A stretch of 64,000 nucleotides of DNA from Paraphysomonas bandaiensis (taxonomy: Eukaryota; Protista; Chrysophyceae): contig CBFFRP010000067.1 in the NCBI GenBank assembly GCA_965644295.1, forward strand, positions 1 through 64,000. Direction: 5' to 3'. Below, piece by piece: positions 1-64,000 of the stretch (position 1 is its first letter; the number at the start of each line of letters is the position of its first letter). A program made the translations under genes and the position numbers. The notes under the pieces are model-generated. The model searched no databases and was not told the origin of the DNA. It was given only the letters and a program-made list of their open reading frames with translations.

Positions 1-141
1 ATATGCACCGTAGGTGAAATACTGTGGCAGTATTTTTTGGGTAGCGTGTGACTATGTTTCACCTACGCCTGGAATATCAACAAAATAAAACTGAAATATC
101 AGATTTTTACCTTACGTGAAATTATCATGGCACACTGAATA

Positions 142-225
142 CCGGAGATTTCTATGTAGAATACAGTAGAATTCCGGAGATTTCTATGTAGAATACAGTA
201 GAATTCCGGAGATTTCTACGTAGAA
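142..225. repeat. 32-bp minisatellite, ~2.6 copies (repeated at 2094-2177)
   Basis: ccggagatttctatgtagaatacagtagaatt starts at 142, 174 and 206 with no spacers. Confidence 0.9.
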
Positions 226-428
226 ATCGTATGCAAAAGATACAAGGTTGTATCTGTATGATATATGTGATCTGCGTAGAAACCATATTCACTTTAATAT
301 CGAACCTACATTGAATATCTTGTCTGTATTTAATACCATGGGTCCTCTCAGATGATACTTCTCCTGCTACATCTCGAGCTTCCTCCTCATCGACTTCAAG
401 AACGTCTCTCATTCTCTTAATTCATGCC

Positions 429-780
429 AAAACAAAGGCAATGTATACTGGCAAAGTGAGGCATATGACGTAGTGCTTTTGTTCTCATTATCCTGAAAGG
501 TTGGATGATGAAGATAAGCTGATAATTTCTGCCAACAAAGACCGAGTGATGGAGTTCTTTGGGGTTCAGTGCAATACAGCTAACGACCGGAAGAAATTAG
601 ATGGACCAAATGATATACCCAATGACAGGAGGACCTCTACAGTGCATTACATGTTAAAGGCTATAGTGCATTAGTGTGAAGACTTTGTGGGACCTCTGAC
701 ATTTTGGTAATGGACAAGAAGGGATCCAACCATATCGGCTTTTATGTGGACTTCAAGCTTTGACAAAAGCTGATAGGGAT
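429..780 (+). pseudogene. Decayed Crypton-like (tyrosine-recombinase transposon) coding fragments; second copy 2381-2732
   Basis: Stop-interrupted translations KTKAMYTGKVRHM..., VMEFFG... and KTLWDL*HFGNGQEGIQPYRLL resemble N- and C-terminal motifs recalled from stramenopile Crypton-type proteins. No catalytic core is visible. Confidence 0.35.
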
Positions 781-3700
781 GATTCTCATCTACGTGCAAG
801 AAAGACAATAGAATTCCTTCTTAAACGAGCATGGGAGTGTACTGAAATGCGATTCCAATCTTGTATTAAGCTGAATCCTAATACGCCCCCTCAATGAAAT
901 AATCAGTGAACCGTAGATAATAGAGAGAATATGAACTATACACACTGAGAGTAAAAACCGGAGTAGCTGTCACTAGTAATAAAAACTGCAGAGGTGCCAT
1001 ATTGTGAGGCCATCATGTATTTGTAAGCTGAATCCTAATAGTTTGGTAGAGTATATGAAAGTGCTTTGAAAGAATTGTATCGGGAGTTAGGAATGGAATG
1101 TAAGGATGTTGGTAATTTCAGATTTCAGTTATGGCAGTTTCTATAGTAGGCTATGTTCTAGTAGTAGAGGTAAGTGAGTACTATTCAATATTATACTAAG
1201 TAGTAATAATATACGCAGTATGTATGTCTACTACAGTATATATATTATTTGCACTTGAAATATATGTAAATTTTTGACTAAGAAAGTTGATTGTATATAA
1301 GCCAGCTACGAAAACCACTGTTAGATATATATTAGGGTCTATTTTCAAGTTTCAAGATATTCGTAGTTTCCAGAAAATTAGGGAAATAAAGCAATACAGA
1401 GAGGTACTGTGACTAATTCAGAAGACCTTGGCCACTGTGGTGTACCAGCGCGTGTGAATGGCAATCAGAAGAGGGCACGTAGTTCACTCAGTTAAGCAAA
1501 CAATAACCAAATCCTCCTTCCTTCATATACGTGAAATAAGAATAGGTGAAGTGGCACGCTATCACCATAATATAACTAATATTTGTTATTTTACGGCGGG
1601 TATGTACGTGTGTGCCTGTCTCAAGGGGTGTATATGTGTATGTATGTGAGAGGGTATGTAGCTCTATTAACAGTCACCCTCACATACATACAAGAACCTG
1701 GATCGCTTCAGAGCAGAGGTTGAAAGAAACACGACGGTGAAGAAGATATTCTTCTGTTTTTGGTGTGGATATCACCTCCTTTCATGGCACTGTTGATAGT
1801 TTAAAGTAACATATGAAGAGATGCGTTATATATGATACATACACACTTCACATAATACAACACGGTATTCCAAAAACACACATCTACAACCGACACAAAC
1901 TGAAAAGTATACATGAGTGTGACAGAATTTCACGTACTCCCGCATTGTATATATATGCACCGTAGGTGAAATACTGTGGCAGTATTTTTTGGGTAGCGTG
2001 TGACTATGTTTCACCTACGCCTGGAATATCAACAAAATAAAACTGAAATATCAGATTTTTACCTTACGTGAAATTATCATGGCACACTGAATACCGGAGA
2101 TTTCTATGTAGAATACAGTAGAATTCCGGAGATTTCTATGTAGAATACAGTAGAATTCCGGAGATTTCTACGTAGAAATCGTATGCAAAAGATACAAGGT
2201 TGTATCTGTATGATATATGTGATCTGCGTAGAAACCATATTCACTTTAATATCGAACCTACATTGAATATCTTGTCTGTATTTAATACCATGGGTCCTCT
2301 CAGATGATACTTCTCCTGCTACATCTCGAGCTTCCTCCTCATCGACTTCAAGAACGTCTCTCATTCTCTTAATTCATGCCAAAACAAAGGCAATGTATAC
2401 TGGCAAAGTGAGGCATATGACGTAGTGCTTTTGTTCTCATTATCCTGAAAGGTTGGATGATGAAGATAAGCTGATAATTTCTGCCAACAAAGACCGAGTG
2501 ATGGAGTTCTTTGGGGTTCAGTGCAATACAGCTAACGACCGGAAGAAATTAGATGGACCAAATGATATACCCAATGACAGGAGGACCTCTACAGTGCATT
2601 ACATGTTAAAGGCTATAGTGCATTAGTGTGAAGACTTTGTGGGACCTCTGACATTTTGGTAATGGACAAGAAGGGATCCAACCATATCGGCTTTTATGTG
2701 GACTTCAAGCTTTGACAAAAGCTGATAGGGATGATTCTCATCTACGTGCAAGAAAGACAATAGAATTCCTTCTTAAACGAGCATGGGAGTGTACTGAAAT
2801 GCGATTCCAATCTTGTATTAAGCTGAATCCTAATACGCCCCCTCAATGAAATAATCAGTGAACCGTAGATAATAGAGAGAATATGAACTATACACACTGA
2901 GAGTAAAAACCGGAGTAGCTGTCACTAGTAATAAAAACTGCAGAGGTGCCATATTGTGAGGCCATCATGTATTTGTAAGCTGAATCCTAATAGTTTGGTA
3001 GAGTATATGAAAGTGCTTTGAAAGAATTGTATCGGGAGTTAGGAATGGAATGTAAGGATGTTGGTAATTTCAGATTTCAGTTATGGCAGTTTCTATAGTA
3101 GGCTATGTTCTAGTAGTAGAGGTAAGTGAGTACTATTCAATATTATACTAAGTAGTAATAATATACGCAGTATGTATGTCTACTACAGTATATATATTAT
3201 TTGCACTTGAAATATATGTAAATTTTTGACTAAGAAAGTTGATTGTATATAAGCCAGCTACGAAAACCACTGTTAGATATATATTAGGGTCTATTTTCAA
3301 GTTTCAAGATATTCGTAGTTTCCAGAAAATTAGGGAAATAAAGCAATACAGAGAGGTACTGTGACTAATTCAGAAGACCTTGGCCACTGTGGTGTACCAG
3401 CGCGTGTGAATGGCAATCAGAAGAGGGCACGTAGTTCACTCAGTTAAGCAAACAATAACCAAATCCTCCTTCCTTAATATACGTGAAATAAGAATAGGTG
3501 AAGTGGCACGCTATCACCATAATATAACTAATATTTGTTATTTTACGGCGGGTATGTACGTGTGTGCCTGTCTCAAGGGGTGTATATGTGTATGTATGTG
3601 AGAGGGTATGTAGCTCTATTAACAGTTACCCTCACATGCATACAAGAACCTGGATCGCTTCAGAGCAGAGGTTGAAAGAAACACGACGGTGAAGAAGATA

Positions 3701-3993
3701 TTCTTCTGTTTCTGGTGTAGATATCACCTCCTCTCATGGCACTGTTGATAGTTTAAAGTAACATATGAAGAGATGCGTTATATGATACATACACACTTCA
3801 CATAATACAACACCGTATTCCAAAATCACACATCTACAACCGACACAAACTGAAAGGTATACATGAGTGTGACAGAATTTCACGTACTCCCGCATTGTAT
3901 ATATATCTACATATCTCGTTTCGTCAGGACCATAATCTCCATAATTATAATACCTTTATATTTTATAATTTTTACAAGACTTACATCAGCTCA

Positions 3994-4065
3994 TCCCGAT
4001 TAGTCCAGTGGTTAGGATATGGCCCTTTCAAGGCTGAGACCCGGGTTCAATTCCCGGATCGGGAA
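3994..4065 (+). tRNA. tRNA-Glu (TTC)
   Basis: Acceptor stem TCCCGAT/ATCGGGA, anticodon loop CT-TTC-AA, T-arm CCGGG-TTCAATT-CCCGG, T-run terminator downstream. Confidence 0.95.
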
Positions 4066-4279
4066 ACTTTTTACTTTTTATTTAATATAATACGTGTACT
4101 GTATACATGCTGTATATGTATTTTGGTCAACTTTCCCAGTTTTTACTTCATACACGGTACATACAACACACAGTACTACATATACCTGTATATATACGTA
4201 TCCATTAACCACATACACAACACATTTAGCAAGTATATTATTATCAGATCATTAGATTTTAATATAAGTATTACTAATC

Positions 4280-5182
4280 ATGGGACTTACTTCTTCAACA
4301 GCTAAACAACCTGAAATTGGAGCGGACAACATATCCACTCCTCCATGGGCAGCAGAACGATCAAAGTGGGTGAATGTTTTCTTTGATGTGGAGGCTGACA
4401 GGTAAAGTATTCGATATGAATGATACACTATTCCCTTATATAGTTTTCAGTAAGCCACTAGGAAGAATTGAAATGAAACTTGCCAGTGATGTTGTGCCGC
4501 GAACGTGAGTATAGTGTGTTTCTTGTTTGTTAGAAGTATTAAATTTATTGCTATATAAACACATAGTGCTGAAAATTTCCGCGCCCTATGCACAGGTATG
4601 TATATAGATTATATTTTTATCATATGATTCACGTATGTTATTAGGAGAAAAAGGAAATGGTAAGAGTGGAAAACCTCTCAGCTACAAGGGAAGCCTTTTC
4701 CATCGTGTCATACCGGGTTTCATGTGTCAGGGGGGTGACTTTACGGTACGAGATGCAAGTAGTCCTATTACTATAGCTAAATGCTTCGTAGCGATTCAAT
4801 GGAACGGGTGGGGAGTCCATCTATGGAAACAAATTCCAAGACGAAGATTTCACGCTCAGGTCAGCGGTTATCACATGCATCGATTATTATGTTGATATCT
4901 TAATTTCAAGGCACACTGGCCCAGGGATTCTCTCAATGGCAAACGCTGGCCCTAATACTAATGGCTCTCAGTTTTTCATTTGCACTGCGGCGACGCCGCA
5001 CTTGGACGGGAAGCATGTGGTGTTCGGGTATGTGAGCAAGGGTATGAACATCGTGCGCGCGATAGAGGGATATGGATCAAGAGGAGTGAGTGCACGATCT
5101 TTTTATTCATTCACTTTAATTTAAACAAATACAGGGTGCGACGTCGGCAAAAATTTCTATTGCAAACTGTGGAGAGTTGTAA
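4280..5182 (+). CDS. Cyclophilin-type PPIase with N-terminal extension (multi-exon)
   Basis: Spliced read: MGLTSSTAK...VFFDV...PLGRIEM...[17 protein letters not shown]...[16 protein letters not shown]...[17 protein letters not shown]...[10 protein letters not shown]...IANCGEL*. Confidence 0.93.
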
Positions 5183-5924
5183 TTAGTGTACCTGATAGCT
5201 AACAACCGCAGTTAGCATCTGTTCCTATGGCATGATAAATGTGAAGTTAAGATAATAATCACAACGTCATCACTTGAGTTGAATATAATTTATTTTCTTA
5301 GTGCAATGATATTACGTTTATTTAGCCAGGGAGAAGGAATGGTATTATTATGACAGACTATGCCTTCAAATTTGTAGATTTCTCTATGAGTGCAAGATAA
5401 TTACATGGAACAACATGACAAGATGACAAGTTCATTATTCATTAGGTCCATGAAAGTTATAGGTTATACTAGGTTTAGTTTACTCATAGCTCATAGACAA
5501 GCAACAAACTAAATAGTTGCACAAGATTTATATATCTGCTGACTAAAGACTAAAGTGCACTTCAGTACAGTATATGTCTGATACCCAGCGGCTTACAAAT
5601 ACAGTATACTTGTTTACTGCTTACCCGAGAATAACCTTCAAAACTTATGACTTTATGAATTCTTTTTCGATTCTATACTATATAAGTCAGAAAGAAAACA
5701 ATGATATATATAGTACCAATTGGTTCAATGCTACGCATGTCATTGATACCAAGAAATTCTTACAACTCACTACTTATAAGTCATTCTCTCGCCATAGTAG
5801 ATATTTCGCATTAATGCCGTTGGAAAATCATTCTAAAATAGCTATTTTGACATCTCTAAGATTCCAAGCATTTACATCACACAAAGGAATAAACAGAAAA
5901 ATCACCATGAAATATCGTGTTGAT

Positions 5925-7376
5925 CTACACTATAGCACTTCGTGTATTGCCTGTGTGTTGCATAGTTTCAGACTTCGGGGGAACCATGGGTTGAAAGGAG
6001 TACATATATGACGCAATATTTACCAGCACCTGTAATAAGATAGTTACAAATGTAATAAACTACAAAATAGGTTCGCGTACCGCTCCCCATACAAACATGG
6101 TAGTTGGCTCAAAGTCGAATAGCACTACACTCAGTAGACATGATAATATGATAGAAAATGAAGTTGCAAAGCCTTTGAGAATATTATCAGCGTACTTCAC
6201 AACAACTGCAACCACAAGCCCACCAACGGCCTAATATTAAGTGTCATGCACATTAAAAAGAAGTATCAAACTGAAAACCTGAAGTGCTATGACTCCACAC
6301 ACGACAGAGTTGTACCCAAAGAAGAAACCCTTCGCATTTATTTTCTCATAATCCTAAGGAAACCGTAGTATTTTAATACGCCCGTCAAGTTGATACCGAA
6401 ACAATAATAATTTCATATTTTCAATGACAAAACACATATTTCAGGATATTGTGTAATAACAGCAGAAGACAACAATAAGTACCGCGTAATAAGCTCCACC
6501 AAAAGAGAGCACAATTGAGGTGATTCCCATTTGAATGTTCCGCACCCACACAGTCGACTTAGATCCCTTTAAAATACTCTCAAAGTACACGCCGGCAAAT
6601 CCCGACAAAATGGTGGCAAACATAACCGCTACAAACCCGACGAGTTGGTCACTGGATTCATTATCTTCGGAGGGAGACATCTGCATAAAAAATACATCTC
6701 TGTCAACGTCAAAGTAATAGTGTGATTTCAAAAACTCACTGTTGCTAGTTGTGTTATTCCAACACCAGCGGTGAGAACAACAAGTGCTCCCCACCTGAAA
6801 CACAAAAGATCTTTAACCCAACCCGACTAAAGCATACGACAACGACTTACTGAAGTGTTGATAGCTTTTTGTTTAAAATAAAAACTGAAAAAACAGCAGT
6901 AGTCAAAATCTTTGCCTGTATCGAAACTTAGATAGAAACACTGACACGCAGTATATACCTGATAGCACAATTGAAAAGATGCTGCATTGAGTCTACTCAA
7001 TGCAAAGTACTGTAAATTATTCTGGATCGTGTAAATTAATGATGGTACAGATGTTCGTAAGAGTTCCATCCATGACAAACTCTCCCGCATTTCAACCAAG
7101 AATTTATTTACATTGAACTCATTCTGAGAAAATACTACGAAGTTGCAGATGATGAACTTAAGTGCCTGCACATATTCTCAATCAGGTGATAGTATCGGAG
7201 GAATATCAATCGATCACCTCAGAAAGAGCAACAGCAGTAGAAGTTGTGTACATATCACCCTCTACAGTACGACTGTATCGCATTAATAGTACTAATAGGG
7301 TGTTCTGGAGGACAAGTATTGCAAGTGCAACATGTTTTAATGAAAACAACTGTGAAATCCATGATATCACTTTCAT
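5925..7376 (-). CDS. SLC35A-family nucleotide-sugar (UDP-Gal/UDP-GlcNAc-type) transporter (multi-exon)
   Basis: Motifs [60 protein letters not shown]. Confidence 0.92.
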
Positions 7377-7859
7377 TTCCAATTCACAAAACGCTTTGAG
7401 TGTTCTTATTGCATCTACTTCTTACTCTGTAAAATCCAGAAAGAATAACCCTTTCCTATACCACTATGATGGTTAATATGCACGATATTATGTTGCTGGA
7501 CATTTGCAACTCTTGAAACCTCTGCTCAACAGCGCTCTCCTCTTCAAACTGCTGTACTCATATACCACTGTATTTCTAGGTATGGTGGACAGACTACACC
7601 ACGACTTGGTTTTGAATCTGCTGATGATGCTATCTTGTACTAGAACAATGTATGGTATTGCTGTACACATCTGTACAGCAGGGTGTGTATGTATGATACG
7701 ATGGCCACACTCAAGTGAATATCGTACATATGGTAGCTCCCATACCTTCTCATATACATATATATATATGGCATAGTGTGTTCACCATACAGAACATAAC
7801 AACACTATATCCTCATATTAACCGCCCTGATTATATCTATAATCACACATCTATTGACT

Positions 7860-9820
7860 ATGTCTAGAGTGTACTTCTCTCTGAGTACAGTGTTTATTTT
7901 ATTATCTCTTGTAAAGGGCTCTACAACCCCGACACAGGTACACTATCGCCCTCATCACTCTCTATCAACATATTGATATATATTATAGGTCCACATTGCT
8001 TTAGCTGGGGCTGATAGTAATGGGAACTCCAATAGCATGGCTGTGTCATGGCAGACTGAGGAGAACACGGCCACATCTGTTGTGTATTACGGCACACAGC
8101 CTGGGGACTATCAGGATGTTTCGCAGGGGAAATCCTCATCATGTATGTGCGATGTATTCAAATGTGTTAGTTTATGATGTGATATTAGACTACGAGACCT
8201 TCCACCACCATGTTGTCATTGGTCCTTTGACTCCGGACACAACATATTACTACAAAGTTGGTGATGGTGACGGTGGTTACAGCCAAGAGTTTAAGTTCAG
8301 ATCTGCCCCTCTCTCATCCAAGAACATGAATCTAACATTTGCTGTGTTTGCTGACCTCGGTATGATCACCTGATACTGTTTTTGAGTTGTTTGTATGTGA
8401 CATATGGTCATGTAGGACTGAATAACGGTGACGCGACTGTAAACTTTCTAAAAAGTATTCAAGATGAAGTTGCACTTATCTGGCACGGTGGTGATGTGTC
8501 CTATGTACGTCTATGCTCCCTTCTTCTACTTTACTTTATACATGACAATTTGCATATATTTTTATAAACCTTAACAATATCTTCGGTGACGATATACAAT
8601 ATCGCAGGCGGACGATTCTTTCTTGCATGTCGGATGTGCCACCAAGTTCTGCTATGAGCAGGTGTGGGATGATTACATGAACGAAATTGAGCCCATTGCA
8701 TCTGCGTTGCCCTATATGACTGCTGTGGGTAACCATGAGGTTGAATGCCATGACCCAGCCTGTTTAGCGGACTCGGAGAAACGTGATAAACTCAGCAACT
8801 TCTCTGCATATAACACTCGTTTCCGCATGCCCTCTTCTGAATCTGGCTCTGGGGCATTAAACATGCACTTCAGCTTCAACTATGGGCCTGTTCATTTCAT
8901 TTCAATCGATACTGAGACGGGATACCCCGGTGCTGCGGAGGAGACCAGGTATGTTCTCCCATGTGGCGGGTTCGAAGAGCAGTTGGGATGGCTAGAGGAC
9001 GATCTCAAGAAGGCTAATGAGGAGAGGGACGTGAGACCTTGGGTGTTTGTACAGGGCCATCATCCTATGTACCAGGGTAATAGCATCAATAAGGAATTCC
9101 AGGCGGCCATGGAAGACCTATTTTATACTTATGGCGTCGACGTATATTTCTCAGGCCACGTGCACTCTTATGAGAGAGATGTACCGGTGAGCTCCATATA
9201 CTCATAAACTCGTTGCAATTCTTGCTGTATGCATTGTTATGCTGTAGGGAAATTTCATTACACTACATCGTGTGATATATTCATTGTCGTGTAGGTATAC
9301 AATGGTGTGATTGACCCCAATGGCTACAACAACCCTGCTGCCACTACTTATCTTATGATTGGAGGGGCCGGTAACGACGAAATGCACGGAGCTCAGGTAC
9401 TATATCCTTCAGGCATTACATATTATATTCTCGTAGCTTTCATGAAGTGTTTCTGTCATTTGTACAGTTACTCTTTGCTGTTGCGTTTTTTGTATAAACC
9501 CAAAGTGCGAGTCACTCATGAATCATTTCGTTTAGGTGTCTGCCGCGGCGGCTTCTGGTGCCACCACTGTGCCATCAAAGCCTGTGGTTCCTGGAAGTTC
9601 AGTTCCTACGGAGGGACAAGGAAAATGGAGAGCATCCACCAAGAATGGCGCCTGGACTGCTGTCACCGATCATGACTACTTTGGCATTGGCAAGGTGACC
9701 ATTATGGACGAGTCCACCCTTGTTTTCGACTACTTCCGCACTGGTACAGGGGAGCTGCATGATTCTGTCACACTTAAGCGAGATCACTCCGCGCTCACAA
9801 GAAAGTTTAAAAAGCACTAA
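7860..9820 (+). CDS. Secreted purple acid phosphatase (FN3-like N-domain + metallophosphoesterase)
   Basis: Signal-peptide-like start MSRVYFSLSTVFILLSLVKG; metal-ligand motifs DLG, GDVSY, GNHE, GHHP, GHVH. Confidence 0.93.
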
Positions 9821-10785
9821 TAACTCGGAATACTGTGCTTCCTAACGTTACAAGTGGTTATGGTGCTCTGGTTGACAACACCTACAGCCTATAACTCGCA
9901 GTAATGATGTATGTAATGATAACTCTTAAGATGATATCTTGTGTGAGATGCGATGCCATGAATTCTTGCATCGCTTATGAATAAATATCAACTTAATAAC
10001 GTATTCGTATTGATGGTTCATGGTACTGCAGTTGTCAAGTCTACTCTACACTCTACACCCTAGGTTGCATTTGCGTAGCTATATGTGTTCGCTTAGTTGA
10101 GAATGACACTACCACTATGCTTGCGGCGAAGTTTAAAGAGTTCTCGTATAAAATTATTTAAGAATTCTATACCAAAATTTGACTATTAGGATGGTGAAAT
10201 AACTTAAGTAGCTAGCTAACTAAACTTGAACTCACAGTAATTTATGAGAAATATTATAATAATAATATCTCACCATTTCATTGATATTCTTCGCCACTTT
10301 TATATTCTCTCCTCTACCAACTAATATTATCAGATCTTAAATTGACGATAGATACGATGTTATACAGTCAAACTATTTCAGCTTCTCTAACATAATCCAT
10401 ATCTAACATAACATAATAGTTTGAAATATTCAAATCAAGCAATGTCATTCTTAAACTAACGGTTAAAATTCGAATGCCATAAAAAATTAAAAATACAGCT
10501 TTCACTTGTTTACCAATACAAGAAAAACGTAACATTCTCTCGAATATCACAAAAATTAATTCTGTTGAAACTCCACGGCTTCTACGAATATATAGAAGGA
10601 ATCTAATATTCCTAGTCAATACGGGGGAAATTCTTTGACACACCAAGTTTGGTATAAACCACTACCATCAAATAATATAATTTATCAGTTTACAGTGACT
10701 ACGTGTTTATTAGTTCTCAAAACTAAATATTTTCACTCATTCATGAGAGCATACTCCAGCCATAAATGGATGAATGCAGCCTGTA

Positions 10786-11135
10786 TAGTAGTTAATGTCG
10801 CAATAGGCGTTTAAGAGTCAGAACTATTCTAGCATTACTGTAGCAATTCAACTAACTAGTGCTTAACTCTGATGTTCTACTATTTAACACTACAAAAGCA
10901 GTTTGTGTGTCATCGCAAGCACCAAGGTGGGCCCAGTCCTGGACACCTGTGTTCGTCAGGGCCGACGTCTACATAAGCAACACTTCTATTAGTGTTCCTT
11001 GTACACACAAGCATTTGGCTATGAGTGGGAAGAAAATTATCTGCTGACTGTATATGCGGCTCACGTTAGTTTCCCGGAGAAATTTCTCCGGTACGAATTC
11101 CCTAGAAGAGGTGCGAGTCCGACTTTGTTGAGGGT
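10786..11135 (+). repeat. Dispersed structured repeat family, copy A (internally deleted)
   Basis: Shares blocks caataggcgtt, taagagtcagaacta, tagtgcttaactctgat, gcaccaaggtg, caagcatttggctatgagtgg, gctcacgttagtttc and gactttgttgaggg with 20466-20960 and with 22053-22547 (minus strand). Confidence 0.9.
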
Positions 11136-11782
11136 AGTTTGTATATATGTAATACATCGCTTTTCATTTTCGCATTCAAAAGTGAATCGGGAAGGTTTTC
11201 GTTACTAAGTTCGAGCTAGTTTAACAGCTTCCTCCTTCATTTCATGGCTTCAAGCCACACTATCTTACGGTTGGCAGGGTTATCGTCAAGGCACCCTTAT
11301 CGTCTTAGAGAACAGAGCACGGCACTACCATCACATATTTAATATTTAATAATGAGGCTCTACACCGCAAACTACGCACATACCATTCAGGTACCGAGGG
11401 TGGCTCAAGTACGTGTTCCTCTAGTCCCCTGGTCCAAGGGCCATATCATAGTTGGATATATCATTGATATAGGTCCTCGCTGCATCGTCAGGCCGACCGC
11501 ATTTAGCTCGACATGTGTTTCACATCAATGCCCCTCAGTGCTCAGGACATAATTATGACGTGTAACTCTGACCCTACAAATATATCAAAAGTAACGCTAT
11601 CAAGTCGAGGAAGTATTTGATGAATGCACAACAGCAATCCTAGTTTATAACCATTAAGATAGTGAGTATTAATTATTCAATTAAGTTATTTCTTCTTAAC
11701 AAGCTAACATACAATGAGGAGTGCAGTTTCTATTACAAATATCTATATGAAAGATCCCTCGACACTAAATCTACTAATATGG

Positions 11783-12397
11783 TTAACGAACATGAAACTT
11801 GATTGTCGCTCTTAAATCTGGGCCGAGTGGAACATCAAACCCATTAGATTTCGGATCAATACGCATTCCACTTTCTCGCTCAAAAAGTTCAAGGCATGCT
11901 ATAAACTTTTTAAACGTTTCAACTTCTGCAGGACAAGCACGTCGATGAAGCCATTCTCCGATCGATCCTTTCATTCCATCAAAGTCAGCGAACTCATCAA
12001 TTTCAGGGATGTCGTCGTGCCATTTTTCCGTGTCCTCATTATTCTTCTCTCTCCTACGTGTTGTACCAAACATGTCAGCCAGTTCTCTATATCTGACGCT
12101 TTGCCCTTTTGATACAGTAAGTTTAGCGATGAGATGGTGAAACTCTCTCCGTGTTATTGTGTCTCTTGGTAAGAGATTTCTAAATGCATCAATAAGATCA
12201 TCCGGATGAATCACACCATCATGATTTAAATCCATATCTTCACATTCCTCAATAATGGATTCTATTTTAACATTGTTATCACGTAATTTCTTGTTAATAG
12301 ACTCTATCGCATCATTCTGAGCCTTTTCAAGACGTGTTCGCTCTCTAACATCAGCATTCTCTCGTCTCGACACTTGAAATCGTCTTGTATTAATCAT
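11783..12397 (-). CDS. Hypothetical protein with an EF-hand-like loop
   Basis: 204-aa intronless ORF; DLNHDGVIHPDD resembles an EF-hand loop. Confidence 0.7.
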   Translation of the reverse strand: MINTRRFQVSRRENADVRERTRLEKAQNDAIESINKKLRDNNVKIESIIEECEDMDLNHDGVIHPDDLIDAFRNLLPRDTITRREFHHLIAKLTVSKGQSVRYRELADMFGTTRRREKNNEDTEKWHDDIPEIDEFADFDGMKGSIGEWLHRRACPAEVETFKKFIACLELFERESGMRIDPKSNGFDVPLGPDLRATIKFHVR

Positions 12398-12785
12398 ATT
12401 ACTATAAAGTATACAAGATATAATATACAGTACTATGAATTATAAACAGAGTATAGTATTGTAACCTTCTATCTAGATGCCTGTTTCAATACTTACAGTG
12501 ATATGTATGTATATTCCACTCTAGTTATATGCCTCACAACATTTGACTGAATCACTTTATATGAAAATCACTGTAAAGAAAAAAAACACACCAACGGTCT
12601 TGTTGATAGAACCCATCAGCCCGTTTGTCCCAGTATACCGTATACTCCTCTATGGGAATCCTCACATAGGTGCATATGAAGAATATTTCAGGAATTTCAG
12701 TGACTGAAGAGTGTTAGGAATCTTAATATATCTTTGAGATGGTATGTCATAATATATAACTCAATATTAGTTATAAGAATCAGTT

Positions 12786-13758
12786 ATGTCTTCCCATGTT
12801 TCTTACTTTGATCCCATGGGTGTGCATGGTTATCATTACCTCTTTAAATGTCTACTCTTAGGAGATTCATCAGTAGGTGCGTGCAATCGACTACTCTGAT
12901 ATGTTTATTAATAGCATTACTTGACTGCTTTATTAGGCAAATCATCCATTGTTGAGAGGTATCACTTCCATTATTATCAAGTTGTGGTGAAGTATCTAAC
13001 ATTCTGCAGATACGTGGAGAATAAGTTCAGCTCCGACTTCATTACGACCATTGGTACATTTTCAATCATCCTCCAATAGATTTTATTACATGTCTGTAAT
13101 GTAGGTGTTGACTTCAAAGTACAATCATTTTCATGGGATGACAAAATTGTCAAGCTACAGGTACTAGATACTAATTTTTCTAACCACACTAATGCCTATG
13201 ACTCTAATATCTACTAGATATGGGATACAGCAGGTAGGAGGTGCGGGGAACAACCATTATGGTATAATGATTATCTTAATAGGCCAAGAACGATTTCGCT
13301 GTATAGTTAAGAATTATTATAGAGGAGCCAATGGTGTCATCATCGTATACGATATTTCTGACCCAGAAACTGCTCGAGGGGTAGTAAAATGGATTAAAGA
13401 AGTTGAAGAATATACGTCAAGTAATACCTCTATAATACTTGTGGGAAACAAGACTGATTTAGTAGAAAATGGTTTGGTTCATGATGACACAGTGGAAGAA
13501 ACTCGTGCTATTATTCAATCTATTCTTGACTGCTATCCTGACATATCCAATTACGAATGTAGCGCAAAACAAGGATGCCATGTAGAAGATGCATTTATAG
13601 GTTTGGTTAAGCGAATGATAAACACTAGACGATCAGAATATGACCCTTACGGTTCGAGACTTCAGCCTAAGGATTCAACTAGCCAGGGAGGTGCGCTGAG
13701 ACTATCTTCTACTTCAATCATTGGAAGTAGTGGCATATTTTCATCTTGCTGCTCTTGA
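12786..13758 (+). CDS. Rab-family small GTPase (Rab1/Rab8-like), with micro-exons
   Basis: Spliced GDSSVGKS, FITTIGVDFK, IWDTAGQERFR, YYRGA, GNKTD, ECSAK; C-terminal CCS prenylation motif. Confidence 0.93.
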
Positions 13759-14491
13759 TGGTGTTCACTAGAAAACATTTCTAGATATTATAACTTAACA
13801 ACACAAGTAGTATAAGTTAATTAGCGTTGTGGGAATATTCCAGCATATTCGCATTCTTGAACAGTCTATGCTTTCTATATTATAGTTTAGGTGAATAATA
13901 CTCCGAGAATATGAAGCGTTTTATATTACAAACAAAGCAATGTACACACACTTCGCCCTGTGTCATGTACTTGCTTAGGAGTGATAGAGTGAAAGCGCCC
14001 TTATTTGCAAAATACATCTAAGGCAAGAATTCCCTGAGATTTCACAGCTTATTCATCATTGAGCTATTATTAGCTGTATCAACAACATGTTATCTGTTGT
14101 CATCTTGTATTAGTTTGAACGAAATAAATGCGATATAGAGCAGTTTTGAATTGCGCGTTAATGTATATAATGAATTAATAAGAATATCGGAATCGCCATT
14201 CACCCAGAAATGAAACATCGGTAGGTAGTCAAGATCATTTAAGCTTCGATAACGCTACGTGTACAACTATATCACTACTCTCTCTCTTCATATATTAATT
14301 CTTTTAGAGATGTATCACCGAAACTTATTCATGTAGACATCTAAGTCATGCAATCAGTGACAATTAGAGAATGAAATTTCGTTGAAACATCTTCTGTTTC
14401 AATCAAACTGAATCAAAGACAGTACAATATGTCAATATATCTGCTATATATACTTCAATGTGCATAAGTAAGCTGCTATAAAATTCAATAT

Positions 14492-14724
14492 CTAACTATC
14501 CTTTTTCTTCACTTCTTCTGTGATTCCATTGACACAATTTATGTAGCACGATTTAAATTCCTGTATACACCTCAGTCATTAAAGGGAAAGCTAAATACTC
14601 TGTCACTAACCTCAAAGGATTTATCGCAATCCTGCAGTGTTTTACCATCTACATACTGCTTGTACTGCTCTCTCTTGCACTCATTATATTTCTTCTCAAA
14701 TGGTTCACAACGTTTAGCATCCAT
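14492..14724 (-). CDS. 60-aa twin CX9C protein, Mdm35/TRIAP1-like (intron 14561-14610)
   Basis: Spliced MDAKRCEPFEKKYNECKREQYKQYVDGKTLQDCDKSFE|EFKSCYINCVNGITEEVKKKDS*; two exact CX9C motifs, the second formed across a GT-AG splice. Confidence 0.8.
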
Positions 14725-15511
14725 TATTATAATATTCGATATGAATTGTAATCACGATATGTTGTTATGATTTTATAATGCACTTGATCACACTATCATG
14801 CTCATATAATGACCGACGGCTGTGATTATTCATTGCATGGTTAGTTGCTTTGGTTTTTGTTCTGCTATATATTCCGACAAATAACAACCCTCTATAGTGT
14901 TCATCAGAACCTCACTGACGCATTGGAAGAAATATTTTCAGTCATATCTACCTTTACAAAATATCATAGATATTGCATAAAGTGGACAAATATCGGTGAT
15001 ATTTGCATATACTCCAATAAAAAATGTGAAAATAGAGGGTTTGTATAGAATATAAAAATTCCGGAGTTTCTAAGAAACATTTTCTGAGAAAAATACTTGC
15101 AAAACCGATTGTGGGTATTCTCCAGTATACAACAGGAAATACAGCGCTTTTTTTTTATCAAAAATGAAGTGTGAAATTGGACTTCAGACTTCACTTCGAC
15201 TTCATTCTTTGATATCGTTACGTTCATCTTCACTGGCTATATATATATATATGTATGTATACATACCCCACTCATACATATATATATATAACTCTGCCTT
15301 GAACCACCATATCTTTACTCTGAATACACTGAGCATTGATATCTTGATATCCCGGAGTGGAGGGGATATATGTGTATGTATTTCTCGTTCTGTTGGTAGT
15401 GAATATGTGTGTATCAGTAGATTTATGGATATAACAACATAACACGCAGATAATGTGGACTGTATGATATTCTTGTAGTCTTGTGCTTGCTCTCAGTAAC
15501 TGAGTATTGAT

Positions 15512-18500
15512 ATGAAGCTTCCATCTGATTATAATAAAGGTGATAAAGTAATTGTTATTGGACAAGATGAACTCCAGCAGCTGTTGAGTTTCTATGGCAC
15601 AGGAGAGGAATTAAGTGATCAGGATATACAGGATGTGGCCGGGACGATTGCAACAATACTATGGGTTCCTGGATATGATGATATCGATGCATGGGATGGA
15701 TGGATTCCCGTGAAAACGAATAAACTAAAAGTGTTGAATCTTCCTTTTGCAGCATTATTGGAAATCCCTGTCACGGGTATAGTGGAAGAGCCTGATGATG
15801 AAGAGGAAGTGAAAATTGTTCGTGATAAAGAATCTGAAGGAAACTTAGTTATGCAACTGGCTGCCGAAACTATTCAATCAACGTACAGGTAATGCATCGT
15901 TTGTGTTTCGTATACGACGTGAAGTATTTCATTTTCCTCATGGCGTTGGTACTGTAACTTCCGTGTATATTACTGCCAATATATTTTTATATTGATTATC
16001 TACAAGTGGTGGCACATGCCATTAGACTATATGAGCTGCCTTGTAATGAGAAAGAGAAATGTGCACTAAATATATTTTTTTCAAAGTGAAGATTAACAAC
16101 AGTTTTATAACAGACGATATCGAGCCTGTAAACCTGCAATGAAATTGCGCCGAGTGAGTTCGGAAGAGAAGCTTGTGATGTCATTGGCTGCTGACACCAT
16201 AAAGCAGAGTTTTCGGAGGTAAGAAACTAATACTGTCGGATATAGTAGTACTATTAACATTTTGCTCTGTATATCCTAATGTATATTACAGCAAACGCAA
16301 GAATCGAGAAGGTCGCCCTCCCCGTGTTCCTACAACAGCAGACCAGACGTCCATATCTAATTCACCTTATTCCACTCCCCCTCGTACGTCAAGGAGTGAT
16401 TACAGAAGCTCTCAAGACTCTCAGGTGTCTCCCGCAAGGTCTATTGACACGGCGGACTGTGCAGTCGATAAAAGCTATACCCAGATGCTACAAACTCCAC
16501 CGACTAGCCCCCCTCGTCCGGACATATACCCACCTTTCTCCTCCCTCTATCTTCATGTGTCAGATATTCGTGGAACCAATATGAAAGCGATAAAGTGGAC
16601 TGGAAGGAACGATCCATATGTGGTACTTTCTATAGGACAGTGGAGACATGAAACAGAAGTTATGTGGAGTGCAGACGATGAAGTTACATGGAAGAATGTG
16701 AATGCCATTGGTTTATATCGTCCTAAACAGGGCTCCGACGATAATGATTGTGGGAATATGCTACGTATAGAGGTATATGATGCCAATTTGGTACGAGATA
16801 ATCAATTGATTGGTTTGGCAACGTACTCCTTACAAGGCGTGGTGATAAACACTGATATGGTTATATCTGTTGATATTCATGACAGTGGTAATAAACAGAT
16901 ATATCGGGGGCATTTGGATTTAACCGTGGTAATCAAAGAATCTTCCTTGGTAGATGCCGTGACAGTAGTAAACAGTCATAATTTGAAAAAAGAGGAAGGT
17001 CGTCGTAACGTAGCGGCCGGTGTGACGTACGATGGTTCAAGGATTACAAATTCCGACCAGCTTCAAAATAATAATCTGAAAGATGAGTTGACAACAAAAT
17101 CGAAATTAAATGTGGAGAAGTCGGGGGAAATACAGTCGACAACTCAGAAATCGGTTCAATTGCCACGTAATGACAATAAGCGTCATACAGCCGAGTCGGA
17201 AAGTGAATCTTATCGAGGCAAACATTTTGACTCTAGAGTTCCTATTAGTACAAGTAGTAATGCTTCTTGCCATGAAAACCCTGCAACTCAAGCACATACC
17301 TATAAACCCACATCAAGACGAGTGGAGCGTTCCAATCGTGGAGTGGATGCAAGAACGAAGAGCAAAGCAATATCTCGGCAAAATGAGTCTGGAAACACGT
17401 CTAAGCGAGAAAATAGAACTTATGATCGCTCTCAAACCGCTCAAGTTGGAACGTCTTCGCAGAGGGAAAATGACCGCTCTGATAAGAAGAGCCCTACTAT
17501 ATTACAGACGTCATTGTCTGAGGTAGAGCCTAAGCTTAACAAAACGAAGAATTCGAAACCGAAAAAGACTTCAAAAAGAAGAAATGTCGAGGAATGGAAT
17601 GGACTAGACTTCCGAGATATTGATATTTCACCCGATATTCACAAACGTGTGGTAGATAAAGCATTCGAAATCGCTCTACTTGAGGAGAGTGCAAGCATTT
17701 ATCTACGTAAACTCGAAGTATTGTTGGTATTAGATGCTTTAGATGTGGCAGTGAACCCACATGCTCGGAATACACCTACCTCTGGAAGTAGTGGTGTATT
17801 ATTATCTTTACAGAGTCCAGCTTTATTCGCCGCGTCACTTACGCAGTACGCGAGAGATAATGATTTAGTAAATTGCAATGTGTTGAAAATATCACCGAAA
17901 CAGTTTTGTTTAACCAAAGACCAGTCGATTACCGCAATGAAGCAGTTGATTGGTTTGGTCCAAGGTACTTGGAAGAAATCCCGAAATCTAGTATTAGATG
18001 CTGCCGAGAATAGTATTGAGTCTGGGGGTAGTCGTCCTGCTCTTTGGATTTCCAACTGGGTGTCGGATCTTGCAACAATTTTGCAATTTCCTAATGGTCG
18101 GTTCGACTCCTTTACGGGAAAAGATTTCATGCTAATGAGTGACTCAGAGATAGCATCGAGACTTCAGCCGTCTATCTTACGTGCTCGTTGTCGCGTATAT
18201 AGATGTATGTTGTGTCACTTGGATGTGTGGTGGGATCGTGGAATGCGCCCGAGGGACATACTTTCAAAGCATAATTCCCTGTGTAAAACTGTTGACACGA
18301 TGTATCAATCTGGCTCCAAAGTAAACAAAGATCACCGTTATGCGGATGGTGACTATGTCAAGTTGGCATCATCCGATAGGCTGCTACAAGCATATATGCC
18401 TATCTGTCGTGCATATTCCTGGTCGGTGCCCATTGAAGATATGACTACCCTGTGCGATATTATTGGTAGCACTCAGTGCGTGGTGAACTTGCGCAAACCA

Positions 18501-20183
18501 GTCGGAGCAAATACTAAGGACATGGTAGGAACACAATGGGTGAGATTCACAGACGATACCCCGTCATTGAATAGTAAAGGTTGTGCTGTTGCTGATCTCT
18601 TACAAATTTATGATGGAAGAATAGATGTTGTATGTGGTCGTTGTGTGTGCGTTCCTTTGACATGTGTACAACCCTGTCCATCCCAAGGGAAAGGCGCTTC
18701 CACTCCGACCTTATTGACTGATATTCCCATTGAATGTATTGTTGATGGCATGGAGGTTCAGATTCAATCACTAGATACGTTATGCCGTGCATACGAGAGA
18801 TTTGATTGGTGGGATAGGCCGTCCTCTTCAACCCTGTCCAGCATTGCTGGAAAACGTGGGCGTGTGGTTTCATGCGCTTCTGCTAACGAAACCAGACGAG
18901 TTGGTGTGTCAGTTACTGGTCCAAACAGCACGAAAATAGTAGACGCCGTTCCATTGGAAGCCCTGGAATACGTAAGTAAGAAAGAATCTGATAGACCTGG
19001 TTCGTCGGCTAAACGGAAACATCAAGAAGGGCTTAGAGCGAAATCTCTTGGTGTGAATAGTAGCGAGTTAGCTGAAATAGAATCCACGAAATCCAAAAAT
19101 AAGATCGTAAGTAGAAATTCTGTCGAACTCCCACATTTGAAGTCTGGAGGAAGAAGTAATAAGAGTACATCCAATGGAAAATCCACTTCAAAAATATCCA
19201 ATTATGGTGGATCCAATGTTGTTTCATCCCAAGAAAGTAGCATTCCACGTCGCAGATCGTATAAATCTTGGATGAAACCACCTGCAACTCTTTCGTTGGA
19301 TATGGAAATTACGTCAGACACAGGCGATAACCAGTCCGATGGAACCCCGATACAGTCGAATCCAGTCAGAGATATGTGGAGCATGGGGATGGATATCGGG
19401 GGAGGGGATGAGAGCGCCCCACCTGATCCTGATGAAAGAATTAGCGAAAACGAAACACCAACAGACATTCCCAATCCAGAGGTGGAAGTTCGAAGTAACA
19501 ATATAGATGACTCGGATACTGTAGCCAGCTATTCTTGGATGCAAAGAAGTCCACAGACGGATAAGTGTAATGATTCCAAGGTGTCAGTAGTACGGAAGCC
19601 CCGAACATATCATACTTCAAGTCCCCCCAAGTTATCAACAACGAAACTTGAATTCGATTCTTCGTCTCTTGGAACACCAATCAGTCGCAGTCAGAATGAA
19701 AAAAATTTGGCTGACTTAACAGCGAATATGAAGAGGTCTAAAGCAAGGACGGAGGAACTTCATAAGTATGTTTCCAAGAAAAATCAGGCAAAGGATTCTA
19801 TTAATCAAGACGATGATAGCATTTCGCTTGGTGTTTCTGGTGTGGGATTTTCGAATATGAATAGTGGACATGAAAGTGGTGAAGTAAGAGCGCAGCGACC
19901 CGAATCCGCCAGGGCGGATCGGCGTGTTTCTGCCCATAGATCAGACAGAACCCGTCCAAGCAGTGCTTGTAATAGTCGAGCCACTAGAGGTTCGAGACCT
20001 AAGCGTCCATGGTCACAAGAAGAAAATGTGACCACGAAAAACGATTCGAATTATGACGAGCACCTTTGGAGAGAATTGAAACGAACGGAAAAGGAAGCGA
20101 AGTTTAAGGAAGCTGCACTTCTAAGACAACTTAAAAAAATGGGAGTATATGAGGAGTATAAAGATATGCCTCACGAACTCTAG
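15512..20183 (+). CDS. Large protein with IQ-like motifs, a C2 domain and Mind-bomb-SH3-like repeats
   Basis: 5' exons (AAETIQSTYR, AADTIKQSFR) lead into a 1252-aa exon containing C2 motifs (NDPYVVL, LRIEVYD, LIG). Exon joining is inferred. Confidence 0.75.
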
Positions 20184-20465
20184 ATGAAGGATTTAGTTTG
20201 GTGTTTGTATATATTGAATAGAGCTGGTTGTATCATAGCACTTGCATCAAGTTGTGATTGTTCTACTTTGAAGTACGTTAAATGAATAGATATTGTTATT
20301 GTACCCACCTTGTGTTGCGCGAAACTTCCATTGCACGAGTTGTGTAGTGCTACGGCCTACTCTACTTTTGAGGAACAAGACTTTACTACAGATAGGTTCC
20401 ATAAAGTCCTGACTGCTTTATTGTCAAAAGGACTATTTTCAGATTTAAAAGTCTGAAGAATGAAC

Positions 20466-20960
20466 TAGTAGTGAATGTCTTATTATTAGCAATATAGGTA
20501 GTGAATGTCTGATTATTTAGCAATAGGCGTTGAGACCTTGCCAATATAGGTAAGAGTCAGAACTAATTTAGCCAAACAATTTACCTAGTGCTTAACTCTG
20601 ATATCCTACTATTTAACGTTAAGTAAGCTGCTTGTGCGTCACCAAGGTGCAACCACTTTCGCTCTCGGTCCTTAAGCAAGGTGAACAGCCCGGATGCTTG
20701 CCTTCAGCAGACAGCCCTATACCTCGATACCCTTGAGGTAGACCCATTCCCGGATATCTGTTTATTGTCAGGGCCCAAAGACGTCTACACAAGTGATACT
20801 TCTATTAGTTTTTTTTTTGTACACCCAAGCATTTGGCTATGAGTGGGCAGAGAATTATCTGTTGACTATATATGTGGCTCACGTTAGTTTCCCGGAGAAA
20901 TCTCTCCGGCCTAAACCCCATAACACCACGAAAAGGTGTTAGTCTGACTTTGTTGAGGGG
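20466..20960 (+). repeat. Dispersed structured repeat family, copy B (near full length)
   Basis: Colinear similarity to copies A and C; multiple hairpins and long-range complementarity. Confidence 0.9.
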
Positions 20961-21609
20961 AAGAGTTAACTATAATAGCACGAAAGAGATATTCGGAGCA
21001 ATATATTTAGTATCACTTCCTAGTGTTGATACACCATATGATCATACTGAAAAAGAAAAATCAATATTGCGTTGCTCAATGCGATTGACGTAAAGATGTG
21101 TTTTTCAACCTCGTCAACAATGCTGAAATGTCTCGTTAAAACGATTTTGGTGTAATTGTCTTGTCAATCATGTGGTTAATTAGGTGCTAAAATTTTTCAC
21201 CTGGTCCACGCCAAGAGGTTAGCATTCCTTATCTATCAAGTAACCATCATGGCATACATGCAATTCATCATACTTCAGCCTTGCAGTCTTTTGTGTGATT
21301 GTAAAGCCAACCGTTTTCGGCATATTGATTCTGTGTACCAAATTGGTTCGTGTTCTTGTTATATGCACATCTAGCAGGGCTAGGGAACAATGTATCTTGT
21401 ATTGTAGAATTTACATTGTCTCTTCATTGAAAAAGAAAGAACTGGTGATAGTTTTAAATTCACAGTGTTGGGAGACGGGTGCACTGCCATTTTGTATATA
21501 AGAAAGTCTGATTATTACATGAGAACGGTTGTGTACAGAAACTAGTTTTACATCTATAGATTGACTAATAACTGGACTTGCTATATACTAGTGGCGGGCA
21601 ACCGTCTCG

Positions 21610-22028
21610 GGACCGCTTGTGCATCGCTGCGAGCACCATGGTGCAACCGTCCCTCTTGACTGCTATTTTGTAAAATGTATCCACATGCCAGACTATTCAG
21701 TATTAATTGGTTGGTAACATACCAACAGTTGCATGCATATACCAATGCAATGATGAAACCAACGACCCATGTCTAGAACAGATTTTAATTAATTAAGTCT
21801 TGGTATGACAAGTAACATAGCAGGTATCTACAATACTCCTGAAGTCAGCAGATGTCAGGTATATCAACATTCTGCTTGCTCACTGCGTTTGCTTTGAGCA
21901 ATAGAGCAAAGTGGTTACACCTTGGTGCTTACAGTGACGCACAAGCAGCTTTCGTAGCGCTAAATAGTAGGATAATATATCAGAGTTAAGCACTATAATT
22001 TGATTTTTTACATTAGTTCTGACTCTTA
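21610..22028. repeat. Partial copies of the repeat 5' domain: + strand 21610-21653 and - strand 21903-22028, forming an inverted pair
   Basis: gcttgtgcatcgctgcgagcaccatggtgcaacc (21615-21648) matches the reverse complement of 21913-21946 (gcttgtgcgtcactgtaagcaccaaggtgtaacc). Confidence 0.8.
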
Positions 22029-22052
22029 TACGGGTATTACTAAAACTAAGAC

Positions 22053-22547
22053 ACCCTCAACAAAGTCGGACTCGCACTTTTTCGTTGTGTTCTGGGGGAT
22101 AAGTACCGGAGAGACTCTCTCTGAGAAACTAACGTGAGCCGCAAACATAGTCAGCAGATATTCTTCTGCCCACTCATAGCCGAATGCTTGTGTCACTTGT
22201 GTAGACGTTTCTGGGCCCTGACGAATAAACAGGCCCATCTCAAGGGCATCCGGGACAGGGCCCACCTGAAGGGTAACCGGGGTATTGGGCTGCCTGCTGA
22301 AGTCAAGCATCCGGAATGTTCACCTAACGAACTCGGAGCGGAAGTGGTCGCACCTTGGTGCTTGCGGCGACGCATAAGCAGCTTCCGTAGCGTTAAATAG
22401 TAGGATAAAAAAGTGTGTACTGATTAGTTTCAGGTTGAGGTCTAACTAGTTTGTCTAGCATTCATCTAGCTATTAAGGTGGTACAGGTTATTAACGCCTA
22501 TTGCTAATAATAAGACTTTCAATAAAAGAATAAGACATTCACTACTA
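22053..22547 (-). repeat. Dispersed structured repeat family, copy C
   Basis: Reverse complement aligns with copy B from tagtagtgaatgtc to gactttgttgaggg. Confidence 0.9.
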
Positions 22548-23645
22548 TCTACAATACACGCTATAAATGATATAAAGTATAAGGAGCACATGCTAGAAAG
22601 CAGACGATATATTGCTGACTTCCTAAAAACAAAATGCTATACTTTTTTTAACCGGTCTAAATAACACATCCCCTGTTTTTACCACGTTTACCACGAGTAA
22701 TGCTAAAATCTACTGCTAGTAATGAGACCTTCAACAGTAATACTAACATAAGTGATATTATTATTAGCACCTGGATTGACTTTTTCGGAAAGGACAATTC
22801 AGCACAGTCAAAACGCTTGTCTTGCGAAAGTGAAGTGATTTACTTGACCGGTAGACTTCTGCCGATGTCGATATATCTTTCTGCTTTACCATTCCCTTTT
22901 TCGTAGTTGTTACTTTACGAACAATCTCTATGCTGCATTGTGTTGACCACACTGCTGTGACCTCATTGTTTTGTAAAGCCTTCCCAGATGCGAGCATAAT
23001 TTATAACTGAGTTTTAAACAAAAAGTTGAACGCTTCGAATTATTCATTGTTTTGAAACGACCAATTCAGTAATTCATAGTGACGACTCATGTCAACCATA
23101 TTGACTAGGTTTAATGTATACAAATATCTGATTTAGCAATCATAAACTCACTAACCTCTACTACCATCAGCAAACACAGTCTGCTTTCATACAGTCTGAG
23201 TTGTTCATTTGATCACTACTCTACGCTAATCAAAGCTGTTAGTTCAAATGAGAATAGTCACATAGCTCTCACTTACTGTGACACACCCCACTCTCTTCAT
23301 CCTCAACACCCCACTCTCTTCATCCTCTTAGAGGGGTACAACCCTCATATACACATACATCCACTTCATATGTATGTGTATGTATGATGTCTGTTTCTAT
23401 ATGTGTATGACTGTAGCAGCACTTCAGCCTGTACATAACATAACACTGAATAAGACTCTTAACTCTACTGTACTCATCAGTGATATCAGTAACACATATC
23501 GATATGATGATACGGCACAAAGAGCTCGTATCTATGAAGAGTGCTACTCATAGGCGCATATATGAAGCTATGTTGTGTTTCTTGTACAGGAGATGAGATT
23601 AATGATGTTGTATATATTAAATTTTAAGGTCCTCTCACCAACAAA

Positions 23646-23739
23646 TCCTTGTTAGTATAGTGGTCAGTATACCCGCCTGTCAAGCGTCCTGTGATCTCTC
23701 AGATCGCGGGAGACCGGGGTTCGATTCCCCGACAAGGAA
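23646..23739 (+). tRNA. tRNA-Asp (GTC) with 22-nt intron at 37/38, copy 1
   Basis: Acceptor TCCTTGT/ACAAGGA; CCCGC-CTGTCA[agcgtcctgtgatctctcagat]C-GCGGG; T-arm CGGGG-TTCGATT-CCCCG; C32 can pair with the antepenultimate intron G. Confidence 0.92.
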
Positions 23740-23827
23740 TTTCAATCATTTTTTGTTTTGTGTCTGTTATCCTCTACTGTACTTTGCATTTATAATACCA
23801 AAAAATACTGCGATGTATATCCGCAAA

Positions 23828-23921
23828 TCCTTGTTAGTATAGTGGTCAGTATACCCGCCTGTCAAGCGTCCTGTGATCTCTCAGATCGCGGGAGACCGGG
23901 GTTCGATTCCCCGACAAGGAA
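23828..23921 (+). tRNA. tRNA-Asp (GTC) with 22-nt intron, copy 2
   Basis: Identical to copy 1. Confidence 0.92.
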
Positions 23922-25775
23922 TTTCATATCTTTTTCTTGTTTTTTTTGGATCACACAGTACATATATTATATGTGCTTATTTTGTAGTAGTAAAGACAGA
24001 AATAGTGGTACACATTATCAACATAATCTTTTGCATTGAGGTGTGTTTAAACACAGCCAGACCATTTACCTGAATTTTACTGCTGCATTAATGCATTGTG
24101 ATATGTGTTTTTCTGTTCTATATTAATGATCAGCACAGAATAGTCACTTGAAGCTTGTTTCACTGTCGATGGTTCACTTTACAACGCTGTACGTTATGTC
24201 TGATACTCTCCTTGTTTGGTAGTTAAGTATAATATAGTCTAAAAGTAGCACCTACCTATTTGCTTGAAGACGAGACTTGATTGTGTAGTAATGGTTTCCT
24301 CTTTTAAAGGGTAAATTTACACGAAATCAAAGCATATTTCTGAGAAGTAAAGTGCTCCAGTTAGCGAGGAAACAACATCCTATTAGTTGTGAATGATTAT
24401 ATATTTACTATCTTATTTATATATGCACTAAAACTGTGATTGTATCAAGCTCTTGCATATCTGCTTCATCACTATGTTCTAGTACGGATAGATGGCGATG
24501 AATATATTCTAGTATTATAACAAGTTATCCTGTATAATAGAGTGTTCCTTATCCTTACTCACATATGCATACTCACAGTTAGATTTACAATCACATTTCC
24601 TAATGCATATGTTCGCTCCAACTAAAGTCAACTAACCTAAATTCACTTTTGTTACATTGTATTGATTGTTGTGTCCTTTAATTTTGTATTACGAAATGTT
24701 TCTGCTGCATAGTATTGAACAACTGAATAGGGTTAATTCTTCCATTGGTATATAAGTCACAAATACGTTAGAAATAATTCTGGTGGTGAAGTAGGACTAC
24801 AAAAGGTATTGAAGATGTAGTGATACTGGTTAAATGATGAAATGTGATAAATAATGGGGAATGTAGAGACTTCGAATAGGTGGTCCTGACTAGATATTGC
24901 TTGCAAAGAGTATACGATTCAAATAGTTGCATAACCAAAAGTTAAACACAAGGTATACGACATAATATAATATATGTAATTAAGCGATCAGTTTATAGTT
25001 TTATGGTTTATGGATAGTTTATAGTTTCCACATTCTACACATTCCATTTTCCAATCCTACTTCCTGTAGACCTAACATCTATATATAGATATACTTAACT
25101 TGTAGAAGATATCGTGCTTCCAATATATGTCTGTATCAGAAAGTCGTACTTAGTGCTTATGAATAGAAGAGTTGAGTTTCATTTTTGAATTCAATGAGTA
25201 GTAGAAAACAGAGCACCTGTGCACTGATACAGAAGAGAAATGCACCCTCTCCTAGATGTCGTCATATTAGTAATTACAAAATTAGAACTTTTGAGCTGAG
25301 CATTGGTGTCGTCAAGCATAAAGGATAAATCCAGATAGAGCTATCTCCTCTATAGCATGGGTGAGTTCATAAGCTATTCTTTCTCATACTTTCCCCTACC
25401 TCTATTGCGTATCCCTGCAAGATTTATGAATAATTTGAACAGATTACGATATAAACCCCTTAAAAGTATTCCCTTACACTAAGATATCATCACTCTATGA
25501 AGTGTTTATTGCAAAGAGTGTCCGTTTAGTTCTCAGATCGTCAACCCATCTAATGAAGTGAGGATTTCAACACCCTATACAAGCGGGAGCCTGGCGATAC
25601 TATATAGCATCTTGGGAGCAATGAATATCACAAGGGCTATGCACCTGACGATTCACATTGTCTTAAGAAACCTTTGATGCGACAGGAGTGCAGTTGTCAA
25701 TACAAGATTGTCTTGTTGCAGTCAGAGCATATTAGATTTATATATACTAAATTTTAAGGTCCTTTCACCAACAAA

Positions 25776-25869
25776 TCCTTGTTAGTATAGTGGTCAGTAT
25801 ACCCGCCTGTCAAGCGTCCTGTGATCTCTCAGATCGCGGGAGACCGGGGTTCGATTCCCCGACAAGGAA
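25776..25869 (+). tRNA. tRNA-Asp (GTC) with 22-nt intron, copy 3
   Basis: Identical to copy 1. Confidence 0.92.
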
Positions 25870-26040
25870 TTTCAAATCTTTTTTTTTGCTTCTTTTGGAT
25901 CACTATGTCCATATATTATACACTATGTATCCTCCTTATTGTTGTGTATGTATGATGCTATGAATCTTAATTGATTCGATTGCTACTTCCAAACACATCT
26001 ATTATATCATCTCACTAATCAACTTGACGGACAGTTTTCA

Positions 26041-27463
26041 ATGGATTCTTATCAGAAGGTTAGCACTTATATATTACATGTATTCCACTGATGGGTGATG
26101 TATGTGTGAGCAGATATCTCTTACAGATATCGAGCCAAAGAAAGGAGATTTCAATGCAAATAATTATAAATATATTGACTCTGCATGTCAAGTAGGAGAA
26201 AGTCCGGTATGGGACTCATGTAGACGTTGTCTGTTTTGGGTTGATATAGAAGGGAAGCTGTTCTTTAAGCTGGCATGGGATGACTGTACACTCGAAAGAT
26301 GGAATTTTGGTATTATATATGAGGATTTAGGTCGACCAGGATGCTTTGTATTATGTAAATCTGGACGACTTCTCTTTGCTTTTGAGAATGGGTTTGCACT
26401 GTACAATGTTGAATCACAGGAAATGGTCCGATTAGGGAAAGGTGGCGATGAATGGCAACAAGACAGGTTAACAGAGAGGGGATACTCAGTGCGTATGAAC
26501 GACGGTCGTGTTGATCGGTCCGGAAGGCTTATTGTTGGTGGAATTAATTTTACTGGATGTGGTGGTAATGTCCCGTGGGAAGCTGTCCAACCATGCTACG
26601 CGGTGGAGTTAGGGACAACGACAGGCTCAGAAGGAAATATTGAACTTGTAGCGGTTGTTCGTCAATTACGAATTCCACTGGTGAGGATTACCAACAGCAT
26701 CTGTTTCTCTCCTGATGGACACACGATGTATCATTGTGATTCATCAGGAAATCACATCGACGCATTTGAGTATGATTCCGCCGCTGGTGAAGTTCACGAG
26801 AATGCTACAGGAAAAGTTATTGTAAATACTAGTCATACACCTGATGGATCTATTACGGATTTGAGGTAGTAACTGATAGTGATTGTTGTGGTAATAGTGA
26901 TAAGGGACGGATTAATATAGTTGTGCGTATGTGTATACGAAGTGTGCTTTTAAGTAGCAGCTGCTGATACTTTTCTCTGATTGTTTTATATCTATATTGT
27001 GCATTGTATTGTTCATTATACCAATTTGAGATTGAAGAAATTTTAACCTAGTGACGCGTGTATTCAGCGGTGGCCTATGGAATGCCGAGTACGAAGGGGG
27101 GCGTGTAGTTCGATACGAGCACGCTGATTGCGACTCTTCGTGGAGAGAATCTCTTGTCATCCCGGTTCCAGCTCCTCAAACCACCTGTCCGTGTATTGGT
27201 ATGTAAAACTGTGTGATTTCCAGGATATTTACTATATGTGTGTCATTATGATAGCATAGTTTGTGGCATTTTTACGTTATTATATAGGTGGGCCTGATGG
27301 AGATTTACTTTTCGTTACGAGTGCTCGTAATGGATATTCCGCTGAGCGACTGGAGAAAGAGCCATTAGCCGGCTCTTTATTTATTTTTCGACTTCCAGTT
27401 AATGAATCGTATAAGGCAAATGAGGCTCTATTCAATGATGATATCTTATTGACATTAAGCTGA
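26041..27463 (+). CDS. SMP-30/gluconolactonase/regucalcin-family protein
   Basis: GESPVWD, LFWVDI, RMNDGRVDRSGR, NSICFSPDG, PDG, GGLWNAEY, TCPCIGGPDG, LFVTSAR. Confidence 0.9.
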
Positions 27464-29465
27464 GCTAGATGATGAGTTCGATTTCTTATTATGATGACTA
27501 TGAATGGTGACGATTACTCCAAGTATTGTAGTATATAGATTGTACTATTGAGGTTATTCTGGTCTAACCAGATTCAAATTGGTTCCTAGGACTCAATATT
27601 GCGTTACGGTTGGCTCATGATTACGTTTTAGTAAAGACAGGAGATATAACGTGAAAATTTTTAGTCCACTCCATAGATTATTCGCTTGACCAGCGTCTAA
27701 CTATTTGGATACATTGCAACTGTATTTCTCGACATAGTAATAAATTCTTCGGTTGAATCACCTTCAGGCATCTGACTTATATTACAGTCAATCTATACCT
27801 GAACTTCATCATTTACAAATAAGGTATAAAATATTTCCGAATAGATACAGCTTTCATGCACAGTGGTACAAGTGCACAAGTATAGAGTGAAGTACAAATA
27901 CTAGAGTCTAATTATCCTCTAGTTCTATCAGGTAACTTCTTGTCAAATATTCATGTCGATTACATTTCGTATTGCTTTCTAATCACTAAAAATAACGTCA
28001 CTAGTGCTGGGAACTCTTGACATAGGCTACTATGGGTGTACAACTGACAGTTGGTACTGGGTATCATTTGTACCTTTTCCTTAAGTAGCACACTCTCAAA
28101 ACGTCATCCACACATCAACCCATAACAATACAAATGCGTTCACTTTACTCTTTACTGACACTCTTAACTGGCAATTCTATCCGTATATAGTGATATTGAC
28201 GTTATCCGCATTGTGTAGATATAAACTGATAGTACTTATATGGCATACGCTACCAGTATTTGATTTCACTTTGTACAAGATATGGTTGACTGAAAATCTT
28301 ACAGGAGAGTTGATCTATCTCAAAGTGAGGATTGTAGCGTTGGTTCTAGGATTTCGAAAGTTATGTCACATCAGAAGATTTGAAGAGAAAGCCTATATTA
28401 GAAGTCTATAATCTTGTGAAGTGATGCAGAGCATATGAAGAAAATCTAACGAAGATAGAGAGAGTCAAGTATTAATAACTCCACTTGAGCGAGTATCATG
28501 CCTATTTTTCCACTCTGATTGAAAGTGTACACTGACATGAGTGTATGATTTAGGATTTATCATACAATGTTTAAATATAGATAAGGATATTGTGTTGAAG
28601 CATGGAGACAATTATCGACACGTAGCGCCTTCTTTGTGGAGGACAGGAAGTTATATGAGCTGGCACACTATAGTAGATGGTAGTCATAAAACGTGCTCTG
28701 TATCTGGATATGTACCAGTCTACATTCATATATAATAACTAGTAGATTGACATCAATTCAACATGCGTTGCTAAAAATATAGTTGTTAAAAATTAATGTT
28801 GTGACATTTTGTCGCTTGTGGTTGTATTTGTGAACACACTGACGATAGTGAGCTTATCAAATGCATTGTAAACACAACCGCAATTCATTTGAGTAGTCAA
28901 ACAAGTCTTGGACTACTAGTTATCGAACAAAAATAGCTTAGCATACCACTCAATCAATACGTCCAACAGATGCCACGAGGAGCTTCTTAACAAATCAGGT
29001 ATATGTCTTAACACTCCTGATCTGTGTACAGCAGTACTATTTACCCTACCTTGTCAGACCTCAGGCACAACTTCCATATCGTCATCTTGCCTTCAGCATA
29101 CTTTTGCACTTCTTATGATGCCTGAACAAAGCAGAAGAAGAATAGCCAGAAGTGTCGAATTCGCTGGTAACAACATCCCACTCCGAACTTTCGTCTCTTG
29201 ACAACAAGTTTTATAAATGGATTTCAACTCAGGGACTTTTTTGTTGCCTTCATGAGCTTCTTCTAAACTTGATAAATCCTTCATTATCTGATGATTCCGG
29301 CCTGGCCTGCCTTGTCTGCTTGAAGAATTCACCCCTCATTCGTTTGTCTTTTCAAGTGTGAACAGTTGTTCTATTTAACCCGTAATGATCGATACATATT
29401 TTAGATGCACTTATATTCTCCTCTGGCTAACTCAATAGGAAGGAATTGAGATCTAGATATGGTGT

Positions 29466-32400
29466 TCCTACCAGACAAGTCCAGAAAAACGAGAAAAGTT
29501 CTCACTCATCATCACCACTCACTATTCCCCACACCCTCAGATTAAAGGATGGCGGCAATTTATTTTTTTCTCCCTTTTTTACTATTTTTACTATTTTTAC
29601 CCTAAAAATACAGCATTCTATTGAGAAAAGGGTAGATGTAAAAAAGGTAATTTATTGCATACGGTTTACCCCAATAATGGAGCTCTATCTGTGGAAGAGA
29701 TAAAAGACGTGATAGACACATTAAAAGATAGCAACAAATACAAGACAATATCGACATAAGACAGCAATGTCACAACCCTTTAAAGGAAAGATAAAACGAG
29801 GTTTATTCGTGGCATCATTAAGTGGGTCATTCCAGTCGTTATTAAGCATCTTATTGAGCAAGCAGGCGATCTGGTAAGTATGAAGAAGAAGAGCAGTAGA
29901 AGGCCAAAAGTTGACTTAAATATACGGAGTCTATATATATTTATACTCATAGAGCGTATAACTTTTATCTTTTCTATAGTGAGAGTATGAAAATATGTAC
30001 AGAGTTGAAACACATTGACACACGCTCACACCCTTAATATGCATATCACCAGTATTCATCACAGTGAGCCCTTGAGCCGAGTGCACCTTCATAGACATCG
30101 TAAAAACATATAAATCATAAGTATATATACTGTGACAGCAGGTAACCCAAGAAATAATAATAAGCTTGTAATTTATTATTGCAATACAGATATATATTAT
30201 GTATACTCCAGGTGTTAGAACATGACATGTACATTGTATACTATATGCACGCTGTATATTTAGCTATATTTTGACATTTATACGCATGTTTATACGTATG
30301 GAGACTCTTATTTTACTAATTATACCCCTATCGCAAGCACTTACATGCACCACCCCAGCAGCTCCCAGAGGGCACCCAAGGCATCTGGTACACTCTATAC
30401 TATCTATGTCTATAATGTTTTTATAGCCTTGAAATTTCATCAATATGTGTTTTTATAACATGTTAATATACTCTATTTCTAGCTATACCTCAGAATCCCT
30501 TCAGCGTCTTTCAACTACTTCTCCCAGTGCCCTGATAAACTTGTATTACAATTCATTATTTCCCCGATATGGAATTGGTTATAGTCAAATATGTTTGCAC
30601 GACACATTACATACTATATACACACTATAAATCTATAGATATTAAAGCTACCGGAAACAGCCCTTCAACACCCCCAAGCGATGATTCAAACATTCACTTA
30701 ATTACCGAAATAATAATGATAGGAAAGATTGGCTAACTAAAATTATATATATTCAAACTAATCTAAGCAAATTCATGTACAAGTTTGTGTCAAATTTAAT
30801 TCTTTTGCCAGCTGCACATTCCATGATGCTTTCGACAATAACTCCCTGGGTTGTTCTGGACTTGGTCCACTGTCAAAAATAAGCCTTGTTTTGTCCTCTC
30901 GATGACGTATTGCTTCTAATTGATCTGGTGAAGGTAGTGGTACATCCCGGTATTTAATGTCGCAACATATGCACATATTACAGAATAATTTGACGGCATC
31001 ACTGGCATTGCCGTTCGGCATACGCATCAGCACATCTCTCAACTGTGGTACTACAAAGGCTTTGCTACGATTTCCAATCAATTCGAAGGCGGGAATGTTT
31101 GGCCACAGTCGACGCATTTCCTGGCTCGGCCGGCAAAAAAAACAAGTGAGTGGCATTAAGCACTCCCCCATCACCTGTTTGTCCAGGAAGTAATAACACT
31201 CGTCGATTACCCCAGCATTGGGGATCAGTTCACGAGCCTCTTCCTCACGCACGTCGCTGAGAAACTACAACAATTCTATATATCAGCAATCTGATAACTA
31301 CTCCGACAACTGACCTTGTCAAGTGCTTTGAAGTGAGTTGGAATAATAGCAGTGGCCATCTGCAGAGGCCTGTAAGAATCTAGAACTCTACTAACTTTAG
31401 ATGGGATTTTTATTCGTGAGTACGCCTGCACTAATGGTTTTAGAACTTTGTTCCCAATGTCGCGAGCATAGTTGAAATCACTGCCTCCATGTTTGAATCT
31501 TCTCATCTGATGGGCAGGCTCGGACAACTTAGCATCGGTGGAATCTCGGCGCCTCTTCTTCAGGAGGCTATTGCTTTCCCCTCCCACCTGTGACACGTGT
31601 TGCAGTTCACGCCAGGAGTTCTTGTCGCAACGAATCCGGTCTACCAGCAGTGAGCATAGCCGGGTCAAAGTGAAATCATCAGTAACCGACTTGGAAGTCA
31701 GATGACGAGCAAGCACGGAATTGGCATGCTCGATATATACCTGTTTTGTGTGTCTCAGTAAAATGATAATAGTACGCTTTAGTAGAATTAATTTACCTCA
31801 TTGGTCCAAGTACTGATTCCAGCGATGGCTCTCAGCCAATCGGGCCTCTTCTCTTTGCAATGGAGAATAATACATAGATGGTAGATGAAAACTCGCGTGA
31901 TTCTTGGCTTATCGCCGAAGGCAAACAATCGACAATAGGCAGGAAGGTATCTCCAGAAGTCCTCAATATCACCTGGTAAATACAAAACAATGGATAAGTG
32001 AGAGCTGCATAATTTTTTTGAAGTCAATTACCGTCGACAATTAGTTTCTCTAAGGGCTCTACCGTCACACGCAACATCACATCCAGAAAATATTTCATGA
32101 GCATTGTGAGGCTATTCGCATTGAAGTCCGCCTCACATTCCTCCTTAATATGCTCGTAAGCATTGAAGAGTATCTCTGTTATATACTTCATGCGCTTGTA
32201 ATTTATGATCCAAGTCTTGGTCAGCTCTCTCTGAGCGGCCATGAATCTTTTTACCTTGGGCTTATCTTCCTGACTATGTGCTCTCATATTGATATGGCGA
32301 GCGGAGGCAAATTCCGCAATGGCTTCCACTTCTCTCAGACCAGAAATTTGAGTGATCTTTTGGTCTTCCATAGCAGCGATAATTGATTCCCGTATGCTAC

Positions 32401-35037
32401 CTACTGAGTCCTCTTCATCATCATCTCCAGCTTCTACGTCATCCTCAGGCTCATCGACATCAGGCATATCCAATTCACCGTCTTCATTGGTGGAATCAGT
32501 ACGTAGTAATGCTAGGCATTTATCCAGACTGTAAAAATCTGATGCCGTAGCCGACATTATCCACTCTAAAATATTGCGTTGCAACTGGTCGTTGAATACA
32601 CTGGATTTCATTCGGAGCTGTTGCAACAGTGGGATAACAAGCATGATCATAAATATAGGGTCCCGCCAGTGGCACTCTGTAAGATGTTTGCCACAATGGA
32701 ATGGAGGGGGGAGTGGACACATCATTCGTGTTTCATCTCGTAGCGTTTGGGTAAGCCGCATCAGCTGCCAACCAAACTCCGGATCAAGTGGAAGTGCTAT
32801 CTCGTTAGCATCCGCTCCAAACACACCATGACATATCATTTTAGTTTCCACTTGAATATGTGATCTTCCATGTCCCGATTTAAACGGTAGATTCCCAAAG
32901 CTCCTGAAATCATGTAAACGTGCTCTGCCATTTCCAGAATTGACACATCTGACCGTGTCACCAATTTCATTTATATAGATGCTGCCATCTGCATTTCGCT
33001 TTAGCATTAGGTCTCCAAAATCCAGAATACCAACGCTACCGCTCATCACCGCGCACTCCGCTGTACTTCGTATCGAAGTGTTGAGGTCTGTGTTGACGCC
33101 ATCTCTGTCACATAATATATATAGCATTAATTCACAATATCGTTTGTGCTTGATATACATACCTCCCTTGATGTCTCTTCATTTCTGGAGGTTTCTGCCA
33201 ACCATGATACAGCGTGCTTAAGGTGTCATTTTGACGAGAAAAAGTCTTTCCACTCTTCATGGATTCTAGGGCCCATGATAACCTACACAGCAATTAGCAT
33301 AATACAATTTCACAGCAAGCTACTAAAATTAGCAAACAACGTAGTTACTGACTTACCGATTGAAATTATCAATTAATACAACGAAAAAATATTCGGGTTG
33401 CTTATCTTGTCCACGCGCATCGACCATATCTATTAAGTCTTGCCACACGCGGTTGTAGTACTGCTCCACGGATTCGCTAATGGTGTTCGTACAAGTGGTG
33501 TTGCTTGTCGTTATGTGCAGTCTGGATAAGGTATCAATTCCCTCAGTTGACAAACCACATTCTTTAAGTAGGGATGTTAACAGAAACACCCATGGAGATG
33601 AAACCTAAACATTATCAGATTCAAGCATTGTCAAAACATGAAATTGTATGTACCAACCGTTCCTTTTTTCCGTGCATTAAGAATAAAGTGCACCAACATA
33701 GACGTAGTAATCATCGCTTTATCCACCTTTGCGGCTAGACGAATGTTGTCAGGGTCTGTCTTCGATTTATTAGTATACTCAATTGGCAAAGGACTCAATC
33801 CTGCGGCGATTTTTTGGCGTACATCGTCGTTGCTAGATTTAGCTATGGCGTCTCTTTCTGATTTGGCCATGGAGAGCTGTAATATTAATTTGAACAAAGT
33901 CGGGGCAGCAATAGCATCTTGGGTCTTGCAGTCCCTCAGGAATGGGGCTACATCTCGAAGGCTGGGATCATTTGACATTTCATCATACGAGCCATATTCA
34001 GCCTGGTAGTGTCGACAGATTTCCTCTAGCTCATTATCAACAGCCTTCATTAAGGTGTTTATACAGTCTATATCATTATATGTAGTACTCGCGCCACCTG
34101 TGATATAAATTAAACAAAACCTCAAAGGTTATGCTAATAAATAAAATGTATATGCTATATATATGCATATGTGTGGTGATTCTACCGTCAGCTTCACTGG
34201 TCATTGCATTACCAGATCCCGCACTCGGGCTAACATAGGAGGGTGCTGGAGTTCGGACACCCCCTGGCTGGAAACAAAACCCAAACTTGTATCATCTTCG
34301 GTCTTGCTAAAGGATAGCAAATTGGCATATTTTTGCAAAGAATCTTTATTATTGTCGGTTGTTCCAGCAAAACAGTGTAACCCTCGATCAAATGGAATGA
34401 ATTCGGCAGCAACAACTTGTCGGCAGGGCCGCATTTCACTGCATGTTATGTCTCTATAATACTCTGCAACATGCAAAATTTGACCCATTTCTCTACACTT
34501 TTTCTTAATATATGTTCTCTTGTTTTCACTGGATCTTTGACTTCCCAAAGTGACGCCCAGAGCTGCCGCAAGGAAACTGAATAAGTCCGCACAGTGGCAG
34601 AACCAGACACCCTTGTGGTTAACGTAGTGGAGTATGAAGCCACCCAATGAGAGGTAGGGCATATTAGACTGCCTAATATCGATACTTAAACAGTTCTTAG
34701 GTGTTGTCATCGCGCCTTATGGCGGCCACTGGAACATATTTGTTATTTCATGACGTTCGCTTATTCACTGGGAATACTGACCTGATTACACACGGTAGAT
34801 ATTGTCAGTAAGGCACATAGTAGTAATAAGAGTCCTCTACAAGACTATATATATATATAAGTACCTTTATGCAGCCATACGCTCGATATGGTCGTTAAGA
34901 GGGACGTACATTAACGCTGAATCACGTACATAAACGCTGAATTCTGCAGACCAGAATATCTCCACTTCAACCCCCCCCCTACACACACTCCCATACAAAA
35001 AAAACAGAATTCATTTTTCTGGACTTGTGTGGTAGGA
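29466..35037 (-). mobile_element. 5572-bp TIR DNA transposon, Academ/DUF6589-like; 27-bp TIRs, 5-bp TSD GGTGT
   Basis: Left end TCCTACCAGACAAGTCCAGAAAAACGA (29466-29492); reverse complement of right end TCCTACCACACAAGTCCAGAAAAATGA (35011-35037), 2 mismatches. GGTGT lies at 29461-29465 and 35038-35042. Confidence 0.88.
30773..34710 (-). CDS. Putative DDE transposase (~1150-1200 aa, ~7 introns, one apparent frameshift near 34260)
   Basis: Spliced motifs GLSTEGIDTLSRLH, VVLIDNFN, LPLDPE, PPPFHCGKH, GDIEDFW...LFAFGDKP, NEVYIEHANS and C-terminal CxxC pairs; lies entirely inside the TIRs. Confidence 0.72.
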
Positions 35038-35540
35038 GGTGTGGTTATATATGGGGAATACATCCGGATACCGGATACAGATGTGAGGGATAAGAAATTA
35101 ACAGCCGGGATATGTAATCCGTAAAAGAAATATTCACAGTCGTACTTGTAGGCATAGTCATATGAAAACATATGTTCCAGCAGTGCTTGCCCATATACAG
35201 TACGTATATTTCCATAACACCATCCAGTATGGAAATTATCCAACGAAAAATTCCCCTTTTCAGTTCAGTTTTATCCCTTCGCTCTACATATATACGTATG
35301 TATGTGTCGACTGACTGTACTCTATATGGTGGTGTTGTTCTTCACCATTCAGAGAATCGTCACTCTATAGAGGTACTCTGTATATATATATATAGAGCTT
35401 ATTAATCTCTTATCACATCATGTATACATAATATAAATTGAAGTTACACTCTTTTTACAGAGCTGTGGCTCATGTTTGTTCCCTCATCACTAGTAAACTC
35501 TTCTCAGGAGGAGTGTGGTATTCATGATATAATATAACAA

Positions 35541-36293
35541 ATGCTGACACGAAAACAAATTTGGCGACGAACACAGTTCAAGAAAAGAACACGCCAACAA
35601 ATACAGCAAAAGGATGAGATTGATGAGAAATCAATCCTTCCACCTGCTGTAGAACAGCCAGTTGAGGTGGTCGCTCCTAAACTGAAGAGTATATTAAGTA
35701 GTTCGAATATGTCAGGAATGAGACAAAAGGAACCACATAATGTCCGATTTTCGTCTACAGTTCATGTTCTGTTGATACCTTCACGATTTGAAATATTATC
35801 TCATTGTTTGAGTGTTTATTTTGTGGCGGAAGATTATCAAGAATTCAAACGAGAAGCTGTACAAGAAATTCGAGATGTTGCTAAGCGTTATAACATTCCT
35901 GTCAAAGCTGCTATGAATTTTTTGTACCAGTCTAACTATCATCTTCCTCCAGAATCTACGCCAGAGGTTGATTTACGTGGGGAAGATAGGGATAGCCCAC
36001 CTATATCAATATGTAATCGCGGTGATTTATCTTCTGAACAAGACTGCTCCACTATTGACCACGACAAATTCGTTGAAGCCATGCGCTTTTTGGAGAGCGA
36101 GCTAAAGTTTATTACGAATGCTAAAACAGATGTAGAACTGAACGCTCTCCCGACTACTGGGGCCTCTCCGATGTCCTCATCTGCGACTGCATCGCCCCGA
36201 GTTCGGCGGGTTCCCTCGCGCACCACTGCATCAGGGTCACTGCCGGTCAAGCAGCATGCGTGGGCGGTGCAGTGGAAGAAACAGTCTCAATAA
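35541..36293 (+). CDS. Hypothetical protein (NVRF...IPSR motif, possible PP1-docking RVxF-like site)
   Basis: 250-aa intronless ORF. Confidence 0.65.
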   Translation: MLTRKQIWRRTQFKKRTRQQIQQKDEIDEKSILPPAVEQPVEVVAPKLKSILSSSNMSGMRQKEPHNVRFSSTVHVLLIPSRFEILSHCLSVYFVAEDYQEFKREAVQEIRDVAKRYNIPVKAAMNFLYQSNYHLPPESTPEVDLRGEDRDSPPISICNRGDLSSEQDCSTIDHDKFVEAMRFLESELKFITNAKTDVELNALPTTGASPMSSSATASPRVRRVPSRTTASGSLPVKQHAWAVQWKKQSQ

Positions 36294-37948
36294 GTTCAAT
36301 ATACGCATTAATAATGGTTTGCGTATGTTATCCTACGAGCCATATGACGTGTACAGTCCACGCGCACTCATTCTACAGCCCTAAACCCTCGATATCCCGC
36401 AAGACATTTTCAAACCGCATCTGTTTTGCACATGCGATGGGTCTTATTGATGAGCACTACTGCACAACATAAGATTCCACCAATTCTCGTAACAATTTTG
36501 AAACTTTTTGAATTGTTTAAGCAACAAAAGAAATTGTATATATGTCGTTATAGACTTAATTTTGCGGCTTACAGTTTAGATCTCGGTCCATGGGGCACCT
36601 TATTACAGTGCCAGTGATACTAATGTTTGATAGTTCGTCGTGTTGAATATTGTTTTTTAAATTTTAATCATTTCATGTTCATTCCACATAACACGTTGTA
36701 ATCATTCGATAGTAATATTCTTGTAATGCTGAGCATTGCGATATCGAACAACTAAAAGCTGTATTTCTAAGGTTTAGAATTATAACCGTTGCTTGAATAA
36801 TACAGTAGTCAGAGTCAGTATTATACTAATCTCAATGATAGATAGAGTTTGATATAATCAAGAAAAACTGAAATATATTGACTGTATAAAATAGGAAGAT
36901 GTGATAACATTGGAATGCGGTTGTAGTCAATTATAATTGCAATTATTACTAGCTGTCTCAATTTAACAGAAGTTGACATTATTTGCTAAGGTTTACTATT
37001 CTCAAATGATAAGATGAAAATTATAAACATTACATGATAAAGAACCTAAATTGTGTTCGATGTGTTCAACACCATTCATTTACTACTATATAGTGTACAA
37101 ACCACACACTCAGTGATCGTATCCTGTATAGTCACCCACTTCTACTTCAGTTTCATACTACACAATATAATGTACTAATTACATATATATCTTTCGATAC
37201 TTGCATCTCACATAATACTGCACTCAATTGCAAGTATATAGAATCTTCAGATCTCAACATAATTTCTATTTTTGCAATTTCTACAAGTGACAATTAATTG
37301 TTACGCAGCCCTAGTATTAGTACTGATATGTAATACGTTGGTCATGTATATTGTATGTAGTAGACGTATGAATTAGATAGTATTAGATAGTGTGCGAAAC
37401 AGATGTAGTTTGTTGACGCAAAGTATCTTAAGTATATAGCAAAATATCCAATCTAAAACCTAATATATAGTATATAGTGTAGCATGAATTATTCTCTCAT
37501 ATGACTTCACTCGATGTAAGATTCAACAATATAGTAACTATAATCTATAATCTACTCATCACCTTTGGTACTGCATTCTATGTAAGCTTAGCACGAAAAT
37601 TCAATTCGTGCAAAGAATACAATGCGTATTCAAATGTTCAGTAAAGAATTTGTTCCGTTCCTAAAAGTATGTGGTTAATTCGGTAACCCTAATCTGTAGC
37701 AGTTACTCTGCAAACTTTGGTATAGAGTTCAAGGATGCTATCAACACAGACTTGGACTTGTTCCTAAATGAGTATAAAGCAAGATTGTAATTCACGTAAT
37801 AAGACAAATATTGCCGAAATAAGTTATCGTTATTTATCTGTTCAACAGCTGCATATATGCACCAGTAAGTCAGTAGCAATCACAACTCAAAAAGCTAGGT
37901 TGCTTCTTCATACTTGCTATGATAGGCAGTCCACTTTCCATACCAAAA

Positions 37949-39201
37949 TTAAGCAAGAGCGGCACCAGTAGGGTAGCTGCTGTCATACAGAATTCCACAA
38001 GTACCACACACCTTGACAGGAGTATTGTCTCCGGCACAAGCAGTTCCGTCTTGAGGGGTGATATCAAGGCCACAAAGCTCATTCTCCATGTCCGCACGAG
38101 CAATGCGAATATAACCCTGCTCTCCATAAGAAGGAGACCACGAGTTTCGTACAAGCCAGTACTTCTGGCCATTTTCCTCCCCATATCCGACCAATACGAC
38201 ACCATGATTAAGATCAGGGTTCTTCTGATTGCAGCCATTGAAAATTCCAGAGTCGTACGAATGCCATTCCGAGGCATCCACAACGACAGCAACGGGCCCT
38301 TTCTGAGCAACGGCGTTCATGAGGGCTAAGTAGTTATTCTCCTCAAGTTTGGTGTATCCAGTAATAGTGGCCACTGGTACAGTCTCAGTGGAAAATCCGC
38401 AGGGAGAATCCTGACCAGAATAAGCACTGTATCCCAATTGATACTCCTCAAGAATGCCACTGGATGCCACGTAATCAAAGCCAAGTTCAGTTGTGGCTCC
38501 TTCGCACCCTCCAGTTCCTCCACAAGAGTCGGGGTTAGGCTAAAAAGATATTGGGACATATTTACAAAGATTAGAGAAGAACGACTTACCGAGCACATGG
38601 CAATTTGCTGCGGAGAAAAGTTGTAGAGTAAGCCGGTAGAGATGGCTACATGTGATTCAAGTGTCTCCGTTGCACTGAAGGCCCAGCAGCTATTAATACT
38701 TGTAAGATGTTTTAAATGCCACACTTAAACGATAAAACCTTCCACAATGGCCTTGATCTTTTACAGCAGATACGACATTCGGGGTATCTCTCCAGTCAAC
38801 AGATGAAGGTAGCTGTGACAAAGGCTTGATCTCAAAATCAGCAGGAACCTCATATTGAGGCTTATGGGATTGCGCAGCCCCTTTAGAGTAGCCATTCATT
38901 GCTTGCTTTTCAGCTCTGGTCATGTAAGAGAAGCGGTTAATAGTCTCTTTCCATGTATGGTTCTCAGAGTTATGAAGCTTAACACGAGCTAACTCCTGTT
39001 CAAATATACCCTTACGCATAGCGAATTCATCAGAATCCCATGAATGCTTGACATTGAAATCACCCAGATAGGTTTCGAAGTTATAGCCATGTTGTTGCCA
39101 GTTAGATGCCACGACAGCACTGAGACCTATAGGGGAATGTAAGTGATAGTATATTTCAATGACTGTAAATTACCAGAGAGAAGTAATGCCGAGTAAATCA
39201 T
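37949..39201 (-). CDS. Papain-family (C1A) cathepsin L-like cysteine protease with signal peptide and I29 prodomain
   Basis: INRFSYMT prodomain, LPSSVDWR, KDQGHCG|SCWAFS, NHGVVLVGYG, YWLVRNSW. Confidence 0.95.
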
Positions 39202-39284
39202 TTTTTTGAAGTTGGTATGTTATGTGGATAGTAGTATTTAATACTGCCTTTGGAGGTGATATTGGTGTCATTATGTATGTAAGT

Positions 39285-39564
39285 TATGTATGTATGTATG
39301 TATGTATGTATGTATGTATGTATGTATGTATGTATGTATGTATGTATGTATGTATGTATGTATGTATGTATGTATGTATGTATGTATGTATGTATGTATG
39401 TATGTATGTATGTATGTATGTATGTATGTATGTATGTATGTATGTATGTATGTATGTATGTATGTATGTATGTATGTATGTATGTATGTATGTATGTATG
39501 TATGTATGTATGTATGTATGTATGTATGTATGTATGTATGTATGTATGTATGTATGTATGTATG
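39285..39564. repeat. (TATG)70 microsatellite
   Basis: Perfect tetranucleotide array. Confidence 0.98.
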
Positions 39565-39723
39565 TACTGCAGTACACAGAGCAGTATGTGTGTGGTGAAT
39601 GCCTCGGCCTCACTGCACCAGCGCATCTTTTACACATACAGCGCAGCAGCAGTGCTTCTATTCCTCTTCATTGGAAGCTAATTATCGCCTGTAAACATAG
39701 TAACATTTAATATATATCAAACC

Positions 39724-40969
39724 ATGCGAATTGTCGCCTGTATTCTCCCTCTATTAGTGTCCTGTATATATGGACTAGATGAGCATGAAACAGATACAAA
39801 TCCAAACATCGCATTCATTAAAGATTTTATGACGAAACCAGATGCGATTTCACTTCCCTCTGGATTGAGATACAGAATACTTCGGGAAGGGGATCCAGAG
39901 GGAAAGTCTCCTCTTGCATCATCCCCATGTGACCTCCGCTATACTGGTCGTACTGTGGATGGAAAGGTATTCGACAGTAGTGAGAAGAAAGAGAATGGCA
40001 TTACAGTATTAACCCCCAATACATTAATAAAAGGGTTTGGAGAGGCACTGCAACTTATGAAAGAGGGTGATGTGTGGGAGTTGGTTATCCCGGCTGATAT
40101 AGGCTATGGCGGGAAGAAGAAAAGTAGAATCCCTGCGGGCTCAACGCTTGTCTTTGAAGTGGAGTTAGTGAAGGTCAATGAACCTCAATGGTTCACTTTT
40201 AAGCGCGAGTATATTATGTGGGCATTTCTTTTCTTGTACTTTGTATACAATTACTACCAGAGTACCGTGCGTAACAAAGCAGTGGAAAGAGCGACCCCTG
40301 TCGACATTGAGAGTGTAACTGGCTTGAAAGGCAACCCTGTTGTCTTCATGACAATTGCCATTGATGACACGAACATGGGAAAAATTGAATTTGAGCTTTT
40401 TCCAACAGTATGCCCCAGAACTGTGGAGAATTTTAGGTGTTTGTGTACAGGTGAGAGTGAAGTGCTAGTTGTCGTATTGCGTAATCTCGGTGGTTGCAGG
40501 AGAGAAAGGTATGACAAAATCCGGCAAAACACCTCTTCACTTCAAAGGATGCGGCTTCCATCGCATTATCCCTGGTTTTATGTGTCAAGGAGGTGTGTAA
40601 ATAATGATAAAAATAAGTTTTTTTATATGATGTATACTTGTAGGAGATTTTACATGTGGAAATGGTACGGGAGGAGAAAGCATATATGGCGGGAAGTTCG
40701 AAGATGAGTTCGATAACGGCATGATCCCTCACTCTGTCCCTATGCTTCTTAGTATGGCTAATGCTGGCCCAAATACTAATGGAAGTCAGTTCTTCATTAC
40801 ACTTGATAAGACTCCCTGGTTGGATGGGAAGCATGTAGTATTCGGCCGAGTAAAGTCCGGTGCAGAAGTCGTCAAGGCCATGGAGGCGGCGGGTACATCA
40901 TCTGGAAAAACACGCATGAATGTCGTCATATTGGAGTCGGGACAGCTGGAAACTGTTTCGCATGAATAG
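39724..40969 (+). CDS. Dual immunophilin: signal peptide - FKBP - TM helix - cyclophilin (2 introns)
   Basis: FKBP motifs ([35 protein letters not shown]), hydrophobic [16 protein letters not shown] and the cyclophilin start share one exon; spliced [43 protein letters not shown]. Confidence 0.9.
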
Positions 40970-41926
40970 TGTCATATAATCAAGTTACAACGATTGGGTT
41001 GAAAGCAGTCGCACTCGGAATGCCATAGTTTTAGGGCGCCTTTATGCTGTCAAGGAGTATGTAGCAGTATCGTAATAGTAATCTTATTCGTTTGCACATG
41101 TGTTGTATTAGAAATAGTGCATAATACTACGATCTAATCCCCGTTACTATACTTCCGAACTATTGACTATTCGACATTTTCTTACAGTAGTCCACTCGAG
41201 AACATATCTGTGAATGTAATGTAGTTAATAGTCGGAGGCATATATTCACTACCTTGGAATTACTGAGAGAGTTATCCAAGATATATCTAATCTCTACTCT
41301 CTACTATGGAATTAATATACTGCAATATAGTACGACCACAACTACGAAATCAAGAATTGGTACAGTGTATAGTGTACCATTTTAAAATCAAGTAAGTTTT
41401 ACACAGCCAAGCCTGCAGTACACATAGCGTAAGATGTAGAATGTAGAGGTATGCTGTACGCTGTTAATTGTATCTGTATCAAGTTGACAAAATGTATGTC
41501 AATATTTCCTTGAAGGAGTGTATAAAGTATAGTACTATTGCTTTAATTTACAAATGTTGGTTGCCCGTTACCCGTGATATATACAACAAAACATTAAGCG
41601 AAATAAAGTGCACAACTCCAATCTAATTCTGTGAAGAGTACCATAGGTTCTGATTCATTACATGACATATAACTGTAACTCTATTACTCGTATATTTTCA
41701 TAACAGTCTATAGTAGGAAACTGTATCCGAATCTTGGAATACAAAACTATGAATACTTTCGATTTTACTGAACGTAATTTATTACACAAGGAACCAACTA
41801 TAAACTTCTCGCTCGCTCTCCATTGCGATTTCTATTTTATGAGTTATATTCCAGGGTGGTGTAGGAAAGGAACAGAAAAGAACATTTTCGAGCTATGGTA
41901 TATTTCAACATCATAATTGCCACTAT

Positions 41927-42516
<590 letters not shown>

Positions 42517-43082
42517 ATTGATAACCTCTTCAAATATGTACTAGTAAATTGTATAACGTTTTAAAACTGCAGTTTGATAACTGTGACACACTGCACTGAT
42601 TTGAACTGCTGCCCATGTATGTCAATGCATACATACATAGCGCAGTGGTGTATGTAGCATATAACAGTTGAGATTTTTGAAACGACAATCAGTGGAAATA
42701 CAGTAGTATACATAACGTATTCCACGTATACATAAAAAAGGAAACTATACTGGATACCGGACGGTATTTTATATAATACTGCTGTATAAAATAATTTGCA
42801 TCCATCGTCGTAAAATAATTTGCATGAGAATCTACGGAATTTGCATTCACCTCATCTAGCCAATCACCACACTGCTCACTCCTCACTCCTCCAATCATTC
42901 CATCATACCACTCATCTATTTGATAAAGAAATGAAGTGAAAGTGTTGAATTTGCATTTGATAGGTCGAATGTTCAACACGAAGTCTATCTTTGTATGTAT
43001 TTGCAAACAACATGAAATCATAATGAAATCATCACAACTATCATAATTCTACTGTGACAACACGACTCTCATTAGAAACAAT

Positions 43083-45155
43083 ATGGCAGCAATGATGACA
43101 AATGGATCTAAAAATGTCTCTTCAGAGATCGATGAGATTAATAAACTTTATGGTAAACATCTGTTTAAAGGAGATATCTCAGCCCCATATTTAGAACGAC
43201 ATGGATTGAATAGAGACACTCTCTCCACCTCTGATTGGACAAAGAATGGAGAGACTGCTGATCGTGTTGCAGCTGCTGTACTTGACTGGGCACGTGATAA
43301 TGGTGCATCTGTCTATTGCCACTGGTTTCAGCCTCTAGGAGCTAACAGTGTCCGACATGGAAACTCCGCACAAGTTCAAATGAGAATGTTTAAGTTTGAT
43401 CGTAATGGTAACCTTCAGTGGGATTTCTCTGGCAATGATCTTCTATATGGTGAGACTGATGGTTCATCTTATCCCAATGGAGGACTTCGTTCCACTCACC
43501 GCGCTGGTGGATATCTCATCATTGATCCGACATCACCAATATTTCTTCGTGGTGATACCATTTTCATTCCTTCCTGCTTCATTACATATAATGGACATGC
43601 ACTTGATGAGAAGACTCCTCTTCTTCGATCAGTTGACGCAATGTCACAACAAGGTGTGCGTCTATTGAAACTACTTGGGTACGAAGTCAAGTCTCTAGCA
43701 TGTAACATTGGCCTGGAGCAGGAATTTTTCTTTGTGCCTAGAGCAGCGTACCTCAAGCGTCCAGATCTGCAGATGACTGGACGCACTATTCTTGGTCGAG
43801 CTGCTGCCAGGGGCCAGGAGATGAGTGACCACTACATGGCTCCTCCTGCAGCCACCTCTCCCCCTCTAGCATGTATGCGTGAGATCCAACGTCAAGCGTA
43901 TTTGATGGGAATTCCGCTTGCCACTCGTCACCGAGAGGTCGCACCAGGTCAATATGAGTTCGCTCCTTACTTTGGCTTTGTGACTACTCAGATCGACCAA
44001 AACCTTATGCTAATGCAGGTTATGGAAGAGGTGGCTTCACAATATGGCCTTGCATGCTTGCTTCAGGAAAAGCCATTTGAGGGCGTAAATGGTTCTGGAA
44101 AGCACAATAACTGGTCCATTGGCACCGATGATGGAACGAATTTGTTCAATGTGAAGCAGCTTGCCACTCGCTCTGGATCCACTGAGATATTTCCCGTTGT
44201 GATGGCAGCTGTTCTTTCCGCTGTTGATGAGTACGGTGATTTGATGCGGATGTCGATCGCTCCTCCGGGTAATGACTTCCGCTTGGGTGCATGCGAGGCT
44301 CCTCCATCCATTATGTCGGTCTATTTGGGCGATAGCATGACTACCTACATGTCTGGATATAAGGATGGCGTGGATGCTCCTTATGATCCTCGTCCCAAGC
44401 TAACCAGCCTTGGCGTTGACGCACTTCCTGATATCATCCTTCCTGCAGAAGACCGCAACAGAACCTCCCCTTTCCCATATGGTGGTCATCGCTTCGAGTT
44501 TCGCGCTGTGGGTTCCTCTCAAAACGTGTCAATGGTCAACACTGTGTTGGGTGTAATTTGCGCTAAGGCTTTCAAAACTTTTGCAGACAAAATTGAATCC
44601 GGCGAATCTCCCCGTTCGGTTGCCCAAAAAGCTCTTCAGGATCACTGGAAGATTGTATTCAATGGCGATGGATACGACAAGGACAATCAAAAAGAGCTTA
44701 TTGATAGAGGCCTGTGGCACTTTGATAGCGGAGTGGAGGCGATGAAGCGCCACCGTGATGAGAAAAATATTGCTCTATTTGAGGAGATGAAAGTACTTTC
44801 TCGTGGAGAATGCCTGGCTCGGAGTGAGGTCATGTTCGACCACTACACTGGATTGGTTGAAATCGAGAAGAATTGTATGATTGATATGATCAATCAACAT
44901 GTAATTCCATCTGTGCGTGCAGCTGGAGTTGGTCCCCTACAAGAGTTAGAACAGGCGGTGAAAACTTTGGAGAAGGCCTGGGAAGCAGTTCACGCTATTT
45001 CTAGCGCTGATGACCGTGCTTCTGCAGCAAGAACTCTCAGATTAGAGACTATGATTGATGTCAGAAAGCTCTGCTCGAAGGCTGAGGAGATATGCCCAGC
45101 CCACTTATGGACTCTAGCCACTTACAAAGAGCTGCTCTTTATTGATCAGCATTAA
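43083..45155 (+). CDS. Glutamine synthetase type III (intronless)
   Basis: YCHWFQPL, GETDGSSYPNGGLRSTH, GLEQEFF, HREVAPGQYE, EKPFEGVNGSGKHNNWS, DRNRTSPFP, FEFRAVGSSQ. Confidence 0.96.
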   Translation: MAAMMTNGSKNVSSEIDEINKLYGKHLFKGDISAPYLERHGLNRDTLSTSDWTKNGETADRVAAAVLDWARDNGASVYCHWFQPLGANSVRHGNSAQVQMRMFKFDRNGNLQWDFSGNDLLYGETDGSSYPNGGLRSTHRAGGYLIIDPTSPIFLRGDTIFIPSCFITYNGHALDEKTPLLRSVDAMSQQGVRLLKLLGYEVKSLACNIGLEQEFFFVPRAAYLKRPDLQMTGRTILGRAAARGQEMSDHYMAPPAATSPPLACMREIQRQAYLMGIPLATRHREVAPGQYEFAPYFGFVTTQIDQNLMLMQVMEEVASQYGLACLLQEKPFEGVNGSGKHNNWSIGTDDGTNLFNVKQLATRSGSTEIFPVVMAAVLSAVDEYGDLMRMSIAPPGNDFRLGACEAPPSIMSVYLGDSMTTYMSGYKDGVDAPYDPRPKLTSLGVDALPDIILPAEDRNRTSPFPYGGHRFEFRAVGSSQNVSMVNTVLGVICAKAFKTFADKIESGESPRSVAQKALQDHWKIVFNGDGYDKDNQKELIDRGLWHFDSGVEAMKRHRDEKNIALFEEMKVLSRGECLARSEVMFDHYTGLVEIEKNCMIDMINQHVIPSVRAAGVGPLQELEQAVKTLEKAWEAVHAISSADDRASAARTLRLETMIDVRKLCSKAEEICPAHLWTLATYKELLFIDQH

Positions 45156-45804
45156 TCAAAGTGCCGTTTAATTTTGCTGAGAATGCTTAAGATATGTTTT
45201 TTTGACATTGTTTTCTAGCAGTGAACTATTTTATTAAATATATGTTTTGTTGCGATAATTTGAATTTTCAATTTGAGAAAAACAATGCTTGAAACAATAC
45301 GTGTGAAGCATATGTGTTAATAATGAATATTAAATCCTCTATTATGAATTTCTTGAGGCTTACATCTATACTGAGTATATGTAAGTATTACTGACGTTCC
45401 AAGGCTTGCTTTTTCTACGACAATGTATTTCAATGAGAGTAAATATATACTATATACCACATTTCATTATATAAATTTATTGTATTGAGTGAAAGTAGTA
45501 TTGGCATAGTATGTCAAACTCTAAGTATCATACGCATGTGTAGCTAATTCTACATTGCCAAGATTAAAAGTATATATATATAATAATTCCATGTTAATAT
45601 ATTATCACACTTATCTCCCAGCCGTATCGCTTTCATACAGATCACAGTCCTAAAACCATATGATATTCTTAATATTATCAGCGGCAGTATGACGAGACGT
45701 TATAGAGATCGGTGATAATACACTGATACTAGTAACCATGTCAATGCTCCGACGCCGAATAAACTATACGTTACACAGACAGTACTACGAAGTCAATATT
45801 CCAT

Positions 45805-50181
<4,377 letters not shown>

Positions 50182-50462
50182 TTATGTCTATATCACTGAT
50201 ATCTTATATAGTTATTCTTTCAATAGACTTATAACACACTCACACTCCTTTCCATGTACAAGCAACTGTGCTGTATATCTACTGCCGTATCGGCATCCTT
50301 CGTATATTCTCTAATATTGAGACAACAATTATCTGTATTCTAGCCGTAGTTGTATATCAGTAATATAGAGGATTGTTGCTTCATTATATATCCGAAAAAT
50401 AAGATGCTGACTGCCGATACGTGCATATACAGTTCCTTGTACTCATACATACAAACATACAG

Positions 50463-50539
50463 TACATACATACATACATACATACATACATACATACATA
50501 CATACATACATACATACATACATACATACATACATACAT
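50463..50539. repeat. (TACA)~19 microsatellite
   Basis: Perfect array; reverse complement of the (TATG)n unit at 39285. Confidence 0.97.
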
Positions 50540-50858
50540 GAGTACAGTCTGTCAGATATCCTGCTGCTACTGTTGTCCTGGATATAATATCATGTCCAGA
50601 TGTCATATGGGTATTGGTATACATAAAATACGTGCCATACGGCATACCATCACCAACTACTCGTACTACATGTGCTGGTGGTATGCGGTATGTACTGGTA
50701 TACTATACTCTATATACCATGTACACATGTATGTATGTACGCTTCTAACAGTTGATGGTTATGATACGTAGGATTATATATAATCAATGCATTGAACTTA
50801 AACCAACATCACTCCTCATACTGTATAACTATTTATAGTATCTGTAGTTAACTAAAGA

Positions 50859-52690
50859 ATGCTTCGCGCAGAGCAGAACGCTCTGATTCAAGAGGTATGT
50901 CATCTGTCCATGTAACTCATGTATTATATTGAGATATATGCATCAGGCTAATCAACAACTTCTCAGTATACGAAGAGATGAATTGGAATATTTCGTTCAA
51001 GTTTTCAGCGAGTATGTGTTTACATATTAGATGAATTATATGGTTAATATATATGATAGTTTTGGGACACAGGGAGCATTGATTGCCGGGTTTACTGTCG
51101 GCACATTAACTCAAATTAATGCTTTAGATTCGGATGCACATGACTTTTGGAAGTGGTTGTTTTGGCTTTCATGTGCTATTGTTATGGTGACAAGTTTGCA
51201 TGTTGTTCTCACAACTACATTTATTAATATATTTGGTCCTGGACTTGCCTTGAGAGGGCCGGCGGGGTAAGACACGACCTTCCTAGTGTTGCTTGTAATG
51301 CCTTATTGCATTAGGTCAATGGTACGAGCTGTAGAAGGAATGGTAAAAGAAAAGGACTCTATATTTGTTGCCTTTTTTGTATCCGTCCTTCTTTTCCAAC
51401 TGGCAGCTCTTGCTTGTTGCTTCGTCGTCATGTCGAAGAACGCGGCATGGACATGCTCGGTTATCTTTCTTCTTGGCCTCTACTATTGGTACTACTACTG
51501 CCTGCGTATATACAACCGTTTCAAGGTATATGGCTAAAATACACCTGTTATATGTCTTAGTTGTTGTGATGGTATAGCTGGATGACGTTGGGTTCGCTTG
51601 GAATGAGGAAGAAGAAGAGGGACCTACGAAGAGAGGAGCATTCAATAGAATATTTTCCTCGGATGTAAGTTCGTACATACCGCTATTACTCCAGCGTAGT
51701 GATACATATATTCTTTTAGGAAGGCGTGTTTAGCTTTGGCAGTGTGGATAAGTCGAAAAAACCCGCTAAAGATGGCGCAAGTGTGCGTGATGACAAAAGT
51801 GATGTCCGAGGTGGCAGCACTGTAGTGTCATCCAGGTAATCTGTCATAGATCTACTTATTGCTTTCTAGGGCATGATGTATTTATTGTCTTGTATTTGTT
51901 ATCTTTGGTTAGATTGTTTGTCTGACATTTTTGATTGCTTACATTGTAACTGAAGCACTTATAACACCCGCGGTGGGGGAGGTTTCACTAAGAAACGAAC
52001 ATTCGTGCAGAAGATGATGGGATCGAATCGCAAAACTGTCAAGTTAGTCATTGTAGGGTGTTTTATTTGTTTATCTTATTGATATGGCAGTAAGGACTTG
52101 GTTACCCCACTCGCAGAACAAGAGGAGCCAGTAGGAGATGAAGAGAATTTTATGGAAGGATATTTGACGAAGAAAGGCATGCCGAATGGTGTATTTTCTG
52201 ATCCTTGGTCGAGAAGATACTTTGTACTTCAAGGCAGTGATCTCTACTACTATAAGACGAAGGAGGTATAACTACCTATTATGTGTGAGGTGCTTTTTAT
52301 AATGTACAATACAGGATTTCGATATCGATCCCAAACGCTCCATTAAGAACAGGCCAATCAGCCTGGCAGGGTGAGGCAAAATTGCATAAACCGAATGGTT
52401 TCATTGTTAATTTTGACGTAGATATTCTGCGACGTCGTTTGAAGGGGAAGATGGCCATTTGCAGATTACGCTAGCGGTATGACGTAGTGTGATATATGCG
52501 GTGGAAGCGATAATGTAATGTGTATATTCAGCCGACAGACACAGAGAATGATGAAAGACGGACATGGGATTTCCGAGTAGATACTGCAGCAGAACTGGAG
52601 GCATGGACAACTGCTTTTGAGAGAGCAGGGGCACAGACTCCATCGCGAAGTAACTACGGGGGAAGTACAGCAGCATCTAGTTACGACTAA
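50859..52690 (+). CDS. Orai-like 4-TM membrane protein with C-terminal PH domain (multi-exon)
   Basis: FGTQGALIAGF followed by four hydrophobic segments; later exons EGYLTKKG...WSRRYFVL...LYYYK...WDFRVDTAAELEAW (PH signature). Confidence 0.78.
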
Positions 52691-53496
52691 AAGTGGTAAT
52701 AGATAATATGGCTGTTTATGATGAAATCCGAAGCAGCACTATTATACTAAACTAATGCTTTGAGTATGACAATGAAAATCAGGGGGAATGCTCTTTACAC
52801 CCTTTTCATTTATGATTCAAGGAAACATTTCCACCCTTTAAATAATGTATTATGTAATTGACTAAATGTGAATGCTTTGGACTGCTTTGCGGAGTTGAAG
52901 CCAAGTTGGAGTACGTTTTGCATAAGAACCAGCAGGGGGCGATTACAATATATTGCAATATGTTGCCAGCAAAGACAAATAATAATAATATTATTTTCAA
53001 GACCAAAACTAATTAATAAATATGTTGCAATATATTGATATATATTGCAATCCAATATATTTTTACCTGGCCCTGAGAACTGAGAACCAGTACTTTGCAG
53101 TTCTGATTCAATATTTAGTGTATACTTTGTTGTAAGACAAGCTGAATAAGTAGACATATAGATTTAGACAACCAGATATGACGGTTCACAGAAGCGAAGT
53201 CAAAGTAAAATATAATAATAGTATCGTGTTAGCGTCATACGATATTGGTTATATGTACTCCATAATTACAGCTTGTTGCAAAAAGCAAAGCGTATGACAT
53301 TAGCTTACTTTTTCTCTCGAAAATGTTTGTCTCTGTCCTTCTTGGCTATCGAGTATAACAAAAACAGTGTTGCACAGATGTTTAGTCATTTCACGGCGCA
53401 GTTCTAAAGAAAATACACATCAGAAAGACAACTCAGTTTATTATATACATGTATATTGTTCGTACAGATTGAGGTGTATTTTTTAAAAACACACTC

Positions 53497-54790
53497 TTAA
53501 ACCGTAGTGTCACAAACTATAAACATGCTATTGACTACGATTCCAAGTGAACGCAATGACTGACAAGTTTTTGCGTCATCATATGCTGAAAATTTCTGGC
53601 TTCCAATTGCAGATCTAATTTCCATATCCTTTCTCTTCAATGCACCATCCAAGCTGCACAAAAACGTAAACATATCCTGGAAACATATTTATGATTTAAA
53701 ACGTAAGTATAAATACCACCACTCACCATAACTGTGTCTGTGACTCTAAATCGCCTTGAAACTTTATGTCCTCCAGCAGTAGATGGAAGTTTGAAGGCAA
53801 TTTTCACCACAGAACTTTCTCCAGCATCTGGCTCATCCTCAAGAACTATATACAGCATTAATATGATGAATATGTAAATGTTCTCGGACTACCATAGTTC
53901 AAAACAGGTTCGATAGGTGCATCACTACCAGAGGGTGCATCACCCTTGTCTCCTAGAGGTTGCGGAGATTCAGCCCCTTTCTTCGATAACCTCATAATAT
54001 CAGCAAGCTGTGCTTCTTCGAACTCGGCATCTTGCTCTCTCATTAGTTTGCTGGTACTTGACAGTGTCCCATTGGAATTTCCACGCCCACTTCTTTCGCT
54101 AGAATTGAAGCTCGTTTGTAGAGAGCCATAGTTCTCCGGCATTTTAGTGCTGTGAGATTCGTGACTGCGAGCATGGGCATCCCAATTCAGAAGAAGTATA
54201 AAGTCACCACATATCTCACACATCACTCCCTCAGTCTCAACATCCACAGGGTCCTGAGTTTCCCTACTTCGTTTACGACCTCCCGCACTTTTCTCATTTG
54301 TACTGGAGTTCTTTCTCACAGAGGATTGCAAAGCCCTATCAAGCAATACGCTTTGTCCAGCGCTACCACCGAGTACATGGCCTTTCTTGTCATGAAATGA
54401 CTTTTTACTAGGTGCTGATACAGTGGAATCATCATGACTATACTCTAAGGAATGTTGATATTCATGAATATAAGGACATGTACTTCCCTCCGGGCAACTC
54501 TTACGACCATTCGATGTTCCTCTCTTACGTTTACCTGACTTCCCACTAGTCATTTGATTACCCGTATCATGACTATATTCTAACAAATGTTGAAATTCAC
54601 TTTGATAAGGACAATTTGTTCCTAAATCACATATTTTCTTCTTGGACTTATGGTTATTTTGTTTAGTGGTATTATGATTGTTATTACCACGTGATTGTTT
54701 GTTATTTTTACTACTATGAGATCCTGAACTATCCTCTGTTAGATCTACAATATTCATTCTTGATTGAATGGTTCTTGTTGGCATGGTCAT
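53497..54790 (-). CDS. UBX-domain protein with two PBZ-like and one UBZ-like zinc finger
   Basis: CDLGTNCPYQSEFQHLLEYSH, CPEGSTCPYIHEYQHSLEYSH, CEICG...DAHARSH, LMREQDAEFEEAQLAD; spliced IAFKLP...VSRRFRVTDTVMDMFTF...SLRSLGI. Confidence 0.82.
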
Positions 54791-56470
54791 ATGAATGTTA
54801 ATATCGACTCGTTGTGTCCTGGTTAGGAGGCATATGGTAGTTATGTATGGCGGGTGCCTATAGAGTACTGTGTATATTCTATATGAAACTACAGTTCTGT
54901 TAGAGTATTTGAATTCTTAACGAACCAAGAAAAAACGACATACTATACATGTACATACTGTACGTGTACGTACTAACTATTTTGAACTGAAATGGACATC
55001 AATGCAAAAAAATAAGGATTTCCTAAAAAAATATGGGGTTATTTAGTAGTACTTTGACAGAGGAGGAAGAAGTACGAAGAATGACAGCAGTAGCTATCCA
55101 TATGTGTTCCTCAACTTCTTCTTGCAGTGTATGAAGTACGTGAACTTCCAGTATCTCTGGATATCTCTAGACAGCATACAGCCATACAGCCATACCATAC
55201 TCTGTAGTTCATATCGAGCTATGGTGGTGTTGTTATAGTATAGTACATGCAGCCCAGTGACTGCTATGTAGACACAAGAAATCATTGTGTTAATACATAC
55301 AACACTAATCGGACTCCTACCGTAAGTGTTGCAGCCCGCTGGCTGGAACTTTTACTGTGGTTGTTAGATAAGCATTCTAGTTGACTATAGACAACATCAC
55401 TCACTGTCCTTCTATATCTTTATGACACCCATGCTATACTCTTGATAGCTATACATCTTCTGAAGACATACAGCTCTATCTGTGTCGATTAATATGATGT
55501 TTAACCACATATAACAGTGTATATGTATATATACTTGTGTGTGAAGTCCTGATAAGAGTGTGTGAATTGAACGCTTAAACTTGACATAACTCAAAACCGT
55601 TAAATATTCACGTGTGTTGCTATACACTTCAGAGCATATCAAATGCCTTTTGCGTAGACAGGATATGTAGGACTCTGATTATTCTTATGAACAGGCGATC
55701 AATTTCACGTTTAACTATCACTTCATATAAAGCAATCATTGTTACTCTATTGAGCTACCATCTGCAATTCTAGGTTACATATGACATGGAGTGTGAAGAT
55801 AATATGAAAATCTTTATAATTCTCTTTCACTTCAAGTTATCGCAGAAATATGTTCGAGTATAGGCGTATAGACTATAGACTGACGTTTAAATTCGTTTGC
55901 TATAGTTGTAGCATGTAGCATCTATACTGCATGATATATGCATCTATATCTCAAAGCTGATATCGGATTTTAAATCCTATTATAGGAAAATCTTAATAGT
56001 TTTGTAAGGCTACTCGCTGAATTAAATTTGGAGTGTAGATAGTAGATAGCAATAACTTCATAAATACTATATTTTTAGTTTTTTTTGAGTATTTTATGCT
56101 TTATGCTAAAGTCAAAATCAAAAAAAACTTCACAAACCAAGCGTGATATATATATGCTGTATATTGAGAATCTTTTAATGATCGCTCATGATTATCTCTT
56201 AAGGCAAAGATCACTTCTGGGACCTTTACGTAATTCAATACAAGTACACTGAATGCTAACCCACAACTATTTCTGGTTTTGTATCTAGTATCTAGGAGTA
56301 TAGAGACATAAAACACGATCCATTGCTACAATAATCGATAAATACTCCTGATAGAGTACTTTGCATCATGCAATACAACTCAGAGATAAACCAATTTCAT
56401 CTAATTGTTGTTGTGGTAAATTATTAAGCCTATTTCATCATCACAGTACATACACACTACCACGGTGCAA

Positions 56471-59400
56471 TTAAACAACTCTAGATTGTGCAGTTCCCGT
56501 CTGTTTAGGCATTTTCTTTGCTGTACTGTCCTCCACATCTGACGGTTGATAGTAATGTGGCGCTATCTCTATCAGCCATTCCCCTTTAATCGGAGTAACC
56601 ATTCGCATGTATTCCTTGGAAGTGAAAGCAAGCTCGTGGTAGAGCAACCATCTCGGTGGATCCTCTTCTCTGGACAATACAGAAGAAGGGTGAATGTACA
56701 CAGTGTGCTGATGCTTCACAGTTTTAAAATCTCCATTTTTCGACAGTTTGGCCGTATTGTAGAAATAACCAGCTGTCAAAGCCTTGCATACTGCATCGGT
56801 ATCATGTGGGTTTGACGTCATTTCCACCTCCACACGTTCCATAAGTCCCTCTATTTGCTCTCTAATATCTCTGGCCTTGTTCATTGACCGCACTTGAACG
56901 TAGTTCTCGTAGCACCACTGTGTTGAGTAATTGGTGTCTACCCATTCATTGTAACATCTCATAAGGGCCATATGATCTCCTCCCCCTCCGCGGGCAAAAT
57001 TCATCTTGGCATTGTCAGCATGCACAGCCTTATCCTTGGGTCGGTAAAAGACAGAGCTACCAATAGAAAGCATTGACAGGATCGTCAGTACCTCCGAAGA
57101 ACACATATACTTCTCGGACACAATTAGACACTTCGACATCATTGGGTCCATGGGAAACTCTGCCATACGCCTTCCAAGTTTCGTCAGTTCACCTCTATCA
57201 TTGAGGGCTCCCAGCGCATACAACTGCTCTAAAGCACGAATAAGTGTCTCCGCCGGAGGCTTATCCATAAAATCAAAGTTTAGCAGATCATTGATGCCGA
57301 GAGATTTTAGCATAAGAACGACGTTACCCATGTTGGTACGTTGTATCTCTGGCACGGTGTTGTCCTCCAACTCATGCAGATATGACCATGAGGTGTAAAG
57401 ACGGAAGCATTTACCAGGCTGGGTTCGACCAGCTCTTCCAGCACGTTGATTGGCAGCGGCCTTGGATACAGGGGTTACAATAAGAGATTCCATTCCTGTA
57501 CGTGGATTATACGACTTCTGTTTACAGAACCCTGTGTCAACAACGAAACAAATACCGTCGATGGTTAGTGACGTTTCTGCAATATTAGTACCAAGAACGA
57601 CTTTTCTAGCTCCTTCTTGTGTGGGTTCGAATATCTTCGCCTGCATATCACTTGGTAGCGTAGAGTAAATGGGGCAAATAAGTAGCTCTCGTATTCTTGA
57701 ACCAAGGCCCTTAGTGCGAAGAGTTAAAATCTCCGCAGCAGTCTCGATCTCTTCTTGTCCTGTTAGAAATACAAGTATGTCTCCGGGGACTGGTTGTGTT
57801 ACATGAATCTGCAATATTGTTACAACTACAGCGTCAAGGTAGTCAGCTTCTGGCGCCTTGGTATATAAAATATCTACAGGATACATCCGTCCAGGTATCA
57901 TGAATATACTAGCATCATCGAAGTAGGCTGCAAATTTCTCAGCATCCAGCGTGGCACTCGATATAATTAGGCGAAAGTCGTCTTCACGAAAGCGAGATAT
58001 GTCCTTAACTAAACCAAACAGCACATCTGTGTGTAGGGTTCGCTCGTGCGCCTCATCGATCATCATCACACTGTACCCGCCCAGGTCAGGTTCAGTGAGA
58101 AACTCTCTCAGAAGCATACCATCAGTCATGTATTTGATAACGGTGGAGTCACTGGTGCAATCTTCAAAGCGAATGGAGTACCCAACTTCTTGTCCGAGCT
58201 TAACATTCATTTCCTGAGATACACGAGCTGCTACCGACATTGCAGCCACACGCCTCGGCTGAGTACACCCTATCTTACCCAGTTTACCCCACCCGGCCTC
58301 TGCAAGATATTGCGGTATTTGAGTAGTTTTACCGGAACCAGTCTCACCGACCACTACAAGAACCTTATTATCCTGAACAGCCTCAAGAAATTCCTCTCGA
58401 AATGGATACACCGGAAGAGTCTTCCTCAATCTAATGAGTTTTTCGTGGTCCGTCAGTGAGGTGGTGTCCTCGTCGTCGTCAGGGGCACTCGTGTGCAAAG
58501 CATCATCCGATTTCTTCCGGGTACCTTTCATCATCTCGTGAGATATGAAATCGATCTGGTCTTCGAACACGAGGTCATATTCGTCAGCCTTCTTTTTACG
58601 ATCCTTCGCACCAAAACGCACCATAGCAGTCTTGACCTGCTCCTCCTCCCAGAGTTCCTGCTCCGTTTTCAGCTCTTCCTCTTCCTCATACCGGGTCGTA
58701 AGAACTGCATCCCGTTTCTCTTTATTGATTCTCCCTCTTTCATCTTCGTATCCGTCCGGCATGTGATACCCATCATCCTTCTCATCGAAGCGGTGCTTAT
58801 TCCGCGCCATATTCAGAATTTTTTCATTAAGCTCCCTTCGCTTTTTCTCTTCTGCGGTCAACTCCACATCCTCGAAAAAGTATTCTTCATCTCGTAGTCC
58901 TACCTCCAAAAGTTTCAACTCCTTATCTTCGCGTTTCTTTAGATAGTGCTGACGGGAAACCTCACGCAGGCGTTCAACTACACTCCTGTCCTTTGAGCTA
59001 GCAGATATAGCTCCGCGAGTAGCTAACTCCTGGATTTGTTCAGTCGTGAGCCCTCCTTCTTGCTGTCTCTCGAGCTTCTTAGTTTTACTATCATCTCGTT
59101 CTAATAAGCGCTGCACAAATGCATCACGCTCTGCGATATCCTCGTCCATATCATCATTGACATCTTTCTTATCCTCAGCTTTAGTCGTGGGAGATGAACG
59201 TCGTTTATGGGTGACCACTGTCTCATCTTCTGAAGACTCATCGCCAGACTTCTTCGTTCGTATTTTCTTCACCTTTTCACGACCATCTTTCTCTCTTTTT
59301 TCTTTACGACTACGTCGTTTTTCATGATGACTCCCTTCTGGAACCAAGTCATCATCCATAGGCACTGTGGTATAACTCTCTGACTGTCTAATGAGTTCTG

Positions 59401-59644
59401 CATTAGAGATTCTTTTCTCAGATTTCTTTCCATCATTTCGAGGAATTTTCCCGAATAATTCCCATGCAAATTGATGTACCATATTTCCTTCTGGAATACC
59501 ATTTGCTATAAGTTTACTGCATAAGTCTTTTGGGTTATTCGATTTCTGAGCTATGCCGACAATATACTCCGCCATATTCTTCTCACTATATCCCACAAGA
59601 CCATGCAATTGCTCTCCCACCCATTTCACTGTCTCTTTTGACAT
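56471..59644 (-). CDS. DHX16: Prp2/DHX16 DEAH-box spliceosomal RNA helicase (intronless)
   Basis: [29 protein letters not shown]; N-terminal WV..QLH.LVG and SR..YLKKRE motifs typical of DHX16. Confidence 0.93.
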
Positions 59645-60156
59645 GATTATTGGGATAACATGCAATAGATATGATTAAATTATTATTATATTGTGATGGA
59701 GTTGTTATCATATATGTATATATACAGCAGCCTGCCTATGTACAGTATAGAGCTAAGATGTGTAGTCGGTAGTATACAGCAGACCTCTCTATGTACTCTA
59801 TACCTGCATATTGACATCACACAACTTACTTACTAAGGCTCGTATCACACGAGAAAAAAACCAACACCCAAAAATAAAAACAATGTTTTCATTTTTATGT
59901 TTTTTCAGAAATCGTGTCGAATTTCAGGGTCACACGGGTCAAATTTCACCAACACATAAAAAATTTTCATGAGAAATGTGATTGCGGAGCATGTTTTGAG
60001 CTCTGAAGAAGCATCATTTTGCTTTTGCTGCTTCTTCAAAATAAATTTTCGAGGGTATGATATACGTTGTATACTACTGTATATGTAGCATGTTATTTTG
60101 AATTCGAACAATGCTATCTGGATATATGATAGTAACCACAGTACTTTAATGCAATA

Positions 60157-61487
60157 ATGGCCATATATAGAGAGCTTATCCAACGAATTTATAAAGTGAA
60201 GAATAAGAGTTGGAGGCGTGCTCTTATTGCAAGTGTGTCTTATGTGAAGAGAAATTTTGAAAGAAATTTACGGCACGAATGTGGGCGTTTAGCCCGTCGT
60301 AGAGTGAAACCTCGAAATAGTCATCGTGATCGAGGCTTTGCGTTGCGTGAAATGGATGATATGAAGCCAGAACTCTTCAAGCGCATGTTTCGGTTGGACA
60401 GACAGTCTTTTGATGAGCTTGTAGAATTATTAGACCCCTTAATAAAGAGAGATGACAAGTACGCCACTATTAGTAGCGGAAGCCCTATATCTACACGCAC
60501 CAGGCTTGCTATATGCCTGCGGTGGCTAAGTGGTGGCTCCTATATTGACATACGTTTTGCATGGGGGGTGAGCAAAGCTGCCTTCTTTAGTGAACGCGGT
60601 GTACTATGGCCAACAATAGAGGCATTAGATCATCTTCTGGAGATGGGGATTCCATTAGAAAACAAGGAACTATTACAATCGTAAGTAACAAGTGCTAATG
60701 CTAATGCTAATGTATAAATCATGACTTCATACTTAAAATGCGCAGATTATCAGATGGATTCGCACAGCATTCTGGAGGCTTAATGAGTGGTTGTGTATTG
60801 GCTTTTGATGGTCTCGTTATTCGTACTAGAGCACCGCACAGAGGAGAGGTGAAGTACGTTAAGAGCTGGCGTACAAGGAAAGGAGGTTTTGCTGTTGTTG
60901 TTATGGCTGGATGTGACGTTAATGGGCGTTTTTGGAGTGTGACTGCCAATGACTCGGGCAGTACCCATGACAGTGAAAGCTGGAATAATTCCAACCTCGC
61001 TGATAAAGTATCAAAAGGAGAATTAGATGACAGATTCTTCTTTATTGGAGACGAAGCCTTCTCCAATACTCAACAGTTTCTAACTCCTTACCCTGGTCGT
61101 GGTATTGGAATTTGGAAAGACGCGTTCAATTTCTGGTTATCTCACTCAAGGCAAGCTATTGAACGAGCATTCGGAATGCTCGTTCAACGGTGGGGTATAT
61201 TCTGGAGAAAGTTACGTTTTGCATATGAGAGATGGCCTCTTGTAATAAATGTATGCTGCAAGCTTCATAATTTTTGCCTTGACAGAGGAGTGCAAATACC
61301 GAGTCGCAGATATAGTGATGATGTTCTTAAAGGTGATTTATGTGCCGTGATTAGTAACAACGACGAACAATGGGATGGTATTCTAAGACGAAGAGCAACC
61401 GGAGACAGAAGAACAAATATTACAAAAAAAATTGAGCGAGAAGGACGATTAAGACCTCCACACGCAATAGCAAATAGTCGTTCCTAA
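60157..61487 (+). CDS. Harbinger (HARBI1/DDE_Tnp_4-type) transposase, 421 aa, intron 60681-60745
   Basis: FKRMFRL, LAICLRWLSGG, AFDG, GSTHDS, IGDEAF, RQAIERAFGMLVQRW, CCKLHNF; the splice restores the frame. Confidence 0.93.
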
Positions 61488-61617
61488 GGAATAGTCATAT
61501 TATTAATGATTAATAGCATTTCGCTAGTATGAATTATTAATTCAATGAATCAGAATGCATAAGTTATATGCATTGACTGATACAGATAGAATAGCAACGC
61601 TTTGATAATAATAATCA

Positions 61618-62593
61618 CTATTGTACCTCCCCATCACTATTCTCTACATCAGAATCTTGTTTATCAAAAGTGCTAGTATCGGCAAGAGCAGGAGATGCGG
61701 TGATTGATTTACTGAATGCTTCTTTCATTTTATTCATCTCGAACCACGCTTCCTGCTTTGCTTCAGGCGTCGGTGCATTTAGCGCATAGAATTTCAGCAT
61801 TTCAAGTTGCATTTCCCTCTCTCCGTGTTCCTTTAGGGCAGCTGTCAATCCTTGCAAGGGGTCTTCAATTGATTTACCGGTTTTAGTGACTTTAGCTTTC
61901 TTCTCGGCCCTTGCCTCAGCGTTACGCTTCTTACGTGCTGCATTCGCTTTTTCCACACTTCCTGTATTGTTCCCATAGACGGATGAGTCTCTTCCACCTT
62001 CACCAGCAGACCGCCCAAAGGTATTTAATTGAGACTGATCCAAAACCCCATATGCGTATGTAACAACACTGGGATACCGGCGACTCTTGTTGTGTGCGTG
62101 ATACACCCATCGCGATTGCGTTTCCGCTGACATCCAATCCACTTCGGCCTCTGAAAGATCCCTATTCTCTCCAGAACGATTAAAATCCCTCAATACTGCC
62201 GATACAAATGACCGTACTTGTAGTAACCACTCCTTAATCCTCCTGTGCCTGAAGGAGCAAAGCAGCTTGAGTACTCTGTTCACAGTATATATGACATGAT
62301 GGTGTCATTGTAATTGAATTTATATATACCGGAGAAAGATTGTGAAAAAAAGAAAGGGACTTGTCCCTTTTATCAGGTTCCATTTTTTCCCATTGTGGGT
62401 ATGTGCTGAAGAAAGTTCTCTTATTTGTGCCGATCTGATCTCTGGGTACTACCCTTAGACGATTGATCATGCAGTCTGGTTTGCAGCCAGGCCACTCCTT
62501 TATTTCCCCTGATATCTTCTCCCTAGGGTAGCTATCTGGGGCATTTTGTATTTCCGAAGCAATGTTTGCAGCTGGTGAGCTCGATTCAGACAT
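61618..62593 (-). pseudogene. Harbinger ORF2 (accessory protein), apparently frame-disrupted near 62235
   Basis: Two overlapping ORFs in different frames inside the TIRs; the obvious splice leads to QED-stop; DFNRSG motif and basic NLS-like stretch downstream. Confidence 0.55.
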
Positions 62594-63262
62594 CTTTATT
62601 GCGTTGACAGTTCTATTTAACAATATCAATGAAGTATCCTGCATATATAGATATCTGATCCATATGTTCTGTTGATGTTTTTGTTCGTGTGACCCTGAAA
62701 AGATACCAAAGCATAAAAAATTACAATGATAATTTTTTATGCTTTGTGTGTGACCCGTTTTTTAGCCATCTCCCAAACAACGAAATTTCTCTGTCAAATT
62801 CAGTAATTTGCGGCAGGTGTGACCCTGAAATTCGACAGGATTTCTGAAAAAGCATACAAATAAGAACATTGTTTTTATTTTTGGGTGTTGGTTTTTTTCT
62901 CGTGTGATACGAGCCTAATGCTGTATTCTGACAGCATAAAATCACGATAATCTAGAAATCCAAAGTATTTTCTAAAAAAAGGAGTTTTTGGAATAAATAC
63001 TCTCATTACAAGTCAGTACGACCTTCTCCATTAAAATACATTAAAATACATTAAAATACAATAATAAATAGATAGTTATCGTACTCACCATTCATTCTAT
63101 GTGAAAAATGAATGACAGAGAGGGCCAACTAGTCGGGCATGTATATACCAACTCCATCACTCCTCTTCATAAGTTTGAGTATTAAACAGATTGGTTGATT
63201 ATATCAGCAGTCTGTATAATTAACATTTAATACATTCTTTTACATTAAAATAATTATTGATA

Positions 63263-64000
63263 ATGGTAGTGTATAATTTCAAGAAGATTCAGCCGATACC
63301 ATCAGCCAATGATTTCATTGATATTGCTTTAACAAGAACACAAAGAAAAACACCTACTGTGATACATCCTGGTTATAAAATCACTAGAATTCGTTCATTT
63401 TATATGAGAAAAGTAAAGTTTACTGAACAAACGATTAATGAAAAACTTGGAGCAATCTTACAGGACTTTCCTCGATTGGACGATATTCATCCCTTCTATG
63501 CTGACCTCATGAATATTCTCTATGATAGGGATCACTTTAAGTTAGCACTTGGTCAAGTCAATACTGCCAAAAATCTTATTACAGGATTGTGTAAAGATTA
63601 TCTTCGGTTGCTAAAGTATGGCGACTCTTTGTACAGATGTAAACAACTCAAACGTGCTGCCCTTGGTCGCATGTGTACTGTTATCAAGAAGCTCAAGGCA
63701 TCTCTTGGATATCTAGAAGAAGTACGAAAGCACATATCCCGTCTTCCTGCACTCGATCCCACAACCCGCACCCTTCTTCTTACGGGCTACCCTAATGTCG
63801 GGAAGTCGTCGTTCATGAACAAAGTTACACGTGCCGATGTCGATGTTCAGCCGTATGCTTTCACAACTAAGGCTCTATTCGTGGGTCACATGGACCACAG
63901 ATTTCTCCGCTGGCAGGTTGTAGATACTCCTGGAATTTTGGACAGACCTCTGGAGGAGAGAAATACCATCGAAATGCAAGCTATTACTGCTCTTGCCCAC
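63263..64000 (+). CDS. NOG1: Nucleolar GTP-binding protein 1, truncated by the window end
   Basis: MVVYNFKKI...[11 protein letters not shown]...[11 protein letters not shown]...[12 protein letters not shown]...VQPYAFTTK...DTPGILD. Confidence 0.96.

Follow-up and report, generated by a model that had tools for sequence, protein, structure and literature searches.

An intact, recently mobile transposon of a chrysophyte protist with a putative DDE transposase apparently outside catalogued protein families

Introduction

P elements make target-site duplications (TSDs) of 8 bp, and Academ elements have been reported from the rust Puccinia graminis, a basidiomycete. The TSDs of Academ are 3-4 bp (AcademX) or 9-10 bp (AcademH) long (PMC10045372), and curated Academ elements have a mean length of 5565 bp (PMC10294476). 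Academ elements carry a second gene or domain, an XPG nuclease or a helicase, and we infer that DUF6589 (Pfam PF20231) is the Academ transposase domain. Duplications of 5 bp are made by hAT5 families (PMC12730594) and by Transib (PMC1131882), and Ginger2 makes duplications of 4-5 bp (PMC10045372). Across the CACTA/Mirage/Chapaev/Transib clade TSDs range from 2 to 5 bp, and the element ends are typically CA...TG (PMC12730594).

Here we analyze a transposon in a stretch of 64,000 nucleotides (the window) from the genome of Paraphysomonas, a chrysophyte protist. A preliminary description of this DNA had proposed a complete DDE transposon with an Academ/DUF6589-like transposase, possibly of an undescribed lineage.

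Results

Ends and target-site duplications

The element spans positions 29,466-35,037 of the window (5572 bp) and has termini of the form TCC...GGA. Its left terminal inverted repeat (TIR), 27 nt long and starting with TCCTACC, lies at 29,466-29,492 on the forward strand, and the right TIR, also 27 nt, at 35,011-35,037 on the reverse strand; the two arms have 2 mismatches and are 93% complementary. The pentamer GGTGT precedes the left end (29,461-29,465) and follows the right end in an identical copy (35,038-35,042), and this match between the flanks cannot be extended in either direction. The TIRs and exact GGTGT flanks of the preliminary description were thus confirmed by direct reading and by comparison of the arms. 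About 20 further genomic copies of each end were found, with alignments that begin exactly at base 1 of the repeat, and the pairing of the TIRs is therefore not due to chance. No subterminal repeats were found in the element.

We paired these ends across the 62.6-Mb genome and obtained 18 complete insertions, so that the TSD length given here rests on 18 insertions within one Paraphysomonas genome. An exact 5-bp TSD was present in 16 of the 18, two of them situated inside an ATGT microsatellite in which 9 bp also match; one further insertion had 4 of 5 bases duplicated and one had no duplication. The genome-wide search thus returned the same ends and 5-bp TSDs in further copies, in agreement with the earlier reading of a complete DDE transposon with a consistent 5-bp TSD. 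No target consensus was found across the tabulated insertions. Neither an empty-site allele with a single GGTGT, as had been envisaged earlier, nor an excision footprint was found for the window copy, matches to its left flank stopping about 55 bp before the insertion point. This left flank is a diverged repeat in its own right.

The coding core occurs once in the genome, in the window element. Seventeen complete copies of 1.7-2.8 kb have internal deletions and ends identical in kind to those of the coding element. They represent four distinct deletion derivatives, one of which has multiplied to 13 copies with 96-100% identity among them, while another is represented by two copies that differ by 2 nt, occupy different sites and have a TSD each. 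Windowed identity showed that the left subterminal block of the coding element, downstream of the gene (29,466-30,065), matches the 13 commonest non-autonomous copies at 99-100% identity, whereas identity is only 50-84% in their interior. The element is an intact, recently mobile cut-and-paste DNA transposon.

The transposase gene

The transposase gene lies on the reverse strand (30,776-34,204) and consists of eight exons (34,204-34,186, 34,097-33,658, 33,604-33,357, 33,282-33,163, 33,104-32,032, 31,972-31,797, 31,740-31,315 and 31,264-30,776) followed by a TGA stop codon. Its seven GT-AG introns are 50-88 nt long, and the spliced product has 997 aa and no internal stops. We checked this exon model against the transcript-derived protein P0024, from which the window gene differs by 2 substitutions and one 3-residue indel. 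Transcription is supported by two transcriptome proteins, P0001 (MMETSP1103, Paraphysomonas; 100% match) and P0024. The exons and these two database proteins served as queries for searches and folding, and the spliced translation was compared only with P0024.

The intron-containing gene noticed earlier is thus real, and all motifs then listed are present in its spliced product, although the protein is shorter than the 1150-1200 aa estimated. An upstream open frame of 171 codons on the same strand (34,716-34,204), whose TGA overlaps the transposase ATG, lies outside the transcript-supported ORF. This frame had no Pfam match. We rejected it as a candidate N-terminus of the transposase, since the transcript-derived protein begins downstream of it and the N-termini of the relatives have no similarity to it. 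No helicase or XPG partner was found, as reported before: Pfam was blank for the other open frames of the element, for the protein and for its relatives.

A rare protein family

The family has only 23 representatives among 1.84 billion proteins, and the lineage has so far been encountered in one chrysophyte and in environmental eukaryote sequences. Scans for related loci were blank in metagenome contigs, viral contigs and prokaryotic genomes. Pfam, including DUF6589, had no match in any of 26 aligned family members even at E<=10, and assigned no meaningful family to seven exon-sized frames, ten relatives or eight other frames of the element. When the family profile was run against PDB sequences, it found acidic low-complexity matches only and did not reach the hAT transposase Hermes. 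Word-based protein searches with the long exon, with the family alignment or with residues 195-740 of P0024 returned nothing or the element's own transcript protein, probably because acidic low-complexity words saturate the candidate list. From these sequence searches, the transposase appears to belong to a rare lineage outside every catalogued protein family, its superfamily placement being left unassigned by Pfam. The earlier suggestion of a lineage without a described family is upheld in this respect, with Pfam blank on the exons, the protein and the 26 relatives.

Predicted fold and catalytic residues

The AlphaFold model of the transposase (pLDDT 70, pTM 0.67, with a confident core) predicts an RNase H-like core into which a large all-helical segment is inserted. 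Structure searches with the model were in keeping with the DDE assignment made earlier, since DDE enzymes took nearly all of the top ranks in VIA-align. Hermes scored Z 9.3 with 282 aligned residues and the P element transposase Z 9.2 with 277, values in or near a range (Z 7-9) that by the tool's own caveat is middling. Lower scores were obtained for ISCth4 (7.4), Tn5 (7.3), retroviral integrases (about 6), RAG1 (5.5-5.8) and HzTransib (4.4). For Hermes, Z ranged from 7.7 to 9.3 over about 280-300 residues, with residues 184-730 of the model aligned. Hermes was also the best match in Foldseek, but with an E value of only 0.18.

Conservation within the family points to candidate catalytic residues, all encoded on the reverse strand. 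The proposed first catalytic Asp, D232 (codon 33,368-33,370), lies in a DNF motif on strand beta1 and is conserved in all 17 relatives that cover it. The proposed second, D383 (32,783-32,785), follows directly after beta4 in a DPEF motif (24/24 relatives), and the proposed catalytic Glu, E696 (E693 in P0024; 31,729-31,731), is at the start of helix 690-705 (14/15 relatives). An HxxxH pair, H412-H416 (32,684-32,698), opens the helix that follows beta5 and is invariant (25/25 relatives). From the ranges covered by the alignments, D232 corresponds in position to D64 in integrase and D230 in the P transposase; the distance from E696 to the end of the aligned range is 37-41 residues, as it is for Hermes E572, P transposase E531 and integrase E152. 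By these ranges, D232, D383 and E696 would cluster as a catalytic triad in three dimensions, and we infer that catalysis is carried out by these three residues.

Comparison with hAT, P element and Transib

The element could be a very divergent hAT member, comparable to the hAT5 group, but we consider this improbable. It resembles hAT in its short inverted repeats and its insertion-split RNase H-like core, with the large helical insertion separating the second Asp from the Glu; its 5-bp TSD is as in hAT5. A His-containing motif follows the second Asp where hAT has CxxH, and Hermes is both the top Foldseek match and joint-best in VIA-align (282-301 residues). Sequence similarity to hAT, however, is undetectable: the hAT models of Pfam (dimerisation domain, BED finger and RNase H-like models) matched none of the 26 members at E<=10, the dimerisation domain and BED finger are absent, Hermes is beyond the reach of the family profile among PDB sequences, and the Glu is part of an NE..IE..NS-type motif. 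Nor does the structure favour hAT in particular, because the P element transposase scores equally. In the alignment with the latter (6p5a), residues 199-732 of the model correspond to 200-569 of the chain, ranges that put D232 and E696 opposite D230 and E531. Unlike the P element/Kolobok group, the protein lacks a THAP domain and is not matched by the P-element model of Pfam.

The 5-bp TSD had previously been linked to Transib, and on that ground the element might be placed in the CACTA/Mirage/Chapaev/Transib clade, a placement that we regard as very unlikely. The link is incomplete: Transib does make 5-bp duplications, but so does hAT5, Ginger2 makes 4-5 bp, and the structure is nearer to hAT and P. 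An insertion-bearing DDE core is shared with Transib and RAG1, and RAG1 aligns across about 285-300 residues, yet the scores of RAG1 and HzTransib (Z 4.4-5.8) are clearly under those of hAT and P, and Pfam is blank. The TCC...GGA termini likewise differ from the CA...TG typical of the clade and are not of the CAC type of Transib. The predicted structure already points away from this clade.

The Academ question

The element may instead belong to a third, partner-less branch of Academ, with a DUF6589-type transposase, no helicase or XPG and a 5-bp target stagger, an explanation to which we give somewhat less than an even chance. In a feature search of the ESM Atlas with residues 195-740, based on a language model, 26 of the 30 nearest named clusters carried PF20231, the best with a score of 0.92 and 167 shared features, a kind of result that the tool itself grades as a lead and not as a test. 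The taxa in which the PF20231 neighbour clusters occur most often are Mollusca and Basidiomycota, and Academ is abundant in bivalves (PMC10294476). Also similar to Academ are the single large DDE protein of about 1000 aa and the size of the element, which at 5.6 kb is near the curated Academ mean (elements of about 5.5 kb). In contrast, the PF20231 model had no match to the exons, the spliced protein or the 26 relatives, the 5-bp TSD agrees with neither of the lengths reported for AcademX and AcademH, and the second gene or domain of Academ is absent from the element. A six-frame scan of the genome for DUF6589 found nothing, but carries little weight because 14 control genomes were equally blank. 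With DUF6589 blank at E<=10, the Academ/DUF6589 kinship proposed in the preliminary description was not borne out by Pfam and has the ESM Atlas lead as its sole support.

Discussion

Our combined findings make it highly probable that this is an autonomous cut-and-paste DDE transposon with a D232/D383/E696 core, a helical insertion and an HxxxH motif, most likely a remote DUF6589-type (probably Academ) relative within the hAT/P/MULE-like group of insertion-domain transposases. Transposition would begin with binding of the 997-aa transposase to the 27-nt inverted repeats and excision of the element, after which its two 3' ends would be joined to target phosphates 5 bp apart. Repair of the gaps by the host would then produce the 5-bp duplication. 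The internal-deletion copies that keep both ends may stem from excision followed by incomplete repair of the gap, and the single coding copy presumably moves these copies in trans.

More tentatively still, the element may be the founding, still-active example of an undescribed superfamily-level lineage of eukaryotic DDE transposons or, alternatively, that partner-less third branch of Academ. Such a lineage would be recognised by its TCC...GGA ends, by a target stagger of 5 bp and by the signature D / D-P-E-F / HxxxH / E..N.

No current Pfam model flags the gene or its relatives as transposase genes, and annotations of protist genomes and metatranscriptomes will therefore probably list them as genes of the host. 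The case is unusually complete, combining an intact, transcribed coding copy and young non-autonomous copies with a family alignment that has a clear catalytic signature. Because the intact copy, its precise ends and TSDs and the alignment are all in hand, both classification and a transposition assay are possible without reconstruction. New transposase lineages add to what is known of the diversification of RNase H-like enzymes and offer starting points for genome-engineering tools.

Element ends and target duplications

Positions 29466-35037 (5572 bp) hold a genuine DDE transposon that is complete and has been active recently. As the preliminary description had reported, it is bounded by 27-nt terminal inverted repeats with two mismatches between the left (29466-29492) and right (35011-35037) arms, and reading the bases outside each arm confirmed an exact GGTGT on both flanks (29461-29465 and 35038-35042), with adjoining bases that exclude a longer duplication. 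The search for further copies and the tabulation of duplication lengths suggested there were carried out with 240 bases from each element end against the host genome (62.6-Mb assembly, 669 contigs). We found about 20 near-identical matches per end; their alignments all start exactly where the inverted repeat starts, none earlier. Pairing of left and right ends on one contig gave 18 complete insertions. Recomputed from the fetched loci, the duplication was an exact 5 bp in 16 of these, matched at 4 of 5 bases in one and was absent from one. Two of the 16 (L068 and L070, C432:47232-49558 and C438:2972-5312 of the host assembly, G000) lie inside ATGT microsatellites, where 9 bp match as well and the duplication is readable as either length. 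The insertion lacking a duplication is a 2766-bp derivative with intact ends (L059, C392:8241-11006), which may reflect recombination between two insertions or a flanking rearrangement. Among the family's insertions in the assembly, the duplicated pentamers showed no consensus; they are 68% A+T, compared with about 61% for the window. Just left of the insertion, positions 29190-29410 hold a diverged dispersed repeat (74-76% identity to loci on contigs C523 and C373), so the element probably landed in an older repeat.

The transposase gene and its relatives

All coding pieces of the element are on the minus strand. In an exhaustive HMMER search the long exon was 100% identical to a protein of 751 aa in the MMETSP1103 transcriptome (taxid 36769, Paraphysomonas, a chrysophyte stramenopile), a match that demonstrates transcription and splicing of the gene. 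The 90% cluster of this protein includes a 994-aa protein, P0024, which maps on the window as 8 exons separated by 7 GT-AG introns of 50-88 nt. The spliced frame of 997 aa is stop-free and ends in TGA. Relative to P0024 it has two substitutions and a 3-residue indel, so the transcript comes from a slightly different allele or strain than the assembly. Exon references and database proteins, not a joined exon model, served as search and fold queries. A 171-codon upstream frame, initially counted as part of the protein, was rejected as its N-terminus and is treated as a separate upstream open frame: its TGA overlaps the ATG of the supported ORF (ATGA, 34201-34204), and it has no counterpart in the relatives and no Pfam match. 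The overlap could permit termination-reinitiation, or could be a coincidence.

The transposase family is very sparse: in a set of 1.84 billion clusters, only 23 representatives match at E<=0.001, and 10 do so at 1e-10. Ten relatives were looked up and, besides the Paraphysomonas transcript, were unnamed or "hypothetical protein" (JGI/IMG, ENA and Logan assemblies); the lengths of several fall within 1170-1430 aa. No relatives came up in scans of metagenome, viral and prokaryotic collections, and our literature search found no paper on Paraphysomonas transposons. Counting only sequences that cover each alignment column, D232 is conserved in 17/17, D383 in 24/24, both H412 and H416 in 25/25, and a Glu (E693 in P0024, E696 in the window protein) in 14/15. 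S352, R580, R673 and D675 are also conserved in the alignments.

Fold and classification

An AlphaFold2 model of P0024, built with a 26-sequence alignment (pLDDT 70, pTM 0.67), is confident in its core (residues about 200-470 and 530-730), and its predicted order of secondary structures fits an RNase H-like fold. The first long strand holds D232; D383 comes just past strand 378-381, the His pair at the start of the next helix and the Glu at the start of helix 690-705, ahead of which about 270 mostly helical residues are inserted. Foldseek against the PDB placed Hermes on top, at an E of only 0.18. In VIA-align against 48,161 representatives, nearly all top ranks were DDE enzymes: P element transposase (Z 9.2, 277 aligned residues), Hermes (Z 8.1, and 9.3 in a second comparison on the Foldseek list), ISCth4 (7.4), Tn5 (7.3), retroviral integrases (about 6) and RAG1 (5.6-5.8); HzTransib reached 4.4 in the Foldseek-list comparison. 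By the calibration of the tool itself these Z values are moderate; what carries the fold argument is that the hits form a consistent list and agree with the conserved residues. The ends of the aligned ranges, as opposed to a residue-level superposition, fit a placement of D232 and the Glu across from D64/E152 in integrase and D230/E531 in P transposase, and of the Glu across from E572 in Hermes. A C-terminal helical bundle (P0024 residues 848-945) gave weak pyrin/death-fold matches (Z 5.2-5.9, about 80 residues), under the tool's meaningful level for such bundles.

The structural check proposed in the preliminary description points to an RNase H-like fold, with Transib and RAG1 ranking below the hAT and P enzymes. 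The description's statement that 5-bp duplications are typical of Transib was incomplete: Transib makes 5-bp duplications (PMC1131882), as does hAT5 (PMC12730594), and Ginger2 makes 4-5 bp (PMC10045372). The CACTA-Transib clade follows a CA...TG rule (PMC12730594), whereas the ends here are TCC...GGA. The modelled fold favours the hAT/P/IS256-like side over Transib.

One result favours the proposed kinship with DUF6589 and Academ. In the ESM Atlas, residues 195-740 had DUF6589 clusters as 26 of the 30 nearest named neighbours, with a best score of 0.92 and 167 shared features; by the tool's rating this is on the border between membership of one family and a distant or chance resemblance. With just the exon as query, the neighbours were weak ones of the bacterial DDE_Tnp_1 type. 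From the cluster taxa and the abundance of Academ in bivalves (PMC10294476), we infer that DUF6589 corresponds to Academ. Neither the exons and the spliced protein nor any of the relatives matched a Pfam family, even at E<=10, and the family profile reached no solved transposase by sequence. Academ lineages make duplications of 3-4 or 9-10 bp, a difference thought to be tied to the nuclease or helicase partner (PMC10045372), whereas the duplication here is 5 bp and a partner is lacking; as first described, helicase and XPG domains are absent from the element, and also from the relatives scanned with Pfam. The transposase belongs to a rare lineage that present family models do not cover.

Autonomous and non-autonomous copies

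Only one copy of the long coding exon is present in the assembly, and the remaining 17 complete insertions fall into four kinds of internal-deletion derivative: 13 copies of about 2.33 kb missing 31292-34601, two of 2385 bp missing 30838-34033, and single copies of 1715 and 2766 bp with breakpoints unlike these. Apart from the coding copy, no source of enzyme is visible for the other 17. The 2385-bp copies are 2 nt apart in sequence, yet occupy separate loci with different duplications, and the thirteen are mutually 96-100% identical. Such identities, and the derivative pair at different sites, indicate that the family is young and moved after the deletions had arisen.

Compared with the coding copy, the thirteen are 99-100% identical over the first 600 bp (29466-30065 against loci L056-L071), about 97% over the last 436 bp and 50-84% between. 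On these alignments the commonest derivative is a mosaic whose interior came from a diverged relative, a pattern suggestive of recombination or template switching among subfamilies that had diverged, or of end conversion. More diverged family fragments (58-81% protein identity to the last exon) are also present in the genome, so the family is an old resident with a recent burst. One diverged relative of the family (C512:1718-2742; L040, L077), with 81% protein identity to the last exons, shares the first 15 repeat bases and then carries a 10-bp deletion within the repeat.

A standard cut-and-paste cycle is most likely. The enzyme would bind the 27-nt inverted repeats, the element would be excised, and strand transfer with a 5-bp stagger at the target would be followed by gap repair, producing the 5-bp duplication; aborted gap repair would produce the internal-deletion derivatives. 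The scheme presumes catalysis and mobilisation in trans, as well as the excision chemistry, with or without a hairpin. The mechanism is of an ordinary kind; for transposon specialists, the interest of the element is as a candidate new lineage or third Academ-like branch.
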